The notes beneath the pieces are model-generated. The model searched no databases. It was not told where the DNA came from and worked only from the letters and a program-made list of their open reading frames with translations. A DNA stretch of 64,000 nt, taken from the NCBI GenBank assembly GCA_963848295.1, contig CAWKDB010000011.1, positions 256,001 through 320,000 of the forward strand. Direction: 5' to 3'. The translations under genes and the position numbers were made by a program. The DNA comes from an uncultured delta proteobacterium. Lineage in GTDB: Bacteria; Myxococcota_A; Polyangia; Haliangiales; Haliangiaceae. Position 1 is the first letter of the stretch. The number at the start of each line of letters is the position of its first letter. Shown in pieces: positions 1 through 64,000 of this stretch.

Positions 1-769
1 ACACGGTCACCGGGATGACGGCGTCCTCGAACTTGAACTCCGCGACCTCGACGAGCTTGCGGATCTTCTCGGCGAACTGCACCGCGTTGTAGCCGTCGAT
101 CTCGGGCAGGACGATCGCGAACTCCTCACCGCCGTAACGCGCGAGCACGTCTTCGCGGCGAATCCGCGTCTTGATCACCGAGGCGAGGTGCTTCAACACG
201 TGATCGCCGGCGAGGTGGCCGAAGCTGTCGTTCACGCCCTTGAACCGGTCGATATCGAACATGATCAGCGACAGGTCGCGGCGATAGCGCAGCGCGCGGC
301 CGATCTCGCGCTCGAGGGTCTCGACGAAGTAGCGCCGGTTGAACACCTGGGTGAGGCCATCGACCGTGGTCAGCCGATAGATCTCCTCGTGGTACGCGTT
401 CTCGATGTTGTTGCCGCTGAGGAACTTGAAGATGCAGCGGCCGACCTTGATGAAGTCGCCGTCGCGCAACACGTATTCGTCGATCATCTCGTCGTTGACG
501 TAGGTGCCGTTCGTCGACCCCATGTCGCGCAACATGATCGCGTTGCCGGTGTTGATGATCTTGCAGTGGTTGCGCGAGACCGCTTCCTGATCGATCTGGA
601 TATCGGCCTTGCTCGACCGGCCGATGATGATCTGGGGCCGGTTGAGGTTGAACTTCTTGCCGAGCTCCAGGCCGTAGATCACGACGAGGCACGCCTCTTT
701 GGCGACGGGGCGGTCGCTGATCTTGGAGATCGCGGTGACGACGGTCTTGTTGCGCCCGGTATCGCTCAC
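1..769 (-). CDS. FHA-domain diguanylate cyclase (GGDEF), truncated by window edge
   Basis: Not in the ORF track; translated by hand from GTG at 769: [16 protein letters not shown]...[23 protein letters not shown] (FHA G-R...S-R-x-H), then ...[14 protein letters not shown] (RxxD I-site and GGEEF). Confidence 0.92.
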
Positions 770-799
770 CCGCAGACGATCCTATCAGAAACCACGGAG

Positions 800-1306
800 T
801 TAGCGATCTCCGTCCGCGCAAACGAGGCGATCGTCGGCCGCGCGCTTACACAACAGCACGTCGACGATCTGATAACCCCCGCGCGTGAAGCGGTACGACT
901 GCAACAGCATGCGCCCGCCGTGTAGGTTCCAGTAGCCACGGACATCGCTCATGTTGTCATCGCCCTTGCTGGCGAGCGGCTCGAGCGCGGCCGCGGCGAA
1001 GGTCCCGGCGTAGCGCGCGCACTCGCCGGCAGCGTGAGGCGTCGTGAACACATTCCAGTAGCAGTTGCCGTCGCTGGCGCACATCGCGCGGTCCACGACG
1101 ATCACCTCCGCGAGGCCGTCGCCGTCGAGATCGCGATCGGCGTGCTCGAGCTCGGGCCGCGCCGAAATCACGCCATCGCGGGTTGGCGTGGCGCACGAGC
1201 CGACCTGAACCGACGGGGTCGGAAACGTCCGGGTGGTCGTACCCGTGCCTGCGTGGACGCACGCGCCGAGCGCGAACAACGCGCACGACCGCGCGAGCCT
1301 CTGCAT
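800..1306 (-). CDS. hypothetical lipoprotein
   Basis: Signal peptide with ALGAC lipobox-like motif, DLDGDG Ca-binding-like loop, paired Cys. Confidence 0.65.
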   Translation of the reverse strand: MQRLARSCALFALGACVHAGTGTTTRTFPTPSVQVGSCATPTRDGVISARPELEHADRDLDGDGLAEVIVVDRAMCASDGNCYWNVFTTPHAAGECARYAGTFAAAALEPLASKGDDNMSDVRGYWNLHGGRMLLQSYRFTRGGYQIVDVLLCKRAADDRLVCADGDR

Positions 1307-1371
1307 CGCGGTGAACCTACCTCGAAACGCTTGAAGATTCTTGTACTCGCGCGCGGATGACGCTACATCCC

Positions 1372-2745
1372 ATGGGCGTGAGGTACTACGCGTTGCTCGC
1401 CGGTGGAGCGCTGATCGCGGGGGCCGGCCTCGTGATCAGCTCGGGCGCGGGCCCAGGCCCGGCGGCGAAGATCAGCGACACCGCGATCGATCGCGCGCGG
1501 GAGACCGCGACGTTCGAGCGACTCGGGGATCCTGCACCGACCACGAGCGCGGGGGATCCGAAGGCCGGATCGCCGACGCCTGCGACGATCGAGATCGACC
1601 TCGAGAAGATGAGTCGGGACGGCGATCACTATGTCGCGCCCGCGGGAGACGGCCGGACCGCGATCCTGACGCTCGATCCCGAATTGCAAACGACCGCCGA
1701 GAAGTTGCTCGCCGAAGCCAGGGCGCCGCGCGCCGCGATCGTGGCGATGGCACCGGACGGACGCATCCTCGCGCTCGCCGGCTGGCGCGGCAAGGAGCCC
1801 AAGGGCGGCAAGGCCGGCGTCGCCGATTGGCACCTCGCGACCGAGGCGTGGGCGCCCGCGGCGTCGGTGTTCAAGCTCGTCACCGCGAGCGCGCTCGTCG
1901 GCGGCGGCGTGAACCCCGATGACAAGATCTGCTACCACGGTGGGATCCGGTCGATCGTCGAGTCGAACCTGCGCGACGACAAGCGCGACAACGCGTGCAA
2001 CAGCCTGACGTTCGGCGTCGCGCATTCGAACAACGCGATCCTCGGCAAGCTCGCATACCAGCACCTCGAGCCGGCCGCGCTCGATCAGCTCGCGCATCAG
2101 ATGCTGGCGCCGCCGCCCGCGACGCTGGGCTTTGCCGCGACCAGCGCCGAGCTCACCTTGCCCGCGCAGAAAGACCTCACGTTCGCGCAGGCGGCCGCGG
2201 GCTTCAACGGCGTGAAGCTGTCCGCGCTCGGCGGTGCGCTGCTCGCCGCGACCTTCGCCGATGACGGCGAGCAACCCGAGCCGCGGATCATCGACTCGAT
2301 CGTCGACGGTCGGGGCGTGCACCCGGCCGGCGGCGCCGCCGAAGGGCGACGCGACGGGATCGATGCGACCGGCTCGCACGCGCAGAGCTCGGCGCCGGCC
2401 CACCACCTGCTCGCGTCCGACGTCGCGAAGGCGGTCGGCAAGATGATGGTCGGCACGTGCGACTTCGGAAGCGCCGCGCGGTCGTTTCGGCGCGCCGCGG
2501 TCAAGGTCGCCGGCAAGACCGGGACGCTGACCACGACCCAGCCGTTCTACATGGAGAACTCGTGGTTCGTCGGCTACGCGCCTGCGGACAAGCCAGAGAT
2601 CATCGTGTCGGTCGTGCTCGGCAATCCCGAGAACTGGCACCTACGCGGCCGCGAGGCCGCGAAGCGCTTGCTGGATCATGCCGTTCGTCGTGCGGAACGC
2701 GACACCGAGTCCGTGGCCGGCAAGCCGCTGCCGTCGAATCAATGA
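1372..2745 (+). CDS. penicillin-binding protein, transpeptidase domain
   Basis: N-terminal TM segment; SxxK (ASVFK), SxN (HSNN) and KTG (GKTGT) motifs; WFVGYAP. Start could be 1357. Confidence 0.88.
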   Translation: MGVRYYALLAGGALIAGAGLVISSGAGPGPAAKISDTAIDRARETATFERLGDPAPTTSAGDPKAGSPTPATIEIDLEKMSRDGDHYVAPAGDGRTAILTLDPELQTTAEKLLAEARAPRAAIVAMAPDGRILALAGWRGKEPKGGKAGVADWHLATEAWAPAASVFKLVTASALVGGGVNPDDKICYHGGIRSIVESNLRDDKRDNACNSLTFGVAHSNNAILGKLAYQHLEPAALDQLAHQMLAPPPATLGFAATSAELTLPAQKDLTFAQAAAGFNGVKLSALGGALLAATFADDGEQPEPRIIDSIVDGRGVHPAGGAAEGRRDGIDATGSHAQSSAPAHHLLASDVAKAVGKMMVGTCDFGSAARSFRRAAVKVAGKTGTLTTTQPFYMENSWFVGYAPADKPEIIVSVVLGNPENWHLRGREAAKRLLDHAVRRAERDTESVAGKPLPSNQ

Positions 2746-2775
2746 TATATTTTTGGGGTCGTCCCGGGAGGAATC

Positions 2776-3963
2776 ATGTCTAGGCTAACTATCGGCGTCG
2801 TGCTGGCGGTGTCGCTCGCGAGCCACGTCGTTCTCGCAGAATCGCAGGCCGAGATCGCGGCGAGAGAGAACGATGAGGGCAAGGAGCTGATGTTCGCGAC
2901 CAAGTACCCGGACGCCAGCGCGAAGTTCCGCGACGCGGTCGCTCGCGTCCCCGAGGCGGGTTACTTCTTCAACCTGTGCACGTCGCTCTACCAAGAGGGC
3001 AAGTTCGGCGAGGCGCTGACCGCGTGTAACTCCGCGGTCCAGAACAACGCCGACGAAAAGCTCAAGGACAAGACCGCGAAGCTGGTCCAGAAGATCAAGG
3101 ACACCGCCGCGGCACAGCACGTCGATCTGCAACCGGCCGGCGGCGGCGGCGGCGACCCTAACGTCGGCACGCCGGACCCCAACACCGGCAACCCGACGAC
3201 CGGCACGCCGGATCCCAACACCGGCAACCCGACCGGTACGCCGGGTCCCAACACCGGCAACCCGACGACCGGCACGCCGGTCACCGGCGCGGCGGCTGGC
3301 GCGTACGGCGTGGGTCGGCCTCCGGAAGGATCGGTGATCGCGGCCGGCCCGCCGGAGCACGCGTACACCTGGACGCTCGGCTTCGACCTCCTCGGCGGCG
3401 TCGGTCAGATCGGCGCGAAGAACTTCTACGGCCAGATCGCCGGCGGCTTCCGGATCAAGGGCGACTACATGCTGATCCCCGCCGCGAAGCTCGGCGGCGA
3501 GCTCTACCTCCAGTACCAGCACCTCGCCGCGAGCAACCAGCAGGTGGTTCAGCAGGGCGGCGCCTATGACCTCGACGTGATCGACGTCGGCGTCGCGGCG
3601 TACAAGCACCTCTGTCTGCCCAGTGTACAGCGGCTGTGCCTGACCCCGCTCGTCGGCGCGCAGCTGGCGCTGCTCAGCCCGGCGGACTCGACCGACAGCA
3701 CCGGCAGCCAGGTGTTCAACTACGCCGCGATCGGTGGCCGCGCTCAGATCACCGCGGACATCGCGTTCGGCCGGCACTACGAGCACGTGTTCTCCGCCGG
3801 CCTAGGCGTCAACGTGTATTCCGCGTCGCTGTCGAGCCCGAGCGACGCTAGCGCGATGTCGGTGGGCCTCGACCAGCCCGGTGCGATCGCGTTCCTGTCG
3901 CTGGGCTACACGTATCGGTTCAATACGCCGCTCGGCCGGGCCCCGTTCATCATTCTCGAATAG
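2776..3963 (+). CDS. secreted TPR protein with G/T/P/N-rich linker and probable C-terminal beta-barrel
   Basis: Signal peptide, TPR-like helices, GTPDPNTGNPTT repeats, amphipathic beta-strands ending LSLGYTYRF. Confidence 0.65.
   Translation: MSRLTIGVVLAVSLASHVVLAESQAEIAARENDEGKELMFATKYPDASAKFRDAVARVPEAGYFFNLCTSLYQEGKFGEALTACNSAVQNNADEKLKDKTAKLVQKIKDTAAAQHVDLQPAGGGGGDPNVGTPDPNTGNPTTGTPDPNTGNPTGTPGPNTGNPTTGTPVTGAAAGAYGVGRPPEGSVIAAGPPEHAYTWTLGFDLLGGVGQIGAKNFYGQIAGGFRIKGDYMLIPAAKLGGELYLQYQHLAASNQQVVQQGGAYDLDVIDVGVAAYKHLCLPSVQRLCLTPLVGAQLALLSPADSTDSTGSQVFNYAAIGGRAQITADIAFGRHYEHVFSAGLGVNVYSASLSSPSDASAMSVGLDQPGAIAFLSLGYTYRFNTPLGRAPFIILE
3166..3279 (+). repeat. coding tandem repeat, 3 x ~36 nt (GTPDPNTGNPTT)
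   Basis: Units of GGCACGCCGGA(C/T)CCCAACACCGGCAACCCGACGACC at 3166, 3202 and 3235. Confidence 0.85.
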
Positions 3964-4051
3964 CCGCGCCGCGCAAAGATCTCGCGCGCGGACTCGGGTA
4001 TCGTCTTTACGCGTTGCAGCAAGTGCAGCGCGTACGACGGGAGTACACGCC

Positions 4052-5342
<1,291 letters not shown>

Positions 5343-5345
5343 AGC

Positions 5346-5951
5346 TCACTTGGCCGCGTGGCACGGCCCCGGCGGCTTCACGTTCTCGGCGTACTCGCCA
5401 TCGACGTTTCCCGCCGGGTCGTACTCGCACACGTAGATCTCGTTGCCGTTGCACTGCGAGTGGCCACACCCGACGTGGGTCGTCGCGCGCCACACGAGCT
5501 GCGTGAAGTGGCCGGTCTTCATCGAGAACCCGCCGTTCGGAAAGCGATAGAGCTTTTCCTCGTCGGCCCACATCGCGACGCTGCTCGCTTCATCGAGCGC
5601 TCCGAATGTTCCAGCCGCCAGGTTCTCACCAGTACCGCCATTGCTGTGTTGAAAGATGCACCCTGCATGCGCGAGGTGGTCGGCCCACTGCTTCGCCCGC
5701 GCGGTCAGCGGTTTCGACCACCTCAGCGGTGGGGCGCAGTGGGCTTCGCGCACGCGATTGTGCGCGTCGAGGAACTGTTGTTGCGAACTATCGAGCTGTT
5801 GTGGCGCCGGATCGGACGTCGGGTGCGATTGCGGGGGCGGAAGCGGTCCACCAGCATGCGGCGAGGATGCGGCGGGCGCCGGTTCAGTCGCCGGATAAAT
5901 CGGGCCACACGCGACCACCAGCGCAAGCGCCAGTCCTAGTTTCACACCCAT
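5346..5951 (-). CDS. CAP (SCP/PR-1) domain lipoprotein
   Basis: VVAC lipobox, HNRVR, GENLA, GHFTQLVW, VGCG, CEYDPAGN. Confidence 0.9.
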   Translation of the reverse strand: MGVKLGLALALVVACGPIYPATEPAPAASSPHAGGPLPPPQSHPTSDPAPQQLDSSQQQFLDAHNRVREAHCAPPLRWSKPLTARAKQWADHLAHAGCIFQHSNGGTGENLAAGTFGALDEASSVAMWADEEKLYRFPNGGFSMKTGHFTQLVWRATTHVGCGHSQCNGNEIYVCEYDPAGNVDGEYAENVKPPGPCHAAK

Positions 5952-6011
5952 CGGGTCAAGGGTAGCGCACCGCTTGCAACTCGCGCGGCTGCGAGCCAAA
6001 GTCTGCCACTC

Positions 6012-6428
6012 ATGCGCCCCACCGTCGCCGAACCGTTGTCGCTTGCGGTGACCGAAGGGATTCGCGTCCGGGTCGCGTCGCTGTACCTGCCGGACCAGTC
6101 GTCGCCGCGTGACGACCGTTACGTCTTCGCCTACACGATCACGATCTCGAACGAGAGCGCGCGCACCGCGCAGCTCCGCACCCGGCACTGGGTGATCACC
6201 GATGGCCGCGGCGTGATCGAAGAGGTGCGCGGCGACGGCGTGGTCGGCGAGCAACCGCGGCTGCAGCCTGGCCAGACGTTCCAGTACACCTCGGGCTGCG
6301 TGTTGACGACGCCGATCGGCACGATGCATGGGACCTATCGGATGTGGCGCGACGACGGGACGTTCTTCGACGCCGAGATCGCGACGTTTTCGCTCGCGTC
6401 TCCGGCGCGGACGGACGATCTCAACTAA
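6012..6428 (+). CDS. apaG: ApaG protein
   Basis: YVFAYTITISN, QLRTRHWVITD, VRGDGVVGEQP, FQYTSG, GTMHGTY. Confidence 0.95.
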   Translation: MRPTVAEPLSLAVTEGIRVRVASLYLPDQSSPRDDRYVFAYTITISNESARTAQLRTRHWVITDGRGVIEEVRGDGVVGEQPRLQPGQTFQYTSGCVLTTPIGTMHGTYRMWRDDGTFFDAEIATFSLASPARTDDLN

Positions 6429-6526
6429 GCCGCCGTTTACGAGGCCGAATCGGGCGGTTGCCGCCCCCGACATGTAGGCAACAATTTCGCCAAGCCTTGG
6501 CGTAGGCTGTGCGTCTATATCCCGAG

Positions 6527-7186
6527 ATGACGAACGCTGAGCGCGAAGCATCGACCGCGACCGCCCTGGTGGCGGCGGCGAAGGCCGGCGACCAGCGGTC
6601 GTTCGAAGCGCTCGTTCGCCGCTATCGCAAGCGGATCTACGCGCTCGCGCTGCACATCACCGGCTCGGCCAGCGAGGCGGACGACATCGCGCAAGAAGTG
6701 TTCTTGAAGGCGTTCCGCGCCCTCGCTCAGTTTGAAGGCCGCAGCCAGTTCTTCACTTGGGTGTATCGGATGACCGTGAATCGGTCGCTCAACTCGCGCC
6801 GCGATTCGGCGCGCCGCGGCGAAGGCTCGCTCGATGATCCTCGGCTCGAGCTCGCCGTCGCGGTCGATGCGCGGGGCAACCCGGGCCTCGAAGCCGAGCT
6901 GCGCCAGACCTACTCTCGCCTGCTGCGCGCGCTCGACTCGTTGCCCGGCGACATGCGGACGACCGTGATCCTCGTCGCGTTGCAGGGGCTGTCGCACGGT
7001 GAAGCCGGGGTCGTGCAGAAGGTCAGCGAAGGCACGATCGGCTGGCGCATGCACGAAGCGCGAAAGCGGCTGCATGCAGCGATGGAGCCGGAGCGGCTGC
7101 ACCGCAAGCGCGGCCAGCTGTCCGCCGAGCTCGCGCGCGTGCTGACCGAGCACGGCTTGCCGCTGCTCGATCCTGCGAAAGCTTGA
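6527..7186 (+). CDS. ECF RNA polymerase sigma factor
   Basis: Region 2 (ADDIAQEVFLKAF...FEGRSQFFTWVYR) and region 4 HTH. Start could be 6509. Confidence 0.9.
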   Translation: MTNAEREASTATALVAAAKAGDQRSFEALVRRYRKRIYALALHITGSASEADDIAQEVFLKAFRALAQFEGRSQFFTWVYRMTVNRSLNSRRDSARRGEGSLDDPRLELAVAVDARGNPGLEAELRQTYSRLLRALDSLPGDMRTTVILVALQGLSHGEAGVVQKVSEGTIGWRMHEARKRLHAAMEPERLHRKRGQLSAELARVLTEHGLPLLDPAKA

Positions 7187-7202
7187 CGTAGCGCGCCCGC
7201 AC

Positions 7203-7862
7203 TCACCCCATCGGCTCGTTGGGACCGCCGCGCTCGACCGCGCGCAGGTACGCCGGCCGGGCGTGGACGCGCGCGACCCAGGCGGCGATCCGCTCCGGCG
7301 CGTTCGGCGTCCGCGCCGCGAGCGCCTCCATCGGGTACAACATCTGGACGTCCGCGCCGGTCGGCTCCTCGCCCGCAAACCACGCGGACTTCGCGAGCTC
7401 GCCGTCGACGAACGCGGCGTGGCGCTCGAGGTTTGGCGTGATCGCGATGGTCTCGACCTTCGACGCGATCCCCTTCGCGATCGGCCGCACTGGCCACGGC
7501 GCCTTGCGCACCCGGCCGAACACCAGCGCGAGCAAGAGATACGGCATCAGCGAGCCTTCGGCGTAATGCAGGAAGTAGCGGTAGCGCATGAGCTCGGGCG
7601 TCCCGGGCGCGGGTCTCCACTTGCCGGCGCCGTAGGTTTCGACGAGGTACTCGATGATCGCGCCGCTCTCCGCGATCGTCTTGCCGTCGTCGGTGACGAC
7701 CGGCGACTTGCCGAGCGGATGAATCGCCTCGAGGCTCTTCGGCGCGAGCATCGTCTTGGGATCGCGCTCGTACTTCGCGAGCTCGTACGGCACGCCGAGC
7801 TCTTCGAGGAGCCACAGCACGCGTTGCGAGCGCGAGTTGTTGAGGTGGTGGACGGTGAGCAT
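7203..7862 (-). CDS. glutathione S-transferase
   Basis: MLTVHHLNNSRSQRVLWLLEEL, HPLGKSPV, ESGAIIEYL. Confidence 0.93.
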   Translation of the reverse strand: MLTVHHLNNSRSQRVLWLLEELGVPYELAKYERDPKTMLAPKSLEAIHPLGKSPVVTDDGKTIAESGAIIEYLVETYGAGKWRPAPGTPELMRYRYFLHYAEGSLMPYLLLALVFGRVRKAPWPVRPIAKGIASKVETIAITPNLERHAAFVDGELAKSAWFAGEEPTGADVQMLYPMEALAARTPNAPERIAAWVARVHARPAYLRAVERGGPNEPMG

Positions 7863-7920
7863 GCCGCAACTGTCGCACGTCCTCTTGCGCCCGCATGCGC
7901 GGCCCGCCAGGATGCGGCGT

Positions 7921-8373
7921 ATGCCAGGCAAGACGCCGACGCGATCGCCGACACACGAGGACATCGACCTCGGCCGACTCGCGTCGATGGGGCTCGAGGT
8001 CGAGGAGCTCGGCGATGGCGAGACCGTCGTCTTGGCCGCGATGGTCGAGCTCGCCGAAGATCGCGGTCGGCCGACGAGCCACTACCTCGCGGCGATTCCG
8101 CTCGCGACCGAGCTCCGGCTCGCCGCGCCGGCGACAGCCACGATGACGATCAAGGTGTGCGCCGGGACGTGCCAGCGCTGGGGTGCGCTCGACCTGCTCG
8201 ATCATCTCGCGACCCGCGCCGCGACCGACACGCGGTTCGCGATCGCGCCGGTGACGTGCCTGGATCGCTGCGATCAAGCCCCGGCGTGCGAAGTCCACGG
8301 CGCGCACGGCCAGCTCGTGGTCGCGCCGGCGACCGTGGCTGCGCTCGACGAAGCGTTGGCGGCGCTCGGGTAA
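7921..8373 (+). CDS. small NuoE/thioredoxin-like [2Fe-2S] ferredoxin-domain protein
   Basis: IKVCAGTC...VTCLDRCDQAP Cys pattern. Confidence 0.65.
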   Translation: MPGKTPTRSPTHEDIDLGRLASMGLEVEELGDGETVVLAAMVELAEDRGRPTSHYLAAIPLATELRLAAPATATMTIKVCAGTCQRWGALDLLDHLATRAATDTRFAIAPVTCLDRCDQAPACEVHGAHGQLVVAPATVAALDEALAALG

Positions 8374-8387
8374 CGCGGTCGCGGCGG

Positions 8388-9839
8388 CTACGGGCACGTG
8401 ACGAGCACGCGTTCGGGAATCGTGTTCGAGGTCGTCGTCGTGTCGCCGACCTCGCCGAACTGATTGTCGCCCCAGCACCACAGCGAGCCGTCACGGGTCA
8501 GCGCGCACGCGTGAAACTTGCCGACGGCCATCTGAGTGACCCCGGTCAGGTACGTCGGCGTCGGCGTCGTGACGTCGACCGGATCGGTGCTCCCGATGCC
8601 GGCCTCACCGCTGCCGTTCGCGCCCCAGCACTGCAGGTCGCCGTTCGACCCGGTCAGACACACCGTGTCGGCGGTCGGCCCGCCGAACAGCCCGGTCGCG
8701 CTCGTCAAGCTCACCGGCGTCTCGCTGTTGCTCGAGTCGTTACCGGCGAGGCCGAAGATCCCGTCGGCGCCGTTGCCCCAGCACCAGACGTCGTCGGGTT
8801 GGGCCAGGACACATCCGGTCTCGTCGTCGGTGACGAGCTGCGAGACATCCCCGAACCCGGCGATCGCCACCGGCGTGATGCTCTGAGCCGTGCCGCCGGT
8901 CGCGAGCTCGCCGAGTTGGTTGCCGCCCCAGCACCACGCGCTGAGGTCGTCCTTGGCGAGACAGCTGAAGTCGTCGCCGACCTCGACGTCCAACACGTGG
9001 TTCGTGAAGTCCGGGCTCGAGCCGGTGATGATCAACGGGCCAGGGACATTCGGCAGCATCGTGAAGTCTTGTCCGGCTTGACCGCCTTGGCCGCCGGTCG
9101 TGTTCTCGCCCCAGCAGTAGACGTCGCCGTCGGCGCCAATCGCGCACGTGTGCTCGCCGCCCGCGGACAGCGTCTTGGCGACGTTGCCGCTCGGCAGCAT
9201 CGCGACGAATGGCGCTGCGGGGATCGCACACGCCGGCGTCGCGCCCGCGGTCCACGCCGGGACTTGCAGCGCCCGCGTGCTCTTCGTTATCGTGCCGGCG
9301 CATTGGCCCAGGTTCGACGCGTCGTTGATGCCCCAGCAGTACACCGTGCCATCGCTGATCAGCGCGCACGCGTGCTGCTCGGCCGCGGTGACCGAGATCG
9401 CGGGCAGGCTCGTCGGATCGGGCAGGCCGAGTACCCGGGCCGGCACCAGCCGCATCGTCGTCGTGCCATCGCCGAGCTCGCCGTCGGCGTTGTTACCCCA
9501 ACACCACACGGTGCCGTCGCTGCGCACGAAGCACGAGAACTGGACACCGACCGCGATCGACGACACGCAGCTGGTCGCGCCCGCGCCGACACACGAGTTG
9601 GCGAGTCCGGCGCCGGCGCTCGAGTCGTAGCGCTCGTTCGAATCGGTGCAGCTCGAGTCCGGGAAGCTGCAGTACTCGCTCGCCTCGCAGATCCCCTGCG
9701 TGCCGTCGCTGTCGATGCACTGCGCGTTCGACAAGCACAGGTAGCCCGGCGCGCTGTCACAGCCGCAAGCCGCGGCGAGCGCGACCAGCGCCGCTAGCAT
9801 CCGCGATGTCGAGGCTCGGTCCACGATACTCCTGTTCAT
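8388..9839 (-). CDS. RCC1-repeat (beta-propeller) lipoprotein
   Basis: Repeated H(T/A)CA...DG.V.CWG.N..G.LG motifs; Cys-rich N-terminus. Confidence 0.88.
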   Translation of the reverse strand: MNRSIVDRASTSRMLAALVALAAACGCDSAPGYLCLSNAQCIDSDGTQGICEASEYCSFPDSSCTDSNERYDSSAGAGLANSCVGAGATSCVSSIAVGVQFSCFVRSDGTVWCWGNNADGELGDGTTTMRLVPARVLGLPDPTSLPAISVTAAEQHACALISDGTVYCWGINDASNLGQCAGTITKSTRALQVPAWTAGATPACAIPAAPFVAMLPSGNVAKTLSAGGEHTCAIGADGDVYCWGENTTGGQGGQAGQDFTMLPNVPGPLIITGSSPDFTNHVLDVEVGDDFSCLAKDDLSAWCWGGNQLGELATGGTAQSITPVAIAGFGDVSQLVTDDETGCVLAQPDDVWCWGNGADGIFGLAGNDSSNSETPVSLTSATGLFGGPTADTVCLTGSNGDLQCWGANGSGEAGIGSTDPVDVTTPTPTYLTGVTQMAVGKFHACALTRDGSLWCWGDNQFGEVGDTTTTSNTIPERVLVTCP

Positions 9840-10630
9840 TAGAATCGCCGGCTGAGCGCGACCGCGAAGCCGCCGCGCGTGGGCGTCACGTCGATCGCGG
9901 CGTGCTCGGAGCGCGCGTGATGGCCGGCAACGGCGTAGTGCACGATCGCGCCGACGAGCAGCAGCGCACCGCCACCGGCGGTGATGAGGCCGATCGCCTG
10001 ATCGGTCTGGCCGGTGTGCAGCCGCGACTTGTATTGCGCGGTGGTGGCAGCCGACGTCGAATCGTCGACCTTGGAGTTGCCCTCGTAGAACACGACGGCA
10101 CCGACCGCGACCGCAGCGATCGCGCCGCCGAGCAAGATGTCACCGACCCGATCGTCAGTCCAGCTAGGCCCGGGTCGCGGTTTCGCCGGTACGATCGTGC
10201 GTACACGCTTGTCGTCGACCGGCGGCGGCGCGGTCTTCGCGGCGGTGGCCTCGGCCTTGGCCTTGGCCTGGTCGACCTTTGCCTCGCACTCTTTGGCCAG
10301 CGCCTGCACCGCCTCGATCTGCTTCGGTGTCGCCTCGCGCATGAACGCGTGAAACGACATCAGCGCGCCGGCGCAATCACCGCTCAGGCGCTGCGCCTGA
10401 CCGAGCGCGAACACGTACTCCTGCTTCGGCTCGCCTTCGTACGCGGCCTTGAGCTCGCGGATCGCGGTCGGCCAGTCCTGGACGTTGTAGGCGACCATCG
10501 CGCGGTCGTAGTGATCCTTCGCGGTGGCCGCGACGTCCCCGCCCGGCGCCGGCCCGTCGGCGTGCGAACGGGTCGCGGCTGCACCGACGAGCACGGACGC
10601 GAATCCGAAGACAAGGACCTTGCTGCTCAT
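9839..10630 (-). CDS. secreted TPR protein with C-terminal hydrophobic segments
   Basis: Signal peptide, TPR (AKDHYDRAMVAY...LGQAQRLSGDC), ends GGFAVALSRRF. Confidence 0.75.
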   Translation of the reverse strand: MSSKVLVFGFASVLVGAAATRSHADGPAPGGDVAATAKDHYDRAMVAYNVQDWPTAIRELKAAYEGEPKQEYVFALGQAQRLSGDCAGALMSFHAFMREATPKQIEAVQALAKECEAKVDQAKAKAEATAAKTAPPPVDDKRVRTIVPAKPRPGPSWTDDRVGDILLGGAIAAVAVGAVVFYEGNSKVDDSTSAATTAQYKSRLHTGQTDQAIGLITAGGGALLLVGAIVHYAVAGHHARSEHAAIDVTPTRGGFAVALSRRF

Positions 10631-10640
10631 GAGGACTGCT

Positions 10641-12452
10641 TTACTGCGGCGGCGGAAGCGGGGAATCGGGAGTCCACGCCGGCGCGGGCTTGGCCGCAGC
10701 GGTGGGCGGTGCGGTGGTCGACGGTTGCGCCGCGGCGGCCGCGGCCGGCTTTTCCAGGTGCGTAGAGGTCGCGGCCGGCTTTTCCGTGTGCGCCTTTGCC
10801 GCCACGCCGCGCGCGCCAACGCGGATCCGCCCGGATACGGCCGGTGCGGCAGCGACCGCGGTGGGCCGCGCGACCGGCGCGGGTTCCGCCGACGGCGAGC
10901 CCGCGATCGGCGGTGGCAGCGAGACCGCGGACGGGTTCGTCGGCATCGCTTGCGCGATCGCCAGGAGCTTCAGACCGTCTGGATCCTGCGGCATGCGATC
11001 GAGCATGTTGCCGACGAGCGCGATCGCGCCGGCGCGATCACCCGCGTCGATCGCGGCCCGCGCTTTGACCTTGAACGATCCGGCCGCGACTTGATCGGCG
11101 AGTTGCGTCAAGCGAATGTCGAGCGCGGCGTCGTCGATCTGATAGGCGCGCGCCTTCGCGAGCATGCCGGCGGCGTCGTCCCAGCGCTGCGCGCCGATCA
11201 GCCGTTCGGTCTCGGCCGCGTAGCGCTCGGCGTTGGCCCGCGCCGCGGTCATCGGGGGCGGTGCAGCCGCCGGCTTGGGCGGCTGCGGAATCACGCGCGG
11301 CGCCGAGCTATGCGAGCCGCGGACGAGCACCGTCGCGACCAGAGCAAGCACCGCGATGCCGCCCACTGCGAACCACTTGCGGGTGCCACCGCGGCGCCCG
11401 GTCACGATGTCGATCCGTCGTGCGGTGCCACTCGGCGCCACCGCCGAAATCCGGCGAGATGACCGCGCAGGCGACCGGTTGCTGCGCGAAGACCCAGAAC
11501 CATGGCTGTCGGCATAGGTGTCTCCGCTTCCGTCGAGTTCGTTGTGGTCGGGAAAGAGCTCGTGCAGCCACGCCGAGACCGCCTTCGCCGACGACGGGAA
11601 TGGCCCGTTCGCGAACGCGGTCAACTGCTCGTGAATTTCGGCGGCGCTCGGACGGCGTGTCGGGTCGGGCTCCATCGCCGCGAGGATGATGCCCTCGAGC
11701 ACGACCGGGAACGAGTTGTCGACCTCGCTCGGCTTGCGGAACTGGCCGGCCGCGCGCGCCGCGAATAGCTCGCCTTCGGTGTCACCGCGAAACGGGCGAA
11801 ATCCGACGGTCGCTTCGTAGAGACAGACGCCGAGCGCGTAGACGTCGGCGCGATGGTCGACCGGCTGCGCCCGCAATTGCTCGGGCGCCATGTACGCGAC
11901 CTTGCCCTTGATCGATCCGGCGCCGGTCAGCGACGCATTGCCGACGGCCTTCGCGACGCCGAAGTCGAACACCTTCGCGACGCCATCGAGCGAGATCAGG
12001 ATGTTGTGCGGGCTGATGTCGCGATGAACGATGCCGAGCTTGTGGCCCTGCGCGTCGCACGCGTTGTGCGCGTAGTCGAGACCGGCCGCGACCCCAGCGA
12101 GCAGGAGCGCGAAGTGCGCGTGCGGGCGGGTGCGCCGAGCCTCGAGCCGATGCAGCACGTTCGACAGCGTCGGGCCGCGCACGTATTCCATCGCGATGTA
12201 CGGCAGGCCCTCGGCGGCGTCGATCTCGAAGATCTGAACAAGGTTCGCGTGGTTGAGCGCCGACGCCACCCGGGCCTCGTCGAGGAACATGTCGACGAAC
12301 CCGCGATCGCTGATGTCGGGCCGGATCCGTTTGATCACGACCGGCTTATCGAACCCGCCGATCCCGCGCAGCCGCGCCAGGAAGACCTCGGCCATCCCGC
12401 CCACGCCGAGCTTGCGGACGACCTGGTATTTCCCCAGCGTTTGGTCGCTCAT
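10641..12452 (-). CDS. membrane Ser/Thr protein kinase
   Basis: GVGGMAEV, VVIK, HRDISPHN, DFG, YMAPEQ, ADVYALG; TM segment and TPR-like external part. Confidence 0.95.
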   Translation of the reverse strand: MSDQTLGKYQVVRKLGVGGMAEVFLARLRGIGGFDKPVVIKRIRPDISDRGFVDMFLDEARVASALNHANLVQIFEIDAAEGLPYIAMEYVRGPTLSNVLHRLEARRTRPHAHFALLLAGVAAGLDYAHNACDAQGHKLGIVHRDISPHNILISLDGVAKVFDFGVAKAVGNASLTGAGSIKGKVAYMAPEQLRAQPVDHRADVYALGVCLYEATVGFRPFRGDTEGELFAARAAGQFRKPSEVDNSFPVVLEGIILAAMEPDPTRRPSAAEIHEQLTAFANGPFPSSAKAVSAWLHELFPDHNELDGSGDTYADSHGSGSSRSNRSPARSSRRISAVAPSGTARRIDIVTGRRGGTRKWFAVGGIAVLALVATVLVRGSHSSAPRVIPQPPKPAAAPPPMTAARANAERYAAETERLIGAQRWDDAAGMLAKARAYQIDDAALDIRLTQLADQVAAGSFKVKARAAIDAGDRAGAIALVGNMLDRMPQDPDGLKLLAIAQAMPTNPSAVSLPPPIAGSPSAEPAPVARPTAVAAAPAVSGRIRVGARGVAAKAHTEKPAATSTHLEKPAAAAAAQPSTTAPPTAAAKPAPAWTPDSPLPPPQ

Positions 12453-12585
12453 AGCCCCAGCCGCGATCTTAACACGGCCCCCCGGCGGTGTTCCGCGCGG
12501 ATTCGTTCGATGTTCGATGTCGCATGCGTGTCGCGGCAGGCCGCATCTGGTCGGGATTCGCGGCGCGCGCTAGCTTGGTGACGCA

Positions 12586-13292
<707 letters not shown>

Positions 13293-13296
<4 letters not shown>

Positions 13297-14639
13297 TCCG
13301 CCGGCTGGTCGCGGCGGTGGTGCGCACGCTCGTGAGGCTGCGGCCGCGTCACCTGATCGCATTCGTCGAAGGCTTGTGGCTGTTCGTCGTGTCGCTGTTC
13401 TCGGTCGATCGCTGGATGGAGGTGTTCGACACGATCAAGCGCAACAAGCTGCGGACCGCGCTCACCGCGATCAGCGTCGCGTGGGGCATCTTCGTGATGG
13501 TCGTGTTGCTCGGTCTCGGCAACGGGTTCGACAAGGGCCTGCGCTACGGCTTCCGCCGCGAGGCGACGAACGGGATCTGGATCGCGGCGAACAAGACGTC
13601 GGTGCCGTTCGCGGGCTACGGCGTCGGTCGCAAGCTCGTGTTCGACAATCGCGACTTCGATCGGGCGAAGACTGTCCCGGGCGTCGAGCACATCTCGGGT
13701 CAGTTCTACATGTCCGGCGGCCAATTCGGCGGCGGCGAGATGCAGACCAAGCGCGGGATCAAGGCGAACACGTTCCAGATCAACGCGGTCCACCCCGGCT
13801 CGTTCTATCTCAGCGGCATCGCGATCGACGGCGGGCGATTTCTCGACGACGCCGACGTCTTGCACAAGCGCAAGTCCGCCGTGATCGGCCGGCCGGTGCG
13901 CGACTTCCTGTTCGGCACCGAAGACCCGATCGGCCAATGGATCGACATCGCGAACGTGCCGTTTCAAGTCGTCGGGGTGTTCTCGATGGAGGGCAGCGAA
14001 GAGCAGGAGCGCGCGATCTACATCCCGGTGTCGACCGCGCAGCTCGCGTACAACGGCTCGGGTCACCTCGGGATGATCGAGCTGACCGTCGGCAACGCGA
14101 CGCCCGAACAAGCGAAGGCGATCAGCAAGGCGATCGTCGGCCAGCTCGCCGAACACCACAACTTCTCACCCGACGATCCGCAAGCCGCTCGCGTCCACGA
14201 CAACATCGAGGGCTTCCAGCGGTTCACGAATCTGTTCCTGATGATCTCGATCTTCGTCGTGCTGATCGGGTGCGGCACGCTCGCGGCCGGCGTCGTCGGC
14301 GTCTCGAACATCATGATGATCGCGGTCAAGGAACGCACGAAGGAGATCGGCGTGCGCAAGGCACTCGGCGCGACTCCGATCTCGATCATCGTCATGATCA
14401 CGCAGGAGGCGGTGTTCCTGACCGCGATCGCCGGCCTGCTCGGGCTCGGCGCCGGCGTCGGCATGCTCGAGTTGCTCGACAAGGCCCACGTCAGCGACAT
14501 GTTGCGCGACCCCGCGATCGATCTTCGCGTCGGCATCGCCGCGACGCTCGGCCTGATCGCCGCCGGTGCGCTCGCCGGTCACTTCCCTGCTCGCGCCGCG
14601 GCGCGGGTCAATCCGATCCACGCCTTGCGAGATCAATAG
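13293..14639 (+). CDS. ABC transporter permease (MacB/FtsX family)
   Basis: NKLRTALT, GVSNIMMIAVKERTKEIGVRKALGA, VNPIHALR; GTG start overlaps the upstream stop. Confidence 0.92.
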
Positions 14640-15893
14640 ATGTTCGATCTCGACAACTGGCAAGAGATCGTCGCGGTGCTGCGCTCGAACAAGCTCCGCA
14701 CGTTCCTGACCGCGTTCGGCGTGTTCTGGGGGATCTTCATGCTGATGGCGATGCTCGGCTTTGGCTCCGCGATGCAGACCGGCACGAAGCATCAGATGAA
14801 GGGCATCGCGACGAACTTACTCTGGCTGTGGGGTCAGACCACCACGATGCCGTACGACGGTCTGCCGGTCGGCCGCGCGGTCCAGTTCAAGACCGACGAC
14901 ATCGAGCTGTTGCGCCACCTACCGGGCGTCGAGTTCGTCGCGCCGCGGCTGCAGCTCGGCGGATGGATGAACGACTTCAACGTCAGCTACGAGGGCAAGA
15001 CCGGCGGCTACAACGTGTTCGGCGACTATCCCGATCTCAAGCACATCATCGCGTTCGAGTATTCGGCCGGCCGGTTCCTCAACGACCGCGACATCACCGA
15101 CAACCGCAAGGTCGCGGTGATCGGCGAAGCGGTCGAGCAAGAGCTGTATCCGGAGGGCGCCGACCCGATCGGCACGTACATCAAGATCAGCGGCGTGTAC
15201 TTCGAGGTCGTCGGCATCACGCACACGTTGCGCCAGGGCCAGATGGGCGACCGCGACTCGCACTCGATCTTCGTGCCGTTCACGACGTTCCGCGACTCGT
15301 TCCACACCGGCGATCACGTCGGGTTCTTCGCGCTGACCGCGACGCCCGGCACCGACGGACCCGAGCTCGAGCGCCAGGTGCGCGATGCGATCTCGAAGCG
15401 GCACCGCGTCGATCCGGAGGATCACCTCGCGATCGGCTCGTTCAACATGTTCGTGATCTTCGCGAAGATCCAGACCGTGTTCTCGGTGTTGTTCTGGATG
15501 TCGTGGATCGTCGGTGGCGCGACGCTGCTCGCCGGCGCGGTCGGCGTGATGAACATCATGTTGATCACGGTCAAGGAGCGGACGAAGGAGTTCGGCGTTC
15601 GCAAGGCACTCGGCGCGACGCCGCGCTCGGTGATCTTGATGGTGCTGATGGAATCGGTCGTGCTGACGTCGATCGCCGGCTTGTGTGGCATCGCGTTTGG
15701 CACGCTGATCCTCACGCTCGCCGGTCACGCGTTCGAGCACGTCCCGAATTCGCCGTTCGGCGCCCCGCAGCTCGCGTTCTCGACCGTGATGTACGCGGTC
15801 GGCGTATTGATCGCATCCGGCGCGCTCGCCGGGATCCTTCCCGCGGCACATGCCGCATCTATCAAGCCGGTCGAGGCGCTGCGCGCTGAGTAG
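14640..15893 (+). CDS. ABC transporter permease (MacB/FtsX family)
   Basis: NKLRTFLT, GVMNIMLITVKERTKEFGVRKALGA, IKPVEALRAE. Confidence 0.93.
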   Translation: MFDLDNWQEIVAVLRSNKLRTFLTAFGVFWGIFMLMAMLGFGSAMQTGTKHQMKGIATNLLWLWGQTTTMPYDGLPVGRAVQFKTDDIELLRHLPGVEFVAPRLQLGGWMNDFNVSYEGKTGGYNVFGDYPDLKHIIAFEYSAGRFLNDRDITDNRKVAVIGEAVEQELYPEGADPIGTYIKISGVYFEVVGITHTLRQGQMGDRDSHSIFVPFTTFRDSFHTGDHVGFFALTATPGTDGPELERQVRDAISKRHRVDPEDHLAIGSFNMFVIFAKIQTVFSVLFWMSWIVGGATLLAGAVGVMNIMLITVKERTKEFGVRKALGATPRSVILMVLMESVVLTSIAGLCGIAFGTLILTLAGHAFEHVPNSPFGAPQLAFSTVMYAVGVLIASGALAGILPAAHAASIKPVEALRAE

Positions 15894-15896
15894 AGG

Positions 15897-17108
15897 GTGA
15901 CCATGGAAATCGAGATACCGACCAACCTCAAGGGCAAAGCCAAATCGGTGGCTTGGTTCGTCGTGCTGCTCGTGTTCATCGCGGTGATCGCGCTCGCGTT
16001 CATCGTGCTGTACAAGCAGTCGCACGCGAAAGAGGTCGTGTGGCAGACCGAACAAGGCGAGGTCACGGACATCGTCAAGAAGACGGTCGCGACCGGATCG
16101 ATCGTGCCGCGCCAGTCGGTCGACGTGAAGCCGAAGGTCACCGGCGTGTTGTCCGAGCTCTACGTCGAGGCCGGCAAGGCGGTGAAGAAGGGCGACGCGC
16201 TCGGCAAGATCCAGATCATCCCCGACGCGCAGAACATGAACTCGGCGGAGTCGCAGGTGCGCAGCTCGCAGATCTCGCTCGACAACGCGAAGCGCGAGCT
16301 CGATCGCGAAGAAGGCCTGTTCAAGCAAGGCGTCGTGCCCGAAGCCGAGCTCTACAAGTATCGGACCGACTACGCGCTCGCGAAGCAACAGCTCGACCTC
16401 GCGAGCTCGAGCCTCCAGCTGGTGCGCGAAGGCGCGACGCGCGGCTCAGGCAAAGAGAACACGCTGATCGTGACCGCGACGGTCGACGGCACGGTGATCG
16501 ACGTGCCGGTCAAGGTCGGCTACTCGGTGATCCAGGCGAACAGCTTCAACCCGGGCACGACGGTCGCGACGATCGCGAACATGTCCGACATGATCTTCGA
16601 CGGCCATGTCGACGAAGGCGAGGTCGCGAAGATCAAGGAGGGGATGCCTCTGCGGATCAAGGTCGGCGCGATCGAGAAGGACACGTTCGACGGCAAGCTC
16701 GAGTACATCGCGCCCCAGGGCAAGGAGATCGACGGCGCGATCCAGTTCGAGATCAAGGCGGCGATGGCACAGAAGGACGGCTTCTACATCCGCGCCGGTT
16801 ACAGCGCGAACGCCGACATCGTGATCGACGAGCGGAAGCAAGTGTTCGCGATCCGCGAGGCGGTGGTCCAGTACGACCACGGCAAGCCCTACGTCGAAGT
16901 CGAGACCACACCGCAGACGTTCGTGCGGCGCGACGTCAAGCTCGGCCTCTCCGACGGTATCAAGGTCGAGGTCCTGTCGGGCGTCACGAAAGCGGACAAG
17001 CTCAAGATTCCTGACAACGCGGGCCCGGCGGGAGCCGCAGGCTCGGGATCCGGATCCGGCCGAGGCAGCGGCAACAGCATGGCGAGACCGGCTTCCCGTC
17101 CCAAGTGA
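15897..17108 (+). CDS. efflux periplasmic adaptor subunit (MacA/HlyD-like)
   Basis: TM anchor, VATGSIVP, lipoyl-like halves around a helical hairpin, VKLGLSDG. Confidence 0.92.
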   Translation: MTMEIEIPTNLKGKAKSVAWFVVLLVFIAVIALAFIVLYKQSHAKEVVWQTEQGEVTDIVKKTVATGSIVPRQSVDVKPKVTGVLSELYVEAGKAVKKGDALGKIQIIPDAQNMNSAESQVRSSQISLDNAKRELDREEGLFKQGVVPEAELYKYRTDYALAKQQLDLASSSLQLVREGATRGSGKENTLIVTATVDGTVIDVPVKVGYSVIQANSFNPGTTVATIANMSDMIFDGHVDEGEVAKIKEGMPLRIKVGAIEKDTFDGKLEYIAPQGKEIDGAIQFEIKAAMAQKDGFYIRAGYSANADIVIDERKQVFAIREAVVQYDHGKPYVEVETTPQTFVRRDVKLGLSDGIKVEVLSGVTKADKLKIPDNAGPAGAAGSGSGSGRGSGNSMARPASRPK

Positions 17109-17170
17109 CGCGACGGTGACGGCTCGCGCACGGCGAGATGCGCAACGTCGGGTGCAGGTGAGCTAGCCGG

Positions 17171-17228
17171 GATCGTGCGCGCGGACGTGCACGTGCACGT
17201 GCACGTGTCACCTTCACGTGCACGATTC
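17171..17228. repeat. palindromic CGTGCA-hexamer element (GATCGTG...CACGATTC), copy 1
   Basis: GATCGTGCGCGCGGA(CGTGCA)3CGTGTCACCTTCACGTGCACGATTC; the two ends can base-pair. Confidence 0.75.
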
Positions 17229-17253
17229 GATGCACGTGATAGCGTGAGCCTCG

Positions 17254-18852
<1,599 letters not shown>

Positions 18853-18859
18853 ACAGGGA

Positions 18860-18918
18860 GATCGTGTACGTGAACGTGCACGTGTCACGTGGCACGTGCA
18901 CGTACTCGTACACGATTC
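18860..18918. repeat. palindromic CGTGCA-hexamer element (GATCGTG...CACGATTC), copy 2
   Basis: GATCGTGTACGTGAACGTGCACGTGTCAC|GTGGCACGTGCACGTACTCGTACACGATTC; near-perfect palindrome. Confidence 0.8.
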
Positions 18919-18943
18919 CTGATCAGTCGTGATATCGCAGGTC

Positions 18944-20644
18944 ATGCGCCGCATCCTTGCCGCTGTCGCCGCTACCGCCGCCGTCGCCGCCTGCGGCGGT
19001 CACGACATGACGCCGCCCCCGACCGGCCCGATCACCGCGGACGTGCTGCACTACGACTACACGTTCGACATCACGTCGCGCGCCGCGACCGCGTCGGTGA
19101 CCGCGACGGTGACCACGGCAGGCGATTGCTTCACCCTGCCGTTTCGCGCCGATGGGCTCGCGAACGCGATGTTCGATGCCGAGCCGGCGGTGTCGGCGAC
19201 GTCGGACGCGACGTCCGCGATGATCTGCGGCACCGGGGTCGCCGCGGGCGAGCAGCTCACGGTGTCCGCCGATACCACCGTCGCGCTCGCGACGCTCGAT
19301 GCGAGCCAGGTCGGCTATTCGGTCACGAACGATTCCGACGGCAACCCGTTCTACTACCTGGTCAGCTGGGTGGAGGGCTGCGATCAGTTCGGCCCGTGCG
19401 ACAACCGCGCGAACCAATTCGCGACCTACTCGTTCCACGTCACTCACCCGGCGGAGCTCACGGTGCGCTGCCCCGGCACGGTCACCGACGTCGATCCGAT
19501 GACGACCACCTGCGACTTCGAGTTCCCCGGCGGCCCGACCTACTCGACGTTCGGCATCGCCGCGTATCCCGCGTGGACGCAGACCTCGCTCGGCACGTGG
19601 TCGGACCTGAACGTCACGCTCTACGATCGCGCCGACACGAACATCGCGGCCGCGATCGATCCGGCGTACCACTCGGGGTTCGTCGCGTGGATGGAGTCGC
19701 AGTTCGGGCCATTCCCGTACGGCAGCGATCTGCGGATCCTGACCGCGCCGACGTACTGGAACGGGTTCGAGCACCCGACGAACATCGTGCTCGCCGACAC
19801 GCTCGCGAAGCAGAAGAACTCCGGCTACGCGAACAACACCGCGCACGTCATCGATCACGAGACCACGCACATGTGGGCCGGTAATCAGACGACGCTCGCC
19901 GACCCGTACGACTTCGCGTGGAAAGAAGCGATGGCGGAGTACCTGCCGTACGTCTGGGAGGACATGAACGACAGCGCGGTCGGCCGGATCACGGCCGGCG
20001 CGTGGAAGACGTTCGGCCGCACCGCGGAGTACCCGATCGTGCCTGACGACCATCCGACGCTGATCGCGTACTACGGCGACGTCTACGGCCCGGGGCCGAT
20101 GATCTTGTTCCGCCAACTCGAAGTGCTGTCGTCGCGCGCGCAGGTGATCGCCGCGATCCAGAGCGTGATCGGCAAGCCCGGAACGTTGTCGGTCGACGAC
20201 CTCGTCACCGCGCTGCAGACCCAGACCGGGCTCGACCTCACCGCGTATGCGGCCGCGTGGATCCACGGCACCGGCACGGTCCACTACCCGAGCTACACCC
20301 TGACGTACACCGCGGGTACCGGCGAGACGAGCACGCTGCAGCTCGCGCTCGACAACCCCGACACCGCCGGCGGCAAGCTGTGCAAGTTCCACGTCGAGCT
20401 CGACGGCGCCGATCCGACCACACAGAACGCGCTCGTCGAGGTCGACACGTTCCACAACGGCGCGAACCAGACGCTCACCGTTCCGACGCCAGCGTTTCCG
20501 GTCACCGCGATCATCCTGGACCCGCAGAACGAATGCTTGGTCTACGCGAGCGCGACGACGCCGCTCCCGCCGACGCCGCACGTGAATCCGTGGGTGTCTG
20601 TGGAACCGCCCGGCGATCCCGCGACGCACGAAGTACTTCGCTAA
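18944..20644 (+). CDS. M1-family (gluzincin) aminopeptidase lipoprotein
   Basis: VAAC lipobox, GFEHP, HETTH followed by WKEAMAEY (HExxH-x18-E). Confidence 0.85.
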   Translation: MRRILAAVAATAAVAACGGHDMTPPPTGPITADVLHYDYTFDITSRAATASVTATVTTAGDCFTLPFRADGLANAMFDAEPAVSATSDATSAMICGTGVAAGEQLTVSADTTVALATLDASQVGYSVTNDSDGNPFYYLVSWVEGCDQFGPCDNRANQFATYSFHVTHPAELTVRCPGTVTDVDPMTTTCDFEFPGGPTYSTFGIAAYPAWTQTSLGTWSDLNVTLYDRADTNIAAAIDPAYHSGFVAWMESQFGPFPYGSDLRILTAPTYWNGFEHPTNIVLADTLAKQKNSGYANNTAHVIDHETTHMWAGNQTTLADPYDFAWKEAMAEYLPYVWEDMNDSAVGRITAGAWKTFGRTAEYPIVPDDHPTLIAYYGDVYGPGPMILFRQLEVLSSRAQVIAAIQSVIGKPGTLSVDDLVTALQTQTGLDLTAYAAAWIHGTGTVHYPSYTLTYTAGTGETSTLQLALDNPDTAGGKLCKFHVELDGADPTTQNALVEVDTFHNGANQTLTVPTPAFPVTAIILDPQNECLVYASATTPLPPTPHVNPWVSVEPPGDPATHEVLR

Positions 20645-20784
20645 CCGTATTTTTGATCGGCGCGCCGCGCCCGCGCCGTTGCGGTTTGCGGTATCGATCC
20701 AACCGCACTGCCATTCGGCAGCGCGGATGCCCGGGCGCAGTCCCGGCCATCCATACCGCTCCCTCAGCGAAAGTGATCGATCCC

Positions 20785-21672
20785 ATGCGCGCTCAATCAG
20801 GTCTTATTCTCGCGGCGGCGGTCTTGGTCTCGTGCGGACACGGCGTCCCCGGTGCTCCGACGCTGCCGAGCAAGCCCGCCGTCCCCGGTGGGATCCCCAG
20901 CACGTCGGGTGAAGTCGATCCGAACACGTGCGGCAACTACGCCGCGTCGGACGCCGGCGCGAAGTTCAAAGTGTTCCTGCAAGCGGTCAAGGATCTCGAC
21001 GCCGCGACCACAGACGCGGCCAAGGTGATCAAGAACAGCTGCGTGACGATGGGCAACGAGCTGTCGATGCCGGCCGATGACCTCGCGGGCGACGACACCG
21101 GCGCGATCTGCAACAAGGTGCTCGACACGTACAAGGCGAACCTCAAGGTCAGCATCAAGGCGAAGGCGAAGCTCAAGATCAGCTACACCCCCGCGAAGTG
21201 CACGGTCGACGCGTCGGCGTCGGCGAGCGCGTCGGCCGGTTGCTCGGGCTCGGCTTCGGCCGGCGCTGGTGGCGGGGGGGCGAACGGCGAGTGCGCCGCC
21301 GGCGCGGCGGTCAACGCGTCGCTCCACGCCGAGTGCACCCCGGCGTCGTTCTCGGTCGGCGTCGCTGCCAAGATGATCGTCGACAAGACGAAGTTCGAGG
21401 CGACGGTCAAGGCGATCGAGGACGGCCTGCCGAAGCTGCTCGACGTCGCGGCGCGGACCCAGGGCATCAAGGATGCGGCGGACGCGGTCGTTCAGGCCGG
21501 CAAGGACCTCGCGGCGATGGGTCCGAAGTTCGCGCAGTCGTTCCCGGACCAGGGGCTATGCATCGCGAGCCAGCTCGCCAACACCGTGAAGGCCTCGACC
21601 CGGATCCAAGCCAACGTCTCGGTTTCGGTGTCGGTTTCGGCCTCGGCGACGGCTACCGCCGGCGGTTCGTGA
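20785..21672 (+). CDS. hypothetical lipoprotein, Ala/Ser/Cys-rich
   Basis: LVSC lipobox; ASASASA and VSVSVSASA tracts; strong codon bias. Confidence 0.75.
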   Translation: MRAQSGLILAAAVLVSCGHGVPGAPTLPSKPAVPGGIPSTSGEVDPNTCGNYAASDAGAKFKVFLQAVKDLDAATTDAAKVIKNSCVTMGNELSMPADDLAGDDTGAICNKVLDTYKANLKVSIKAKAKLKISYTPAKCTVDASASASASAGCSGSASAGAGGGGANGECAAGAAVNASLHAECTPASFSVGVAAKMIVDKTKFEATVKAIEDGLPKLLDVAARTQGIKDAADAVVQAGKDLAAMGPKFAQSFPDQGLCIASQLANTVKASTRIQANVSVSVSVSASATATAGGS

Positions 21673-21722
21673 CCCCTCGACGGGGGTGACAGCGCGGCGG
21701 AATTGATGGTAGCTAGCGTGCC

Positions 21723-22940
21723 ATGAAGACGCTCACCGAGTTCTCGACGCTAACGTTGCGCAAGGCCGCGGAGGCGCGCGCGAAGGTTCGGCGCAGCGCC
21801 CCGGCGCCCGCCGTCGACAACTCCGCGGCGCCGGTGCCGGCACAGGACGCGGTCACCGCTCCGGTCAACGCGGAAGAGCCGGCGCAGGTCGAGGCCGCTC
21901 CCGTCGAAACCGACTCGGCGACACCAGCTCCGAGCGAAGCCACCGAGTCGGCGGAAGCGAGCGCGACTCCGGCCGCGGCGCCGGACCCCGCGATCGACGC
22001 GGTCGCTGCCGAGCTCGGCGTGCAGCCGGATCGCGCCGCGCGGTTGCTCGAGGCGCTCGATATCATCGGCGACCGCATCGATCAGGTGCGGCTCGTTCGC
22101 GTGTTCCAGGGCGATACCAAGCCGACCGGCGCGGTGTCCCGCGGCGAGTTTCACTACGCCATCGATCGCGTCGCAGCGCCCTCGCGCGCCCGGCGCGACG
22201 ATCGCAAGCGCGACGATCGCGGCGGCCGCGGCGGCGGCGGCGGGGGCGGGGGTGGTGGACGCGGGGGCGGCATGGGCGGCCCGGGCGGCGGCCGTGACAA
22301 GCCACGCGGCCTCGGCAGCCTCAAGGCCGGCGCGAAAGAAGCGCCGAAAGATGACGACGAGCGCGGCCCGCGTGGCGAGATGCCGCGCGCCGGAATCGGC
22401 TGGCAGCTCACTGCTGCTCCGCGCGAGTTCCGCGGCGGTCCCCGCGAAGGTCGCGGCGGGCCACGTCGGGGTCCCGGTGGTCCCGGTGGCGACCGGCGCG
22501 ATCGCCGTGGCCCCGGCGGGGGTGGCCCCGGTGGTCCGCGGGGCGATGGTCCGCGCGGTCCCCGTAGCGACAGTCGCGGTCCTCGCGGTCCGCGGCCGGA
22601 GGGCGGCGGCTTCGCTGGCCCGCGCCAGGAGGGTGCTGGCTTTGGGGGCGCGCGGCGGGACGCCAACGGTGGCGGTGGCCATGATCCGCGCCCGCCGGCG
22701 ATGGGCCCCGACGGACAGCCGCTGCCGCCGCGCAGCAAGCGCCCGCGCAAGGAGTTCGGCCCCGACGCCAACGGGCTGGGACCCGACGGAAAGCCGTGGG
22801 ATCCCACGCGTCGCGAGAAGCGGATCGCCGAGCGCGAGGCACAACGGCCTGCGGTGAATGCGGCTGGGTCGGGGAGCGTCGAACCGACGCCCCCGAGCGC
22901 TGATGCCACACCACCCGATCACTCGAGCTCGAACACCTAG
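21723..22940 (+). CDS. hypothetical protein with long RGG/PRG-rich disordered region
   Basis: MKTLTEFS N-terminus, small folded core (DRAARLLEALDIIGDRIDQVRLVRV), then Gly/Arg/Pro-rich tail. Confidence 0.7.
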   Translation: MKTLTEFSTLTLRKAAEARAKVRRSAPAPAVDNSAAPVPAQDAVTAPVNAEEPAQVEAAPVETDSATPAPSEATESAEASATPAAAPDPAIDAVAAELGVQPDRAARLLEALDIIGDRIDQVRLVRVFQGDTKPTGAVSRGEFHYAIDRVAAPSRARRDDRKRDDRGGRGGGGGGGGGGRGGGMGGPGGGRDKPRGLGSLKAGAKEAPKDDDERGPRGEMPRAGIGWQLTAAPREFRGGPREGRGGPRRGPGGPGGDRRDRRGPGGGGPGGPRGDGPRGPRSDSRGPRGPRPEGGGFAGPRQEGAGFGGARRDANGGGGHDPRPPAMGPDGQPLPPRSKRPRKEFGPDANGLGPDGKPWDPTRREKRIAEREAQRPAVNAAGSGSVEPTPPSADATPPDHSSSNT

Positions 22941-23065
22941 ACCGGGCCGTAACGCCGGTTACGCTCGATCAGCGCGGCGATCGGGCCAGCGAGCGAGTGA
23001 CCTCGGGCCGAAACTTTCGGGCCCACGCGGTGTCGACGTCATATGATCCCAGAGTGGAGGCCACC

Positions 23066-23554
23066 ATGTCTCGTCGCCTGATGTCCGCAGCGGTCCTCGC
23101 GCTGGCAATCGCGGCCCCGGCGCGTATCGCGCGCGCCGATATCACCTCGTCCAGCGTGATCTCGGCGTTCCATGGTCAGTTCGTCGTCAGCAAGGACGAG
23201 CTACCGGAGGGCAAGAACGATCGCGAGACGATCCAGAAGATCAGAGCGGTCCAGCTCAAAGAGCTCGTCGGCACCTCGTCCGGCGGCGGCAAAGACGATG
23301 TCACGAGCTGGCACTTCCACTACACGGCGTTTCTATCGCGCACCGGCGCGAAGACGCTCAAGCTCGACTTCTTCAACGGCAAGCAGTTGTCGGCTGATCA
23401 GCGGCTGTCCGATGTCGATCCCAAGAACACCGTGCTGTCCGGCGACATCTCGATCGACGAAGACCAAGGCCTCAACAAGGGCCGCACCTATACCGTCCAG
23501 CTCATCACCGACAACGACCAGGTCGTGTGCTCGACGCAGCTGACGATGAAGTAA
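23066..23554 (+). CDS. hypothetical secreted protein
   Basis: GGAGG RBS, signal peptide ending ARA-D, typical codon bias. Confidence 0.75.
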
Positions 23555-23558
23555 CCCG

Positions 23559-25536
23559 TTACCCGAGCGTCTGGGCCGCCGCGACGATCGCAGCGGACGT
23601 GATGCCGAGCTTCTCGAGCACGATCTCGCCCGGAGCCGACGCGCCGTAGTGATCGATGCCGATCGCGATGCCGCGGTCGCCGATGTACTCGCGCCAGCCC
23701 ATCGTGACGCCGGCTTCGATCGAGATCCGTTGCCAGCGCGCGCGAGGCAAGACTTGCTCGCGATATGCGGCGTCCTGGGCGGCGAACAGCTCCCAACACG
23801 GCAGCGACACGACGCGCGCCGCGATCTTCAGCTTCGCGAGCTCGTCGCGCGCCGCGACCGCGACCGAGACCTCGGAGCCGGTCGCGATGATGATCGACGT
23901 CTCCGCCGTCGGCGAGCACGTAACCGCCGCGCTCGGCACCCGGTGCGCCGGGCTTCGTCACGATCGGCAGATCCTGGCGCGATAGCACGAGCGCGGTCGG
24001 CCCGTCGGTTCGGGACAGCGCGTACCGCCACGCCGCGGTCGTCTCGTTGCCGTCCGCCGGCCGGAACACCGCAGAGCTGCGGCATCGCGCGCAGCGCCAT
24101 CAGGTGCTCCACCGGCTGGTGCGTCGGGCCGTCTTCGCCGAGACCGACCGAGTCGTGCGTCCACACGTAGATCACCGGCTGCTTGTTGAGCGCCGCGATC
24201 CGCACCGGCGGGCGCATGTAGTCGGAGAACACGAAGAACGTCGAGACGTAGGGGCGAACGCCGCCGTGATAGTGCAGGCCGTTGCCGATCGCGCCCATCG
24301 CGTGCTCGCGAATGCCGAACCGCAAGTTGCGCCCGGCGCCCGGCTTCTCGTAGTCGCCGCCCTTCACGATCGTCTTGGTCGAGCCACCGAGGTCGGCGTC
24401 GCCACCGAGCAGCCACGGGACTGCGCTCGGCGAGCACGGCCATGATCTTGCCGCCGGCGCTGCGCGTCGCGATCGGCTTGTCGAACGCGCGGGAGGTCAT
24501 CGCCCCAGCCCGCCGGCAGCTTGCCCGCGATCGCGAGCTCGAGCTGTGCCGCCAGCTCGGGATGCGTCCTGCTTGTACGCCGCGAACCGCTTGCGTCCAG
24601 GCCGCGCGTGCGGTCTCGCCCTTGCCGACCGCCTCGCCCATGTGGGCCCGCACGTCGTCGGGGACGTAGAACGACTTTTTCGGATCCCAGCCGAGCGCGA
24701 CCTTCGTGGCGGCGACCTCGTCGACCCCGAGCGGCGAGCCGTGCGCCGCGCTCGTGCCGGCCTTTTTCGGCGAGCCGAAGCCGATCGTCGTGTGGATGAT
24801 GATCATCGACGGCCGCTTCGTCTCGGCATTCGCCGCGGTGATCGCGCGGTCGATCGCGTCGACATCGTGATCGCCGTCCTCGACGTGCTGGACGTGCCAG
24901 CCGTACCCGGCGTAGCGCGCCCCGACGTCCTCGTCCATCGAGATGATCGAGCGGCCCGTCGAGCGTGACGTTGTTCGCGTCGTACATGTAGCAAAGCTTG
25001 CCGAGGCCGAGGTGGCCCGCGATGCTCGCGGCTTCGTGCGAGATGCCTTCCATCATGTCGCCGTCGGACACCAGCGCGTAGGTGCGGTGATCGATGATCG
25101 TATGGCCGGGGCGATTGAAGTACGTCGCGAGGTAGCGCTCCGCGATCGCCATGCCGACCGCGTTCGCGGTGCCTTGACCGAGCGGACCGGTCGTCGCCTC
25201 GACGCCGGTCGTGTGATGCCACTCCGGGTGACCCGGCGTGCTGCGTGCCCCACTGCCGGAAGCTGCTTCGAGATCCGACATCGGGAAGTCGTAGCCGGTG
25301 AGATGCAACATCGCGTAGAGCAACGCGGAGCCGTGGCCGGCCGACAACACGAAGCGATCGCGATCGAACCAGGTCGGCGCGTGCGGGTCGTGCTTCAGGT
25401 GGCGCTGCCACAACGCGTACGCCATCGGTGCGCAGCCGAGCGGCAGTCCGGGATGTCCGGAGTTCGCTTTCTGGACGGCGTCGATCGCGAGGGTTCGGAT
25501 CGTGTTGATCGACAGCGTCGTAAGGTCGGTGCTCAT
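23559..25536 (-). CDS. tkt: transketolase, split by several frameshifts (probably sequencing errors)
   Basis: [66 protein letters not shown] spread across several frames. Confidence 0.93.
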
Positions 25537-25574
25537 CGCGAGCCAAACCTAGCATGGTGATACGCTCGCCGTGG

Positions 25575-27323
25575 ATGCTGACGACCCCTCGGTGCGCGGC
25601 TCGATTCGCGATCGCGCTCGCGGCGTGCGGCGGGAGTCGAGTGCCACCGCCAACTCCCGCATCCGCGGTCGTGCCGCGCACCGCGAAGCCTCCGCTCGGC
25701 CCGGACGCGCACGAGCCCGAGCTCTATCCGCCCGCGTGGAAGACCGTCGGCGTCGGCCAGACCATCAGCTTCTCGACGTCGGTGATCGATCAGGACCTCG
25801 ACGTCACCTCCGCGACGCTCGCGAAGCATCCGGCCTCGGCGACGTTCGATCCGATCACGCAGACCGTGACGTGGACGCCGACCGCCGCGGATCGACCCGC
25901 CGCGTCGTTCACCGTCGCGATCGCGCAACCGGAGCGCGGCAAGACGCTCGAGCGCACGTTCTCGATCGCGGTCGCCGCGACGCCGCAGCCGGCGCCGACC
26001 GCGCCGGTACAGAGCCCGTTGATCGAGACGCTGCTGCTGATCCGCCAGCCCGAGCGACTCGCGCAGGTCAACCACGACTGGCCGATCGATCGCCTGCTCG
26101 AGGTCGGCGCCGCGACGTTCGCGCTGCAGTTCCCCGACGCGAAGCGCAAGCTGCTGCGGACCACGCTCGACGGCGCGACCGCATACAAGCAGATGCTGAC
26201 TGGGCTCGCCCAGGTCCAGCGCAACCCGCGGCTCGATCCGGCATCACCGCAGTTCGACCGCGCCGCGTTCGGCGATGCGAAGAGCTGGAAGATCGTCGCG
26301 TTCCGGCCGCGCATCGACAAGCAGTGGTCCGAGCTGCGCGTCGTGTATCGCGCGATGAACGCGCCCGAGCCGGTGTTCGCGATGTTCCGGCTCCGCCCGG
26401 TCGTCGAATACGTGCCCGCGCTGCCGCGCCCCGGCGACGAGCTCGACGCGGACAACCAGGTGTTCCTCGCGATGGTCGCGAAGCGCTTGATGAAGGCGGG
26501 CGGCCCGAATCCGGCGTTCGACGAGGACATCGCCGGCCACGCCGCGGCGGTGTCGAGGTTGCTGACCGACGTCATGACCTACGACGCGACGACGACCGCG
26601 AAGTATCGCCACGGCTTCCTGATCGGTCTCGCGATGGAAGCGCGGATGGGCGGCGGCTCGGTGCGCGACGCGGCCGGGCACTACGTGTCGGGCGACGGCT
26701 GGGGATGGAGCGCGATGAAGCCGTTCCAGACCGCCGACGGTACCGGCCAGGCCTACGTCAACATCGCGATTCCCGGGTTCTGGACCGACCTCGTCCCGGG
26801 CAAGGCACGCACACACGATCTGCCGTGGCAGCCGAGATGCGCGCCCCGGTTCGACGTGAACAGTCCGGATCACGTCCCGGGCTACGACGCCCTGTGCCGC
26901 AAGACGATGGGCCTCGTCGATCTTCCCGAGCTGGTCAACGGCAAGATCGCGAACGGCAAGCTCGACGCGACGAACCTCTACGTCCGGCACAAGCAGACGT
27001 TCATGGTCGACCACCTCCCGCTCGCCGACGGTCGCCGCGATGTCGGCGAAGAGAACGGCATGACGTGCTCGCAGTGCCACATTCGCAACTTCGGCATGCA
27101 CGACTGGCGGGATCCGGCGACCAACGATCCCGACGCCGGCACGCCGAAGGCGCTGAACCACGCGCTGCCGACCGTCGACTTCCAGATCATTCCAACCACG
27201 ACCTGGGAGCCGTTCACGCTCGAGTTCCTCGACTACCAGGAGTGTCGCGCGAAGATGATGCTCGAGCTGTACCTGGGTGCCGACGCCGCGAGGCACCTGA
27301 CCTGCCCGCTCGCCAACCGATGA
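25575..27323 (+). CDS. hypothetical lipoprotein with Ig-like N-terminal domain and a single CxxCH motif
   Basis: LAAC lipobox; ATFDPITQTVTWTPT (Ig/cadherin-like); MTCSQCHI near the C-terminus. Confidence 0.7.
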   Translation: MLTTPRCAARFAIALAACGGSRVPPPTPASAVVPRTAKPPLGPDAHEPELYPPAWKTVGVGQTISFSTSVIDQDLDVTSATLAKHPASATFDPITQTVTWTPTAADRPAASFTVAIAQPERGKTLERTFSIAVAATPQPAPTAPVQSPLIETLLLIRQPERLAQVNHDWPIDRLLEVGAATFALQFPDAKRKLLRTTLDGATAYKQMLTGLAQVQRNPRLDPASPQFDRAAFGDAKSWKIVAFRPRIDKQWSELRVVYRAMNAPEPVFAMFRLRPVVEYVPALPRPGDELDADNQVFLAMVAKRLMKAGGPNPAFDEDIAGHAAAVSRLLTDVMTYDATTTAKYRHGFLIGLAMEARMGGGSVRDAAGHYVSGDGWGWSAMKPFQTADGTGQAYVNIAIPGFWTDLVPGKARTHDLPWQPRCAPRFDVNSPDHVPGYDALCRKTMGLVDLPELVNGKIANGKLDATNLYVRHKQTFMVDHLPLADGRRDVGEENGMTCSQCHIRNFGMHDWRDPATNDPDAGTPKALNHALPTVDFQIIPTTTWEPFTLEFLDYQECRAKMMLELYLGADAARHLTCPLANR

Positions 27324-28510
27324 CCAAGCTCCCGGTCCTCAAGGCGGCGGGCCCGCGCGGGGGCGCGACGGCGTTCACCGATAGCGGCGCGGCTCCTCGC
27401 TGGGTCACGGCCGCGCGGATCGTGATGCTGGTCGCGTTCGGGGCGACGATCCCCGCGGTGCTCGGGCTGCGGCACGGCAATCGGGCGGTGTGGACCGTCG
27501 CGCTCGCCGCGCTGCCGATGTTCTGGACGGTCACCGGCTATCACGTGTGGCGGCGGATCTGCCCGCTCGCCGTCGTGGGACAGACCGGTCGGCTGCTCGG
27601 CCGCCCCGGTACGCGGAAGGTCGGCGAGTGGCTCGCGGCGAACTACTTGGTCGTCCAGCTCGGGTTCATGATCGCGTGTCTCACGCTGCGGCTCGTCGCG
27701 ACCAACGGCGGCGACCGCTGGCTCGCCGGATTCCTCGGCGGGATCGCGGGGTGCGCGCTCGTCACGTCGTTCATCTACGGCGGCAAGACCTGGTGCAACT
27801 TCCTGTGCCCGATCGGCATGGTCGAGAAGATCCACACCGAGCCGGCGCGCTCGGCGATAGGTGCCGACTCGCTGACCTCGCAGTGCATGCCGTGCGTCGC
27901 GTGCAAGAAACACTGCCCGGACATCGATCTCGAGCAGGGCTACTGGAAGGAAGCCGGCGACGGGTCGCGCCGGATCGCGTACTTCGCGTGGCCGGGCGTC
28001 GTCGTCGGGTTCTACCTCTACTTCTATCTCGTCAGCGGCGGCTGGGACTACTACTTCTCCGGCGCGTGGGCGTACGAGCGCGCGCTGCCGCTCGCGACCG
28101 GAGCGGGCTGGTGGTTCGCGACCGCGGTGCCGCGCATCGTCGCCGCGCCGGTGACGCTGGTCGCGTTCGGCGGCGCGAGCTTCGCGCTGTTCGCCGCGAT
28201 CGAGGCGATGGCGCGTTCGGCGTGGCGCCGCGGCCATCCCGGTGTGACCGACGACGCGCAGGCGCGAGCCCGGATCCGGCACGTCCTGCTGGCGGTCGCC
28301 GGCTTCGTCGCGTTCGACGCGTTCTATTTGTTCGCGGGCCGGCCCACGTTGCGCGAGCTACCGCCGTGGCTCGTCGCGGGCTGGAACATCGCGGTGGTCG
28401 TCGCGTCGATCGCGATGCTGCTCCGCCGCATCGGTGGGCGCGAGCAGCTACGGCCGCTAGGGATTCGGCGTGCCCGGGCGGATCTTCGAAGCGCTCATCC
28501 GCTTCGATGA
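27320..28510 (+). CDS. membrane polyferredoxin (4Fe-4S binding, NapH/RdxA-like motifs)
   Basis: WRRICP, WCNFLCPIG, CMPCVACKKHCP; multiple TM segments; ATGA overlap with the upstream gene. Confidence 0.8.
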   Translation: MTKLPVLKAAGPRGGATAFTDSGAAPRWVTAARIVMLVAFGATIPAVLGLRHGNRAVWTVALAALPMFWTVTGYHVWRRICPLAVVGQTGRLLGRPGTRKVGEWLAANYLVVQLGFMIACLTLRLVATNGGDRWLAGFLGGIAGCALVTSFIYGGKTWCNFLCPIGMVEKIHTEPARSAIGADSLTSQCMPCVACKKHCPDIDLEQGYWKEAGDGSRRIAYFAWPGVVVGFYLYFYLVSGGWDYYFSGAWAYERALPLATGAGWWFATAVPRIVAAPVTLVAFGGASFALFAAIEAMARSAWRRGHPGVTDDAQARARIRHVLLAVAGFVAFDAFYLFAGRPTLRELPPWLVAGWNIAVVVASIAMLLRRIGGREQLRPLGIRRARADLRSAHPLR

Positions 28511-30187
28511 GGCCGCCGGGTCGTACGGGTCGAGCTCGACCACGAATCGCGCGCCGGGCCGAGCATCCTCGACCCACACGCGACCGCCCATCGCCTCGAC
28601 CTGGCTCCTCACGATCGCGAGGCCGAGGCCGGAGCCGCCGCGATCGCGACTGCGCCCGGCGTCGAGCCGATAGAACCGCTCGAACACCCGCTCCTCGTGG
28701 CCGCGCGGGATCCCCGGACCGCGGTCGCTGATCGCGAGCCGGATCTTCTTGCCGTCGCGCACCGCACTCACGCCGACCGGGGTGTCGCCGCCGTACTTGA
28801 CCGCGTTGTCGATCAGGTTCTGGACGACGTGATCGAGCCCATCGCGCGTGCCGAGCACCTCGAGCGCGGGCGCGACATCGATCGAGATCTGCGCGCTCGG
28901 GGTGACGCCCTTCGCGGTCCGCACCGCGTCCTGCACGACCTCGACGAGCGCGATCGCGACGCGATCGCCGACGACCGCCTCGCGACCGCCGAGTTGTTCG
29001 AGCACGAGCAGATCCGAGACCAGGCCGGCGATGCGCTGCGCGTTGCGGTGGATCGTCTGCAAGAACTCGCGCGACGTATCGCTGTCGACGCCGGCGCCGA
29101 GCAGCGTCTCGGCGTAGCCCGAGATCGAGGTGACCGGCGTGCGCAGCTCGTGCGCGGCGTTCGACAGGAAACCCTGGCGCACTGCCTCGGCAGCGCGCAG
29201 CGCGGTGACGTCGTAGAGCACGACGATGACCGCTCCGGCTTGCAACGGACGAGCCGCCGCGCGCACGGTGCGGCCGACGAGCTCGAGCTCGTCGTCGGCT
29301 TGCTCGCCCTTTTCGGCGCGCGCGACGAGCTTCGCGAGCGGCGCTGGCAACGGCCCTTCGCCGACGAGCGGCTGCGCGGCTTCGTTGACGAGCGTCAAGG
29401 CACCACCGGGCGCGACCACGACCACGCCCTCGACCAGAGCTCCGACCACGACCGATTGCAAGTCGCGCTGCTCGGTGAGCTCGGCGATCCGCGCTTTGAT
29501 CTCGCCAGCCATCTGCATCATCGCGCGCGCGAGCACGCCGAAGTCGCCGCCGGCGGCGAGCGCCGCGGTCGGCGGTGGCGCATCGAACTGGCCCGCCGCG
29601 AGTCGCTCGGCGGTCAGCGTCACCGAGCGAATCGGCCGCGTGATCGCGCGAACGAACACCCACGATAACAACAGCGAGCCGACGAACCCGACGCCAAAGC
29701 CGACGAGCAAGCGCGCCCGCATCCGCGCGCGGGCCTCGGCGATGTCCCCGATCGGGACCGCGAGCCGGACCACCGCGCCCGCTCCGGCCGGGACCGCGAG
29801 CAGGTACTGCGGCGGCTCGTCGGGCGTCAGCGAGCGCTGCGCGCGTCCGGTCGCGCCGGTCCGCGCCTGGGCGACCTCTTCGGCGTCGCCGATCGGTCTG
29901 CCGACCGCACCGCGATCGGCCGAGTCCCCGGTGATCATCCCGTCGGCGCCGACGATCGTGATCCGGGTCCCCGTGACATCGGCGAGCTCCTGCGCGAGCT
30001 GCGCCGGGTTGCCCTCTTTCGCGAGCCACTCGGCGACCGCGCGGCCTTGCTTCGCGAGCCGCGTGTCGAGGCCGGCGACGAGGTCGCCGGCGAGCGTGCG
30101 CTCGATCCCGAAGAGCGTCGCCGTTCCGCCGAGCACGACCGCCACGAAGAACGTGACGAGCAGCCGATAGCGGAGGGTCTTACGCAT
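28457..30187 (-). CDS. phoR: sensor histidine kinase, PhoR-like (HAMP-PAS-HisKA-HATPase)
   Basis: HELRTPVTSISGYAETL, NLIDNAVKY, FERFYRLDAGRSRDRGGSGLGL. Confidence 0.8.
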   Translation of the reverse strand: MRKTLRYRLLVTFFVAVVLGGTATLFGIERTLAGDLVAGLDTRLAKQGRAVAEWLAKEGNPAQLAQELADVTGTRITIVGADGMITGDSADRGAVGRPIGDAEEVAQARTGATGRAQRSLTPDEPPQYLLAVPAGAGAVVRLAVPIGDIAEARARMRARLLVGFGVGFVGSLLLSWVFVRAITRPIRSVTLTAERLAAGQFDAPPPTAALAAGGDFGVLARAMMQMAGEIKARIAELTEQRDLQSVVVGALVEGVVVVAPGGALTLVNEAAQPLVGEGPLPAPLAKLVARAEKGEQADDELELVGRTVRAAARPLQAGAVIVVLYDVTALRAAEAVRQGFLSNAAHELRTPVTSISGYAETLLGAGVDSDTSREFLQTIHRNAQRIAGLVSDLLVLEQLGGREAVVGDRVAIALVEVVQDAVRTAKGVTPSAQISIDVAPALEVLGTRDGLDHVVQNLIDNAVKYGGDTPVGVSAVRDGKKIRLAISDRGPGIPRGHEERVFERFYRLDAGRSRDRGGSGLGLAIVRSQVEAMGGRVWVEDARPGARFVVELDPYDPAASSKRMSASKIRPGTPNP

Positions 30188-30884
30188 CGCGCCGAGCGCG
30201 ATAGCCAAACCCGTGCACCGTCTCGATCACTTCGGACGCGGTGCCGAGGCTGACGCGCAGCCGGCGCACGTGGACATCGACCGTCCGCGTGTTGATGTCG
30301 CCGCGCATCTCCCACACCTGCTCGAGCAGCTCCTCGCGCGAGAACACGCGGCCGGGATCGCCGACGAGCAACTGCAACAGCTTGTACTCGAGCGGGCGCA
30401 GCTGGGTCGGCGCACCGTCGATCTTGACGTCGTGGGTGACCGGATCGAGCTCGATCGGACCGACCTTGAGCAGACCCGTGGCGTCGCTCGACGTCGGCCG
30501 CGCCTTGCGCTCGGCGATGCGATTCGCGAGCGCGGTCACGCGCAACACGACCTCGCGCACGTTGAACGGCTTGACGACGTAGTCGTCGGCGCCGACCTCG
30601 AGGCCCAGGATCCGATCCTCGGCCTCGCCCTTCGCGGTCAGCATCAGCACGCCGACGTCATTGAGCTTCGCGTCGCCGCGGATCTCCTTGCACACGTCGT
30701 AGCCAGACGCGTCGGGCAACATCAGGTCGAGCACGACGACGTCCGGGATCTGCGCGCGAGCGGCCGCGAGCCCTTCGGCGCCGGTGCCGGCGGATACGAC
30801 GGTGAAGCCCGCGCTTTGCAGGTTGAACTCCACCAATCGAGCGACATCGCGCTCGTCCTCGATGATCACCACCCGGCGTTCCAT
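30180..30884 (-). CDS. phoB: OmpR/PhoB-family response regulator
   Basis: IIEDE, LDLMLP, MLTAKGE, GADDYVVKPF, TRTVDVHVRRLR, IETVHGFGY. Confidence 0.78.
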   Translation of the reverse strand: MERRVVIIEDERDVARLVEFNLQSAGFTVVSAGTGAEGLAAARAQIPDVVVLDLMLPDASGYDVCKEIRGDAKLNDVGVLMLTAKGEAEDRILGLEVGADDYVVKPFNVREVVLRVTALANRIAERKARPTSSDATGLLKVGPIELDPVTHDVKIDGAPTQLRPLEYKLLQLLVGDPGRVFSREELLEQVWEMRGDINTRTVDVHVRRLRVSLGTASEVIETVHGFGYRARRDA

Positions 30885-30914
30885 CCCTAGGTTATACATC
30901 GTAGGCTCGGCCGC

Positions 30915-31643
30915 GTGCGTGGCTCTGCGGCCTTCGTCCTGTTCGCGGCCTGCTCGTCACACGCGGACCGCCACACCGTCCGGGTCGCGGCGGCGGCGGA
31001 TCTGGCGCAGGCGCTGCCCGCGGTCGCTCGCGCGTTCACCCAGAAGACCGGGATCACTCCACTGTTCGACTTCCAGTCGAGCGGCGTGCTCGCGAAGCAG
31101 ATCGAGGCCGGCGCGCCGTACGCGCTGTTCGCCGCGGCGAGCCGGACGTACGTCGATCAGGTGATCGCGAGCGGCAAGTGCGATGCCTCGACCGCGCAAT
31201 CGTACTCGCGCGGCACGCTCGTCGTGTGGACGAAGTCGGGGCCGGCTCCCACGCTCGCCGACCTCGCCGACGATCGATTCAAGCGCATCGCGATCGCGAA
31301 CCCGGATCACGCGCCGTATGGCCACGCCGCGGTGCAGGCGCTGAAGAAGGCGAACCTCTACGATCGCGTCCACGAGCGGCTCGTGATCGCGGAGAACGTG
31401 CAGACCGCGATGACGTTCGCGCAGCAAGGCAGCGCCGATGTCGCGATCGTCGCGCTCGCGCTCGCGATCGGCGATGGCAGCGGCGGCTATACGGTCGTCG
31501 ATCCCGCGCTGTATCCGCCGCTCGATCAGGCGCTCGTCGTGTGCGGCACCGGCGCCGACGCGGCGGCCGGCCTCCAGCTCGCGCAGTACATCGAGTCCGC
31601 GGAAGGCAAGGCGATCCTCGCGCGCTACGGGTTCACGCCATGA
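30915..31643 (+). CDS. modA: molybdate ABC transporter substrate-binding protein
   Basis: VAAAADL, SSGVLAKQIEAGAP, IAIANPDHAPYG, AENV. Confidence 0.9.
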   Translation: MRGSAAFVLFAACSSHADRHTVRVAAAADLAQALPAVARAFTQKTGITPLFDFQSSGVLAKQIEAGAPYALFAAASRTYVDQVIASGKCDASTAQSYSRGTLVVWTKSGPAPTLADLADDRFKRIAIANPDHAPYGHAAVQALKKANLYDRVHERLVIAENVQTAMTFAQQGSADVAIVALALAIGDGSGGYTVVDPALYPPLDQALVVCGTGADAAAGLQLAQYIESAEGKAILARYGFTP

Positions 31644-32737
31644 GGCCCGAGACGCTCGCGATCAAGACCGGCCACGCGGCGAACGCGGTGGTGCCGAACA
31701 TCGAGCTCGCGACGACGTATCCGCGCGACGCCAGCTACGCGCTGCCCGATGGCCGCGACTACATCCGCGACAAGGCCGCGACTCCGATGTACGCGGAACA
31801 AGTATTGGTCGCGCTCGAGCGCGGCGCGGCGGCGATGGTGTTCGCGTCGGGGATGGCGGCGGCGACCGCGGCGATTCGCGCGACGTGCAAGCCCGGCGAT
31901 CACGTCGTATTCCCGCGTGCCGGCTACTACGCGCTGCGCGAGTGGCTGCGCAAGTTCGCGGCGCGCTGGCAGCTCAGCGTCGACTTCACCGCCGAGCCGA
32001 TCGCGGCGTTGCGACCGGGCGCGACGCGGCTCGTGTGGATCGAGACCCCGGCGAACCCGACGTGGGAGGTCACCGACATCGCGGCGGTCGCGACCGCGGC
32101 GCACGCGGCCGGTGCGCGCGTCTATGTCGACTCGACGTGCGCGACGCCGGTCCACACGCGCGCGCTCGAGCTCGGCGCCGACCTCGTCCTGCACGCGGCG
32201 ACGAAGTATCTCGCCGGCCACTCCGACGTCCTCGCCGGCGCGCTCGTCACCGCGAAGCCCGATGCCGAGTGGGCCGAGCTGGCGCAACTCCGGCGCGAAG
32301 AAGGTCCGTGCCTCGGCCCGGTCGAGGCGTACTTGTTGTTGCGCGGGATGCGGACGCTGTTCGTGCGGGTCGCCAGGCAGAGCGCGACCGCGCTGTCGCT
32401 CGCGCGCCGGTTGTCGGCGCTGCCCGGCGTCACCGTGCGCTATCCCGGGCTGCGATCGCATCCGCAGCACGCGATCGCCGCGCGCCAGATGACCGGCGGG
32501 TTCGGCGGCATGCTGTCGATCGAGACCGGCGGTGGTGCGGCGCGCGCGCTCGCGGTGGTCGGCAAGCTGGAGATCTGGGTGCCGGCGACGTCGCTCGGCG
32601 GTGTCGAGAGTCTGGTCGAGCATCGCGTCACGGTCGAAGGCCCCGCCAGCCCGACGCCAGCGGACTTGCTGCGGCTGTCGGTCGGGCTCGAGCACGAGGA
32701 CGATCTCTACGACGATCTCGTCGCGGCGCTGTCGTGA
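31640..32737 (+). CDS. cystathionine gamma-synthase/lyase family PLP enzyme
   Basis: FASGMAA, WIETPANP, VDST, ATKYLAGHSD, ATSLGGVESL, LRLSVGLE. Confidence 0.92.
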   Translation: MRPETLAIKTGHAANAVVPNIELATTYPRDASYALPDGRDYIRDKAATPMYAEQVLVALERGAAAMVFASGMAAATAAIRATCKPGDHVVFPRAGYYALREWLRKFAARWQLSVDFTAEPIAALRPGATRLVWIETPANPTWEVTDIAAVATAAHAAGARVYVDSTCATPVHTRALELGADLVLHAATKYLAGHSDVLAGALVTAKPDAEWAELAQLRREEGPCLGPVEAYLLLRGMRTLFVRVARQSATALSLARRLSALPGVTVRYPGLRSHPQHAIAARQMTGGFGGMLSIETGGGAARALAVVGKLEIWVPATSLGGVESLVEHRVTVEGPASPTPADLLRLSVGLEHEDDLYDDLVAALS

Positions 32738-33561
32738 ACCTGAGGATCGCGACGTGCGCGGCGCTGCCCGAGGTCGACAACGACGCGGCGCCACTCGCCG
32801 CCGCGCTCGCCGCCGCCGGCATCGCGGCGCCGGTCCTCGCGTGGGATGACCCGAGCGTCGACTGGGATGCGCCGATCCCGACCCTGCTGCGCTCGACGTG
32901 GAACTACGCGCTGGACCCGCCCGCGTTCCTCGCGTGGATCGATCGCGCGAGCCGCGCCGCGCCGCTGTGGAACCCGCCGCACGTCGTGCGCGCGAACGTC
33001 CACAAGAGGTACCTGCTCGAGCTCGCCGCGCGCGGCGTGGCGACCGCAGCGACGACGCTGGTCGAGCGCGGTGGTGCGGCGGCGGCCGTCATCCCGGCCG
33101 GCAAGATCGTGATCAAGCCCGAGGTCGGCGCCGGCTCGCTCGGCGCGAAGGTGTTCGAGGACGACGACGCAGCCGCTCGCGCTCACCTCCGCGAGCTCAC
33201 CGCGTGCGGCGCGGCGCTGATCCAGCCATACATCGCCTCGGTCGACGACTACGGCGAGCGATCGCTGATCTGGGTCGACGGCGCGATCACGCACGCGATC
33301 CGCAAGACCCCGCGGTTCGCCGGCGATCCCGAACGCGTCGATGGTCCGATGGCGATCGCCGACGACGAACGCGCCGTCGCGATCGCCGCGGTCGCGCCGT
33401 TCGCCGCCGACATCCTCTACGCGCGGATCGACCTGGCGCGCGACCCGGCCGGCCGCCCGCTGGTCATGGAGCTCGAGATGATCGAGCCGTCTCTGTTCTT
33501 CACGTACGGCCCCGAGGCACTCGATCGGCTAGTTCGCCGGCTGCGCGAGCTGCTGCGCTAG
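32734..33561 (+). CDS. ATP-grasp protein (RimK/glutathione-synthetase-like)
   Basis: LRSTWNY, NVHKRYL, VIKPEVGAGS, LIQPY, YARID, VMELEMIEPSLF. Confidence 0.85.
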   Translation: MNLRIATCAALPEVDNDAAPLAAALAAAGIAAPVLAWDDPSVDWDAPIPTLLRSTWNYALDPPAFLAWIDRASRAAPLWNPPHVVRANVHKRYLLELAARGVATAATTLVERGGAAAAVIPAGKIVIKPEVGAGSLGAKVFEDDDAAARAHLRELTACGAALIQPYIASVDDYGERSLIWVDGAITHAIRKTPRFAGDPERVDGPMAIADDERAVAIAAVAPFAADILYARIDLARDPAGRPLVMELEMIEPSLFFTYGPEALDRLVRRLRELLR

Positions 33562-34374
33562 CCGCGCGATCGCATCGATCGTCCACGCACCGTACCAGAA
33601 CAGATCCTTGCCGGACACGCGCACCACCCGCGCGCTCGGCGCCGCGGCGTGCAACACCGCTTCGTCCGCGGCGGAGAACCCGTGCGGCTCGTCGGGCAGC
33701 ACGATCAGCTCGGGGGCGCGGGCGCGCAGCTCGTCGAGCGTGATCCGGGGATAGCGCTGATCGCGTCCGCCCGGATCGATCGCCGCCGCCTTGCCGAGAT
33801 CGGCGGCGAGTGGATACAGCCGCTGGCGTTCGCCGAACGCGTTCGCGACCCCGGCATGGGCGAGCACGTCGGAGCCGAACGTGTCGGCGTTGATCGTCAT
33901 CAGCGGATCCATCCAGATCGGCACGAACGCGCGCGCGCGGGCCGGCGGCGGCTCCGCCGGGACCTCCAGGCTGCGCCGGATCAGGTCGCGCGCCGCCGGA
34001 TCGTCGGACACCCCGAGCGCGCGGGCCAGCCGCGCGAGATGAGCGAGCCCCTGCCCGACTCGGCGCGGCAACGACACCAGCAGCGGCACCCGACCGGCGA
34101 GCGCCTCGAGCGGCTTGCGCGCGTTCTCCTCTTGGTTCGCGATGACGAGATCGGGCGCGAGCGCGACGACCGCCTCGACGTCGACGTCCTTCGTGCCACC
34201 GACCGTCGCGACGCCGGGCGCCTCGCAGTAGGTCGTCACGCCGACCAGCCGCGAACGGGCCCCGAGCGCGATCACGCTATGCGTGTCGCTCGGCACGAGC
34301 GACACGACGCGCTCGGGCGGACGAGCGAAGCGCAGCGCGCGGCCGAGGTCGTCGGTGACAGTCGTCGTCGGCAC
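33529..34374 (-). CDS. helical-backbone metal receptor (BtuF-like)
   Basis: TDDLGR...PERVVSLVPS, VGGTKD, PDLVIANQEEN, LPDEP, WYG. Confidence 0.85.
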   Translation of the reverse strand: MPTTTVTDDLGRALRFARPPERVVSLVPSDTHSVIALGARSRLVGVTTYCEAPGVATVGGTKDVDVEAVVALAPDLVIANQEENARKPLEALAGRVPLLVSLPRRVGQGLAHLARLARALGVSDDPAARDLIRRSLEVPAEPPPARARAFVPIWMDPLMTINADTFGSDVLAHAGVANAFGERQRLYPLAADLGKAAAIDPGGRDQRYPRITLDELRARAPELIVLPDEPHGFSAADEAVLHAAAPSARVVRVSGKDLFWYGAWTIDAIARLAQQLAQPAN

Positions 34375-34407
34375 GTGCCGCGTATACCATCGTGCTAAGG
34401 TCGCGAC

Positions 34408-34761
34408 GTGGCGAAGTCCACCGAGGATCCCCTGGTCGCGCAGGCGTTCGACCGGCAGAAGCACGAGGACCTCGCGCGTGCGATCAAGGACCTGTCGGCC
34501 GACGAGGCGGAGTTCTTCCTGCGCAAGCTCGAAGCGGCGATCCGCAAGCGCAAGATCCAGATCACGGGCTACCTCGTCGCGATGGGGGTGTGGGCGATCG
34601 GCATGGTGTTCGCCCTCGCCTACTTCGGGATCGCGTCCGGGTTCGTCGGCTGGGCGTTCCTCGCGCCGTTTGGCGGGGTCGGGCTCGTGTTGTGGGCGTT
34701 CGGCAAGTGGGGCGAGCGCGTCGGACGCGCGGCCGATCTGAAGCCGCCTCCGAAGCCATAG
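34408..34761 (+). CDS. small hypothetical membrane protein
   Basis: Helical N-terminus plus two TM segments; typical codon bias. Confidence 0.7.
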   Translation: MAKSTEDPLVAQAFDRQKHEDLARAIKDLSADEAEFFLRKLEAAIRKRKIQITGYLVAMGVWAIGMVFALAYFGIASGFVGWAFLAPFGGVGLVLWAFGKWGERVGRAADLKPPPKP

Positions 34762-34891
34762 GCCGCTAGGAGCGGCACAAGGTGGGTCCCGACGCGCTGG
34801 GGGCTTCACCCACCTAGAACAAATCCGTGACATCGAGCGATGAAAAGCTCGAGTTCGGCAACCACGTCGTACGGTCTCTCCGCGAGAGCTC

Positions 34892-35818
34892 ATGCGCCGC
34901 GCCATCGTCATCGCTTCGTTCGCAATCGCCGGCTCGGCGACCGCTCAGCCGAGCCCGCCGCCGCACTGCGACGTCACGATCGCGCACGCACCCGACGAAG
35001 TCCGCGCCGAGATCGAAGGCTGGCTCGCCCAGGAGACGCGATGCAGCCTCGCCCTCGAAGTCCGAGTCGTGCCGAGCGAGGGCGGCTACTACCTGTTCGC
35101 GCGCGACGCACTCGGCCGGGTCCGCGAACGCGTCGTGCCCGACGCCGCGAGCGCCGGCGTGCTGGTCGCGAGCTGGGCCGCGTCGGACGGGTTCAGCGCG
35201 CCGACGCCGGTCGAGAGCCTGCCGCAGCCATCACCGACCACGTTCACGCCAGCGCCGCCATCCTCGCCGATCTACGTCGAGCGCGTGACGAGCTCGCGCA
35301 CCGCGTCGCCGCGCTGGGTCAGCGCGAGCGCGTTCACCTCGACGCTCAGCGGCCCGGGTGGTCGGCTCGATGTCGATGTCGCCCGCTGGGGCGCGTACGC
35401 GCTCGGCGCGGCGTTCGGAGCGTCGCACACCACGCGGTTCGAGATGCAGCTGCCGATCGACGGCATCATGACGACGACGAGCTTCGACGTACTCGTGATG
35501 GCGTCGGCGACGGCGACGTATCACGGTTGGCGATTGCGCGGCGGATTCGGCATCGGGGCGCGGGTCGAGCAGGCTGCGGTCAACGACTTCGGGCTCGACG
35601 CCGAGCCAAGCGATCTCAGCTCGAGCGGGGTTGCCGCCTTGGCGAGCGCGACGTTGTTCGTCGGCCGCGACGTCGGCGCTCATTGGGGCATCGACGCGGG
35701 TCTCATCGGGGCGATGTACGACGAGCAAATGCACGTGATCATCGGCGGCGCCGATCGCGTGTTCGACCTGCGCGGACCCGAGCTGTCATTCGCCGTCGCG
35801 CTCCGCCACACGATGTGA
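34892..35818 (+). CDS. hypothetical secreted protein, paralog of the next gene
   Basis: Signal peptide; HCDVTIAHAP...GGYYLFARD...GVLVASWAA shared with 35823..36767; beta-barrel-like C-terminus. Confidence 0.75.
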   Translation: MRRAIVIASFAIAGSATAQPSPPPHCDVTIAHAPDEVRAEIEGWLAQETRCSLALEVRVVPSEGGYYLFARDALGRVRERVVPDAASAGVLVASWAASDGFSAPTPVESLPQPSPTTFTPAPPSSPIYVERVTSSRTASPRWVSASAFTSTLSGPGGRLDVDVARWGAYALGAAFGASHTTRFEMQLPIDGIMTTTSFDVLVMASATATYHGWRLRGGFGIGARVEQAAVNDFGLDAEPSDLSSSGVAALASATLFVGRDVGAHWGIDAGLIGAMYDEQMHVIIGGADRVFDLRGPELSFAVALRHTM

Positions 35819-35822
35819 CGCC

Positions 35823-36767
35823 ATGACCGAGCTCACCATCGCCCTCGCGCTCGCGCTCGCCGCCGGATCGGCGGGCGCCGATCCGATCAGCCACTGCGCG
35901 GTCACGATCGCGCGCGCTCCCGAGGCGATCCGCGGCGATGTCGAAGCGGCGCTCGCACGCGAGCGTACGTGCGCGATTCCGCTCGAGGTCCGGATCATCG
36001 AGACCGACGGTGGATATTACGTCTTCGCACGCGATCCGCGCGGTCGCGTCCGCGAGCACGTCGCACCCGACGCCAGGAGCATCGGCGTGCTGGTCGCGAG
36101 CTGGGCGGCCGACGACGACGTTGCCCCGACCGCTCAGCCCGCAGCGGATGTCCCGTTCCGCGCGCCGGCAGAGGCTCCTCCCGCGGTCGCGCTATCGAAC
36201 GCGCCGGCCGTCGCGGGTGCGCCGCCGCCCGCGCGCTGGCTCGCGTTCACGGTCGCGACCGGAGTCGTCGGTTACGGCGCTCGGCTCGATGTCGACCTAT
36301 GGCACCGCGGCGGGCTCGCGTTCGGTGCAGCGGGCGCGGTCGAGGATACGAAGATCGAGTACATCGGCGGCGACGACGTCTTGGCGATCCAGACCCACGA
36401 CTACCGCGGGCTCGCGACCGGCTCGTACTCGGCGACGTGGCACGGCTGGCGGGCGCGCGCCGAGCTCGCGGCCGGCTTCGCGGTGGTCGACGCGGCGCTC
36501 ACCTCGCTCGATCTCACCGGCGCGATGCCGACGACCACAGGCTCGACCGCGGTGTTCCCGACGATCGACGGTCAACTGTTGGTCGGCTACAACCTCAGCG
36601 ACCAGTGGGGGCTCGACATCGGCGTGATCTCGGAGCTCTACGCCCGGACCTATCACTTCGTCGGCAGCGACCTGCAGCTACCGCCTTGGGAGCTCGCGCC
36701 GGTCACCACGGTATCGACGCCGACGTTCGACTGGAAGCTCGCGGTGTCGTTGCGGCGGTCGCTGTGA
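35823..36767 (+). CDS. hypothetical secreted protein, paralog of the previous gene
   Basis: HCAVTIARAP...GGYYVFARD...GVLVASWAA; ends LAVSLRRSL. Confidence 0.75.
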   Translation: MTELTIALALALAAGSAGADPISHCAVTIARAPEAIRGDVEAALARERTCAIPLEVRIIETDGGYYVFARDPRGRVREHVAPDARSIGVLVASWAADDDVAPTAQPAADVPFRAPAEAPPAVALSNAPAVAGAPPPARWLAFTVATGVVGYGARLDVDLWHRGGLAFGAAGAVEDTKIEYIGGDDVLAIQTHDYRGLATGSYSATWHGWRARAELAAGFAVVDAALTSLDLTGAMPTTTGSTAVFPTIDGQLLVGYNLSDQWGLDIGVISELYARTYHFVGSDLQLPPWELAPVTTVSTPTFDWKLAVSLRRSL

Positions 36768-37348
36768 AGGCAGGCAAGCTGCTCCAGCTGCGGCCGGAGG
36801 CGCGCGCCGACTCGCTGTCCGATCAGCTGTCTGATGTCGGCATGGTCGCGGCGTGTGCAGCCGGCGATCGAGCGGCGCGCTCGCTGTTGTTCGAACGCCA
36901 CGCCGACGCGGTGCATCGCTTCGTCTCGCACATGCGCGGTGCGGACGCCGACGAGGTCGACGATCTCGTCCAGGTCACGTTCTTGCGCGCGTTCGATGCG
37001 GCGAAGCGGTTTCGCGGCGCGACCGCTCACTCGTGGCTGTTCGGCATCGCCGCGAACGTCGTGAAGGAGTACGCGCGCAAAGAGATCCGCCGCAAGCGGG
37101 CGCTGGGCTTGGTCGCCGAGGACCTCCCGGGTATCGCATCCCCGTGCGATCCGACGCTGGCTCGCCTGCCCGACGCGATCGCGGCGCTGCGCCACGAGTT
37201 GCGCGCGGCGTTCGTGCTCGTCGACCTCGAAGGCGAACGCGGCGTCGACGCGGCAGCCGCGCTCGGCATCCCGCAAGGCACGTTATGGCGACACGTGTTC
37301 GAGGCTCGGACCGCCTTGCGCCGCGAGCTCGCCGGAGACCAGTCATGA
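36764..37348 (+). CDS. ECF RNA polymerase sigma factor
   Basis: EVDDLVQVTFLRAF, SWLFGIAANV, AFVLVDLEG, LGIPQGT; GTG overlaps the upstream stop. Confidence 0.88.
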   Translation: MKAGKLLQLRPEARADSLSDQLSDVGMVAACAAGDRAARSLLFERHADAVHRFVSHMRGADADEVDDLVQVTFLRAFDAAKRFRGATAHSWLFGIAANVVKEYARKEIRRKRALGLVAEDLPGIASPCDPTLARLPDAIAALRHELRAAFVLVDLEGERGVDAAAALGIPQGTLWRHVFEARTALRRELAGDQS

Positions 37349-38346
37349 CGTGCCCGAGCGCGCCAAGGCTCGCCGCCGCCGCGTCCGGCGAAGATCCACG
37401 CGCCGCACTCCACGCGATGCGCTGCACCCGTTGTCATCCGCTGCTCGATGCGCAGCTCGAAGTCATCGCGCTCGCCCGGCAGACGATCGCGCCGGCGCTC
37501 GTCGGCTCGCGCCGCGCACGGCTTGCGGCGTCGATCCTGTCCGACGCGCCCGCGTTCGAGGCCGCCCCGCGCGTTCGTCGCCGCTTCGCGTTCGCGGCGA
37601 TCGCCGCTGCCGCCGCCGCCGCGGTTGGCTTCTACCTGATGCGCGGCTCGGATCAGCCGGCGAGCGTAGTGTCGACGCCGACGATCGCGATCGCGCGTCG
37701 CGATCCTGCACCACCCGTTGCCGTCGCACCATCGGTGCCGAGCCCCCCGCGCGCGCCGAACCGCGCCCCGAGGGTCGCGTCGCCGCGCTCTGTCCCGCTG
37801 CCGCCGCCGGCCTCGCTCGCGGCTGGCGATGCTCAGCTCACGCGCAGCTCGATCGACGGCGTCGATACGATCGAGCTGCGCGACGGCACGATCGAGCTCG
37901 ATACCCGTGACCGAGCCCCGGCGACCGCCACCGCGAACGGCACGACGATCGCGATCGCGGGCCGCACCGAGATCGTGGCGCACGGCGGCGTCATCGTGTC
38001 GGCACGCGTGTTCGCGGGGACCGCCGAGATCCGCGCGGGCGGCGAGCGCACTTCGATCGAGACCGGCGAGATCTGGACGCCGCCGGCCGGTCCAGCGAGC
38101 TCGCTCGCCGCGTTCCGCGCGGGCTGGCAAGCGTTGCGCGCCGAGCGCTTCCCCGATGCGATCGCTGCGTTCGATCTCGCGATCGATCCGGTCGTGGTCG
38201 AGGACGCCGTGTTCTGGGCCGCCGTCGCAGCCGAACGTGCGGGGCTGCACGACGAGGCACGCCACCGTTACGCGGACTTCGTCACGCGCTTCGCGGGCTC
38301 GCCGCGCGTCGACGCCGCCCGCGCTGCGCTCGATCGCCTGCGCTGA
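37345..38346 (+). CDS. putative anti-sigma factor (zinc-finger-like HxxxCxxC, TM, FecR-like, TPR)
   Basis: HAMRCTRC, TM segment, LRDGTIEL beta-region, C-terminal TPR; follows the ECF sigma. Confidence 0.75.
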   Translation: MTCPSAPRLAAAASGEDPRAALHAMRCTRCHPLLDAQLEVIALARQTIAPALVGSRRARLAASILSDAPAFEAAPRVRRRFAFAAIAAAAAAAVGFYLMRGSDQPASVVSTPTIAIARRDPAPPVAVAPSVPSPPRAPNRAPRVASPRSVPLPPPASLAAGDAQLTRSSIDGVDTIELRDGTIELDTRDRAPATATANGTTIAIAGRTEIVAHGGVIVSARVFAGTAEIRAGGERTSIETGEIWTPPAGPASSLAAFRAGWQALRAERFPDAIAAFDLAIDPVVVEDAVFWAAVAAERAGLHDEARHRYADFVTRFAGSPRVDAARAALDRLR

Positions 38347-38390
38347 GCGTTTTCGACGCAGCTCGCCGCGAGCCGGGGTATGCTCGCGCC

Positions 38391-39701
38391 ATGGGGAACT
38401 CCGCCCGCGTCGTCCGGATCGCGAGCCTCGTGCTGGGGCTCGGCGGGGTCACGGCGTGCAGCCACAAGAGCGGCGCGAAACAAGACGGCCCGAAGCCCGG
38501 TGACTCCGGTCCGACGGTCGACGGTCCCGCCGCGCTCGCCTGTACCACGACGTCCGGGACGACCATCTCGGTCCGCAAGATCGGCACCGTGCAGGGCCGC
38601 GCGCTGCTCGCGACCGCGCCGCCGAACGACGGCAGGCTCTTCGTGATCGAAGACGAAGGTCGGATCCGGATCTTCGACCAGGAGCAGCTAGAAGACGCTC
38701 CGTTCCTCGACATCTCGAGCAAGGTCGTGTCCGGCGGCGAGCAGGGCCTCCTGGGCCTCGCGTTCCATCCGCAGTACGGCACGAACCACAAGTTCTACGT
38801 CGACTACACCGCGACCAACCCGGACACCGCGGACACCCAAAACCCGTGGGTCGACGTGGTCGAGGAGTACACCGCGAGCGCGACCGACATCTCGACCGCG
38901 GATCCGGCGAGCGGCAAGATCCTCCTGTCGATCCCGGACTACGCGACGAACCATAACGCCGGCATGCTCGAGTTCGGCAGCGACGGCTTCCTCTACATCT
39001 CGACCGGCGACGGTGGCGCGGGTGGCGATCCGAACCACAACGGGCAGAACACGAACGCGCTGCTCGCGAAGATCCTGCGAATCGACGTCGACAACCCGGC
39101 GAACGGGAAACCGTATGGCATCCCGGCCGACAATCCGTTCGCGACCAGCGGCGGCGCGCCGGAAGTGTTCGTCGTGGGCGTGCGCAACCCGTGGCGCTGG
39201 TCGTTCGATCGCAAGACCGGTGACATGTGGATCGGCGACGTCGGCCAGGAGATCACCGAAGAGCTCGACGTGCTGCCGGCCGGGCTACAAGGCGGCGCGA
39301 ACCTCGGCTGGTCGATGTACGAAGCGAACTATTGCTGCCAGACCGACGATCCCGACCACTGCAACGACCAACCGGTCCAGGTCGCCTGCGACGCGACCGG
39401 CAAGACGTTCCCCCAGTTCACGCACGACCACACCAGCGGATGGAACGCGATCATCGGCGGCCAGGTCTATCGCGGGTCGTGCTATCCGGATCTCGATGGC
39501 ATCTACTTCTTCAGCGACAGCGGCGCCGGCGCGCTCGATGAAGCGGTGCTGAACGGCGACGGCTCGCTGACCGTGACCGACCTGCCGGCGCCGACCACCG
39601 GCTGGCCGCAATCGCCCTCGAGCATCCACGCCGATTCGCGCGGCGAGCTGTACGAGACGACGACGAGCGGCGACGTCTATCACATCGAGGCAGGCCCCTG
39701 A
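38391..39701 (+). CDS. PQQ-dependent sugar dehydrogenase (GSDH family) lipoprotein
   Basis: GEQGLLGLAFHP, NHNAG, LYISTGDGG, KILRIDVD, GVRNPWR, DVGQ. Confidence 0.9.
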   Translation: MGNSARVVRIASLVLGLGGVTACSHKSGAKQDGPKPGDSGPTVDGPAALACTTTSGTTISVRKIGTVQGRALLATAPPNDGRLFVIEDEGRIRIFDQEQLEDAPFLDISSKVVSGGEQGLLGLAFHPQYGTNHKFYVDYTATNPDTADTQNPWVDVVEEYTASATDISTADPASGKILLSIPDYATNHNAGMLEFGSDGFLYISTGDGGAGGDPNHNGQNTNALLAKILRIDVDNPANGKPYGIPADNPFATSGGAPEVFVVGVRNPWRWSFDRKTGDMWIGDVGQEITEELDVLPAGLQGGANLGWSMYEANYCCQTDDPDHCNDQPVQVACDATGKTFPQFTHDHTSGWNAIIGGQVYRGSCYPDLDGIYFFSDSGAGALDEAVLNGDGSLTVTDLPAPTTGWPQSPSSIHADSRGELYETTTSGDVYHIEAGP

Positions 39702-40543
39702 GAGTCCGCCGCCTCGGGCTCGCCACCGGGCTCACCTACAACGTCCTCGAGTGGAATGCGGATGCGCCGGGCGACACCACGTTCGTGATGGTGCACGGAT
39801 TTCTCGATCTCGCGTTCGGCTGGCACGAGGTCGCGCCGCGGCTCGGCGCGCACGTGATCGCACCCGATCTGCGCGGTCACGGCGACAGCGACTGGATCGG
39901 CGCGGGCGGCTACTACCACTACCTCGACTACATCGCCGATCTCGACGAGGTCGTGAACCGGCTCGCTCGCAAGCGGGTGATCGTCGTCGGCCATTCGATG
40001 GGCGGCGGAGTCTCGGCCTACTGGGCAGCGACTCGCGCGGACCGCCCGGCTGGGCTCGCCTTGCTCGAGGGTCTCGGCCCACCGGATCAAAGCGACGCGC
40101 CGCTGCCGAGTCGGACCGCACACTGGATCGACGGCTGGAAGATCGCGCGCAAGCCGCCCAAGCCGCTCGCGACCCTCGACGATGCCGCCGGTCGGCTGAT
40201 GCGCCACGATCCCTTGCTCGACAAGGAGCTCGCGATTCGCCTCGCCGCGGCCGGCACGCGAGAGATCGAAGGCGGGCTGACGTGGAAGCACGACCCGCTG
40301 CACGCGACGATGGGTCCGTATCCGTTCCGTCGCGACCACGCCGCGCGCTACTGGCGGGCGATCACGTGCCCAGTGCTCGCGATCGATGGCGATCGCAGCT
40401 CGCTCAACCTCGCCGAGGCCGAGCGGGCGGCGCGGCGCGCCGAGATCCCGCACTGCCGCCACGCGGTGCTCGCCGGCGCCGGCCACATGATGCAGCGCCA
40501 CCAACCCGGCGCGCTCGCCGATCTGCTACGAGGGCTCGCGTGA
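39698..40543 (+). CDS. alpha/beta hydrolase
   Basis: VHGFLD, PDLRGHGDS, GHSMGG nucleophile elbow, AGHMM. The frame is open back to CTG at 39698; the track's start at 39785 would cut the first beta-strands. Confidence 0.85.
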   Translation: MRVRRLGLATGLTYNVLEWNADAPGDTTFVMVHGFLDLAFGWHEVAPRLGAHVIAPDLRGHGDSDWIGAGGYYHYLDYIADLDEVVNRLARKRVIVVGHSMGGGVSAYWAATRADRPAGLALLEGLGPPDQSDAPLPSRTAHWIDGWKIARKPPKPLATLDDAAGRLMRHDPLLDKELAIRLAAAGTREIEGGLTWKHDPLHATMGPYPFRRDHAARYWRAITCPVLAIDGDRSSLNLAEAERAARRAEIPHCRHAVLAGAGHMMQRHQPGALADLLRGLA

Positions 40544-41385
40544 AGCCCGAACGGATCGACCGCATCGATGCCCTCGATCGCCGCGCGTTCCAGATCTTCG
40601 AGAAGGCCGACGAGCCGGTCGTGATCGTCGGCGGCGCCCGCGGTGATGCGCTCGATCGGTGGACGCCGGACTACCTGCGCGAGCGCTTCGGCGGCGTGTC
40701 GATCCGCTACAAGGTCTCGGCGACCGATCAGCATCCGAACTTTCACGCCGACTCGCTCAAGGAATCGTTCGCGACCCAGACCGGCACGTTCGGCGAGTTT
40801 CTCACCGCGATCACGACCGGCCCGCGCGAGGCGCGCTCGCACGCGCTGTTCACCGGCGACGAACAGTTCATCGTCCGCCGGCGCGACGGCGTCACGACCG
40901 AGCATCCCGAGCTCAAGGCGCTGCTCGACGATGTCGTCCAACCCGCGCTGTTCACGCCCGAGCAGCTCCACACGGTGTGGGCGTGGTTCTCCGGACCGGG
41001 CGTGCGCACGTGGTTGCACTACGACAACAACGGTTGCCACAACGTCAACCTCCAGCTCGTCGGCGACAAGACGTGCCACCTCTACGCACCCGACATGCTC
41101 GACGAGCTGCTGCCGTTCGAGCCCGGCGGTCGCAATCCGGCGCTCAACTGCAGCGCGATCGACTTCGACAAACCGCCGCCGGTGTTCGACGACCTGCTCG
41201 TGCTCGAGGCGAAGCTGCGCGCCGGCGATGCGCTGTTCATCCCCGCGTGGTGGTGGCACACGTTCCGCCACCACGGCGACTTCAACGCGAACGTGAACTA
41301 CTGGTGGAAGCCCGAGACCGAGCGCGACAACCCGACGTCGCGCCGGCAAGCCAAGCTCGAACAGTTCGGCCATCGCGCGACGTGA
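40540..41385 (+). CDS. JmjC/cupin-like (Cupin_8) 2OG-Fe(II) oxygenase
   Basis: WTPDYL, TWLHYD (HxD), QLVGDK, LRAGDALFIPAWWWH, VNYWW. Confidence 0.88.
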   Translation: MKPERIDRIDALDRRAFQIFEKADEPVVIVGGARGDALDRWTPDYLRERFGGVSIRYKVSATDQHPNFHADSLKESFATQTGTFGEFLTAITTGPREARSHALFTGDEQFIVRRRDGVTTEHPELKALLDDVVQPALFTPEQLHTVWAWFSGPGVRTWLHYDNNGCHNVNLQLVGDKTCHLYAPDMLDELLPFEPGGRNPALNCSAIDFDKPPPVFDDLLVLEAKLRAGDALFIPAWWWHTFRHHGDFNANVNYWWKPETERDNPTSRRQAKLEQFGHRAT

Positions 41386-42742
41386 TCAGGTCGCCGCGGC
41401 GCGCATCAGCCGACTGACGCGCCGGCCTCTCCAATCGAGCGGCACCACCACCTCGAACGTCGAGCCCTTGCCGACCACCGACTCGAGCTCGACCGTCGCG
41501 CCGAGGAGCTCGGTCAGCTTCGCGACCAGCGCGAGCCCGAGGCCGACGCCGCCGTAGCCGCGCTCGTCGCCGCTCGTCGCCTGGCGAAATGGCTCGAAGA
41601 TCTTCTCGCGATCCTCGGGCGCGATGCCGATCCCGGTGTCCTCGACCGACAGCGCGATCGCCTCGCCGCGCTGGACGGCACGCAGCGTGACCTTGCCGCC
41701 CTCGGGCGTGAACTTCACCGCGTTCGCGAGCAGGTTGACCAAGACGTGTGCGAGCCAGCGGTCGTCGGTCTGTGCGAACGGCAGATCGGGCGCGACCTCG
41801 GTCACCAGCTCGATCGGCTTGGTACCGATCATCCACGACACCGAAGCGGTGACGCGCTCGATCACCGCGGTGATATCGACCGGGCTCGGCCGCGCTTCGA
41901 TCCGACCGGCTTCCGCGCGCGTCAGGTTGAGCACGTCGTCGACGAGCCCGAGCAGCGACTGCGCGCTGCGCTTGATCGATGCGCACGCCTCGCGCTGCTT
42001 GTCGGTCACCGGGCCGTACACGCCCGCGGCGATCACGTCGGCGAGACCTTGGACGCCGTGGATCGGCGTGCGCAGCTCGTGGGTCATCGACGCGACGAAC
42101 TGGCTGCGCTGGGCATTGGCCGCGAGCAACTCCACGGTGCGCGCTTCGAGGTCGCGCTCTTTGACCCGCAGCGCGCGCAACACCGCGGCGGAGAACCAAG
42201 CGGGCACGCCGACGACGAGCGCGCAGTAGATCACCGCGGTCACCGCGTACCCGGCGCTCGGCGCTTGTCCGGGCGCACCCGGCACCGGCGTCGCCGGTAA
42301 CACGTGGCCGGCCATGAGCCCGAGCATCGCCGCGAACAAGACGACGATCAGCCCGGCCATCAGCAGCGTGATCGCGAGGTTCGACAGCAGCGACAACACC
42401 GCGATGACGATCACGTACGTCGGCAACAGCGGGCTGTACGGACCACCCGTGAAGTAGATCGCGCCGGTCAGCACGACGACATCCGCGATCGTGTTCAGCG
42501 CCTGGGTCGCGAGCACGCCGCGATCCTTCGCCAGCGCGATCCACGCCGCGCGTGTTCGTCACCAGCTTGCCGGCGACGAGCGCGACGTACGTCCAGCGCC
42601 ACGGCGTGATGTCGAACACCGAGGCGAGCAGCGCGAGCAACGCGAACCCGATGCTGATCGCGAACCCGCTCCAGATCCCGGTCCATAGCTTCGGCCGATT
42701 CGCGGGCGCCATCAGCTCCGCGAGGAACTCCGGCAGTGCCAC
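41386..42742 (-). CDS. membrane sensor histidine kinase, frameshift near 42550
   Basis: THELRTP, NLLANAVKFT, DTGIGI, GGVGLGL; N-terminal TM part lies in another frame. Confidence 0.88.
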
Positions 42743-43117
42743 CTAGCCCTCGCCGAGCAGCTCGCGAACCTGCGCGAGCAACTGTACGAGGTCGAACGGC
42801 TTGGACAAGTAGCCGTCGGCGAGCGTTCCGAGTTGGACGGTGCGCGTCGATTGGTCTTGGTCGGTGTAGACCGCGCTCATCAGCAAGACCGGGACGCGCT
42901 TCGTGCCGCGCGACCTGATCTCGCGCACGAGCTCGAAGCCGTTCTTGCGCGGCAGCTGGACATCGACCAGCAGCAGGTCCGGCGCCTCGCGATCGAAGCG
43001 CTCGATGCCCTCTGGCCCGGTCGACGCGCCGACCGTGTGGTAGCCGTTCGCGGCCAGAAAATCGATCAGGATCATCTGGTTGACCGGGTCATCCTCGACG
43101 ACCAGGATCTTCTTCAC
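42743..43117 (-). CDS. single-domain response regulator (CheY-like)
   Basis: KILVVEDD, LLVDVQLP, LMSA, YLSKPF. Confidence 0.9.
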   Translation of the reverse strand: MKKILVVEDDPVNQMILIDFLAANGYHTVGASTGPEGIERFDREAPDLLLVDVQLPRKNGFELVREIRSRGTKRVPVLLMSAVYTDQDQSTRTVQLGTLADGYLSKPFDLVQLLAQVRELLGEG

Positions 43118-43133
43118 GACGTGCTCGAGGGTA

Positions 43134-44382
43134 TCACTCGAACCGGTTCGACGCGACCGGCCCACCGGCGCGCAAGCGCGAACGTCGACCCGTCGCCGGC
43201 GGAGGCCACGCACGCGCGACCAGCGCGGCCCACTGGTCCGGCGCGTCGGGCGCGAGATCCTCGCCGGCCAGCGCCGGACTCGCGGCGAGCTCGGCCGCGA
43301 GGCCTTCGACCGTCGCGTCCGGGGTCTCGCCCCACGGCGGCACGACGAACTGCGCGAGCAGCGTCGTGACATCGGGCGCGATCGGCGCGTCTTGCGTCCA
43401 GCCGCGCGGCGTGCGCGAACACGAGTTGTTCCGGCCGGCGCTGAGACAGCCGCGCGGCGTCGTCGGCCGAGACCTCGCGCAGGTCGTAGAGCACGACGAG
43501 CCCGGGCGCCGGCACCCCGATCGCGGGCCACGGGGCGAGCGGTAGTCCGAGGCGCGCCGCCACGGCTGTCGCGAGGACTTCGTGGCTGCGCCCCGGCGGC
43601 GCGTAGACGCACGGCGCGCCGACCGCTCGAGCGAGCGGCGCGAGGCGATCGAGACCGAACGCGATCCGCTCGACCGAGTCCTTGAGCCAGCCATAGCGGC
43701 CGCGCATCGGCGCGTCGAACCCGAACGGCGAGTGGTGCGCGAGCAGGCTGCCGCTCAACACGTAGTGCCAGCCGCGAAGATCGCGCGCATCGAGCGGGAG
43801 CACGCCGCCGACGCGTTCGGCCCGTTCGACGATCGCCTCGATCGAGGCCGCCATGCCGACGCCGTCCTCGGAGTCGGGACGCAGCGACGGCAGCGCGTCG
43901 CGGACGATCGCGAGCTCGCCGGCCATCGCGGCATTGAACGCGTAGAGGTAACGGCACAAGAAGCTGCGCTCGCGCAGCCCTGGATGGTCCTCGAGGATCG
44001 CGAGACGCGTCGCGATAAGCGAGCGCGCTCTCGAGCGCGGACATCAGCTCGCACACCACCTCTTCGCTCTCGCCGACGAGCGCGAGGCAGCGCCACAGCA
44101 CGCTCGCGCCGATCGCGGGCACCCCGGCGTCGATCAGCGTGTAGCCGAGATCGTAGAGCTGATCCGGACTATCGATGTCGCGCGCGCCCGCCGCGGCGAG
44201 CTCGGCGAGCTCGGCGTGACCCTGCGGAGGCGACGAGCTCGGCGAACAGCCCGAGGTAGCGCGGCGAGCTCGGCCGGCGCCAGCTCGCGCCCGCGCGGCC
44301 AGCCGAGGCGCGCCCGCAATGCGGACAGCGCGCCGCGTTCGTCGCCCTTCCCGATCAGTGCGCTGATCTCTGCGTCGTCCAT
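43134..44382 (-). CDS. hypothetical protein broken by several frameshifts
   Basis: Coherent protein-like pieces in successive frames (MDDAEISALIG..., PAIGASVLWRCLAL..., CRYLYAFNAAMAG..., WTQDAPIAPDVTTLL...); sequence around 43.95-44.3 kb looks error-rich. Confidence 0.55.
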
Positions 44383-44392
44383 GCGCTTCCGG

Positions 44393-45220
44393 TTACGCGA
44401 GGTTCGCGAGCCGCAGCGACGCGTCCCACAACGCCGCGCGCACCTTGCCGTCGCGCGCGGCAGCCGACGGCGGGGTCGCGACGCCGTCGCTGAAGTAGCT
44501 GCCCGACGGCTCGGTGATCGCCTCGGTACTGGCGAGCCGAACCGAAGTGCGAGCGCCGGCCTCGACCGAGCCGCCGGCGACCGGGCCGAAGCCGTCGCGC
44601 AACAGCTTCGTGCCGACCACGCCCGGATGCAGGCTGTAGGCGACGAGGTGCGCGGGATCCTGGCGCTCGGCGAGCGTGCTCGCGTGCATGACGTTCGCGA
44701 GCTTGCTCTGCGCGTACGCGGCGTAGCCGGTCCAACCGCGCTCGAGCTGGAGATCGTCGAGGTGGATCGTGCCGCGCGTGTGCGCGACCGACGCGACGTC
44801 GATCACGCGGGAGGCGATCGCCGCCGCTCGTGCGCTCGCGACGAGCCGCGGCAGCAGCAATTCGGTCATCAAGAATGGGCCGAGGTGATTGACCGCGAAG
44901 TCGAGCTCGAGCCCGTCATCGGTCACGACTCGCTCGGTCGCGAAGATGCCGGCGTTGTTGACGACGACATGGAGCTCCGGCGCGAGCGCGAGGATCTGCT
45001 CGGCGCCGCGGCGCACCGCGGTCAGCGAGCCGAGGTCGAACGCGACGCCGTCGAGCACCGCGCCCGGCAGCTCGCCGCGCAACGCCTCGAGCGTCTGGTC
45101 GACCTTCGCCTTGCTCCGGCCGTGCGCGATCACGCGCAGTCCAGCCGCGGCGAGCGCGCGCGCGGTCTGCCGACCGATCCCGTCGGTGGCCCCGGTGACC
45201 AAAACCACGCGCTGACTCAT
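44393..45220 (-). CDS. short-chain dehydrogenase/reductase (retinol-DH/WWOX-like)
   Basis: TGATDGIG, NNAG, VNHLGPF, YAQSK, HPGVVGT. Confidence 0.93.
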   Translation of the reverse strand: MSQRVVLVTGATDGIGRQTARALAAAGLRVIAHGRSKAKVDQTLEALRGELPGAVLDGVAFDLGSLTAVRRGAEQILALAPELHVVVNNAGIFATERVVTDDGLELDFAVNHLGPFLMTELLLPRLVASARAAAIASRVIDVASVAHTRGTIHLDDLQLERGWTGYAAYAQSKLANVMHASTLAERQDPAHLVAYSLHPGVVGTKLLRDGFGPVAGGSVEAGARTSVRLASTEAITEPSGSYFSDGVATPPSAAARDGKVRAALWDASLRLANLA

Positions 45221-45235
45221 CGCGGGGAACTTACC

Positions 45236-46639
45236 TCAGTAACGGTGCGAGCGCAGCGCACGAAGCGCCGCCGGTGGCACGTGCGGCGTGGCGTGCCTCG
45301 GCGCCAGCCGGCCTTGCGGCAGCGATGCGGTGACGCCGGTCCACTGTTCGAGCTCGGCGATCGCGGCACCTTCGTCGGCGGTCGACAGCGTGGCGATGTC
45401 CGAAGCGTGCGTGCCCATCGGCGCGACCAGCTCCTGCGAATTCGTCGCGCTGCCGAGCGTGAACGCGCCGCCGGTCCACGGGTCCCACTGGCCGTAGATG
45501 AAGATCAGGTCGTCGCCCGCGCCTTGCACGTAGCTATCGATGTCGTGCATCGCGGCGCCACCGTCGAATGCGGGCAGCGCCACGCCGATCGGGAACGCGC
45601 CGTCGTAGTCGCTGTCGCTATAGATCTCGTACGGCGCGAGATAGTCGGTGCCGCCGTCGGGATAGCCGAGCTGGTAGTACGCCTGATAGACATAGGCCTC
45701 GAACTCCGCCGATTGCTCGTCGTCGCTGTCCGACACCGGCGAGATCGCGCCGAGGAACGCCCAGATGTCGGCGTCGCTCGCGGTGGTCGCCGGAACGTTC
45801 GGGCAGTCCGCGACGCCGTGATACTGCCAGAACGACCACTCGAGCTGGTCGACCGCGCTCTCGACCGCCGGACCGATCGCGATCCGGGTATAGCCGTAGC
45901 CTTGGTCCGCCGCTTCGGTCGCGGCCTGCGCTTCGAGCATCGCCCGCCGGTTCTGGAGCATCTCGACCGCCAGGTCGCGGACGGCTTGGTGACACGCGGG
46001 CGTGCCGACCGCCGCGACAAACGCCGGATAGCGCTCGTCGGGTGCGCCGAACGATAGCGGCGCGACGTACGGGACGGTCCCGACGACGTCGCTCGGGTAG
46101 AACCGGCGATGAAACGCCGCGGTCATCCCGCCCTTGCTGCCGCCGGTCGTGATGAACGGTCCGCGATAGATCGTCTGGAGCGCCGCGATGATCGCGTGCT
46201 CGTCCGCCGCCATCTGCGCGATCGTCAGCTTCGACCAATCCGCGGGATCGGGACGCGACGTGCCGAAGAACCGGTGCTCGATCGAGATCTGGTTCGCCGC
46301 GAACATCTGGGTCAGCTCGACCTCGTCGTCGAGGTAGTAGTCCCAGTAGCCCGAGGTGTGGACGATCATCGGCGCGCCGACGTCGCGATGGAGCAGCGAG
46401 ACCTCCTGCTGGAACGTCGCGCTGTTCGGATCGTCGTGGTCGACCGGCTGGGTGAACTCGAGCACGATGTACGTGACGCCCGGGTCCGCGGTCGGGACGG
46501 TCTGCGCGGTGACGCCGGGCAGCGCCTGGAGCGCGGCGAGGATCTGGTCGGGCCCGGGTGGCGCGTCGGGCTGCGCAGATCCGTGCTCGCCGCAGCCGGC
46601 GAGTGCCCAGGCTGCTGCCACCGCCGCTGCCAACCGCAT
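45236..46639 (-). CDS. secreted serine peptidase (S28/S37, tripeptidyl-aminopeptidase-like) lipoprotein
   Basis: LAGC lipobox, QPVDH, IEHRFFG, GGSKGG, YGQWDPW. Confidence 0.85.
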   Translation of the reverse strand: MRLAAAVAAAWALAGCGEHGSAQPDAPPGPDQILAALQALPGVTAQTVPTADPGVTYIVLEFTQPVDHDDPNSATFQQEVSLLHRDVGAPMIVHTSGYWDYYLDDEVELTQMFAANQISIEHRFFGTSRPDPADWSKLTIAQMAADEHAIIAALQTIYRGPFITTGGSKGGMTAAFHRRFYPSDVVGTVPYVAPLSFGAPDERYPAFVAAVGTPACHQAVRDLAVEMLQNRRAMLEAQAATEAADQGYGYTRIAIGPAVESAVDQLEWSFWQYHGVADCPNVPATTASDADIWAFLGAISPVSDSDDEQSAEFEAYVYQAYYQLGYPDGGTDYLAPYEIYSDSDYDGAFPIGVALPAFDGGAAMHDIDSYVQGAGDDLIFIYGQWDPWTGGAFTLGSATNSQELVAPMGTHASDIATLSTADEGAAIAELEQWTGVTASLPQGRLAPRHATPHVPPAALRALRSHRY

Positions 46640-46688
46640 GGGTCGAGCTTGCCACGCCGGCCGCCGCAGTGTGGTAGGCATGCGCCCC

Positions 46689-47780
<1,092 letters not shown>

Positions 47781-47784
<4 letters not shown>

Positions 47785-48638
47785 GAGCTCGCCGCGGGAT
47801 CGGATTCGTCGTCGCCGCGGCGATCACGTGGGGGACGTGGAGCTGTTTCGTCCGCCCGGCGGGCGTCTCGGTCCTGATCTCGGCGCCGATCGTGTTCGCG
47901 ATCATGGGGCTCGCGGCGCTGCCGCTCGCATGGCGCGAATCGAAGGCGCGGTGGGATCGCACGACAGCGTGGCTGCTCGTCGGCAACACGCTGTTCGACG
48001 CGCTCAATGTCGTGACGTTCTTCGCGGCGATGCAACACACGACGCTCGCGATCGCGGTGATGACGCACTACGCGGCCCCGGTGATCATCGCGATCGCCGC
48101 GCCGCGGATCGACAAGGTGCGAGTTGCTGGCGCGATTCCGGCGGCGCTCGTCGCCTTGGTCGGCCTCGCGATCGTGCTCGAGCCGTGGCGCGGCGGTCCG
48201 GCCGACGCTACGCACGACGCGTTCGTGGGTGGTGCGCTCGGGCTCGCGTCCGCGTTTTGCTATGCGGGCAACGTGTTCGTCGTGCGCCGGCTCGCCGAGC
48301 GGATCGGCAACGGCCGGGCGCTGGCGTTTCACTCGATCCTCGCGGCGCTCGTGCTCGCGCCGTTCGCGTGGCTCGCTTCCACCGGGCTGCGCGGGATCGC
48401 CAGCCTCGGCTTGCTGGCGATGGGCGCCGTGCTGTGTGGTACGGCGGCAGGCTACATCTACATCATCGGGCTGCGCGAGACCGGCAGCGCGCGCGCCGGC
48501 GTGCTCGCGTTCGCCGAGCCGATCGTGGTGGTCATCGTCGGCGCGCTGGTCTGGCACGAAGCGATCCATCCCGCGGCCGCGATCGGCGGCGTGCTCGTGC
48601 TCGCAGCCGGGATCCACGTCGCCCGCCAAGCGCGGTAA
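47781..48638 (+). CDS. DMT/EamA family transporter
   Basis: About ten TM segments in two repeats, HYAAPV, FAEPIV; GTG overlaps the ychF stop. Confidence 0.85.
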
Positions 48639-48649
48639 GCTCGAGGACC

Positions 48650-49673
48650 ATGCCGCCGCGTGTCACGATCGCGATGCCCGCGTACAACGAGGAACGCTAC
48701 ATCGAGGCGTGCATCGCGAGCGTTCAGCACCAGGACTACCCGAAGGACCTGATCGAGATCCTGATCGCGGACGGTCGGTCGACCGATCGCACGCTCGAGA
48801 TCCTCGCGCAGCTCGCGGAGCGCGATCCGCGGATCAAGATCGTCGACAATCCCGATCGGCTGCAAGCCGCCGGACTCGTGCGGCTCGTCAAGCAGGCGCA
48901 CGGCGACATCATCGTGCGGATGGACGTGCACTGCGAGTACGCCGCGGACTATGTCCGCAAGTGTGTCGAGACGATCGAGCGCACCGGCGCCGACAACGTC
49001 GGCGGTGCCCAGCGCGCCAAGGCCAAGACGTTCTTCCAGCGCGCGTTGTGCGCCGCGCTCGCGAGCCCGCTCGGGGTCGGCGGCGCGAAGTATCGCTCGG
49101 CCGACGCCGACGGCTTCGTCGACACCGTGTTCCTCGGCGCGTTTCGTCGGCGCGTGTTCGAGACCGTCGGGATGTGGGACCCGCGCGCGATCACGAACGA
49201 GGATGCCGAGCTCAACCAGCGCATCCTCGAGTCCGGCGGCCAGATCTACTTGTCGCGCGACATCGTCGTGCACTACTTCCCGCGCGATTCGTACGCGACG
49301 CTCGCGAAACAATACTTCAAGTACGGTCGCGGTCGCGCGCGCACGCTTGATCAAGCTCGGCCGATTCCCCACGCTGCGCCCCGCCCTGCCGTTCCTGCTC
49401 GTTGCCGGCGCGGGCACGATCGCGCTGACGCCGCCGCTCTGGCCGGTCGGTCCGCTCGCATCCGCCGCCTACGCCCTCGCGACCGGCGCCGAGGCCGTCC
49501 GAGTCGGCGGCGCCCTCGGCCCCCGATCGATCGCGGCCGTGTGGGCCATGTTCCCGGTCCTCCACATCTCGCACGGCATCGGCTTCGCAGCCGGCCTCTG
49601 GCAATACCTCCGCCACCCCGACTGGCCCAAAGACCCGGAGCGCCTGCGCAAAGCCGTCCTACGCGCCGTGTAA
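48650..49673 (+). CDS. GT2 glycosyltransferase (ExoA-like), frameshift near 49346
   Basis: MPAYNEE, DGRSTD, RMDVH, NEDAELNQR, KQYFKYG; C-terminal TM part in another frame. Confidence 0.9.
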
Positions 49674-49677
49674 TGGT

Positions 49678-49779
49678 GACGCTGTCTCTTTTGTCAACTT
49701 GCCGGAGCGCGCGTGTCTCCCAACACCCTGTAATCATCTAGCTTCCGTGAGGGACGCTGTCTCTTTTGTCAACTTGCCG
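49678..49779. repeat. two perfect 27-bp direct repeats separated by 48 bp
   Basis: GACGCTGTCTCTTTTGTCAACTTGCCG at 49678-49704 and 49753-49779. Confidence 0.9.
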
Positions 49780-49782
49780 CCC

Positions 49783-52700
49783 TCAGCTCAAGACGTGCGC
49801 TCGGCCGGCTTCGATCGCGATGAGCTCGCGCGCTTGCGCCAGCTGGACCCCGCGGGCGACCCGCTCGGTGACTCGCGAATCGATCCGGCCGTAGCCGAGC
49901 AATCGGGCCGCATCGCGCACGAGGTCGGCGCTCGAGATGCCACCCGCGCGCTCGACGACGACGCGCGCCGCCGCGGCTAGCTCGGACAGCGGGACCTCGG
50001 CGATATCGCGCCGCGTGCCGGGCGCGCTGCTCGCGACGCGAACGCCGGGCAGCGTCGCCGGATCTTGATCGACGCGCCACACCACGCCCTGCTCGTCACC
50101 GAGTCGGCCGCGACCGGTGATCGCCGCCTTCACTTGGGCGGAGACCTCGGGAGTCATTCGACCGACGCCGAAGTACGCACCGACTCGCCGCGCGAGCAGA
50201 TCGACGTGCATCGGCGCTTCGGCGGCGAGCACTTGCTCGACGACCTTGCCGAGCTCGGCGCCGTGGCGCGCTGCGAACATGTCGTCGGGGGCGCGCCGGC
50301 CGGCTGGAATCGCGGCGGCGACGTACGGCGCGATCGCGATCGCACCGCGGGCCAGCCGCATCGGCGTGGTCTGTGCGTTGTCGATCGAACCGCACAGCGG
50401 CGCGGGCCCGGATCCCGACGCGAGCTCGGCCGTAACCGCGGTCGGTCGCGAACCGCGAGCCGGCACCGTGCCGCGTGCGAACCGCGGAGCCGCGGTCGGT
50501 CCGGTCGCGACCCGTTTCTGGCGCAGCGCCGCGATCGCTGCGACGATCGCGCCGTGGGCGCGCTGGATCTCGCGCTCGGAGTCGTACCACCAGTCGAACG
50601 ACCAGATCCGATGCGTCCGCCAGCCGAGCTGCGCGAGCTGCTGCGCGCGCAACCGGTCGCGATCGCGCGCCGACCCCGCCGACGCGTAGCCCTCGCCGTC
50701 GTGCTCGATCGCGAGCACGAACCGCGCATCGTCGTCGGGATCGACGACCGCGAGATCGAGCTTGTACGGTCCGACCCCGACGCGATGGCGCAGCGTCCAG
50801 CCTCGATCCATCAGCGCGCGCGCGATCGCTGCGGTGATCGGGCTCGCCGGCGCCGCGCCCGCGGAGCACCCGACGCCGCCACCCGCGCGCGCGAACCGCA
50901 ATAGCTCGGCGAGCTCGCGATGGGCGGGCGCGTCACCGAGAGCGTCGCCGAGCTCGTCGCCGAGCGCGGCCGGATCGTGCGGCGACACGACGACCAGCTG
51001 ATCTCTCGCGCGCGTGACCGCGACGTTGAGCCAGCTCTCTCCCTGCGGCATCGCGAGCGCGTCGAACGGCCCGTAGGCGGCGAGGACGATGACGTCGCGC
51101 TCGTCGCCCATCATGCGATCCGGGGTCGCGACCAAGACGTGCTCGACCCGGGCCGCTTCGAGCTTGGCTTCGAGCTCGCCGCGGATCTCCGCGGATAGCG
51201 CGACGATCGCGACCGATCGGCCGCGTCTCACGGCCTCGCCGATCGCGGCGTCGCTCGTTCCGTCGCGCCAGGAGACGCCGCGCTCGCCCGTGCGTTGCGC
51301 GGCCGGCAGCACCTGGATACGACCCGCGTACGTGCGCGTCGCGGGCAGCGCGAACAGATCCTCGTGCCGGCTGCGATAGTGAGCGCCGAGCAGCAGCACC
51401 GGCAACCCGGCGGCGATCGCGTCCGCGTAGAGCCCGGGGCCGCGCGCCGGCGAGAGCTGACGATCGTCGCCGATCACGATGACCGCGTTCGCGCGAGCGA
51501 GCGCTCCGAGCGCCGCTCCCGTCGGTAACCGCGACGCCTCGTCGAAGATCACGACATCGAACGGTGGCCGCACCGGATCGAGATGCGCAGCGACCGCCGC
51601 CGGTGTCGCGAGCACGCACGCAGCGGTTCGAGCGGCCAACGCGCGCGCGCGACCGAGCGCGAGCGTGCTGCGTTCGAGCTCGCCGAACGAGGTGATCCGC
51701 GCGTGGTGCGCCGCGCCGTCGAAGCGAGCGAGGGCCGGCCACCGCGCGAGCTCGCTATCCGCCCACCCGAGCAACGTCGCGCGCTCCCACGTCGCGGCGA
51801 GCTCGGCGGCAGCAACCTCGCCGCGATCGATCGCCGCGATCGCCGCGTGGATGCTCGCATCGACCGCCGCGCGGCGCGCGAGCTGGTAACGCACCCAGTC
51901 GGCGAGCGCTGGCGCCAGCGGCGACAACAGCTCTAGTTGGTCGCGCAGCTGGACGAGGTGATCGGCGCCGGAGCCGAGCGCCGATTCGGCGATGCCGGTC
52001 GCGGCGGCGAGCGCGGCGAGCGCGGCGCGCCAGCGCACGGTGGCAGCCGCCAGGGTCGCGAATGCGGTGAGCTCTGTGCCGGTCTCGCCCGTCGTCGCGG
52101 CGACCTGCGCGACCAACGCGCGCCACGCCGCTTGCTTCGCGGTCTCGCCGCCGTGCACGGTCACTTGATCGAACGCGCGCCGCAGCTCGCCGGCCCACGT
52201 CACCGCGGTCTCGAGGCTGCCGAGCGACGCCGCGAGCAGATCCGCGGATACCAGGTCGCCGAACCACCGCCGCGCCGGCTCGGATGCCGCGAGCAACGCC
52301 GCCCGGCACGCGCGCTCCGCGATCACCGCCTCGAGCGCGGTGACCATGGCCGCGTCGCTCTCGAGGTGACCGGCGGCGCGGACCTGCGCTCGCGCGGTGC
52401 GCAGCGCGAGGTAGCGCACTGGCGCGGCGCTGTGCGACCAGCGGCGGAGTTGCGTCCACAACGCGGACGCGTCGAGCGTCTCGCACGGGGCGACGTCGCC
52501 GAACGTCGACTCGACCTCGGTCACGAGCGCGCGATGACGCGTCGCGATCGCGAGAAACGCGGTCGGATCGCGGGGCACGTCGAGCGTGCCGACGCCGCGC
52601 GCGCGAAGCAGCGCGATCTTCTCGTCGAGATCGTCCTTCGCGCTGCGTACGGTCGTCAGCAACTCGGCGCCGGGTCGCGCCGACGCGGCAGCGAGCCGAG

Positions 52701-54237
52701 CGAGCTCGCCGAGCGCGACGAGCTGTTCGGGCGTCCGCGACATCAGACCGGGGACGAGCGCGGCGACCTCCGCGAGCGCGGCGGCGAGCTCGTCGACCGC
52801 GATGCGCGCTTCGCCCAACGCGGCGCTGGCCGTCGTGACGCACGCGTCGCTATCGGCGTTCAGCCGATCGACGTTCGCGGCCCGCCACGGGTGAGTCGCG
52901 ACCGGCTCGACCGCAGCGGCAGCGGTCGCGAGCTCGGTGACCGCGCGCCTGCGGCGTTCGAACGTGTGGCGATCGAGCGACGGCGCATCGGCCTCGGCGA
53001 GGGCAGCGCACGGCGCGGTGCGCAGCTCGACCAGCCGACCGAGCGCGGCGTGCATCGACATGCCGAAGCCGCCAACCGCGTGCAACGCGCGAGCATAATC
53101 GTCGAGGGCGGTGCGAGCTTCGCCGAGCCGAGCCGGATCGCGCGGGCCGCGCGGTGGCTGCGCCGGGCGAGTGACTCGAGCGAGCGCCGCCGCCGGCACA
53201 GGAGCTTTGTCGAGGTTGACGCACAGGTCGCCGAGCCCGATCGCGGCGAGCCGGTCGTGCACGACGTCGAGCGCGAGCGTGCGATCGCTGACCACGAGCG
53301 CGGTCTTGCCGAGCGCCGCGCAATGCGCGATCGCGTTCGCGATCGTCTGCGACTTTCCGCTGCCCGGCGGCCCCGCAAGCACGAAGCTCTCGCCGGCGCC
53401 GATCGCGGCGATCGCGGCGATCTGACTCGCATCGGCGTCGAGCGGTGCGGTCACGCTGTCGAGCTCGGTCGGCGCCGTAAACGTCGGCCCCTCGGCCTGA
53501 GGAGTCGACCGTCCTTCGCTTCGCGCGGACAGCCGATCGATCGATCGGCCTCGGGGCGCGAGCGCTGGCGGAGTCGCGTCGCCGCACAGCCACGCGATCG
53601 GCGCGCGATCGAGCGCGGCATCATCGAGGCTATCGAGATCGCGCCGCAGGTCGTGAGCGGCAAACGACAGCGCGACCAGCCGAGCCGCGCGGTCGAGCGT
53701 CCACCCCGGCTGGGCTTCGGCGAGCGCAGCGGCCGCATCGAGTAGCGTCGCGAGATCGCCGTCGGCGCCGAGCACGTGGCCGCGTTCGGCGAGCGCTTCG
53801 ACGAGCGGCTGATTGATTCGCGGCAACGCGCCGGTCGCGGCGACGAGCCTGAGCCCACCCGGCGCGCGTTGCAGCTCGACCGGCATCAGCCACAGCGGCG
53901 CGAGGGCTCCGCCGTCCCAGCCGAGCAAGCCCGCCGCGAGCCACAAGCCGTGGCTGCCTTCGGCGCGGGCATCGTCGGCGGCGCGGCGCAGCGCGCGCAG
54001 CTCGCGGGCGAGGTCGTCGGCGGCCATCGCGATCCGCAGCCGGCCGACCTCGAGCGCGCCGGCCTCCCCGGCCTCGACGACATAGCCCGAGCCCGCGGCG
54101 AGCGCGAACGAGATCCGGATCGGATCGACGCCGGCGAGCGCGAGCCCGTGGTCGCGGAGCTCGACCAGCGAGTCGCTGGCGGGATCGAGGAGTGACTGCG
54201 TCCAGGTTGCGATGCGCGCGCGCGCGGCGGGGGTCAC
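49783..54237 (-). CDS. DUF4011 / SF1 helicase / Vsr-like nuclease / DUF3320 protein
   Basis: N-terminal LLD...LAPLWLMPVEL...IN (DUF4011-like); GPPGSGKSQTIAN, DEAS, GDDRQL, HYRS, GDERD, LNVAVTRAR; KLDLAV...AIEHDG...RDRDRLR...LGW...IWS nuclease; C-terminal winged-helix-like part. Confidence 0.82.
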   Translation of the reverse strand: MTPAARARIATWTQSLLDPASDSLVELRDHGLALAGVDPIRISFALAAGSGYVVEAGEAGALEVGRLRIAMAADDLARELRALRRAADDARAEGSHGLWLAAGLLGWDGGALAPLWLMPVELQRAPGGLRLVAATGALPRINQPLVEALAERGHVLGADGDLATLLDAAAALAEAQPGWTLDRAARLVALSFAAHDLRRDLDSLDDAALDRAPIAWLCGDATPPALAPRGRSIDRLSARSEGRSTPQAEGPTFTAPTELDSVTAPLDADASQIAAIAAIGAGESFVLAGPPGSGKSQTIANAIAHCAALGKTALVVSDRTLALDVVHDRLAAIGLGDLCVNLDKAPVPAAALARVTRPAQPPRGPRDPARLGEARTALDDYARALHAVGGFGMSMHAALGRLVELRTAPCAALAEADAPSLDRHTFERRRRAVTELATAAAAVEPVATHPWRAANVDRLNADSDACVTTASAALGEARIAVDELAAALAEVAALVPGLMSRTPEQLVALGELARLAAASARPGAELLTTVRSAKDDLDEKIALLRARGVGTLDVPRDPTAFLAIATRHRALVTEVESTFGDVAPCETLDASALWTQLRRWSHSAAPVRYLALRTARAQVRAAGHLESDAAMVTALEAVIAERACRAALLAASEPARRWFGDLVSADLLAASLGSLETAVTWAGELRRAFDQVTVHGGETAKQAAWRALVAQVAATTGETGTELTAFATLAAATVRWRAALAALAAATGIAESALGSGADHLVQLRDQLELLSPLAPALADWVRYQLARRAAVDASIHAAIAAIDRGEVAAAELAATWERATLLGWADSELARWPALARFDGAAHHARITSFGELERSTLALGRARALAARTAACVLATPAAVAAHLDPVRPPFDVVIFDEASRLPTGAALGALARANAVIVIGDDRQLSPARGPGLYADAIAAGLPVLLLGAHYRSRHEDLFALPATRTYAGRIQVLPAAQRTGERGVSWRDGTSDAAIGEAVRRGRSVAIVALSAEIRGELEAKLEAARVEHVLVATPDRMMGDERDVIVLAAYGPFDALAMPQGESWLNVAVTRARDQLVVVSPHDPAALGDELGDALGDAPAHRELAELLRFARAGGGVGCSAGAAPASPITAAIARALMDRGWTLRHRVGVGPYKLDLAVVDPDDDARFVLAIEHDGEGYASAGSARDRDRLRAQQLAQLGWRTHRIWSFDWWYDSEREIQRAHGAIVAAIAALRQKRVATGPTAAPRFARGTVPARGSRPTAVTAELASGSGPAPLCGSIDNAQTTPMRLARGAIAIAPYVAAAIPAGRRAPDDMFAARHGAELGKVVEQVLAAEAPMHVDLLARRVGAYFGVGRMTPEVSAQVKAAITGRGRLGDEQGVVWRVDQDPATLPGVRVASSAPGTRRDIAEVPLSELAAAARVVVERAGGISSADLVRDAARLLGYGRIDSRVTERVARGVQLAQARELIAIEAGRAHVLS

Positions 54238-54394
54238 TGCCCCAATCTGATCCTATGGGCGCGTAGCTCCAAGAATTTGGCGGTCGCCGACGAGATCCCG
54301 GTCGACGCCAGGGCGCGACGCTCCCCGGCCCCGCCGATTCGGCCGCCGGTCACCATCCGCGGTCCCGGCTCGCACTCGCTGATACGCTCGGGCG

Positions 54395-55573
54395 GTGACC
54401 CTCGATCGCTGGGCGCTCTCCGCCGACGTGGTGCATCTGAACCACGGCTCGTACGGCGGAGTACCGCGCGACGTGCTCGCCACCGCAACCGGATGGCGGG
54501 CTCGACTCGAAGCGGCGCCGATGAGGTTCTACGTGCTCGACTGGCAACCCGAGCTCGATCGGGCGCGCGCCGTGCTCGCCGAGTTTGTCCGGGCGCCGGA
54601 CAGCCAGCTCGTGTTCGCACCGAACGCGACGACCGCGATCGCGACCGTGCTCGCGAGCCTTCGCGACCGGCTCGCCGCCGGCGACGAGCTGCTCACGACC
54701 AGCCACGCCTATCGCGCGGTCAAGAACCAGCTAGATCGCCTCGCCGGGGCGACCGGCGCACGGGTCGTGGTCGCGCCGATCGCGCTGCCGTACGATCCCG
54801 AGCAGACCGCCGCCGCGATCCTCGCCGCCGCGACGCCGCGCACGAAGCTCGCGGTGCTCGATCACATCACGTCGCCGACCGCGCTGCGCCTCCCGATCGA
54901 GCAGCTCGCGCCGGCGCTGTCCGCGCGCGGCATCGCGGTGCTGATCGACGGCGCGCACGCTCCGGGCCAGATCGAGCTCGACCTCGGCGCGCTGCTCGCG
55001 AGCGGGGTCAGCTGGTACGCCGGCAACAACCACAAGTGGCTGTGCGCGCCGAAAGCGAGCGGCTTCCTCGTCGCCGCGACGCCGGTCGCGCCGATCGTGA
55101 CGTCGCACGGCGCGAGCCCGGAGTACGGTCCGGCAAATCGATGGCACGCCGAGCTCGACTGGGCCGGCACGCACGATCCGTGCGTTCACCTCACGGTGCC
55201 GACGGCCATCGCGAGCATCGCGGCGCTCGGCGGTGGCTGGCCGGACGTGATCGCGCGCAACCACGCCGCCGCGCTCGACCTGCGCGATCGCGTGATCGAC
55301 GGTCTCGGTGGCACGCCGCATCGCTACCGCCTCGCGGATGATGCGTCGACCGGCGCGATGGCGGCGATCGAGATCGCCTTGCCCACCGACCTGACCCCGT
55401 TCGCGCTGCAACGCGCGCTGCTCGAGGACGGCTGGGAGGTCGCGATCGTCGACTTCGCGGCGGGACCGCTCGTCCGCATCAGTACGCACCTCTATAACGA
55501 GGCCGCCCAGGGCGATCTGCTCGCGCGCGAGCTGCATCGCCGGGGCGTGCGGCTACGCGCCGCGGTGCGCTGA
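54395..55573 (+). CDS. class V PLP enzyme (isopenicillin-N epimerase / C-S lyase-like)
   Basis: HLNHGSYG, NATTA, DHITSPT, IDGAHAPG, NNHKWLCAPK, RISTHLYN. Confidence 0.88.
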   Translation: MTLDRWALSADVVHLNHGSYGGVPRDVLATATGWRARLEAAPMRFYVLDWQPELDRARAVLAEFVRAPDSQLVFAPNATTAIATVLASLRDRLAAGDELLTTSHAYRAVKNQLDRLAGATGARVVVAPIALPYDPEQTAAAILAAATPRTKLAVLDHITSPTALRLPIEQLAPALSARGIAVLIDGAHAPGQIELDLGALLASGVSWYAGNNHKWLCAPKASGFLVAATPVAPIVTSHGASPEYGPANRWHAELDWAGTHDPCVHLTVPTAIASIAALGGGWPDVIARNHAAALDLRDRVIDGLGGTPHRYRLADDASTGAMAAIEIALPTDLTPFALQRALLEDGWEVAIVDFAAGPLVRISTHLYNEAAQGDLLARELHRRGVRLRAAVR

Positions 55574-55576
55574 GGC

Positions 55577-57223
55577 TCAGGGAGCTCTCAGGCCGCGCAC
55601 CTTGAAGATCTGCACCGCCTGCTCGCGACCCTTGACGTGGATCTCCCCGAACGCCTCGCCTTCGATCACGCCCTTCGCGAGCTCGTGAGTCGCTTCGGAG
55701 ATCAGGATGTCGGTACCGAGCTCCTTGGTCTTGGTCTCGAGCCGCGACGCGAGGTTCACCGCATCGCCGATCACCGTGTACTCCATGCGCTTCGCGCTGC
55801 CGATGTTGCCGGCGACGACCTCGCCGGTATGCAGCCCGATGCCGAACCGGAGCGTCGGTAGGCCGCGCGGCGCGAGTCGTTCGTTGAGCTTCGCGAGCGC
55901 GGCGCGCATCGCTACCGCGGCACGTGTCGCGTGGATCGCGTCGTCGCGGCGCGACACCGGCGCGCCGAACACCGCCATGATGTTGTCGCCGATGTACTTG
56001 TCGACCACGCCACCCTCGGCGATCACGCAGTCGACCATCTCGGTGAAGTACTCGTTGAGCAGGCCGACGATCTCCTGCGCGTTGCGCTTCTCGGACAGCG
56101 ACGTGAAGTCGCGCAGGTCGCAGAACAGGATCGTGACCTCGAGCGTCTTGCCGCCGAGCTCGACCTCGCCTGCGAGCAGGTGAGCGACGACCGCTTCGGT
56201 CATGTACTTGCCCATCGTGGTGCGCAACTTGTCGCGCTCCTGCAGGCCGACGACCATCGCGTTGAACCCCTCGGCGAGGTCCTCGAGCTCGTCGCCGGTC
56301 TTGACCACGTCGACCTTGACGTACTCTTGCTTCTCGAGCTTGCTCATCGCGTGGTTGACGCGGGACAGCGCGCGCGACATCCGCGATGCGAGTCGCCAGC
56401 CGAACGCGATCGAGAGCAACGTCGTCGCGCTGAGGATCGCGAGCGCGAACAGCGTGTGATTACGCACGATCGTCTTGATGTCGGTGACGTCGAGCGCGGC
56501 GGTAAACCGCAGCGTGGTGTCGCCCTTCGGCATGCGCGGCGGGATGAAGCTCGCGATCGCCCAGGTGTCACCGCGAGACGACACGATCTCACCCGCGGGG
56601 GTCGCCTCGGCGAGATCGTATTTCGGGAAGCTCTCGGTCGAATAGATCAGCTGCCCGCTCTGCTGTAGCGCGAGCTCGAGCCCGAGCTTCTGCTTCGCGT
56701 TCGTGAAGTACGCGGCGTCGAGCGGCAGACACACGAGCACCGAGCCCGCCGCGCCGACCGCGCGCACGACGCCGACCGCAGGTGGTGCCGCGGGATCGGC
56801 CTCGCACCCGTGTGGCATCACCGTCCGGTGATGGGGCGGCATCGCCGGCAGCGCGGGCTGCGGATGATCGCAACCGACCGATGCGACGACCGCCCCGGTG
56901 ACGTCGTAGAACACGATGTCGATGTCCGGATAGGCCTCGTGAAACGGCGCGGACAACCGGACCAGCGCCGCGGTGTCCTTCGCGAGCAGCGCCGGCTCGG
57001 TCGGGCCGAGCTCGGACAACGCACGCGAGGTCACGCGCAAGTCGAGCATGTCGTCGGCGAGCTCCTGGTCGAAGCCGTGGATCGCTTGCGGGACGCGATC
57101 ATCGACCTCGTCGACGAGCTGGCGGTGCATGAAGTACGACAGCACCGGGATCACGACGAGCGCCGCGATCGCCGAGAACGCGACCAGCGCGGTCAGCTTC
57201 CGGCGAACCGTGCCTAACAGCAC
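55577..57223 (-). CDS. membrane class III adenylate cyclase with HAMP domain
   Basis: Two TM segments, HAMP, LFCDLRDFT, DKYIGD, GIGLHTG, YTVIGDAVNLASRLE. Confidence 0.92.
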   Translation of the reverse strand: MLLGTVRRKLTALVAFSAIAALVVIPVLSYFMHRQLVDEVDDRVPQAIHGFDQELADDMLDLRVTSRALSELGPTEPALLAKDTAALVRLSAPFHEAYPDIDIVFYDVTGAVVASVGCDHPQPALPAMPPHHRTVMPHGCEADPAAPPAVGVVRAVGAAGSVLVCLPLDAAYFTNAKQKLGLELALQQSGQLIYSTESFPKYDLAEATPAGEIVSSRGDTWAIASFIPPRMPKGDTTLRFTAALDVTDIKTIVRNHTLFALAILSATTLLSIAFGWRLASRMSRALSRVNHAMSKLEKQEYVKVDVVKTGDELEDLAEGFNAMVVGLQERDKLRTTMGKYMTEAVVAHLLAGEVELGGKTLEVTILFCDLRDFTSLSEKRNAQEIVGLLNEYFTEMVDCVIAEGGVVDKYIGDNIMAVFGAPVSRRDDAIHATRAAVAMRAALAKLNERLAPRGLPTLRFGIGLHTGEVVAGNIGSAKRMEYTVIGDAVNLASRLETKTKELGTDILISEATHELAKGVIEGEAFGEIHVKGREQAVQIFKVRGLRAP

Positions 57224-57226
57224 GCG

Positions 57227-58706
57227 CTAGATCTTCTTGTTGCGACGCTGCTGGAAACTGTACGGGCGATGCGACGATGTGCCCTTGTCGCCGCCGTCTC
57301 CGCCCTCGCCTTCGACCGGCGTCCCCGCGAGCGCCTCTTCGGCGCCGGGGCGGAACTTGATCGACGACAGCGGGCTCTCGGCGACGAGCACTTGGTTCTG
57401 CCGGCCGAGCACGGTCTCGGTGCCTTCGAGCTTGTCGATGTCGTCGAGGATGTCGTCGACCGTCGCGTAGCGCTCGCCGCGCGAGTCGCGGGTCATACGA
57501 TCGAAGATGTCGTCGATGCCGTGCGGCAGCGTCGGGTTGATCTGCGACGGCATCGGCGAGCGCCGGCCTGGCAGCTTGCGCGTCAACAGCTCGTAGAAGA
57601 TGATGCCGAGTCGCGTAGATATCGCCCTGCGGTCCCGCCGCCATCGGGTCGGAGTACAGCTCCGGCGCCATGTACGCGACGTTGCCCATCCCGACGTAGA
57701 TCTGGCGAATCACCGCGTGATCGCGCTCGACGATGCGGGTGAACCCGAAGTCCGAGACCTTGACGTTGCCGTACGCGTCGATCAGCAGCTGCTCCGGCTT
57801 CATGCCCCGGTGGTAGACGCGTTGCGCGTGCGCGGCCTTGAGCGCGTGCAGCGTCTGGAGCAGATACTTGAACGCGAGCTCGACCGGAATCTCCTCGGCG
57901 TCGTTGATCAACCGGCGCGCCGAGCCGTTCGGCGCGAGCTCGGTGACGAGGAACGGATACTCGACCCACAGGTTGACGTCGTGGATCGGCAGGATGTTCG
58001 GGTGCGCGAGGTTGCCCCACGCGCGCACGACATCGGTGAACCGGCGCACGATCTCGTTGCGCTGATCCTCGCTGAAGAACCCGAACAGATCGCGAATCTC
58101 TTTGAGCGCGACCTCGCGATTCAACGCGACCTGGCGGGCGCGATAGACCGTGCCCATGCCGCCCGAGCCGATCGTCGCGAGCTTCTCGTAGCGAACTTCG
58201 CCCGCGGCCATCTCGATGTCGCCGGCGACCACCGCCGACGGCCGTCCGCCCGACGTCGCGACCTTTGCGCCCGGATCTTTGCGCGGCAGGCCCTGGCTCA
58301 CCGAGCCTTCACGCGGATCGCGCGGCATCGCGCTCGACTGCACGCCGGACTGGCTGCCCATCGGCACCGCGGCGGCCGGCACGGCCATCGCCCGACTCTG
58401 GCGCAGCTTCTTGAAGTGACTGACCGCGCGCTCGGTAAACTCGGCGAGGTTACCGCCGTTCACGACGGTCTCGCCCTCGGGCGAGACCTCGAGGCTCTCG
58501 CTCGATCGGTCGTGGCGCAGGTATCCGGACTTCTCCAGGAACCCGACGTACTCCGCGAACGGGATCGAGACCGCGCCTTCACAGACGCGGCGGATATCGT
58601 CGTAGCGGTTTTGGCGGCCATAGCGCGCCTCGGCCATGACGTTCGCGAGGATGAAGCGAGCCTCTTCGCAGAGGACTTCCTTCGTGACCTTGGCACGGCC
58701 TTCCAT
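57227..58706 (-). CDS. Ser/Thr kinase-like protein with non-canonical catalytic loop (pseudokinase), frameshift near 57612
   Basis: GSGGMG, VALK, HPNI, HRGMKPEQ, DFG, YMAPE; C-lobe end continues in another frame (LTRKLPGRRSP). Confidence 0.85.
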
Positions 58707-58739
58707 ACGACGGATTGTAGGCATCCCAGCTCGGTATAA

Positions 58740-59153
58740 TCAAATGGGCGGGCCCTCGGCGATGAGACGATCGACCAACGGGCGATCGGCGGCCAAGATC
58801 GGTTTTTGGTCGAGCTCGTCGCTTGCGAGCCACGCGAGGTCGGCAACCTCGACGGCGCGAGCGACCTCGCCCGGCAGGAGCCGGCACGCGTAGACGAGCA
58901 TGACGAGGTCGAACGCCGGATAGGCGTGGAACAACACGTCCCAGATCCGGCCGACCTCGACCGCGATGCCGAGCTCCTCGTGCAGCTCGCGGGCGAGTGC
59001 GGCGGCGGGAGCTTCGCCGGCCTCGACCTTGCCACCCGGGAATTCCCACTCGAGCGGCAGCGCTTGATCGGCGCGGCGCTGCGAGATCAACACGCGGCGA
59101 TCGGGCCCGACGATCAACCCGGCGACGACGAGCACGCGCTTGCGATCGGTCAC
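58740..59153 (-). CDS. NUDIX hydrolase (MutT/NudG-like)
   Basis: WEFPGGKVEAGEAPAAALARELHEELG Nudix box. Confidence 0.92.
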   Translation of the reverse strand: MTDRKRVLVVAGLIVGPDRRVLISQRRADQALPLEWEFPGGKVEAGEAPAAALARELHEELGIAVEVGRIWDVLFHAYPAFDLVMLVYACRLLPGEVARAVEVADLAWLASDELDQKPILAADRPLVDRLIAEGPPI

Positions 59154-59938
59154 GCTGACTCCAGCGCGGTGATGTCGCGATACGGCGTGACGTCGGGAGC
59201 GCCATCGGCGAACAGATAGTGAGCCACGCGCCCGCGTTCGATCGCCGCGATCGTCGAGCTGCGGGTGCCATAGGTCGGGCTGTAGATGCAGGTGGCGGTC
59301 AGCTCTCGCGCCAGCTCATGCGGTAGGTGTGACGGCGGGACCTGGTCGATCGGAGAGCGTTCGCGATTGCCGAGCGCGGTGCGCAGGCGGCTCTCGAGCA
59401 TCGCCCAGCCGCGGCCGCCCGGGAGCGCGAGCACCTGATCGATCGCCGCGCGCAACCGGTCGCCGCCCGGGAAGCCGGGGGACCCGAGCCGATCGTTCGC
59501 GAGCACGTGCACGCCGTGCGCTAGCGCCGCGGTGTCGAGCGCGCCGGCCTCGCGCCGCGTGTACGCGACCGACACGCGATCGGCGTCGCCCCACACGAGG
59601 TTCATGCTCGCATACGCGCGCGGATCGAGCGCGGCGATGTAACCATCGGGATCGTCGGTGATCGCGAGCTCGCGCACGACCGTGCCGCGCGACTTCAAGC
59701 TAGCCGGACGGTCGGCCCCGATGGAGCGATGATTTGTCACCGCCGCGAACCGCCCATCGGCCCGGATCGCGAGCCACGTACCGCCGGCTTGTACGTCGAT
59801 GCCACCGACGACCGCGCCGTGTGACGTGTGGGCGAGCACTTCAGGTCCACGCGTCGGTCGCGCGTACAGCTCGTCGCGATTCGCGGCGAGTACGACCGGT
59901 GATTCGGCGACTCCGAACAGGATGGCGATCGTGCACAT
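59150..59938 (-). CDS. NRDE/TANGO2 family protein
   Basis: MCTI, AANRDE, GGTWL, AAVTN, SRG, YGTRSST. Confidence 0.92.
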   Translation of the reverse strand: MCTIAILFGVAESPVVLAANRDELYARPTRGPEVLAHTSHGAVVGGIDVQAGGTWLAIRADGRFAAVTNHRSIGADRPASLKSRGTVVRELAITDDPDGYIAALDPRAYASMNLVWGDADRVSVAYTRREAGALDTAALAHGVHVLANDRLGSPGFPGGDRLRAAIDQVLALPGGRGWAMLESRLRTALGNRERSPIDQVPPSHLPHELARELTATCIYSPTYGTRSSTIAAIERGRVAHYLFADGAPDVTPYRDITALESA

Positions 59939-60014
59939 GCGACGAAGAAAGTATGGGAGGTAACGTGCGGCGCGCCTTGCATGTAGCGCCTGCGGAACCT
60001 ACAGTGCCGCGGAG

Positions 60015-60530
60015 ATGAGACTGTATCCAGGGAAGGTCGATAGCATCGCCTCCGAGATCATCACTACGCTCACGACAGCCGGTGATATCGAGGTCAGCGA
60101 TGCGAACGAGGCACAGCTCGACATCGCCGCGGTGCTTAAAGAGTACATCCGCGTCGAAAAAGAACTGACCGAGCGGGCCAAAGACATCCTGGAGATCCGC
60201 GGGCTTCCCTACAGCCACCTCGGTCGCACCAAGCGTCAGCTCGCCGAGCAGAAGGAATTCGGCCTGGGCGAAGAGGGCCTGACCTGGATCGCGAGCCAGA
60301 TGCTCGAGGCGTTCATGTCATCGCGCCACGTCGACGAGGTGTTCGCCGACGACGCGATCTTGCGCCGGAAGATCAAGGATATCTGCAAGAAGCATATGCA
60401 GGTCGACGAGGCGATCGACCAAGAAGTGCGCGACCGGATCAAGAACCTCGAAGAAGGTACGCAAGCGTGGGACATCGAGTACGGCAAGGTGCTCGAGCAG
60501 GTCAAAGGCAAGCACGGAATCAAGGAGTAG
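60015..60530 (+). CDS. DUF507-like protein
   Basis: MRLY...IASEI N-terminus; helical; IDQEVRDRIK...G...WDIEY pattern. Confidence 0.75.
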   Translation: MRLYPGKVDSIASEIITTLTTAGDIEVSDANEAQLDIAAVLKEYIRVEKELTERAKDILEIRGLPYSHLGRTKRQLAEQKEFGLGEEGLTWIASQMLEAFMSSRHVDEVFADDAILRRKIKDICKKHMQVDEAIDQEVRDRIKNLEEGTQAWDIEYGKVLEQVKGKHGIKE

Positions 60531-60591
60531 TAGCGGCGGTCACGCTAGAGCTGACGCTTGCTCTTACTCGCGACGGGAGCATCCTTGAAGG

Positions 60592-60993
60592 ATGGGGGCT
60601 CGCGCCATTTGCACCGACTGCATCACCGCCCCGGTGATGGTGTGCGGGCGCTGCCTGGTGACGCTGTGCGAACGTCACGCGCTGGCGCCGAACGAGCGTT
60701 GCGCCGCGTGCGAGCGCGACTGGGGCTGTGACGCATCGACGCGACGCGCGGCGAAGATGATCTTCGCGCCGCCGATCGCGCTGCTGTCGGGCGGGCTGCT
60801 GTTCGGGTTGTTGCTGCCGGTCTCGATCGGGGGAGCGATCGGCGCCGCGGTGATGTGCACGCTCGCGTGCGGTACGGGTGTCAGCGCGGGAGCCGGCGCG
60901 TGCCGGCTGTTCGATCGATCGGCGCGTTCGGTGTTCTTGCGCGAGCGCACGCTGGGCTTACCGCCCGCGCGGCTGTTGCCGAAGCACCGCTGA
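60592..60993 (+). CDS. small Zn-finger (B-box-like) membrane protein
   Basis: CTDC..CGRC..LCERH..CAAC followed by two hydrophobic segments. Confidence 0.6.
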   Translation: MGARAICTDCITAPVMVCGRCLVTLCERHALAPNERCAACERDWGCDASTRRAAKMIFAPPIALLSGGLLFGLLLPVSIGGAIGAAVMCTLACGTGVSAGAGACRLFDRSARSVFLRERTLGLPPARLLPKHR

Positions 60994-61079
60994 CCGTCAG
61001 TGGAATCGGATCTCCGGCCGCTTCGGCTTCGGCTCGTTTGAATCCGGCGAAGGGTGCCGGAATCATCTCCGGCGCGCGC

Positions 61080-61400
61080 TCACCGCGTGAGCCGGAACAG
61101 CATCGCGCGCACGCGATCGAGTGGCGCCTCGATCGCGGCGAAGTCGTCGGCGGTGATGTAGCCGCGCGCCTTGGCGATCATGAGCGCCGTCGACAGCTCG
61201 CGCGCGCTGCCGAAGGCGCGGCGGAACATGTCGGGCCGGTCGAGGCCGGCGCGTGCGCTCGCCTCGGCGATGTTGAGCGCGATGCTCTCGGCGGCGCGGC
61301 CGATCTCGTCGGCGAGCGACTTGCGCCGCGATCGGAGCTTCGGCTCGATCGGAGCGAGCTGTTCGAGGACGGTGAGCGACTGAGCGAGGACGTCGAGCAT
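61080..61400 (-). CDS. four-helix-bundle protein (23S rRNA IVP / Avd-like family), copy A
   Basis: LADEIGRAAESIALNIAEA...FRRAFGSAREL matches the family pattern DQ..RA..S...NIAEG...A.GS..E; AAAGG RBS before ATG at 61400. Confidence 0.88.
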   Translation of the reverse strand: MLDVLAQSLTVLEQLAPIEPKLRSRRKSLADEIGRAAESIALNIAEASARAGLDRPDMFRRAFGSARELSTALMIAKARGYITADDFAAIEAPLDRVRAMLFRLTR

Positions 61401-61422
61401 TGGCGTTGCCTTTCGTGGATGA

Positions 61423-61623
61423 GCGGCGCACCGATCGCCGGGGCCGTCTCGCCCGTCGCGCCGCACTCGCGCCGGCGCCGTGACGAGCGCGGGCACAGAT
61501 CTCCGCACGCGTCGGTCGATCCAACTCTGCGGCGGCCGCTCGCAGGCGTCGGTGGTCTCGGCGCTCGGCGCGGTGCTGGCGCGAAGCGGCGCAGGGCGAC
61601 GGCCACGGCGAATCGGAAGCCGC
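61423..61623 (-). ncRNA. putative structured leader (long hairpin) upstream of four-helix-bundle gene A
   Basis: Outer pairs GCGGC/GCCGC, CCGAT/ATCGG, CGCCG/CGGCG, GGCCGTC/GACGGCC; core shared with 61912-62108. Confidence 0.6.
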
Positions 61624-61638
61624 GGGTGCGAAAGGTGG

Positions 61639-61884
61639 CGGCATCGGCATCGGCTGCGGCGACGGCTGCGGCTGCGGCGACGGCGGCGGCTGCGGCGACG
61701 GCACCGGCTTCGGCTGCGGCGACGGCGGCGGCTGCGGCGACGGCACCGGCTTCGGCTGCGGCTGCGGCGACGGCTACGGCTGCGGCGGCGGCTGCGGCTG
61801 CGGCGACGGCGACGGCGACGGCGGCGGCTGCGGCGACGGCGACGGCTGCGGCTTCGGCGACGGCGACGGCGACGGCGACGGCCT
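61639..61884. repeat. (CGGC-NN)41 hexamer array
   Basis: 41 consecutive in-phase units with invariant CGGC and variable NN (GA, TG, GG, TT, AC, AT, TA, CT). Confidence 0.95.
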
Positions 61885-61911
61885 TGGAACACTCGACGCT
61901 CCTTCGCTCGC

Positions 61912-62108
61912 GCCGATGGGCGGAACGTCTCTCTCGCCCTGCGCCGCTTCGCGCTTGTCCCGCGCCGAGCGCCGAGTGCGCCGGCGTGTGAGAGCGACCG
62001 CCGCGGAGTTGATCGGCCGGCGAGTGCGGTGGTCAGCGCCCGCGCTCGTCACGGGACCCGCGCGAGTGCGGCGCGACGGGCGAGAGAGAGACGTTCCTAC
62101 CCATCGGC
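61912..62108 (+). ncRNA. putative structured leader (long hairpin) upstream of four-helix-bundle gene B
   Basis: GCCGATGGG-C-GGAACGTCTCTCTCGCCC pairs with GGGCGAGAGAGAGACGTTCC-TA-CCCATCGGC; inner helix GACCGCCGC/GCGGTGGTC; followed by GGAGG RBS. Confidence 0.65.
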
Positions 62109-62129
62109 CACTCACCTCGGAGGATCTTC

Positions 62130-62453
62130 ATGTCGTTCTACGCCCTCGACTTCGCCCTCGCCGTCCTGCACCAGCTCGCCCCGATCGAGGCCAAGGTCCG
62201 CCGCACGCGCAAGTCACTCGCCGACGAGATCGTCCGCGCCGGCGAGAGCGTCGCGCTCAACCTCAGCGAGGGCCGCATGCGTGTCGGGCTCGATCGCCCC
62301 GACTTCTATCGCCGCGCCGCCGGCAGCGCGAGCGAGCTCACGACCGCCCTCCTGATCGCGCGCGCCCGCGGCATCATCTCCGCCGAGGACTTCGCCGCGG
62401 TCGACGAGCCGCTCGACCACGTGCGCGCGATCCTCTGGCGGCTCACGCACTAG
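62130..62453 (+). CDS. four-helix-bundle protein (23S rRNA IVP / Avd-like family), copy B
   Basis: LADEIVRAGESVALNLSEG...YRRAAGSASEL; 67/106 identities to copy A by manual ungapped alignment. Confidence 0.9.
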   Translation: MSFYALDFALAVLHQLAPIEAKVRRTRKSLADEIVRAGESVALNLSEGRMRVGLDRPDFYRRAAGSASELTTALLIARARGIISAEDFAAVDEPLDHVRAILWRLTH

Positions 62454-62633
62454 CGCTTGCGCCGGCCGCCGCGCCGGCGAAACCGATTTCGGCGCCCTTC
62501 GCGCAAGGCAACAACAACCCGGAGCGCCTGGAGCGCCGAGCACCCAAGCGGCGCGGGGTGTCAGCAAGAGAACGTCGCCTCGTTAGCAGCAGGAGCTGAT
62601 AGATGTGTCGCCGATGTCTCGAGCAGTTCGCGA

Positions 62634-62771
62634 CGGCGACGGCGACGGCGACGGTATCGGTATCGGCATCGGCATCGGCGTCGGCGACGGCGTCGGCTTC
62701 GGCGACGGCGTCGGCTTCGGCGACGGCGTCGGCTTCGGCGACGGCTCCGGCGACGGCTTCGGCGACGGCTT
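62634..62771. repeat. (CGGC-NN)23 hexamer array
   Basis: 23 in-phase units CGG(C/T)NN, including a repeated 18-mer CGGCGA-CGGCGT-CGGCTT. Confidence 0.93.
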
Positions 62772-62775
62772 CCGG

Positions 62776-63540
62776 TCACGCGACGGGCTTGATGCCCATC
62801 GCCTCGAGGATCTCGCCGACCACCATCTCGCCGAGGCGTTGGATCTGCTGCTCGCCCTCGGCGACCGAGGCCGCGGCCGGATCGCCGGCGTACGCGAGCT
62901 CCATGCCCATCGCCTGAAACGTCGTGACGCCGGCCCCGAGCTGATCGCTCAAGCTGATCGGCACCGGCGCCAGCACGCCGCGCATCGAGTCGTTCACGAA
63001 CTCGGGAGCCGCGGCCATCATGATCGAGGTCTCGTAGCGCCCGGCGTGACACTGGCCGCTCTTGAATTCGGCAGATAGCGTACGCGCCCAGCGCTTCGTC
63101 AACGGGCACGCGACGATGACCTTGCTGCCGCGACCCTCGAGCACCGCGCGCACTGCGGCGTCGTGCGCTGGCTCGAGGTGGTTGTTGACGAGGCACACGT
63201 GGCGAAGCCCGCTCGCGAGCAGGCCGTCGCACACCGCCGCGAGGTACGCGGTCAACACCGTCGCAGGAATCGACACCGCGCCGGCAAACCCGGTCGCGCA
63301 CTCGGTGACGCCGTAGCTGACCGCGGGCGCGATCACGCCGACCATCGTGCCGCGCTTCTCCAGCAACTCGGCCGCTCGCAGGCAAGCCGCGGCCGAGATC
63401 ACGACGTCGGTGCCGAGCCCCAGGTGCGGGCCGTGCGGCTCCGTCGATCCGATCGGCACGAGCGCGATGACGCCGCGCTTGCCGCCTACCAAGTCGGTCA
63501 GGCTCGCGGTGGTGTGGCGAGCCAGGAACTTTTCGGTCAC
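62776..63540 (-). CDS. creatininase family protein
   Basis: [30 protein letters not shown]. Confidence 0.9.
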
Positions 63541-64000
63541 CGCAGCTCTCCTCGTGCTTCGCGCTCGATCAGCAGCTTCTTGTCGACCTTGCCGCGATCG
63601 TTCTTCGGCAGATCGTCGACGAACACGATCCAGCGCGGGTACTTGTGCTTCGACAGCTTCGTTTGCACGAAGCTCTTTAGCTCGGTTTCGAGTGCCGCGC
63701 GATCACCTCGGCGCGCTTCCGGGCGCAACACGATCACCGCCTTGGGCTTGGTCAGGCCGGCGTCGTCCGCCGGAATCACCGCCGCGACCGACACCGCCGG
63801 GTGGGCGAGCAGGCACTCTTCGACCTCGCGCGGCGCGACGAAGATGCCGCCGACCTTGAACAGATCGTCGGCGCGGCCCGAAAAGTACAGGTAGCCGCGC
63901 GCGTCGATCGAGAACAGATCGCCGGTGCGGCACCAATGGCCGTGAAACGTGGTCCAGCTCTTGTCGCGGTCTTGGAAGTAGCCGTGCGCGACGCTGTCGC
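63537..64000 (-). CDS. AMP-dependent acyl/benzoate-CoA ligase, C-terminal part (truncated by window edge)
   Basis: Manual translation: GYF...WCRTGDLF...YFSGRADDLFKVGGIFVAPREVEECL...HKYPRW...LPKNDRGKV. Confidence 0.9.
   Translation of the reverse strand, partial: DSVAHGYFQDRDKSWTTFHGHWCRTGDLFSIDARGYLYFSGRADDLFKVGGIFVAPREVEECLLAHPAVSVAAVIPADDAGLTKPKAVIVLRPEARRGDRAALETELKSFVQTKLSKHKYPRWIVFVDDLPKNDRGKVDKKLLIEREARGELR

Follow-up and report, generated by a model that had tools for sequence, protein, structure and literature searches.

Two divergent genes for small four-helix-bundle proteins, A and B, are located in an insert that separates the stop codons of two convergent host genes, each gene being preceded by a long imperfect hairpin leader and accompanied by arrays of a CGGCNN hexamer (Table 1). 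The insert lies in a window of 64,000 nucleotides, the whole stretch of DNA analysed here, from contig CAWKDB010000011.1 of a Kofleriaceae-type genome (assembly GCA_963848295.1; 7.8 Mb, 11 contigs, 85% complete). As an earlier note made from the sequence alone had stated, the block sits between unrelated housekeeping genes, namely those for a DUF507 protein, a conserved 133-aa protein and a creatininase, and no reverse transcriptase, HUH or nuclease gene is linked to it at the locus. The A and B cassettes align with each other as an inverted repeat (539 columns, 77%). At the ends of the insert, no terminal inverted repeat was seen by eye, and its copies, most of which abut a host stop codon (by eye), show no consistent target duplication, a 6-nt repeat at both ends being found at one site only. 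The terminal inverted repeats and target site duplications that define insertion sequences and MITEs are thus missing, and the element ends in variable arrays (by eye). Short-read contigs cover the locus in parts, none of them spanning it whole; a scan of metagenomes for a close strain and a search of phage and plasmid collections for the family gave no match.

Table 1. Features of the insert and of the genes on either side (window positions)
Feature	Position	Strand	Remarks
Host gene, 133 aa, no Pfam match	60592..60993	+	Stop codon is the left insert border; orthologs in 21/21 relatives
Whole insert, ~1.78 kb	60994..62775		Between two convergent host stop codons
Array remnant, short, left side, CGGCNN	61015..61034	+	Long at 5 other copies
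3' hairpin of gene A	61040..61064	-	9-bp arms, one mismatch, 7-nt loop
Gene A, PF05635/TIGR02436 four-helix-bundle protein, 106 aa, pI 9.9	61080..61400	-	Other intact copies 94-97% identical; dN/dS 0.13
Leader A, long imperfect hairpin	61401..61635	-	Covarying core 61453-61597; predicted pairing over ribosome-binding site 61409-61413
Central array, 41 CGGCNN units	61639..61884	+	Other copies 109-405 nt
Leader B, long imperfect hairpin	61895..62129	+	Covarying core 61936-62079; predicted pairing over GGAGG 62119-62123
Gene B, PF05635/TIGR02436 four-helix-bundle protein, 107 aa	62130..62453	+	Other copies 93-98% identical; dN/dS 0.17
B tail	62454..62630	+	GC hairpin 62461-62478; unpaired A-type 3' motif remnant 62485-62499; end motif 62614-62630
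Right array, 23 CGGNNN units	62634..62771	+	Polarity as central array
Host creatininase-family gene	62776..63540	-	Stop codon is the right insert border

Proteins, leaders and arrays

The two proteins score 53.9 and 45.1 bits against Pfam PF05635 (cut-off 33.8) and 50.8 and 45.6 against TIGR02436 (cut-off 24). They are divergent paralogs, as first described, with about 66% identity; the initial count of 67 identical residues over two proteins of ~106 aa becomes 68 in a global alignment of 106 and 107 aa. Protein B was modelled with confidence (pLDDT 95) as a four-helix bundle whose best structural matches are 2GSC (Xcc0516) and 2RLD (BT_0352), with TM scores of 0.79-0.84, 2GSC being the sole sequence match at an E-value of 0.001. 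The same model superimposes on Avd (4DWL and 8UB7) with TM scores of 0.83-0.84 at 11% identity, so that profile scores and predicted fold both bear out the Avd-like bundle that had been recognized from the sequence. By analogy, the A and B proteins are predicted to form an Avd-like pentamer. To our knowledge, the large family PF05635 has been assigned a function only within diversity-generating retroelements (DGRs). In a protein tree, whose drawn root is meaningless and whose family-2 row is probably out of frame, the A copies and the B copies of the source genome form separate groups, and the neighbours of B include proteins from other species. Alignments A2 and A3 include one protein from G010, an unpublished genome.

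Folding confirmed the structured hairpin proposed upstream of each gene: both leaders fold better than shuffled sequences (z of -5.9 for B and -4.5 for A), with none of 200 shuffles as good. In their core, three short helices surround a conserved internal loop; this core is kept in 39 distinct leaders, in which 97% of cells are paired and 53 two-sided changes occur (0 of 500 shuffles as high); because the pattern used to pick these leaders demands part of the pairing, the paired percentage is inflated and the two-sided changes constitute the better evidence. Rfam holds no match to the leader and no rRNA for positions 60900-62900, the lone match being a chance microRNA in an array. A covariance model, used in place of a loose motif search over 201 genomes that gave mostly noise, detected under strict filters, with 26 candidates scored per genome, 23 sites in the source genome, all of them upstream of family genes, and 7 sites in one other member of the genus, with none in the other 119 genomes of the phylum. 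By our count, 51 of 63 related loci, a set that includes many training sequences, also score with this model on the sense strand ahead of the gene.

Of 41 leaders, 37 fold better on the template strand than on the sense strand under DNA parameters, and 31 do so under RNA parameters; leader A follows this trend and leader B folds slightly better on the sense strand. Furthermore, the sense-strand mismatches outside the core are pyrimidine-rich (C.T 70 versus A.G 6), while G.T and A.C mismatches are even (28 versus 31). These features suggest that the leader may fold as single-stranded DNA, on the template strand, although the asymmetry is a suggestion and not a proof, since the leaders are related to each other. 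Neither a sigma-70-like promoter site on the linear strands of the region nor an AT-rich box in the aligned arms was found, and the region holds no intrinsic terminator detectable by our search. By eye, the leader core bears some resemblance to a sigma-54 consensus. An invariant CGTCA of the leader is internal, and no terminal GTAG or CGTC tag was seen.

Downstream of the genes, the hairpin that had been described as conserved after both stop codons is intact after A, and after B only the sequence motif survives. This motif is present after 8 of the 10 A copies and 6 of the 10 B copies in the source genome and pairs well in one of those six B copies, which does not support the 3' hairpin as a defining flank of the unit. 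The end motif of the B tail is common to 5 of the 10 copies.

The counts of 41 and 23 units originally given for the central and right arrays are exact. Whether they lie to the left of the genes, between them or to their right, the arrays have the CGGCNN reading on the B-sense strand, i.e., they are direct repeats of the same polarity in 10/10 copies, and they vary by site in length and content. Genome-wide, 26 of 46 merged CGGCNN arrays lie at most 700 nt from such a gene; of 15 other arrays printed, most look by eye like coding PT or GS linkers. The NN positions take many values, AA being present in 13 of 366 six-base units, a proportion that led us to reject DGR-type adenine mutagenesis as the origin of the arrays.

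Dispersed copies and their history

The divergent A/B pair is found at 10 unrelated sites of the source genome, one of them with a truncated A, and one diverged pair, one single cassette and one internally deleted copy occur besides. Among copies, dN/dS (nine copies of A, ten of B; Table 1) indicates purifying selection, and the leaders diverge by 8% (A) and 4.6% (B) versus 18% and 16% at synonymous sites. The proposal of the earlier note that the unit is copied and selected as a whole is therefore upheld in part: ten dispersed copies, purifying selection on ORF and leader and the existence of empty and decayed sites speak for it, but A and B are not rigidly inherited together (Mantel r 0.14, p 0.29). 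Indeed, the copies are mosaics, with 62% and 54% of informative site pairs incompatible and fewer incompatibilities for near sites (p 2e-4). Orientation relative to the replichore (8/10, p 0.11) shows no significant bias.

Orthologous sites place these copies in time. The host order DUF507, 133-aa gene, creatininase is kept across the genus, and 21 of 21 distant relatives are without A or B at the junction, several having 12-40 nt there; no array was seen in the 20 empty intergenic stretches printed. In the sister genome G306 (90% complete, 91% identical in flanks), the studied site is occupied by a 175-nt relic in which a few array units, a fragment of A and one half of the 3' hairpin of A are recognizable, so that the insertion must be older than the split of the two genomes. 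Elsewhere in G306, the site C10:512k holds a decayed A cassette, C2:1180k a solo array where the filled site has the 6-nt sequence repeated at both ends, and C2:1461k and the A side of C2:861k other genes; C10:1501k and C10:4855k are empty. No array was found at three empty G306 sites. All five family matches in G306 are partial or broken. This comparison excludes C10:727k, and the left junction of C11:441k and the right junction of C2:610k lie beyond contig ends. The left flank of C2:610k and the right flank of C11:441k adjoin in G306, 12 nt apart, which indicates an exchange between two copies in the source genome; copies act as rearrangement points in these genomes. The comparison of orthologous loci that had been suggested thus yielded the expected empty sites, together with relic and decayed ones, and failed to yield a consistent target duplication. 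With array-free empty sites and a single solo array as the exception, arrays as pre-existing landing pads are mostly not supported. None of the empty-site, sister-genome and covariation results uses regions fetched from the unpublished genomes G010 and G066.

Between the two A copies known to be older than the split, 16% of synonymous sites differ, against 29% in flanking orthologs (Fisher p 0.018); the same test for B (22%, p 0.24) is not significant. Furthermore, the A copy at 512k in G306 scores 85.7% to its ortholog versus 87-88% to paralogs. Gene conversion among copies is the most likely and the simplest reading of these sequence comparisons, and it would mean that selection need not act on every copy separately. 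The filled, empty and decayed sites show that gain and loss of the family occur over short periods of time, and we consider it highly probable that the family behaves as a population of elements, with gain, loss and spread. A package present at ten places and missing or decayed in relatives is likely a selfish element without its own mobility enzyme, which would borrow one from its host.

Beyond the source genome, a genome scan retrieved 63 loci, most of them in assemblies of Kofleriaceae and other Myxococcota or of deltaproteobacteria. Protein B is matched in 19 of 24 genus genomes and not in the other 5; the genus tallies for protein B, gene order, reverse transcriptase and Y1 include the unpublished G010 or G066. 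About ten divergent doublets are found in G275 and five convergent ones in G276, made of other paralog pairs with array sequences of their own; array sequence is lineage-specific. Doublet partners are paralogs with 35-66% identity and not fold-back copies, and singles exist beside doublets in relatives, from which it follows that the doublet is successful and not obligatory. The basic unit is an array, a hairpin leader and a four-helix-bundle ORF, and inverted doublets of two paralogs recur. Family members devoid of leader and arrays, a locus fixed and syntenic in relatives, or flank similarity due to one local inverted duplication, which the earlier note had named as findings against its proposal, were none of them what we observed.

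Candidate enzymes and models of spread

The neighbourhoods of 51 of the 63 loci, the other 12 being repeats of loci already covered, comprise 95 ORFs, of which three encode Y1 transposases and none a reverse transcriptase. With a dedicated profile, 6 of 62 related loci, spread over 4 genomes, were seen to have a RAYT-like gene at a distance of 0.4-0.9 kb, for an estimated chance expectation of 0.3-1 (Poisson p 3e-7 to 6e-4). One RAYT subfamily of G278 has four copies that could be read, each of which borders a CGGNNN array with the same junction, and three of the four have a cassette on the other side. Conversely, arrays flank 7 of 70 RAYT loci, compared with 2 of 300 positions drawn at random (p 2e-4, or p 0.011 when three loci found through the four-helix-bundle gene are set aside); a four-helix-bundle gene is present at 4 of the 70, and the leader occurs at RAYT loci only where such a cassette adjoins. 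In the source genome, none of 14 RAYT segments lies within 60 kb of a gene of the family studied here (family 1) or beside a 10-unit array, and the linkage that defines RAYT-REP systems is consequently missing there. The RAYTs beside arrays or four-helix-bundle genes are scattered over a quick RAYT tree, a distribution consistent with mobile elements that accumulate at neutral sites; likewise, a DDE transposase sits within arrays of G275, so the arrays may simply collect mobile DNA. Despite their many cassettes, G275 and G189 have a Y1 type of another kind and none that matches this RAYT type. Y1 genes are present in 24/24 genus genomes, equally in the five without a protein B match, and are multi-copy in the source genome. 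The search for linked enzymes that had been recommended thus came out negative for reverse transcriptases and gave Y1 enzymes beside a few related loci, with no RAYT near the source-genome copies, and the HUH link to the cassettes is suggestive but mixed.

The reading that we favour, albeit tentatively and at somewhat less than even chances, is a non-autonomous spread through single-stranded DNA, with a HUH enzyme of the RAYT-like Y1 type provided in trans and the element's own protein as a cis factor. As long as the DNA is single-stranded, the leader would fold on its template strand, and the predicted pentamer would bind the core of its own leader and act in cis as an accessory factor, a cis action that would explain selection on every copy. 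A Y1 enzyme encoded elsewhere in the host might then cut and join, the ends being resolved inside the hexamer arrays, which may afterwards grow or shrink by slippage. It is rather unlikely, in our estimate, that no dedicated enzyme is involved and that host recombination and replication slippage between arrays or microhomologies, gene conversion and horizontal transfer between strains account for the family. The arrays of the doublet are all direct repeats, a solo array remains at one G306 site whose filled counterpart has a 6-nt repeat at its ends, copies are mosaic, two of them have swapped flanks and no enzyme gene travels with the unit, all of which suits such a process; however, most empty sites (the 20 stretches and the three G306 sites) offer no array to land in, arrays far from the genes mostly look by eye like coding linkers, and selection on the ORF and the leader core is by itself left unexplained. 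That A and B arose by one recent local inverted duplication in a microsatellite-rich spacer is vanishingly improbable despite the 77% inverted repeat: their separate grouping over 10 sites and the other-species neighbours of B exclude it, and moreover the arrays are direct rather than inverted and the insertion predates the species split.

A retro-element, whose protein would bind its own leader RNA, in the way that Avd does the RNA of DGRs, and recruit a reverse transcriptase in trans, the cDNA inserting or converting copies and folding back to give inverted doublets, appears unlikely. The Avd-like fold (TM 0.83), the better folding of the template strand, which is the strand of the cDNA, the pervasive gene conversion and the presence of reverse transcriptases in 24/24 genus genomes, although of varying type, are in line with it, as is a second, unrelated four-helix-bundle family of the source genome that is entangled with a group II intron. 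Nevertheless, no reverse transcriptase was seen among the 95 ORFs beside related loci; the reverse transcriptase matches of the source genome are far from family-1 genes, the full-length ones reading as group II intron enzymes, and intron copies adjoin only the second family. Three more distant genomes (G027, G037 and G040, 89-92% complete) hold 3-11 homologs with no reverse transcriptase found, the NN of the arrays is not adenine-derived and the doublet partners are not fold-back copies. Even less likely is a domesticated host function, in which many copies would serve dosage or a conditional role, for instance Frpo-like expression from single-stranded DNA during DNA uptake or stress, with mobility incidental. 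Purifying selection on all intact copies would be expected of it, and Frpo promoters have the same arrangement of a long imperfect template-strand hairpin ahead of an ORF (PMC9849209); on the other hand, the region has no sigma-70-like boxes, the family is decayed in G306 (5/5 partial or broken) and not found in 5 of 24 genus genomes, and phage and plasmid collections contain no match.

Relation to known systems and significance

The cassette works most like a protein-coding REPIN, and it belongs neither to REPIN-RAYT systems nor to DGRs, rRNA intervening sequences, insertion sequences or MITEs. Inverted doublets are the replicating unit of REPINs (PMC3116915), and the traits shared with REPINs and RAYT transposases (PMC3116915, PMC3733652) are a non-autonomous and extragenic nature, a frequent position behind stop codons, imperfect hairpins and inverted doublets of non-identical partners, to which the enrichment of RAYT-like genes beside related loci can be added. 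Differences are nonetheless marked: a REPIN is a non-coding palindrome of 20-40 bp with a terminal GTAG/CGTC tag, whereas the cassette is ~1.8 kb long, codes for a protein under selection at the protein level and has an untagged leader of ~230 nt tied to an ORF; moreover, no RAYT is flanked by leader or arrays in the source genome, and the Y1 genes there are multi-copy.

The 23S rRNA intervening sequence of Coxiella, which PMC4990558 presents as a selfish, horizontally acquired element whose stem is cut by RNase III, shares the protein family PF05635 with the cassette. Unlike it, the cassette lies between protein-coding genes, and its ORF stands beside a hairpin that closes before the start codon instead of in the loop; the ORF is conserved rather than decaying as in Coxiella, and the cassettes are dispersed doublets with hexamer arrays. 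Avd of DGRs, which according to a preprint (bioRxiv 10.1101/2023.10.23.563531) binds a stem-loop through flipped-out bases, has in common with the A and B proteins the fold and a cis stem-loop adjoining the gene; the cassette differs in having no nearby reverse transcriptase or template/variable repeat pair and in an array variation that is not adenine-specific. The Frpo and ssi promoters (PMC9849209) likewise place a long imperfect hairpin before an ORF, one with a tendency to better folding on the template strand, and Frpo rebuilds canonical -10 and -35 boxes; the cassette, in contrast, shows no -35/-10 boxes in the sigma-70 search and is chromosomal, multi-copy and outside a plasmid leading region. 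For Xcc0516 (2GSC) and BT_0352 (2RLD), the best structural matches, function is unknown and the literature searched mentions no leader, array or mobility. A full-text literature search, with most subscription journals outside it, returned no paper in which genes for four-helix-bundle proteins, together with leaders and arrays, are described as a mobile family.

On a broader scale, one may ask whether four-helix-bundle proteins of the intervening-sequence and Avd-like type are the cis component of an undescribed class of mobile elements, in which a pentamer would bind its own hairpin, recruit a nuclease or polymerase in trans and make or use the end arrays, Avd and the 23S intervening-sequence proteins being domesticated or stranded members; we consider this generalization conceivable but doubtful. 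The locus provides a specific protein, a covarying cis element found only before it and, in a sister genome, sites that are filled, empty or decaying, so that binding and mobility assays could put the function of a PF05635 protein to a direct test. Should the protein license movement in cis, the cassette would be a transposase-less, protein-coding mobile element and a possible origin for Avd.

A second four-helix-bundle family and its intron

The genome under study holds a second multi-copy four-helix-bundle family, unrelated (~33% identity) to family 1, the PF05635 A/B genes with hairpin leader and CGGCNN hexamer arrays. Its copies are bounded by sharp 15-nt terminal inverted repeats lying 5 nt inside a CTAG, and its short hexamer arrays are inverted. 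Two miniature copies are devoid of the gene. In several copies a group II intron is placed exactly at the family's terminal repeat, and many copies in this genome are intron/gene chimeras.

Coordinates of the features (C, contigs of the genome under study, G000, positions in kb; L, single loci)
Feature	Genome	Sites
Second family	G000	C2:271k, C2:437k, C2:797k (L003), C10:261k, C10:2647k, C10:3176k, C10:3467k
Second family, further sites	G000	C10:4056k, C11:722k; also locus L086
Second family, miniature copies	G000	C10:2117k, C10:4408k
Group II intron/second family	G000	L003:1060-2750; C10:3468k, C10:2117k, C11:721k, C10:4056k
RAYT-like genes with own upstream hairpin	G000	C10:3040k, C10:3446k, C10:3657k, C2:1374k, C10:1439k
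RAYT-like subfamily abutting arrays	G278	L224, L227, L230, L236
133-aa gene	G000	window 60592-60993

RAYT-like genes and repeat arrays

At the G000 sites listed, multi-copy RAYT-like (Y1, HUH transposase) genes have a common upstream hairpin of ~150 nt, unrelated to the family-1 leader. Genome G278 carries a multi-copy RAYT-like subfamily whose members are 94-100% identical and always border on a CGGNNN array. The upstream junction with the array is the same in each and includes a sequence closely resembling the invariant motif from the leader's 3' arm. In G275 (L159, L166, L169), the hexamer arrays beside the doublets repeatedly contain the termini of a DDE insertion sequence. Convergent doublets of G276 (L212-L216) enclose a 25-30-nt palindromic repeat array; hexamer arrays flank these doublets on one side, arrays of 7- or 8-mers on the opposite side. 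Downstream of the single (unpaired) family-1 gene of G000 (C10:1111.4k, L081), a ~150-nt palindromic repeat occurs in tandem copies.

Host junction, a close homolog and a probable rearrangement

The conserved 133-aa gene, with a cysteine-rich segment at its N-terminus and no Pfam match, is always close to DUF507 and creatininase, and its junction is a hotspot with varied insertions in the genus. A close homolog with two leader matches (L183) resides on a short contig titled Gemmatimonadaceae, which may reflect horizontal transfer or mis-binning.

Finally, the left flank of the C2:610k copy and the right flank of the C11:441k copy adjoin in the sister genome G306 (L341, contig C854), which points to rearrangement of G000 by recombination between these two copies.

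Follow-up and report, generated by a model that had tools for sequence, protein, structure and literature searches.

Two hairpins of about 200 nt in the window (the whole 64,000-nt stretch of DNA that was analysed) belong to a mobile hairpin repeat family that occurs in one group of soil myxobacteria and is apparently undescribed. The strand assignment, the loop of fixed length, the selection on the arms and the link to HNH genes are new here. We tentatively regard the hairpin as a single-strand signal for the end or the recognition of selfish modules, with an Avd-like protein as the adaptor and an enzyme that acts in trans, a reading that is possible rather than probable. No description of the element was found in the literature searched, beyond whose reach lay most subscription papers and supplements.

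Organisation of the cassette

The two hairpins lie back to back inside a cassette of two modules on opposite strands. Module A begins with a degenerate short left array and a conserved 3' tail (61000..61079, - strand), which abut the stop of a host gene ending at 60993. Gene A (61080..61400, - strand) encodes an Avd-like four-helix-bundle protein of 106 aa (PF05635/TIGR02436). Hairpin A is found at 61423..61623, where the + strand, antisense to gene A, is the one predicted to fold and is matched by a covariance model at 61445-61602 (+). Its unstructured loop of 70 nt (61491..61560) carries a central motif, which in gene sense reads CCGCCGCnnAGnTG (61522..61535, - strand). A central (GGCNNC)n hexamer array (61633..61890, + strand), about 90-390 nt long and different in each cassette copy, separates this hairpin from hairpin B (61912..62108), for which folding in the family as a whole is predicted on the - strand, antisense to gene B (model match 61931-62087, -). 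The loop of hairpin B is 69 nt long (61973..62041), with the same central motif at 61998..62011 (+ strand). Gene B (62130..62453, + strand) encodes a four-helix-bundle protein of 107 aa that is about two-thirds identical to A. It is followed by the conserved tail of module B (62454..62629, + strand), which is full in five of ten copies and truncated in the rest, and by the right (GGCNNC)n array (62633..62772, + strand), which abuts the stop codon of a host creatininase-family gene (62776).

The original prediction described two leaders that share four sequence blocks, and these were found where it had placed them in both copies: at 61579-61599, 61557-61572, 61478-61494 and 61447-61472 on the - strand in copy A, and at 61934-61954, 61961-61976, 62038-62054 and 62060-62085 in copy B, whose outer arms are 61912-61933 and 62086-62108. 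The gap between the end of the stem and the ATG, predicted to be about 21-22 nt, measures 22 nt in A and 21 nt in B. Both copies are thus real; what the prediction overlooked is that they are only members of a mobile family with 23 copies in the genome.

Several other features of the region were recorded. The B tail (62454-62629) contains inverted CTGACA/TGTCAG-like boxes, possibly a regulator site or an inward promoter, and a segment related to it lies reversed at the left end of another cassette, c4 (G000:C2 ~1460900-1461040, where G000 is this genome). In run X2 (window 61516 to 62015) one contig joins modules A and B on opposite strands, a pattern as expected of an A/B chimera or of an inversion of the central array. 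The host genes at 58740-60993 (NUDIX, TANGO2/NRDE, DUF507 and a small cysteine-rich membrane protein) are convergent with those at 62776-64000, of which one is of the creatininase family and the other acyl-CoA ligase-like; the DUF507 and cysteine-rich genes remain near the creatininase gene in many congeners. Elsewhere in the window, a 1484-aa frame (49783-54237, - strand) with helicase-like motifs and a very-short-patch-type nuclease-like region appears defence-like by eye.

A covarying stem and a loop of fixed length

Both hairpins fold better than their dinucleotide shuffles (z -6.2 for B and -5.1 for A), and none of 200 shuffles equals either. The outer stems pair with their own partners at 11 of 13 positions in A and 13 of 13 in B, compared with 6 of 13 and 7 of 13 crosswise. 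The claim that these stems covary was borne out on average among 34 homologues (own-arm mean 12.4 vs 10.1 crosswise), but a strict preference for the own arm was found in only 7 of 34, because similar outer stems are common to many homologues. Covariation is strong in the inner stem. Two-sided changes affect 16 pairs in the 34 homologues, against 7.2 in shuffled alignments. On the antisense strand, 87.4% of the cells are paired (81.3% when shuffled) and the inner helix is 97% paired, with double changes in 23 of 34 at one pair; these values refer to a structure that was hand-specified from the same sequences, and to homologues that are kin and not independent.

The stem is approximately 45 bp long and encloses a loop of about 70 nt. 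The interior that had been described as rod-like is actually an unstructured loop, the length of which is fixed. It measures 69-72 nt in 34 of 34 aligned leaders, a set chosen because its members have the core; a pattern that allowed 62-80 nt found 119 hairpins, of which 107 have loops in the same range. The exceptions include loops of ~77 nt in genome G113 and ~35-40 nt in G011. The central motif lies at a nearly fixed offset, and no conserved fold was detected inside the loop, where the median z is about 0 and one column pair exceeds the shuffled maximum.

Among ten copies per type, the arms diverge by 0-1.7%, the loops by 6-7% and third codon positions by 8-13%. This pattern supports purifying selection on the arms, as would be expected of a functional structured element. 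Hairpin and protein distances are correlated (rho 0.46, 85 pairs). The perfect outer stems could also stem from hairpin-templated sequence correction rather than from selection. Adenine-specific hypermutation of the loop was considered and rejected, as the ten copies show no A-specific excess.

An Rfam search of both strands with E up to 1 found no family match, in agreement with the expectation that the element is not a known riboswitch; the sole match was a chance miRNA match on the repeat array. The idea of a functional structured RNA or ssDNA element is therefore upheld by the covariation, by the selection on the arms and by the absence of an Rfam family, whereas the part of it that placed the fold on the gene-sense strand is not.

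The strand predicted to fold

Stem mismatches are highly asymmetric. In gene sense they comprise 88 CT, 38 AC, 22 TT and 18 CC, compared with 8 GT, 3 GG and 3 AG. The four abundant classes correspond to G·A, G·T, A·A and G·G on the antisense strand, and since G·A and G·T are what the mismatches become there, the antisense strand is the one that likely folds. One antisense pair is U·G in 23 of 34 homologues and U-A in 11. The antisense strand also folds better in 26 of 34 homologues with RNA parameters and in 30 of 34 with DNA parameters. In copy A the difference is clear (z -7.0 vs -4.8 in gene sense), while copy B by energy goes slightly against the rule (-141 kcal/mol in gene sense vs -136 kcal/mol antisense). 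We infer that it is as an antisense single strand that the element works, for which RNA and DNA look alike at the level of sequence. The original prediction of a 5' leader folding in gene orientation runs counter to the mismatch tally, and the reading as an mRNA leader probably concerns the wrong strand.

Copy number, mobility and insertion sites

The unit of module A, array and module B is present in ten copies in the genome, together with a third divergent pair and one single. Among the ten cassettes, A-type proteins are 92-100% identical and B-type proteins 93-100%. A covariance model built from the 34 homologues detects 23 hairpins, leaving out seven further rows that are opposite-strand echoes, and 23 of 23 lie directly before a four-helix gene. 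Six of the ten cassettes are located between convergent host genes. The arrays often abut host stop codons, and insertion is just behind stops. The orientation of upstream neighbours shows no bias (21 vs 17, from crude gene calls).

The ten cassette sites were compared with the closest relative, G112, at ~89-92% DNA identity. Three sites (c8, c9 and c10) are clean and empty in G112. Site c3 is empty as well, and in this genome the 6-bp sequence CTAGCG is duplicated at both ends of the cassette there; this is the one site with a clear target duplication. The site in the window (c1) and c7 hold decayed A remnants in G112, that at c1 being a 178-bp deleted remnant of module A. At c4, c5 and c6 the neighbouring genes of the relative are different, and the stretch of its DNA that was inspected contains no cassette; the tenth site is c2. 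Empty orthologous sites and decayed remnants imply that the cassette is mobile. Consistent with this, none of the 28 other genomes examined has a four-helix gene within 1.5 kb of its creatininase gene, and in 21 of these 28 the other flanking gene lies within that stretch. Site c8 is occupied by an unrelated module in G080. The cassette is multi-copy, has empty orthologous sites and carries no transposase of its own, which are broad features of MITEs and other non-autonomous mobile elements.

The copy trees of A and B have the shape of a star and are mosaic, with four-gamete conflicts at 54-61% of the site pairs and a Mantel rho of 0.12 (p 0.30), and they carry no signal for or against movement of A and B as a unit. 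The hairpins of this genome are inside the cassette, not at its ends, while hairpin pairs in relatives are mostly convergent with the hairpins outside. At G000:C2:1181646-1182653 and at L135, a CGG hexamer array encodes a Pro-Lys repeat at the end of a host gene; the array is present in G112 too, and cassette c3 lies at the stop codon of this gene.

Outside this genome, the covariance-model search found matches in 43 of 60 congeneric genomes (the genus sample, including the unpublished G010), and in none of 57 genomes outside the genus (the class sample). Nearly all close homologues of the protein that were fetched, from metagenome contigs and from genomes labelled Kofleriaceae or Haliangiales, have the hairpin. 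A few do not, such as L014, where the gene lies directly between inverted arrays. Among phages, 46 pattern matches included no convincing model match.

The Avd-like protein and the hexamer arrays

PF05635 proteins are widespread, and to our knowledge no function has been assigned to them outside diversity-generating retroelements (DGRs). The genes downstream of both hairpins match the PF05635 and TIGR02436 profiles of four-helix-bundle proteins. The predicted structure of protein B has four helices (pLDDT 95), and the best PDB matches to this model are XCC0516, BT_0352 and the DGR protein bAvd (4DWL, TM 0.85). In the available part of one study, bAvd contacts the DGR stem-loop via flipped-out bases (10.1101/2023.10.23.563531), and by this analogy it is plausible that the hairpin is the ligand of the downstream protein, as was originally suggested. 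A GxxRxxxSxxxNxxE motif and an occurrence in cas loci are recorded in the accessible text of PMC3936711. Three loci from other families of the same taxonomic order (L025, L039 and L022) have four-helix genes after a short palindrome with a good sigma54-type box, a second hairpin before the RBS, and different hexamer arrays; the L025 palindrome has the same C·A mismatch.

Of 54 (GGCNNC) arrays with at least six units, 42 have a PF05635 gene within 1.5 kb. In the central arrays the variation is confined to positions 4 and 5, which take all four bases, with C the rarest (9 and 34 of 408); fixation reaches 97.5% or more at positions 1, 2, 3 and 6. DGR mutagenesis has a comparable base bias. Upstream six-base periodicity was found at 71 of 84 gene-bearing hairpins, at 2 of 25 without a four-helix gene (29 rows less four wrong-strand duplicates), and in 3 of 300 random windows, counts that come from few independent genomes. 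The hexamer arrays thus accompany the four-helix gene, not the hairpin. In other lineages the array units are GGGAAG, GCAGGA or GAGGGC. The suggestion that the leader is a template RNA for the repeats was not sustained: the loop motif is constant while array units differ, which also led us to reject the motif itself as the template, and no conserved GGCAAC template was found within the module.

The assembly, which is 85% complete, contains three reverse transcriptases (RTs) above the cut-off, all of the group II intron type (YADD). Their frames are at G000:C11:619011-621017, C11:720884-721924 and C2:794426-796393; one is long and two are truncated or frameshifted. A DGR in this genome was rejected on account of this RT type, and because the PF05635 gene near one of the RTs belongs to a different clade. 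No recurring RT neighbour was detected among 101 hairpin loci.

A second cargo: DUF222-like/HNH genes

Clustering of the neighbours at the 101 hairpin loci revealed one recurring partner beyond kinases, low-complexity frames and host genes. This is a protein of ~390 aa with weak DUF222 and HNH Pfam matches, with which Atlas clusters agree, and its HNH catalytic and zinc residues are invariant. Several genomes have multiple copies of the hairpin at loci that lack a four-helix gene, and an HNH gene lies near 17 of 20 such loci that were refetched. In G023, 12 HNH loci (of 13 genes) were fetched; 11 of them have one hairpin, either 5' or 3' of the gene, and the remaining one has a loop-less stem. 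The proportion is 7 of 11 in G027 and 2 of 2 in G005, where, uniquely, inverted hairpins occupy both ends of the element; in G011 it is 2 of 5, with weak matches. Coupling is tight in G003, G005, G023 and G027, and a short-loop variant occurs in G011. The exclusive association with the four-helix gene that a riboswitch-like leader would have is contradicted by the same hairpin standing inverted at the 3' end of HNH genes.

At HNH loci the hairpin always points inward with its tail toward the gene, and thus the 3' end of the folding strand is on the outer side. The HNH genes of G023 have their own TTGACA box between the hairpin and the gene, which are 0.3-0.6 kb apart, and so the hairpin need not be a promoter.

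Members of the HNH family occur in 50 of the 60 congeneric genomes (a tally that includes G010 and G075), and at the best-scoring HNH loci of other genomes the hairpin is found at only 2 of 24. Conversely, G095 has ten hairpin matches and one weak HNH match, and four genomes with hairpins (G034, G035, G080 and G091, assemblies 89-93% complete) gave no HNH match. The two HNH genes of this genome (G000:C10:2181484-2182503 and C2:385081-386022; L297 and L298) have no hairpin. They possess an extra C-terminal extension resembling RuvA_C, a lead from an Atlas cluster, and a 204-nt fragment matches C10:2476947-2477149. The G005 elements (G005:C47:85777-88180, L277; G005:C46, L287) are ~2.4 kb long with inverted hairpins flanking the DUF222-like/HNH gene; in L277, tandem duplications of ~55 nt start right outside the hairpin end. 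Partial duplications of stem and tail lie near G023 loci (e.g., L300, L304, L311, L319 and L321), where most HNH genes have the TTGACA box. At L228 (G002:C114) the hairpin is followed by a GxxExxY (PF13366) gene fragment, possibly a third cargo. An assignment of the HNH cargo to IscB/OMEGA was rejected, as only the HNH part matches, with 33-42 bits against a cut-off of 175.

Possible roles of the hairpin

Under our tentative reading, the hairpin would be a cis-acting end signal that is folded only on the strand antisense to the cargo gene. The single strand, with cDNA or displaced ssDNA somewhat likelier than antisense RNA, may rebuild a dyad site in the stem, CACG-N3-CGTG, which includes one G·A mismatch and one G·T or A-T pair, and a protein would recognise the folded hairpin at this dyad and its conserved mismatches as the module is being copied elsewhere. 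The Avd-like pentamer might be the adaptor that binds the hairpin, as bAvd binds the DGR stem-loop. No enzyme could be tied to the hairpin, and because the cassette encodes none for copying or cutting, the putative enzyme would act in trans. This lack weighs against the reading, as do the majority of HNH loci that have no hairpin, the hairpin-bearing genomes with one weak HNH match or none, the position of the hairpins inside the cassette, a clear target duplication at a single site, the gene-sense folding energy of copy B and the possible origin of the perfect outer stems in sequence correction. The arrays would likely arise from slippage at module ends. The cargo is on one fixed side of the hairpin, and consists of the four-helix gene or, in some lineages, of the DUF222-like/HNH gene. 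A more far-reaching proposal, which we consider somewhat unlikely, is a new class of mobile element, in which a portable single-strand hairpin mobilises any gene on its tail side (Avd-like, DUF222-like/HNH or GxxExxY), the Avd-like pentamer links it to an RT or nuclease of the host, and copying of the module also writes the arrays.

Alternatively, an antisense or read-through RNA, for example an RNase III substrate or a protein site, could tune the cargo, while the module spreads by another route. The purine-rich loops resemble those of RNA, as do the tandem G·A and G·U pairs, and at the six cassettes between convergent genes read-through would give one folded hairpin and one sense mRNA. Related genes occur in 23S rRNA within stems cleaved by RNase III, according to the available part of PMC4990558. 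A regulatory RNA is nevertheless unlikely, given that the hairpin is inverted at HNH 3' ends, lies 0.3-0.6 kb from genes with a promoter-like box of their own, has upstream neighbours without orientation bias, and has arms that are more conserved among recent copies than the protein codons.

Sigma54 promoters follow the pattern GG-N10-GC, in which the GG is invariant. The 3' arm of the hairpin, G[T/G]CACG-N4-GTGC, has this spacing; L022, L025 and L039 have TGGCACG-N4-C[T/C]GC in the short palindrome before the gene; and the loop is of fixed length with no fold of its own. The arms might then be double-stranded protein sites, such as back-to-back sigma54-like promoters spaced by 70 bp around an activator site, and the long complementarity a by-product of palindrome correction. 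This is improbable: 31 of 34 have a T in place of the G at -24, the two arms covary in the variable spacer that the site contains, and the asymmetry of the mismatches requires a folded single strand. Moreover, in this genome the canonical TGGCAC-N5-TTGC is intergenic in 7 of 7 cases and the GT variant in 0 of 5.

It is quite improbable that the module is an RT-dependent retro-element, in which an RT in trans and the Avd-like protein would copy an RNA, the hairpin would be the 3' end of the cDNA, and the arrays would be written from a GGCAAC template by DGR-like adenine mutagenesis. The three RTs of the 85%-complete assembly are all of the group II intron type, the variation of the loop is not A-specific, the module contains no conserved GGCAAC template, and the array units differ in other lineages. 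This has to be set against the DGR-like bias at array positions 4 and 5, the bAvd fold of the modelled protein, the variable truncation of the B tails, and the arrays that accompany the four-helix gene (71/84 vs 2/25).

Finally, the DUF222-like/HNH element might own the hairpin as its native end, with four-helix modules as non-autonomous passengers moved by the HNH protein in trans. This is very improbable, since the tight coupling in four genomes, the G011 variant, the invariant HNH residues and the wide presence of the family are outweighed by the absence of the hairpin at 22 of 24 other HNH loci and at both in this genome, and by several hairpin-rich genomes without a good HNH match.

The PF05635 and DUF222-HNH families are linked here to one covarying, strand-specific structure with a precise conserved motif. 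If the more far-reaching proposal of a new class of mobile element is true, the large orphan PF05635 family, and possibly the DUF222-HNH repeats, gain a substrate and a mechanism. A portable mobilisation tag would represent a new route of gene movement, and a regulatory element a new structured RNA family. The hairpin offers a concrete substrate for assays of binding, cleavage and mobility, together with natural filled, empty and decayed sites.

Comparison with known systems

By the defining features that were tested, the element does not qualify as a DGR, an rRNA intervening sequence, a REP, an attC site or IscB. The likeness to the Avd protein and stem-loop of DGRs includes the fold, a structured nucleic acid beside the gene and adenine-like variation of the arrays; in contrast, there is no DGR RT, TR/VR pair or target gene here. 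No TR/VR pair differing at adenines was found in the loop, and for the arrays, which are suggestive, no template was found. The Avd-binding stem of DGRs is ~9-11 bp with a tetraloop, as given in the available part of 10.1101/2023.10.23.563531, compared with ~45 bp and a 70-nt loop here.

ORF-bearing intervening sequences of 23S rRNA (S23p) likewise combine PF05635 with a long imperfect stem and are selfish, to judge from the accessible text of PMC4990558. There the ORF is in the loop and in rRNA, whereas here it is outside a hairpin that is multi-copy between ordinary genes, and folding is predicted on the antisense strand.

REP/REPIN-RAYT systems share intergenic palindromes with conserved mismatches, often behind stops, and inverted copies can flank an enzyme gene (PMC3733652, available part). 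According to the same source, REPs are 20-40 nt long with a GTAG/CGTC tag and a stem of 8-9 bp, while the present hairpin is ~200 nt long without the tag. The hairpin is also never free of cargo in this genome (23/23), and none of the nine RAYT (PF01797) matches in the genome adjoins any of the 23 hairpins. A REP class, which the original prediction had named as a refuting match, thus fits neither in size nor in tag nor in an adjoining RAYT.

The accessible part of PMC10589994 does no more than name REP13E12/HNH/DUF222 as a class of repeats. The second cargo belongs to the same broad family, most members of which in the genus are without the hairpin. The literature searched contained no description of a terminal hairpin of REP13E12/DUF222-HNH repeats, and no explanation of their mode of movement.

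In integron attC sites and in attP+ of the CTX phage, one strand folds and rebuilds a protein site, and G·T versus A·C asymmetry selects the strand; attC ends have the form RYYYAAC...GTTRRRY. The neighbour clustering of the 101 loci revealed no tyrosine recombinase in or near the modules. The present hairpin is without RYYYAAC/GTTRRRY ends, and it has in common with these sites the same, here predicted, logic of strand folding and a variable loop.
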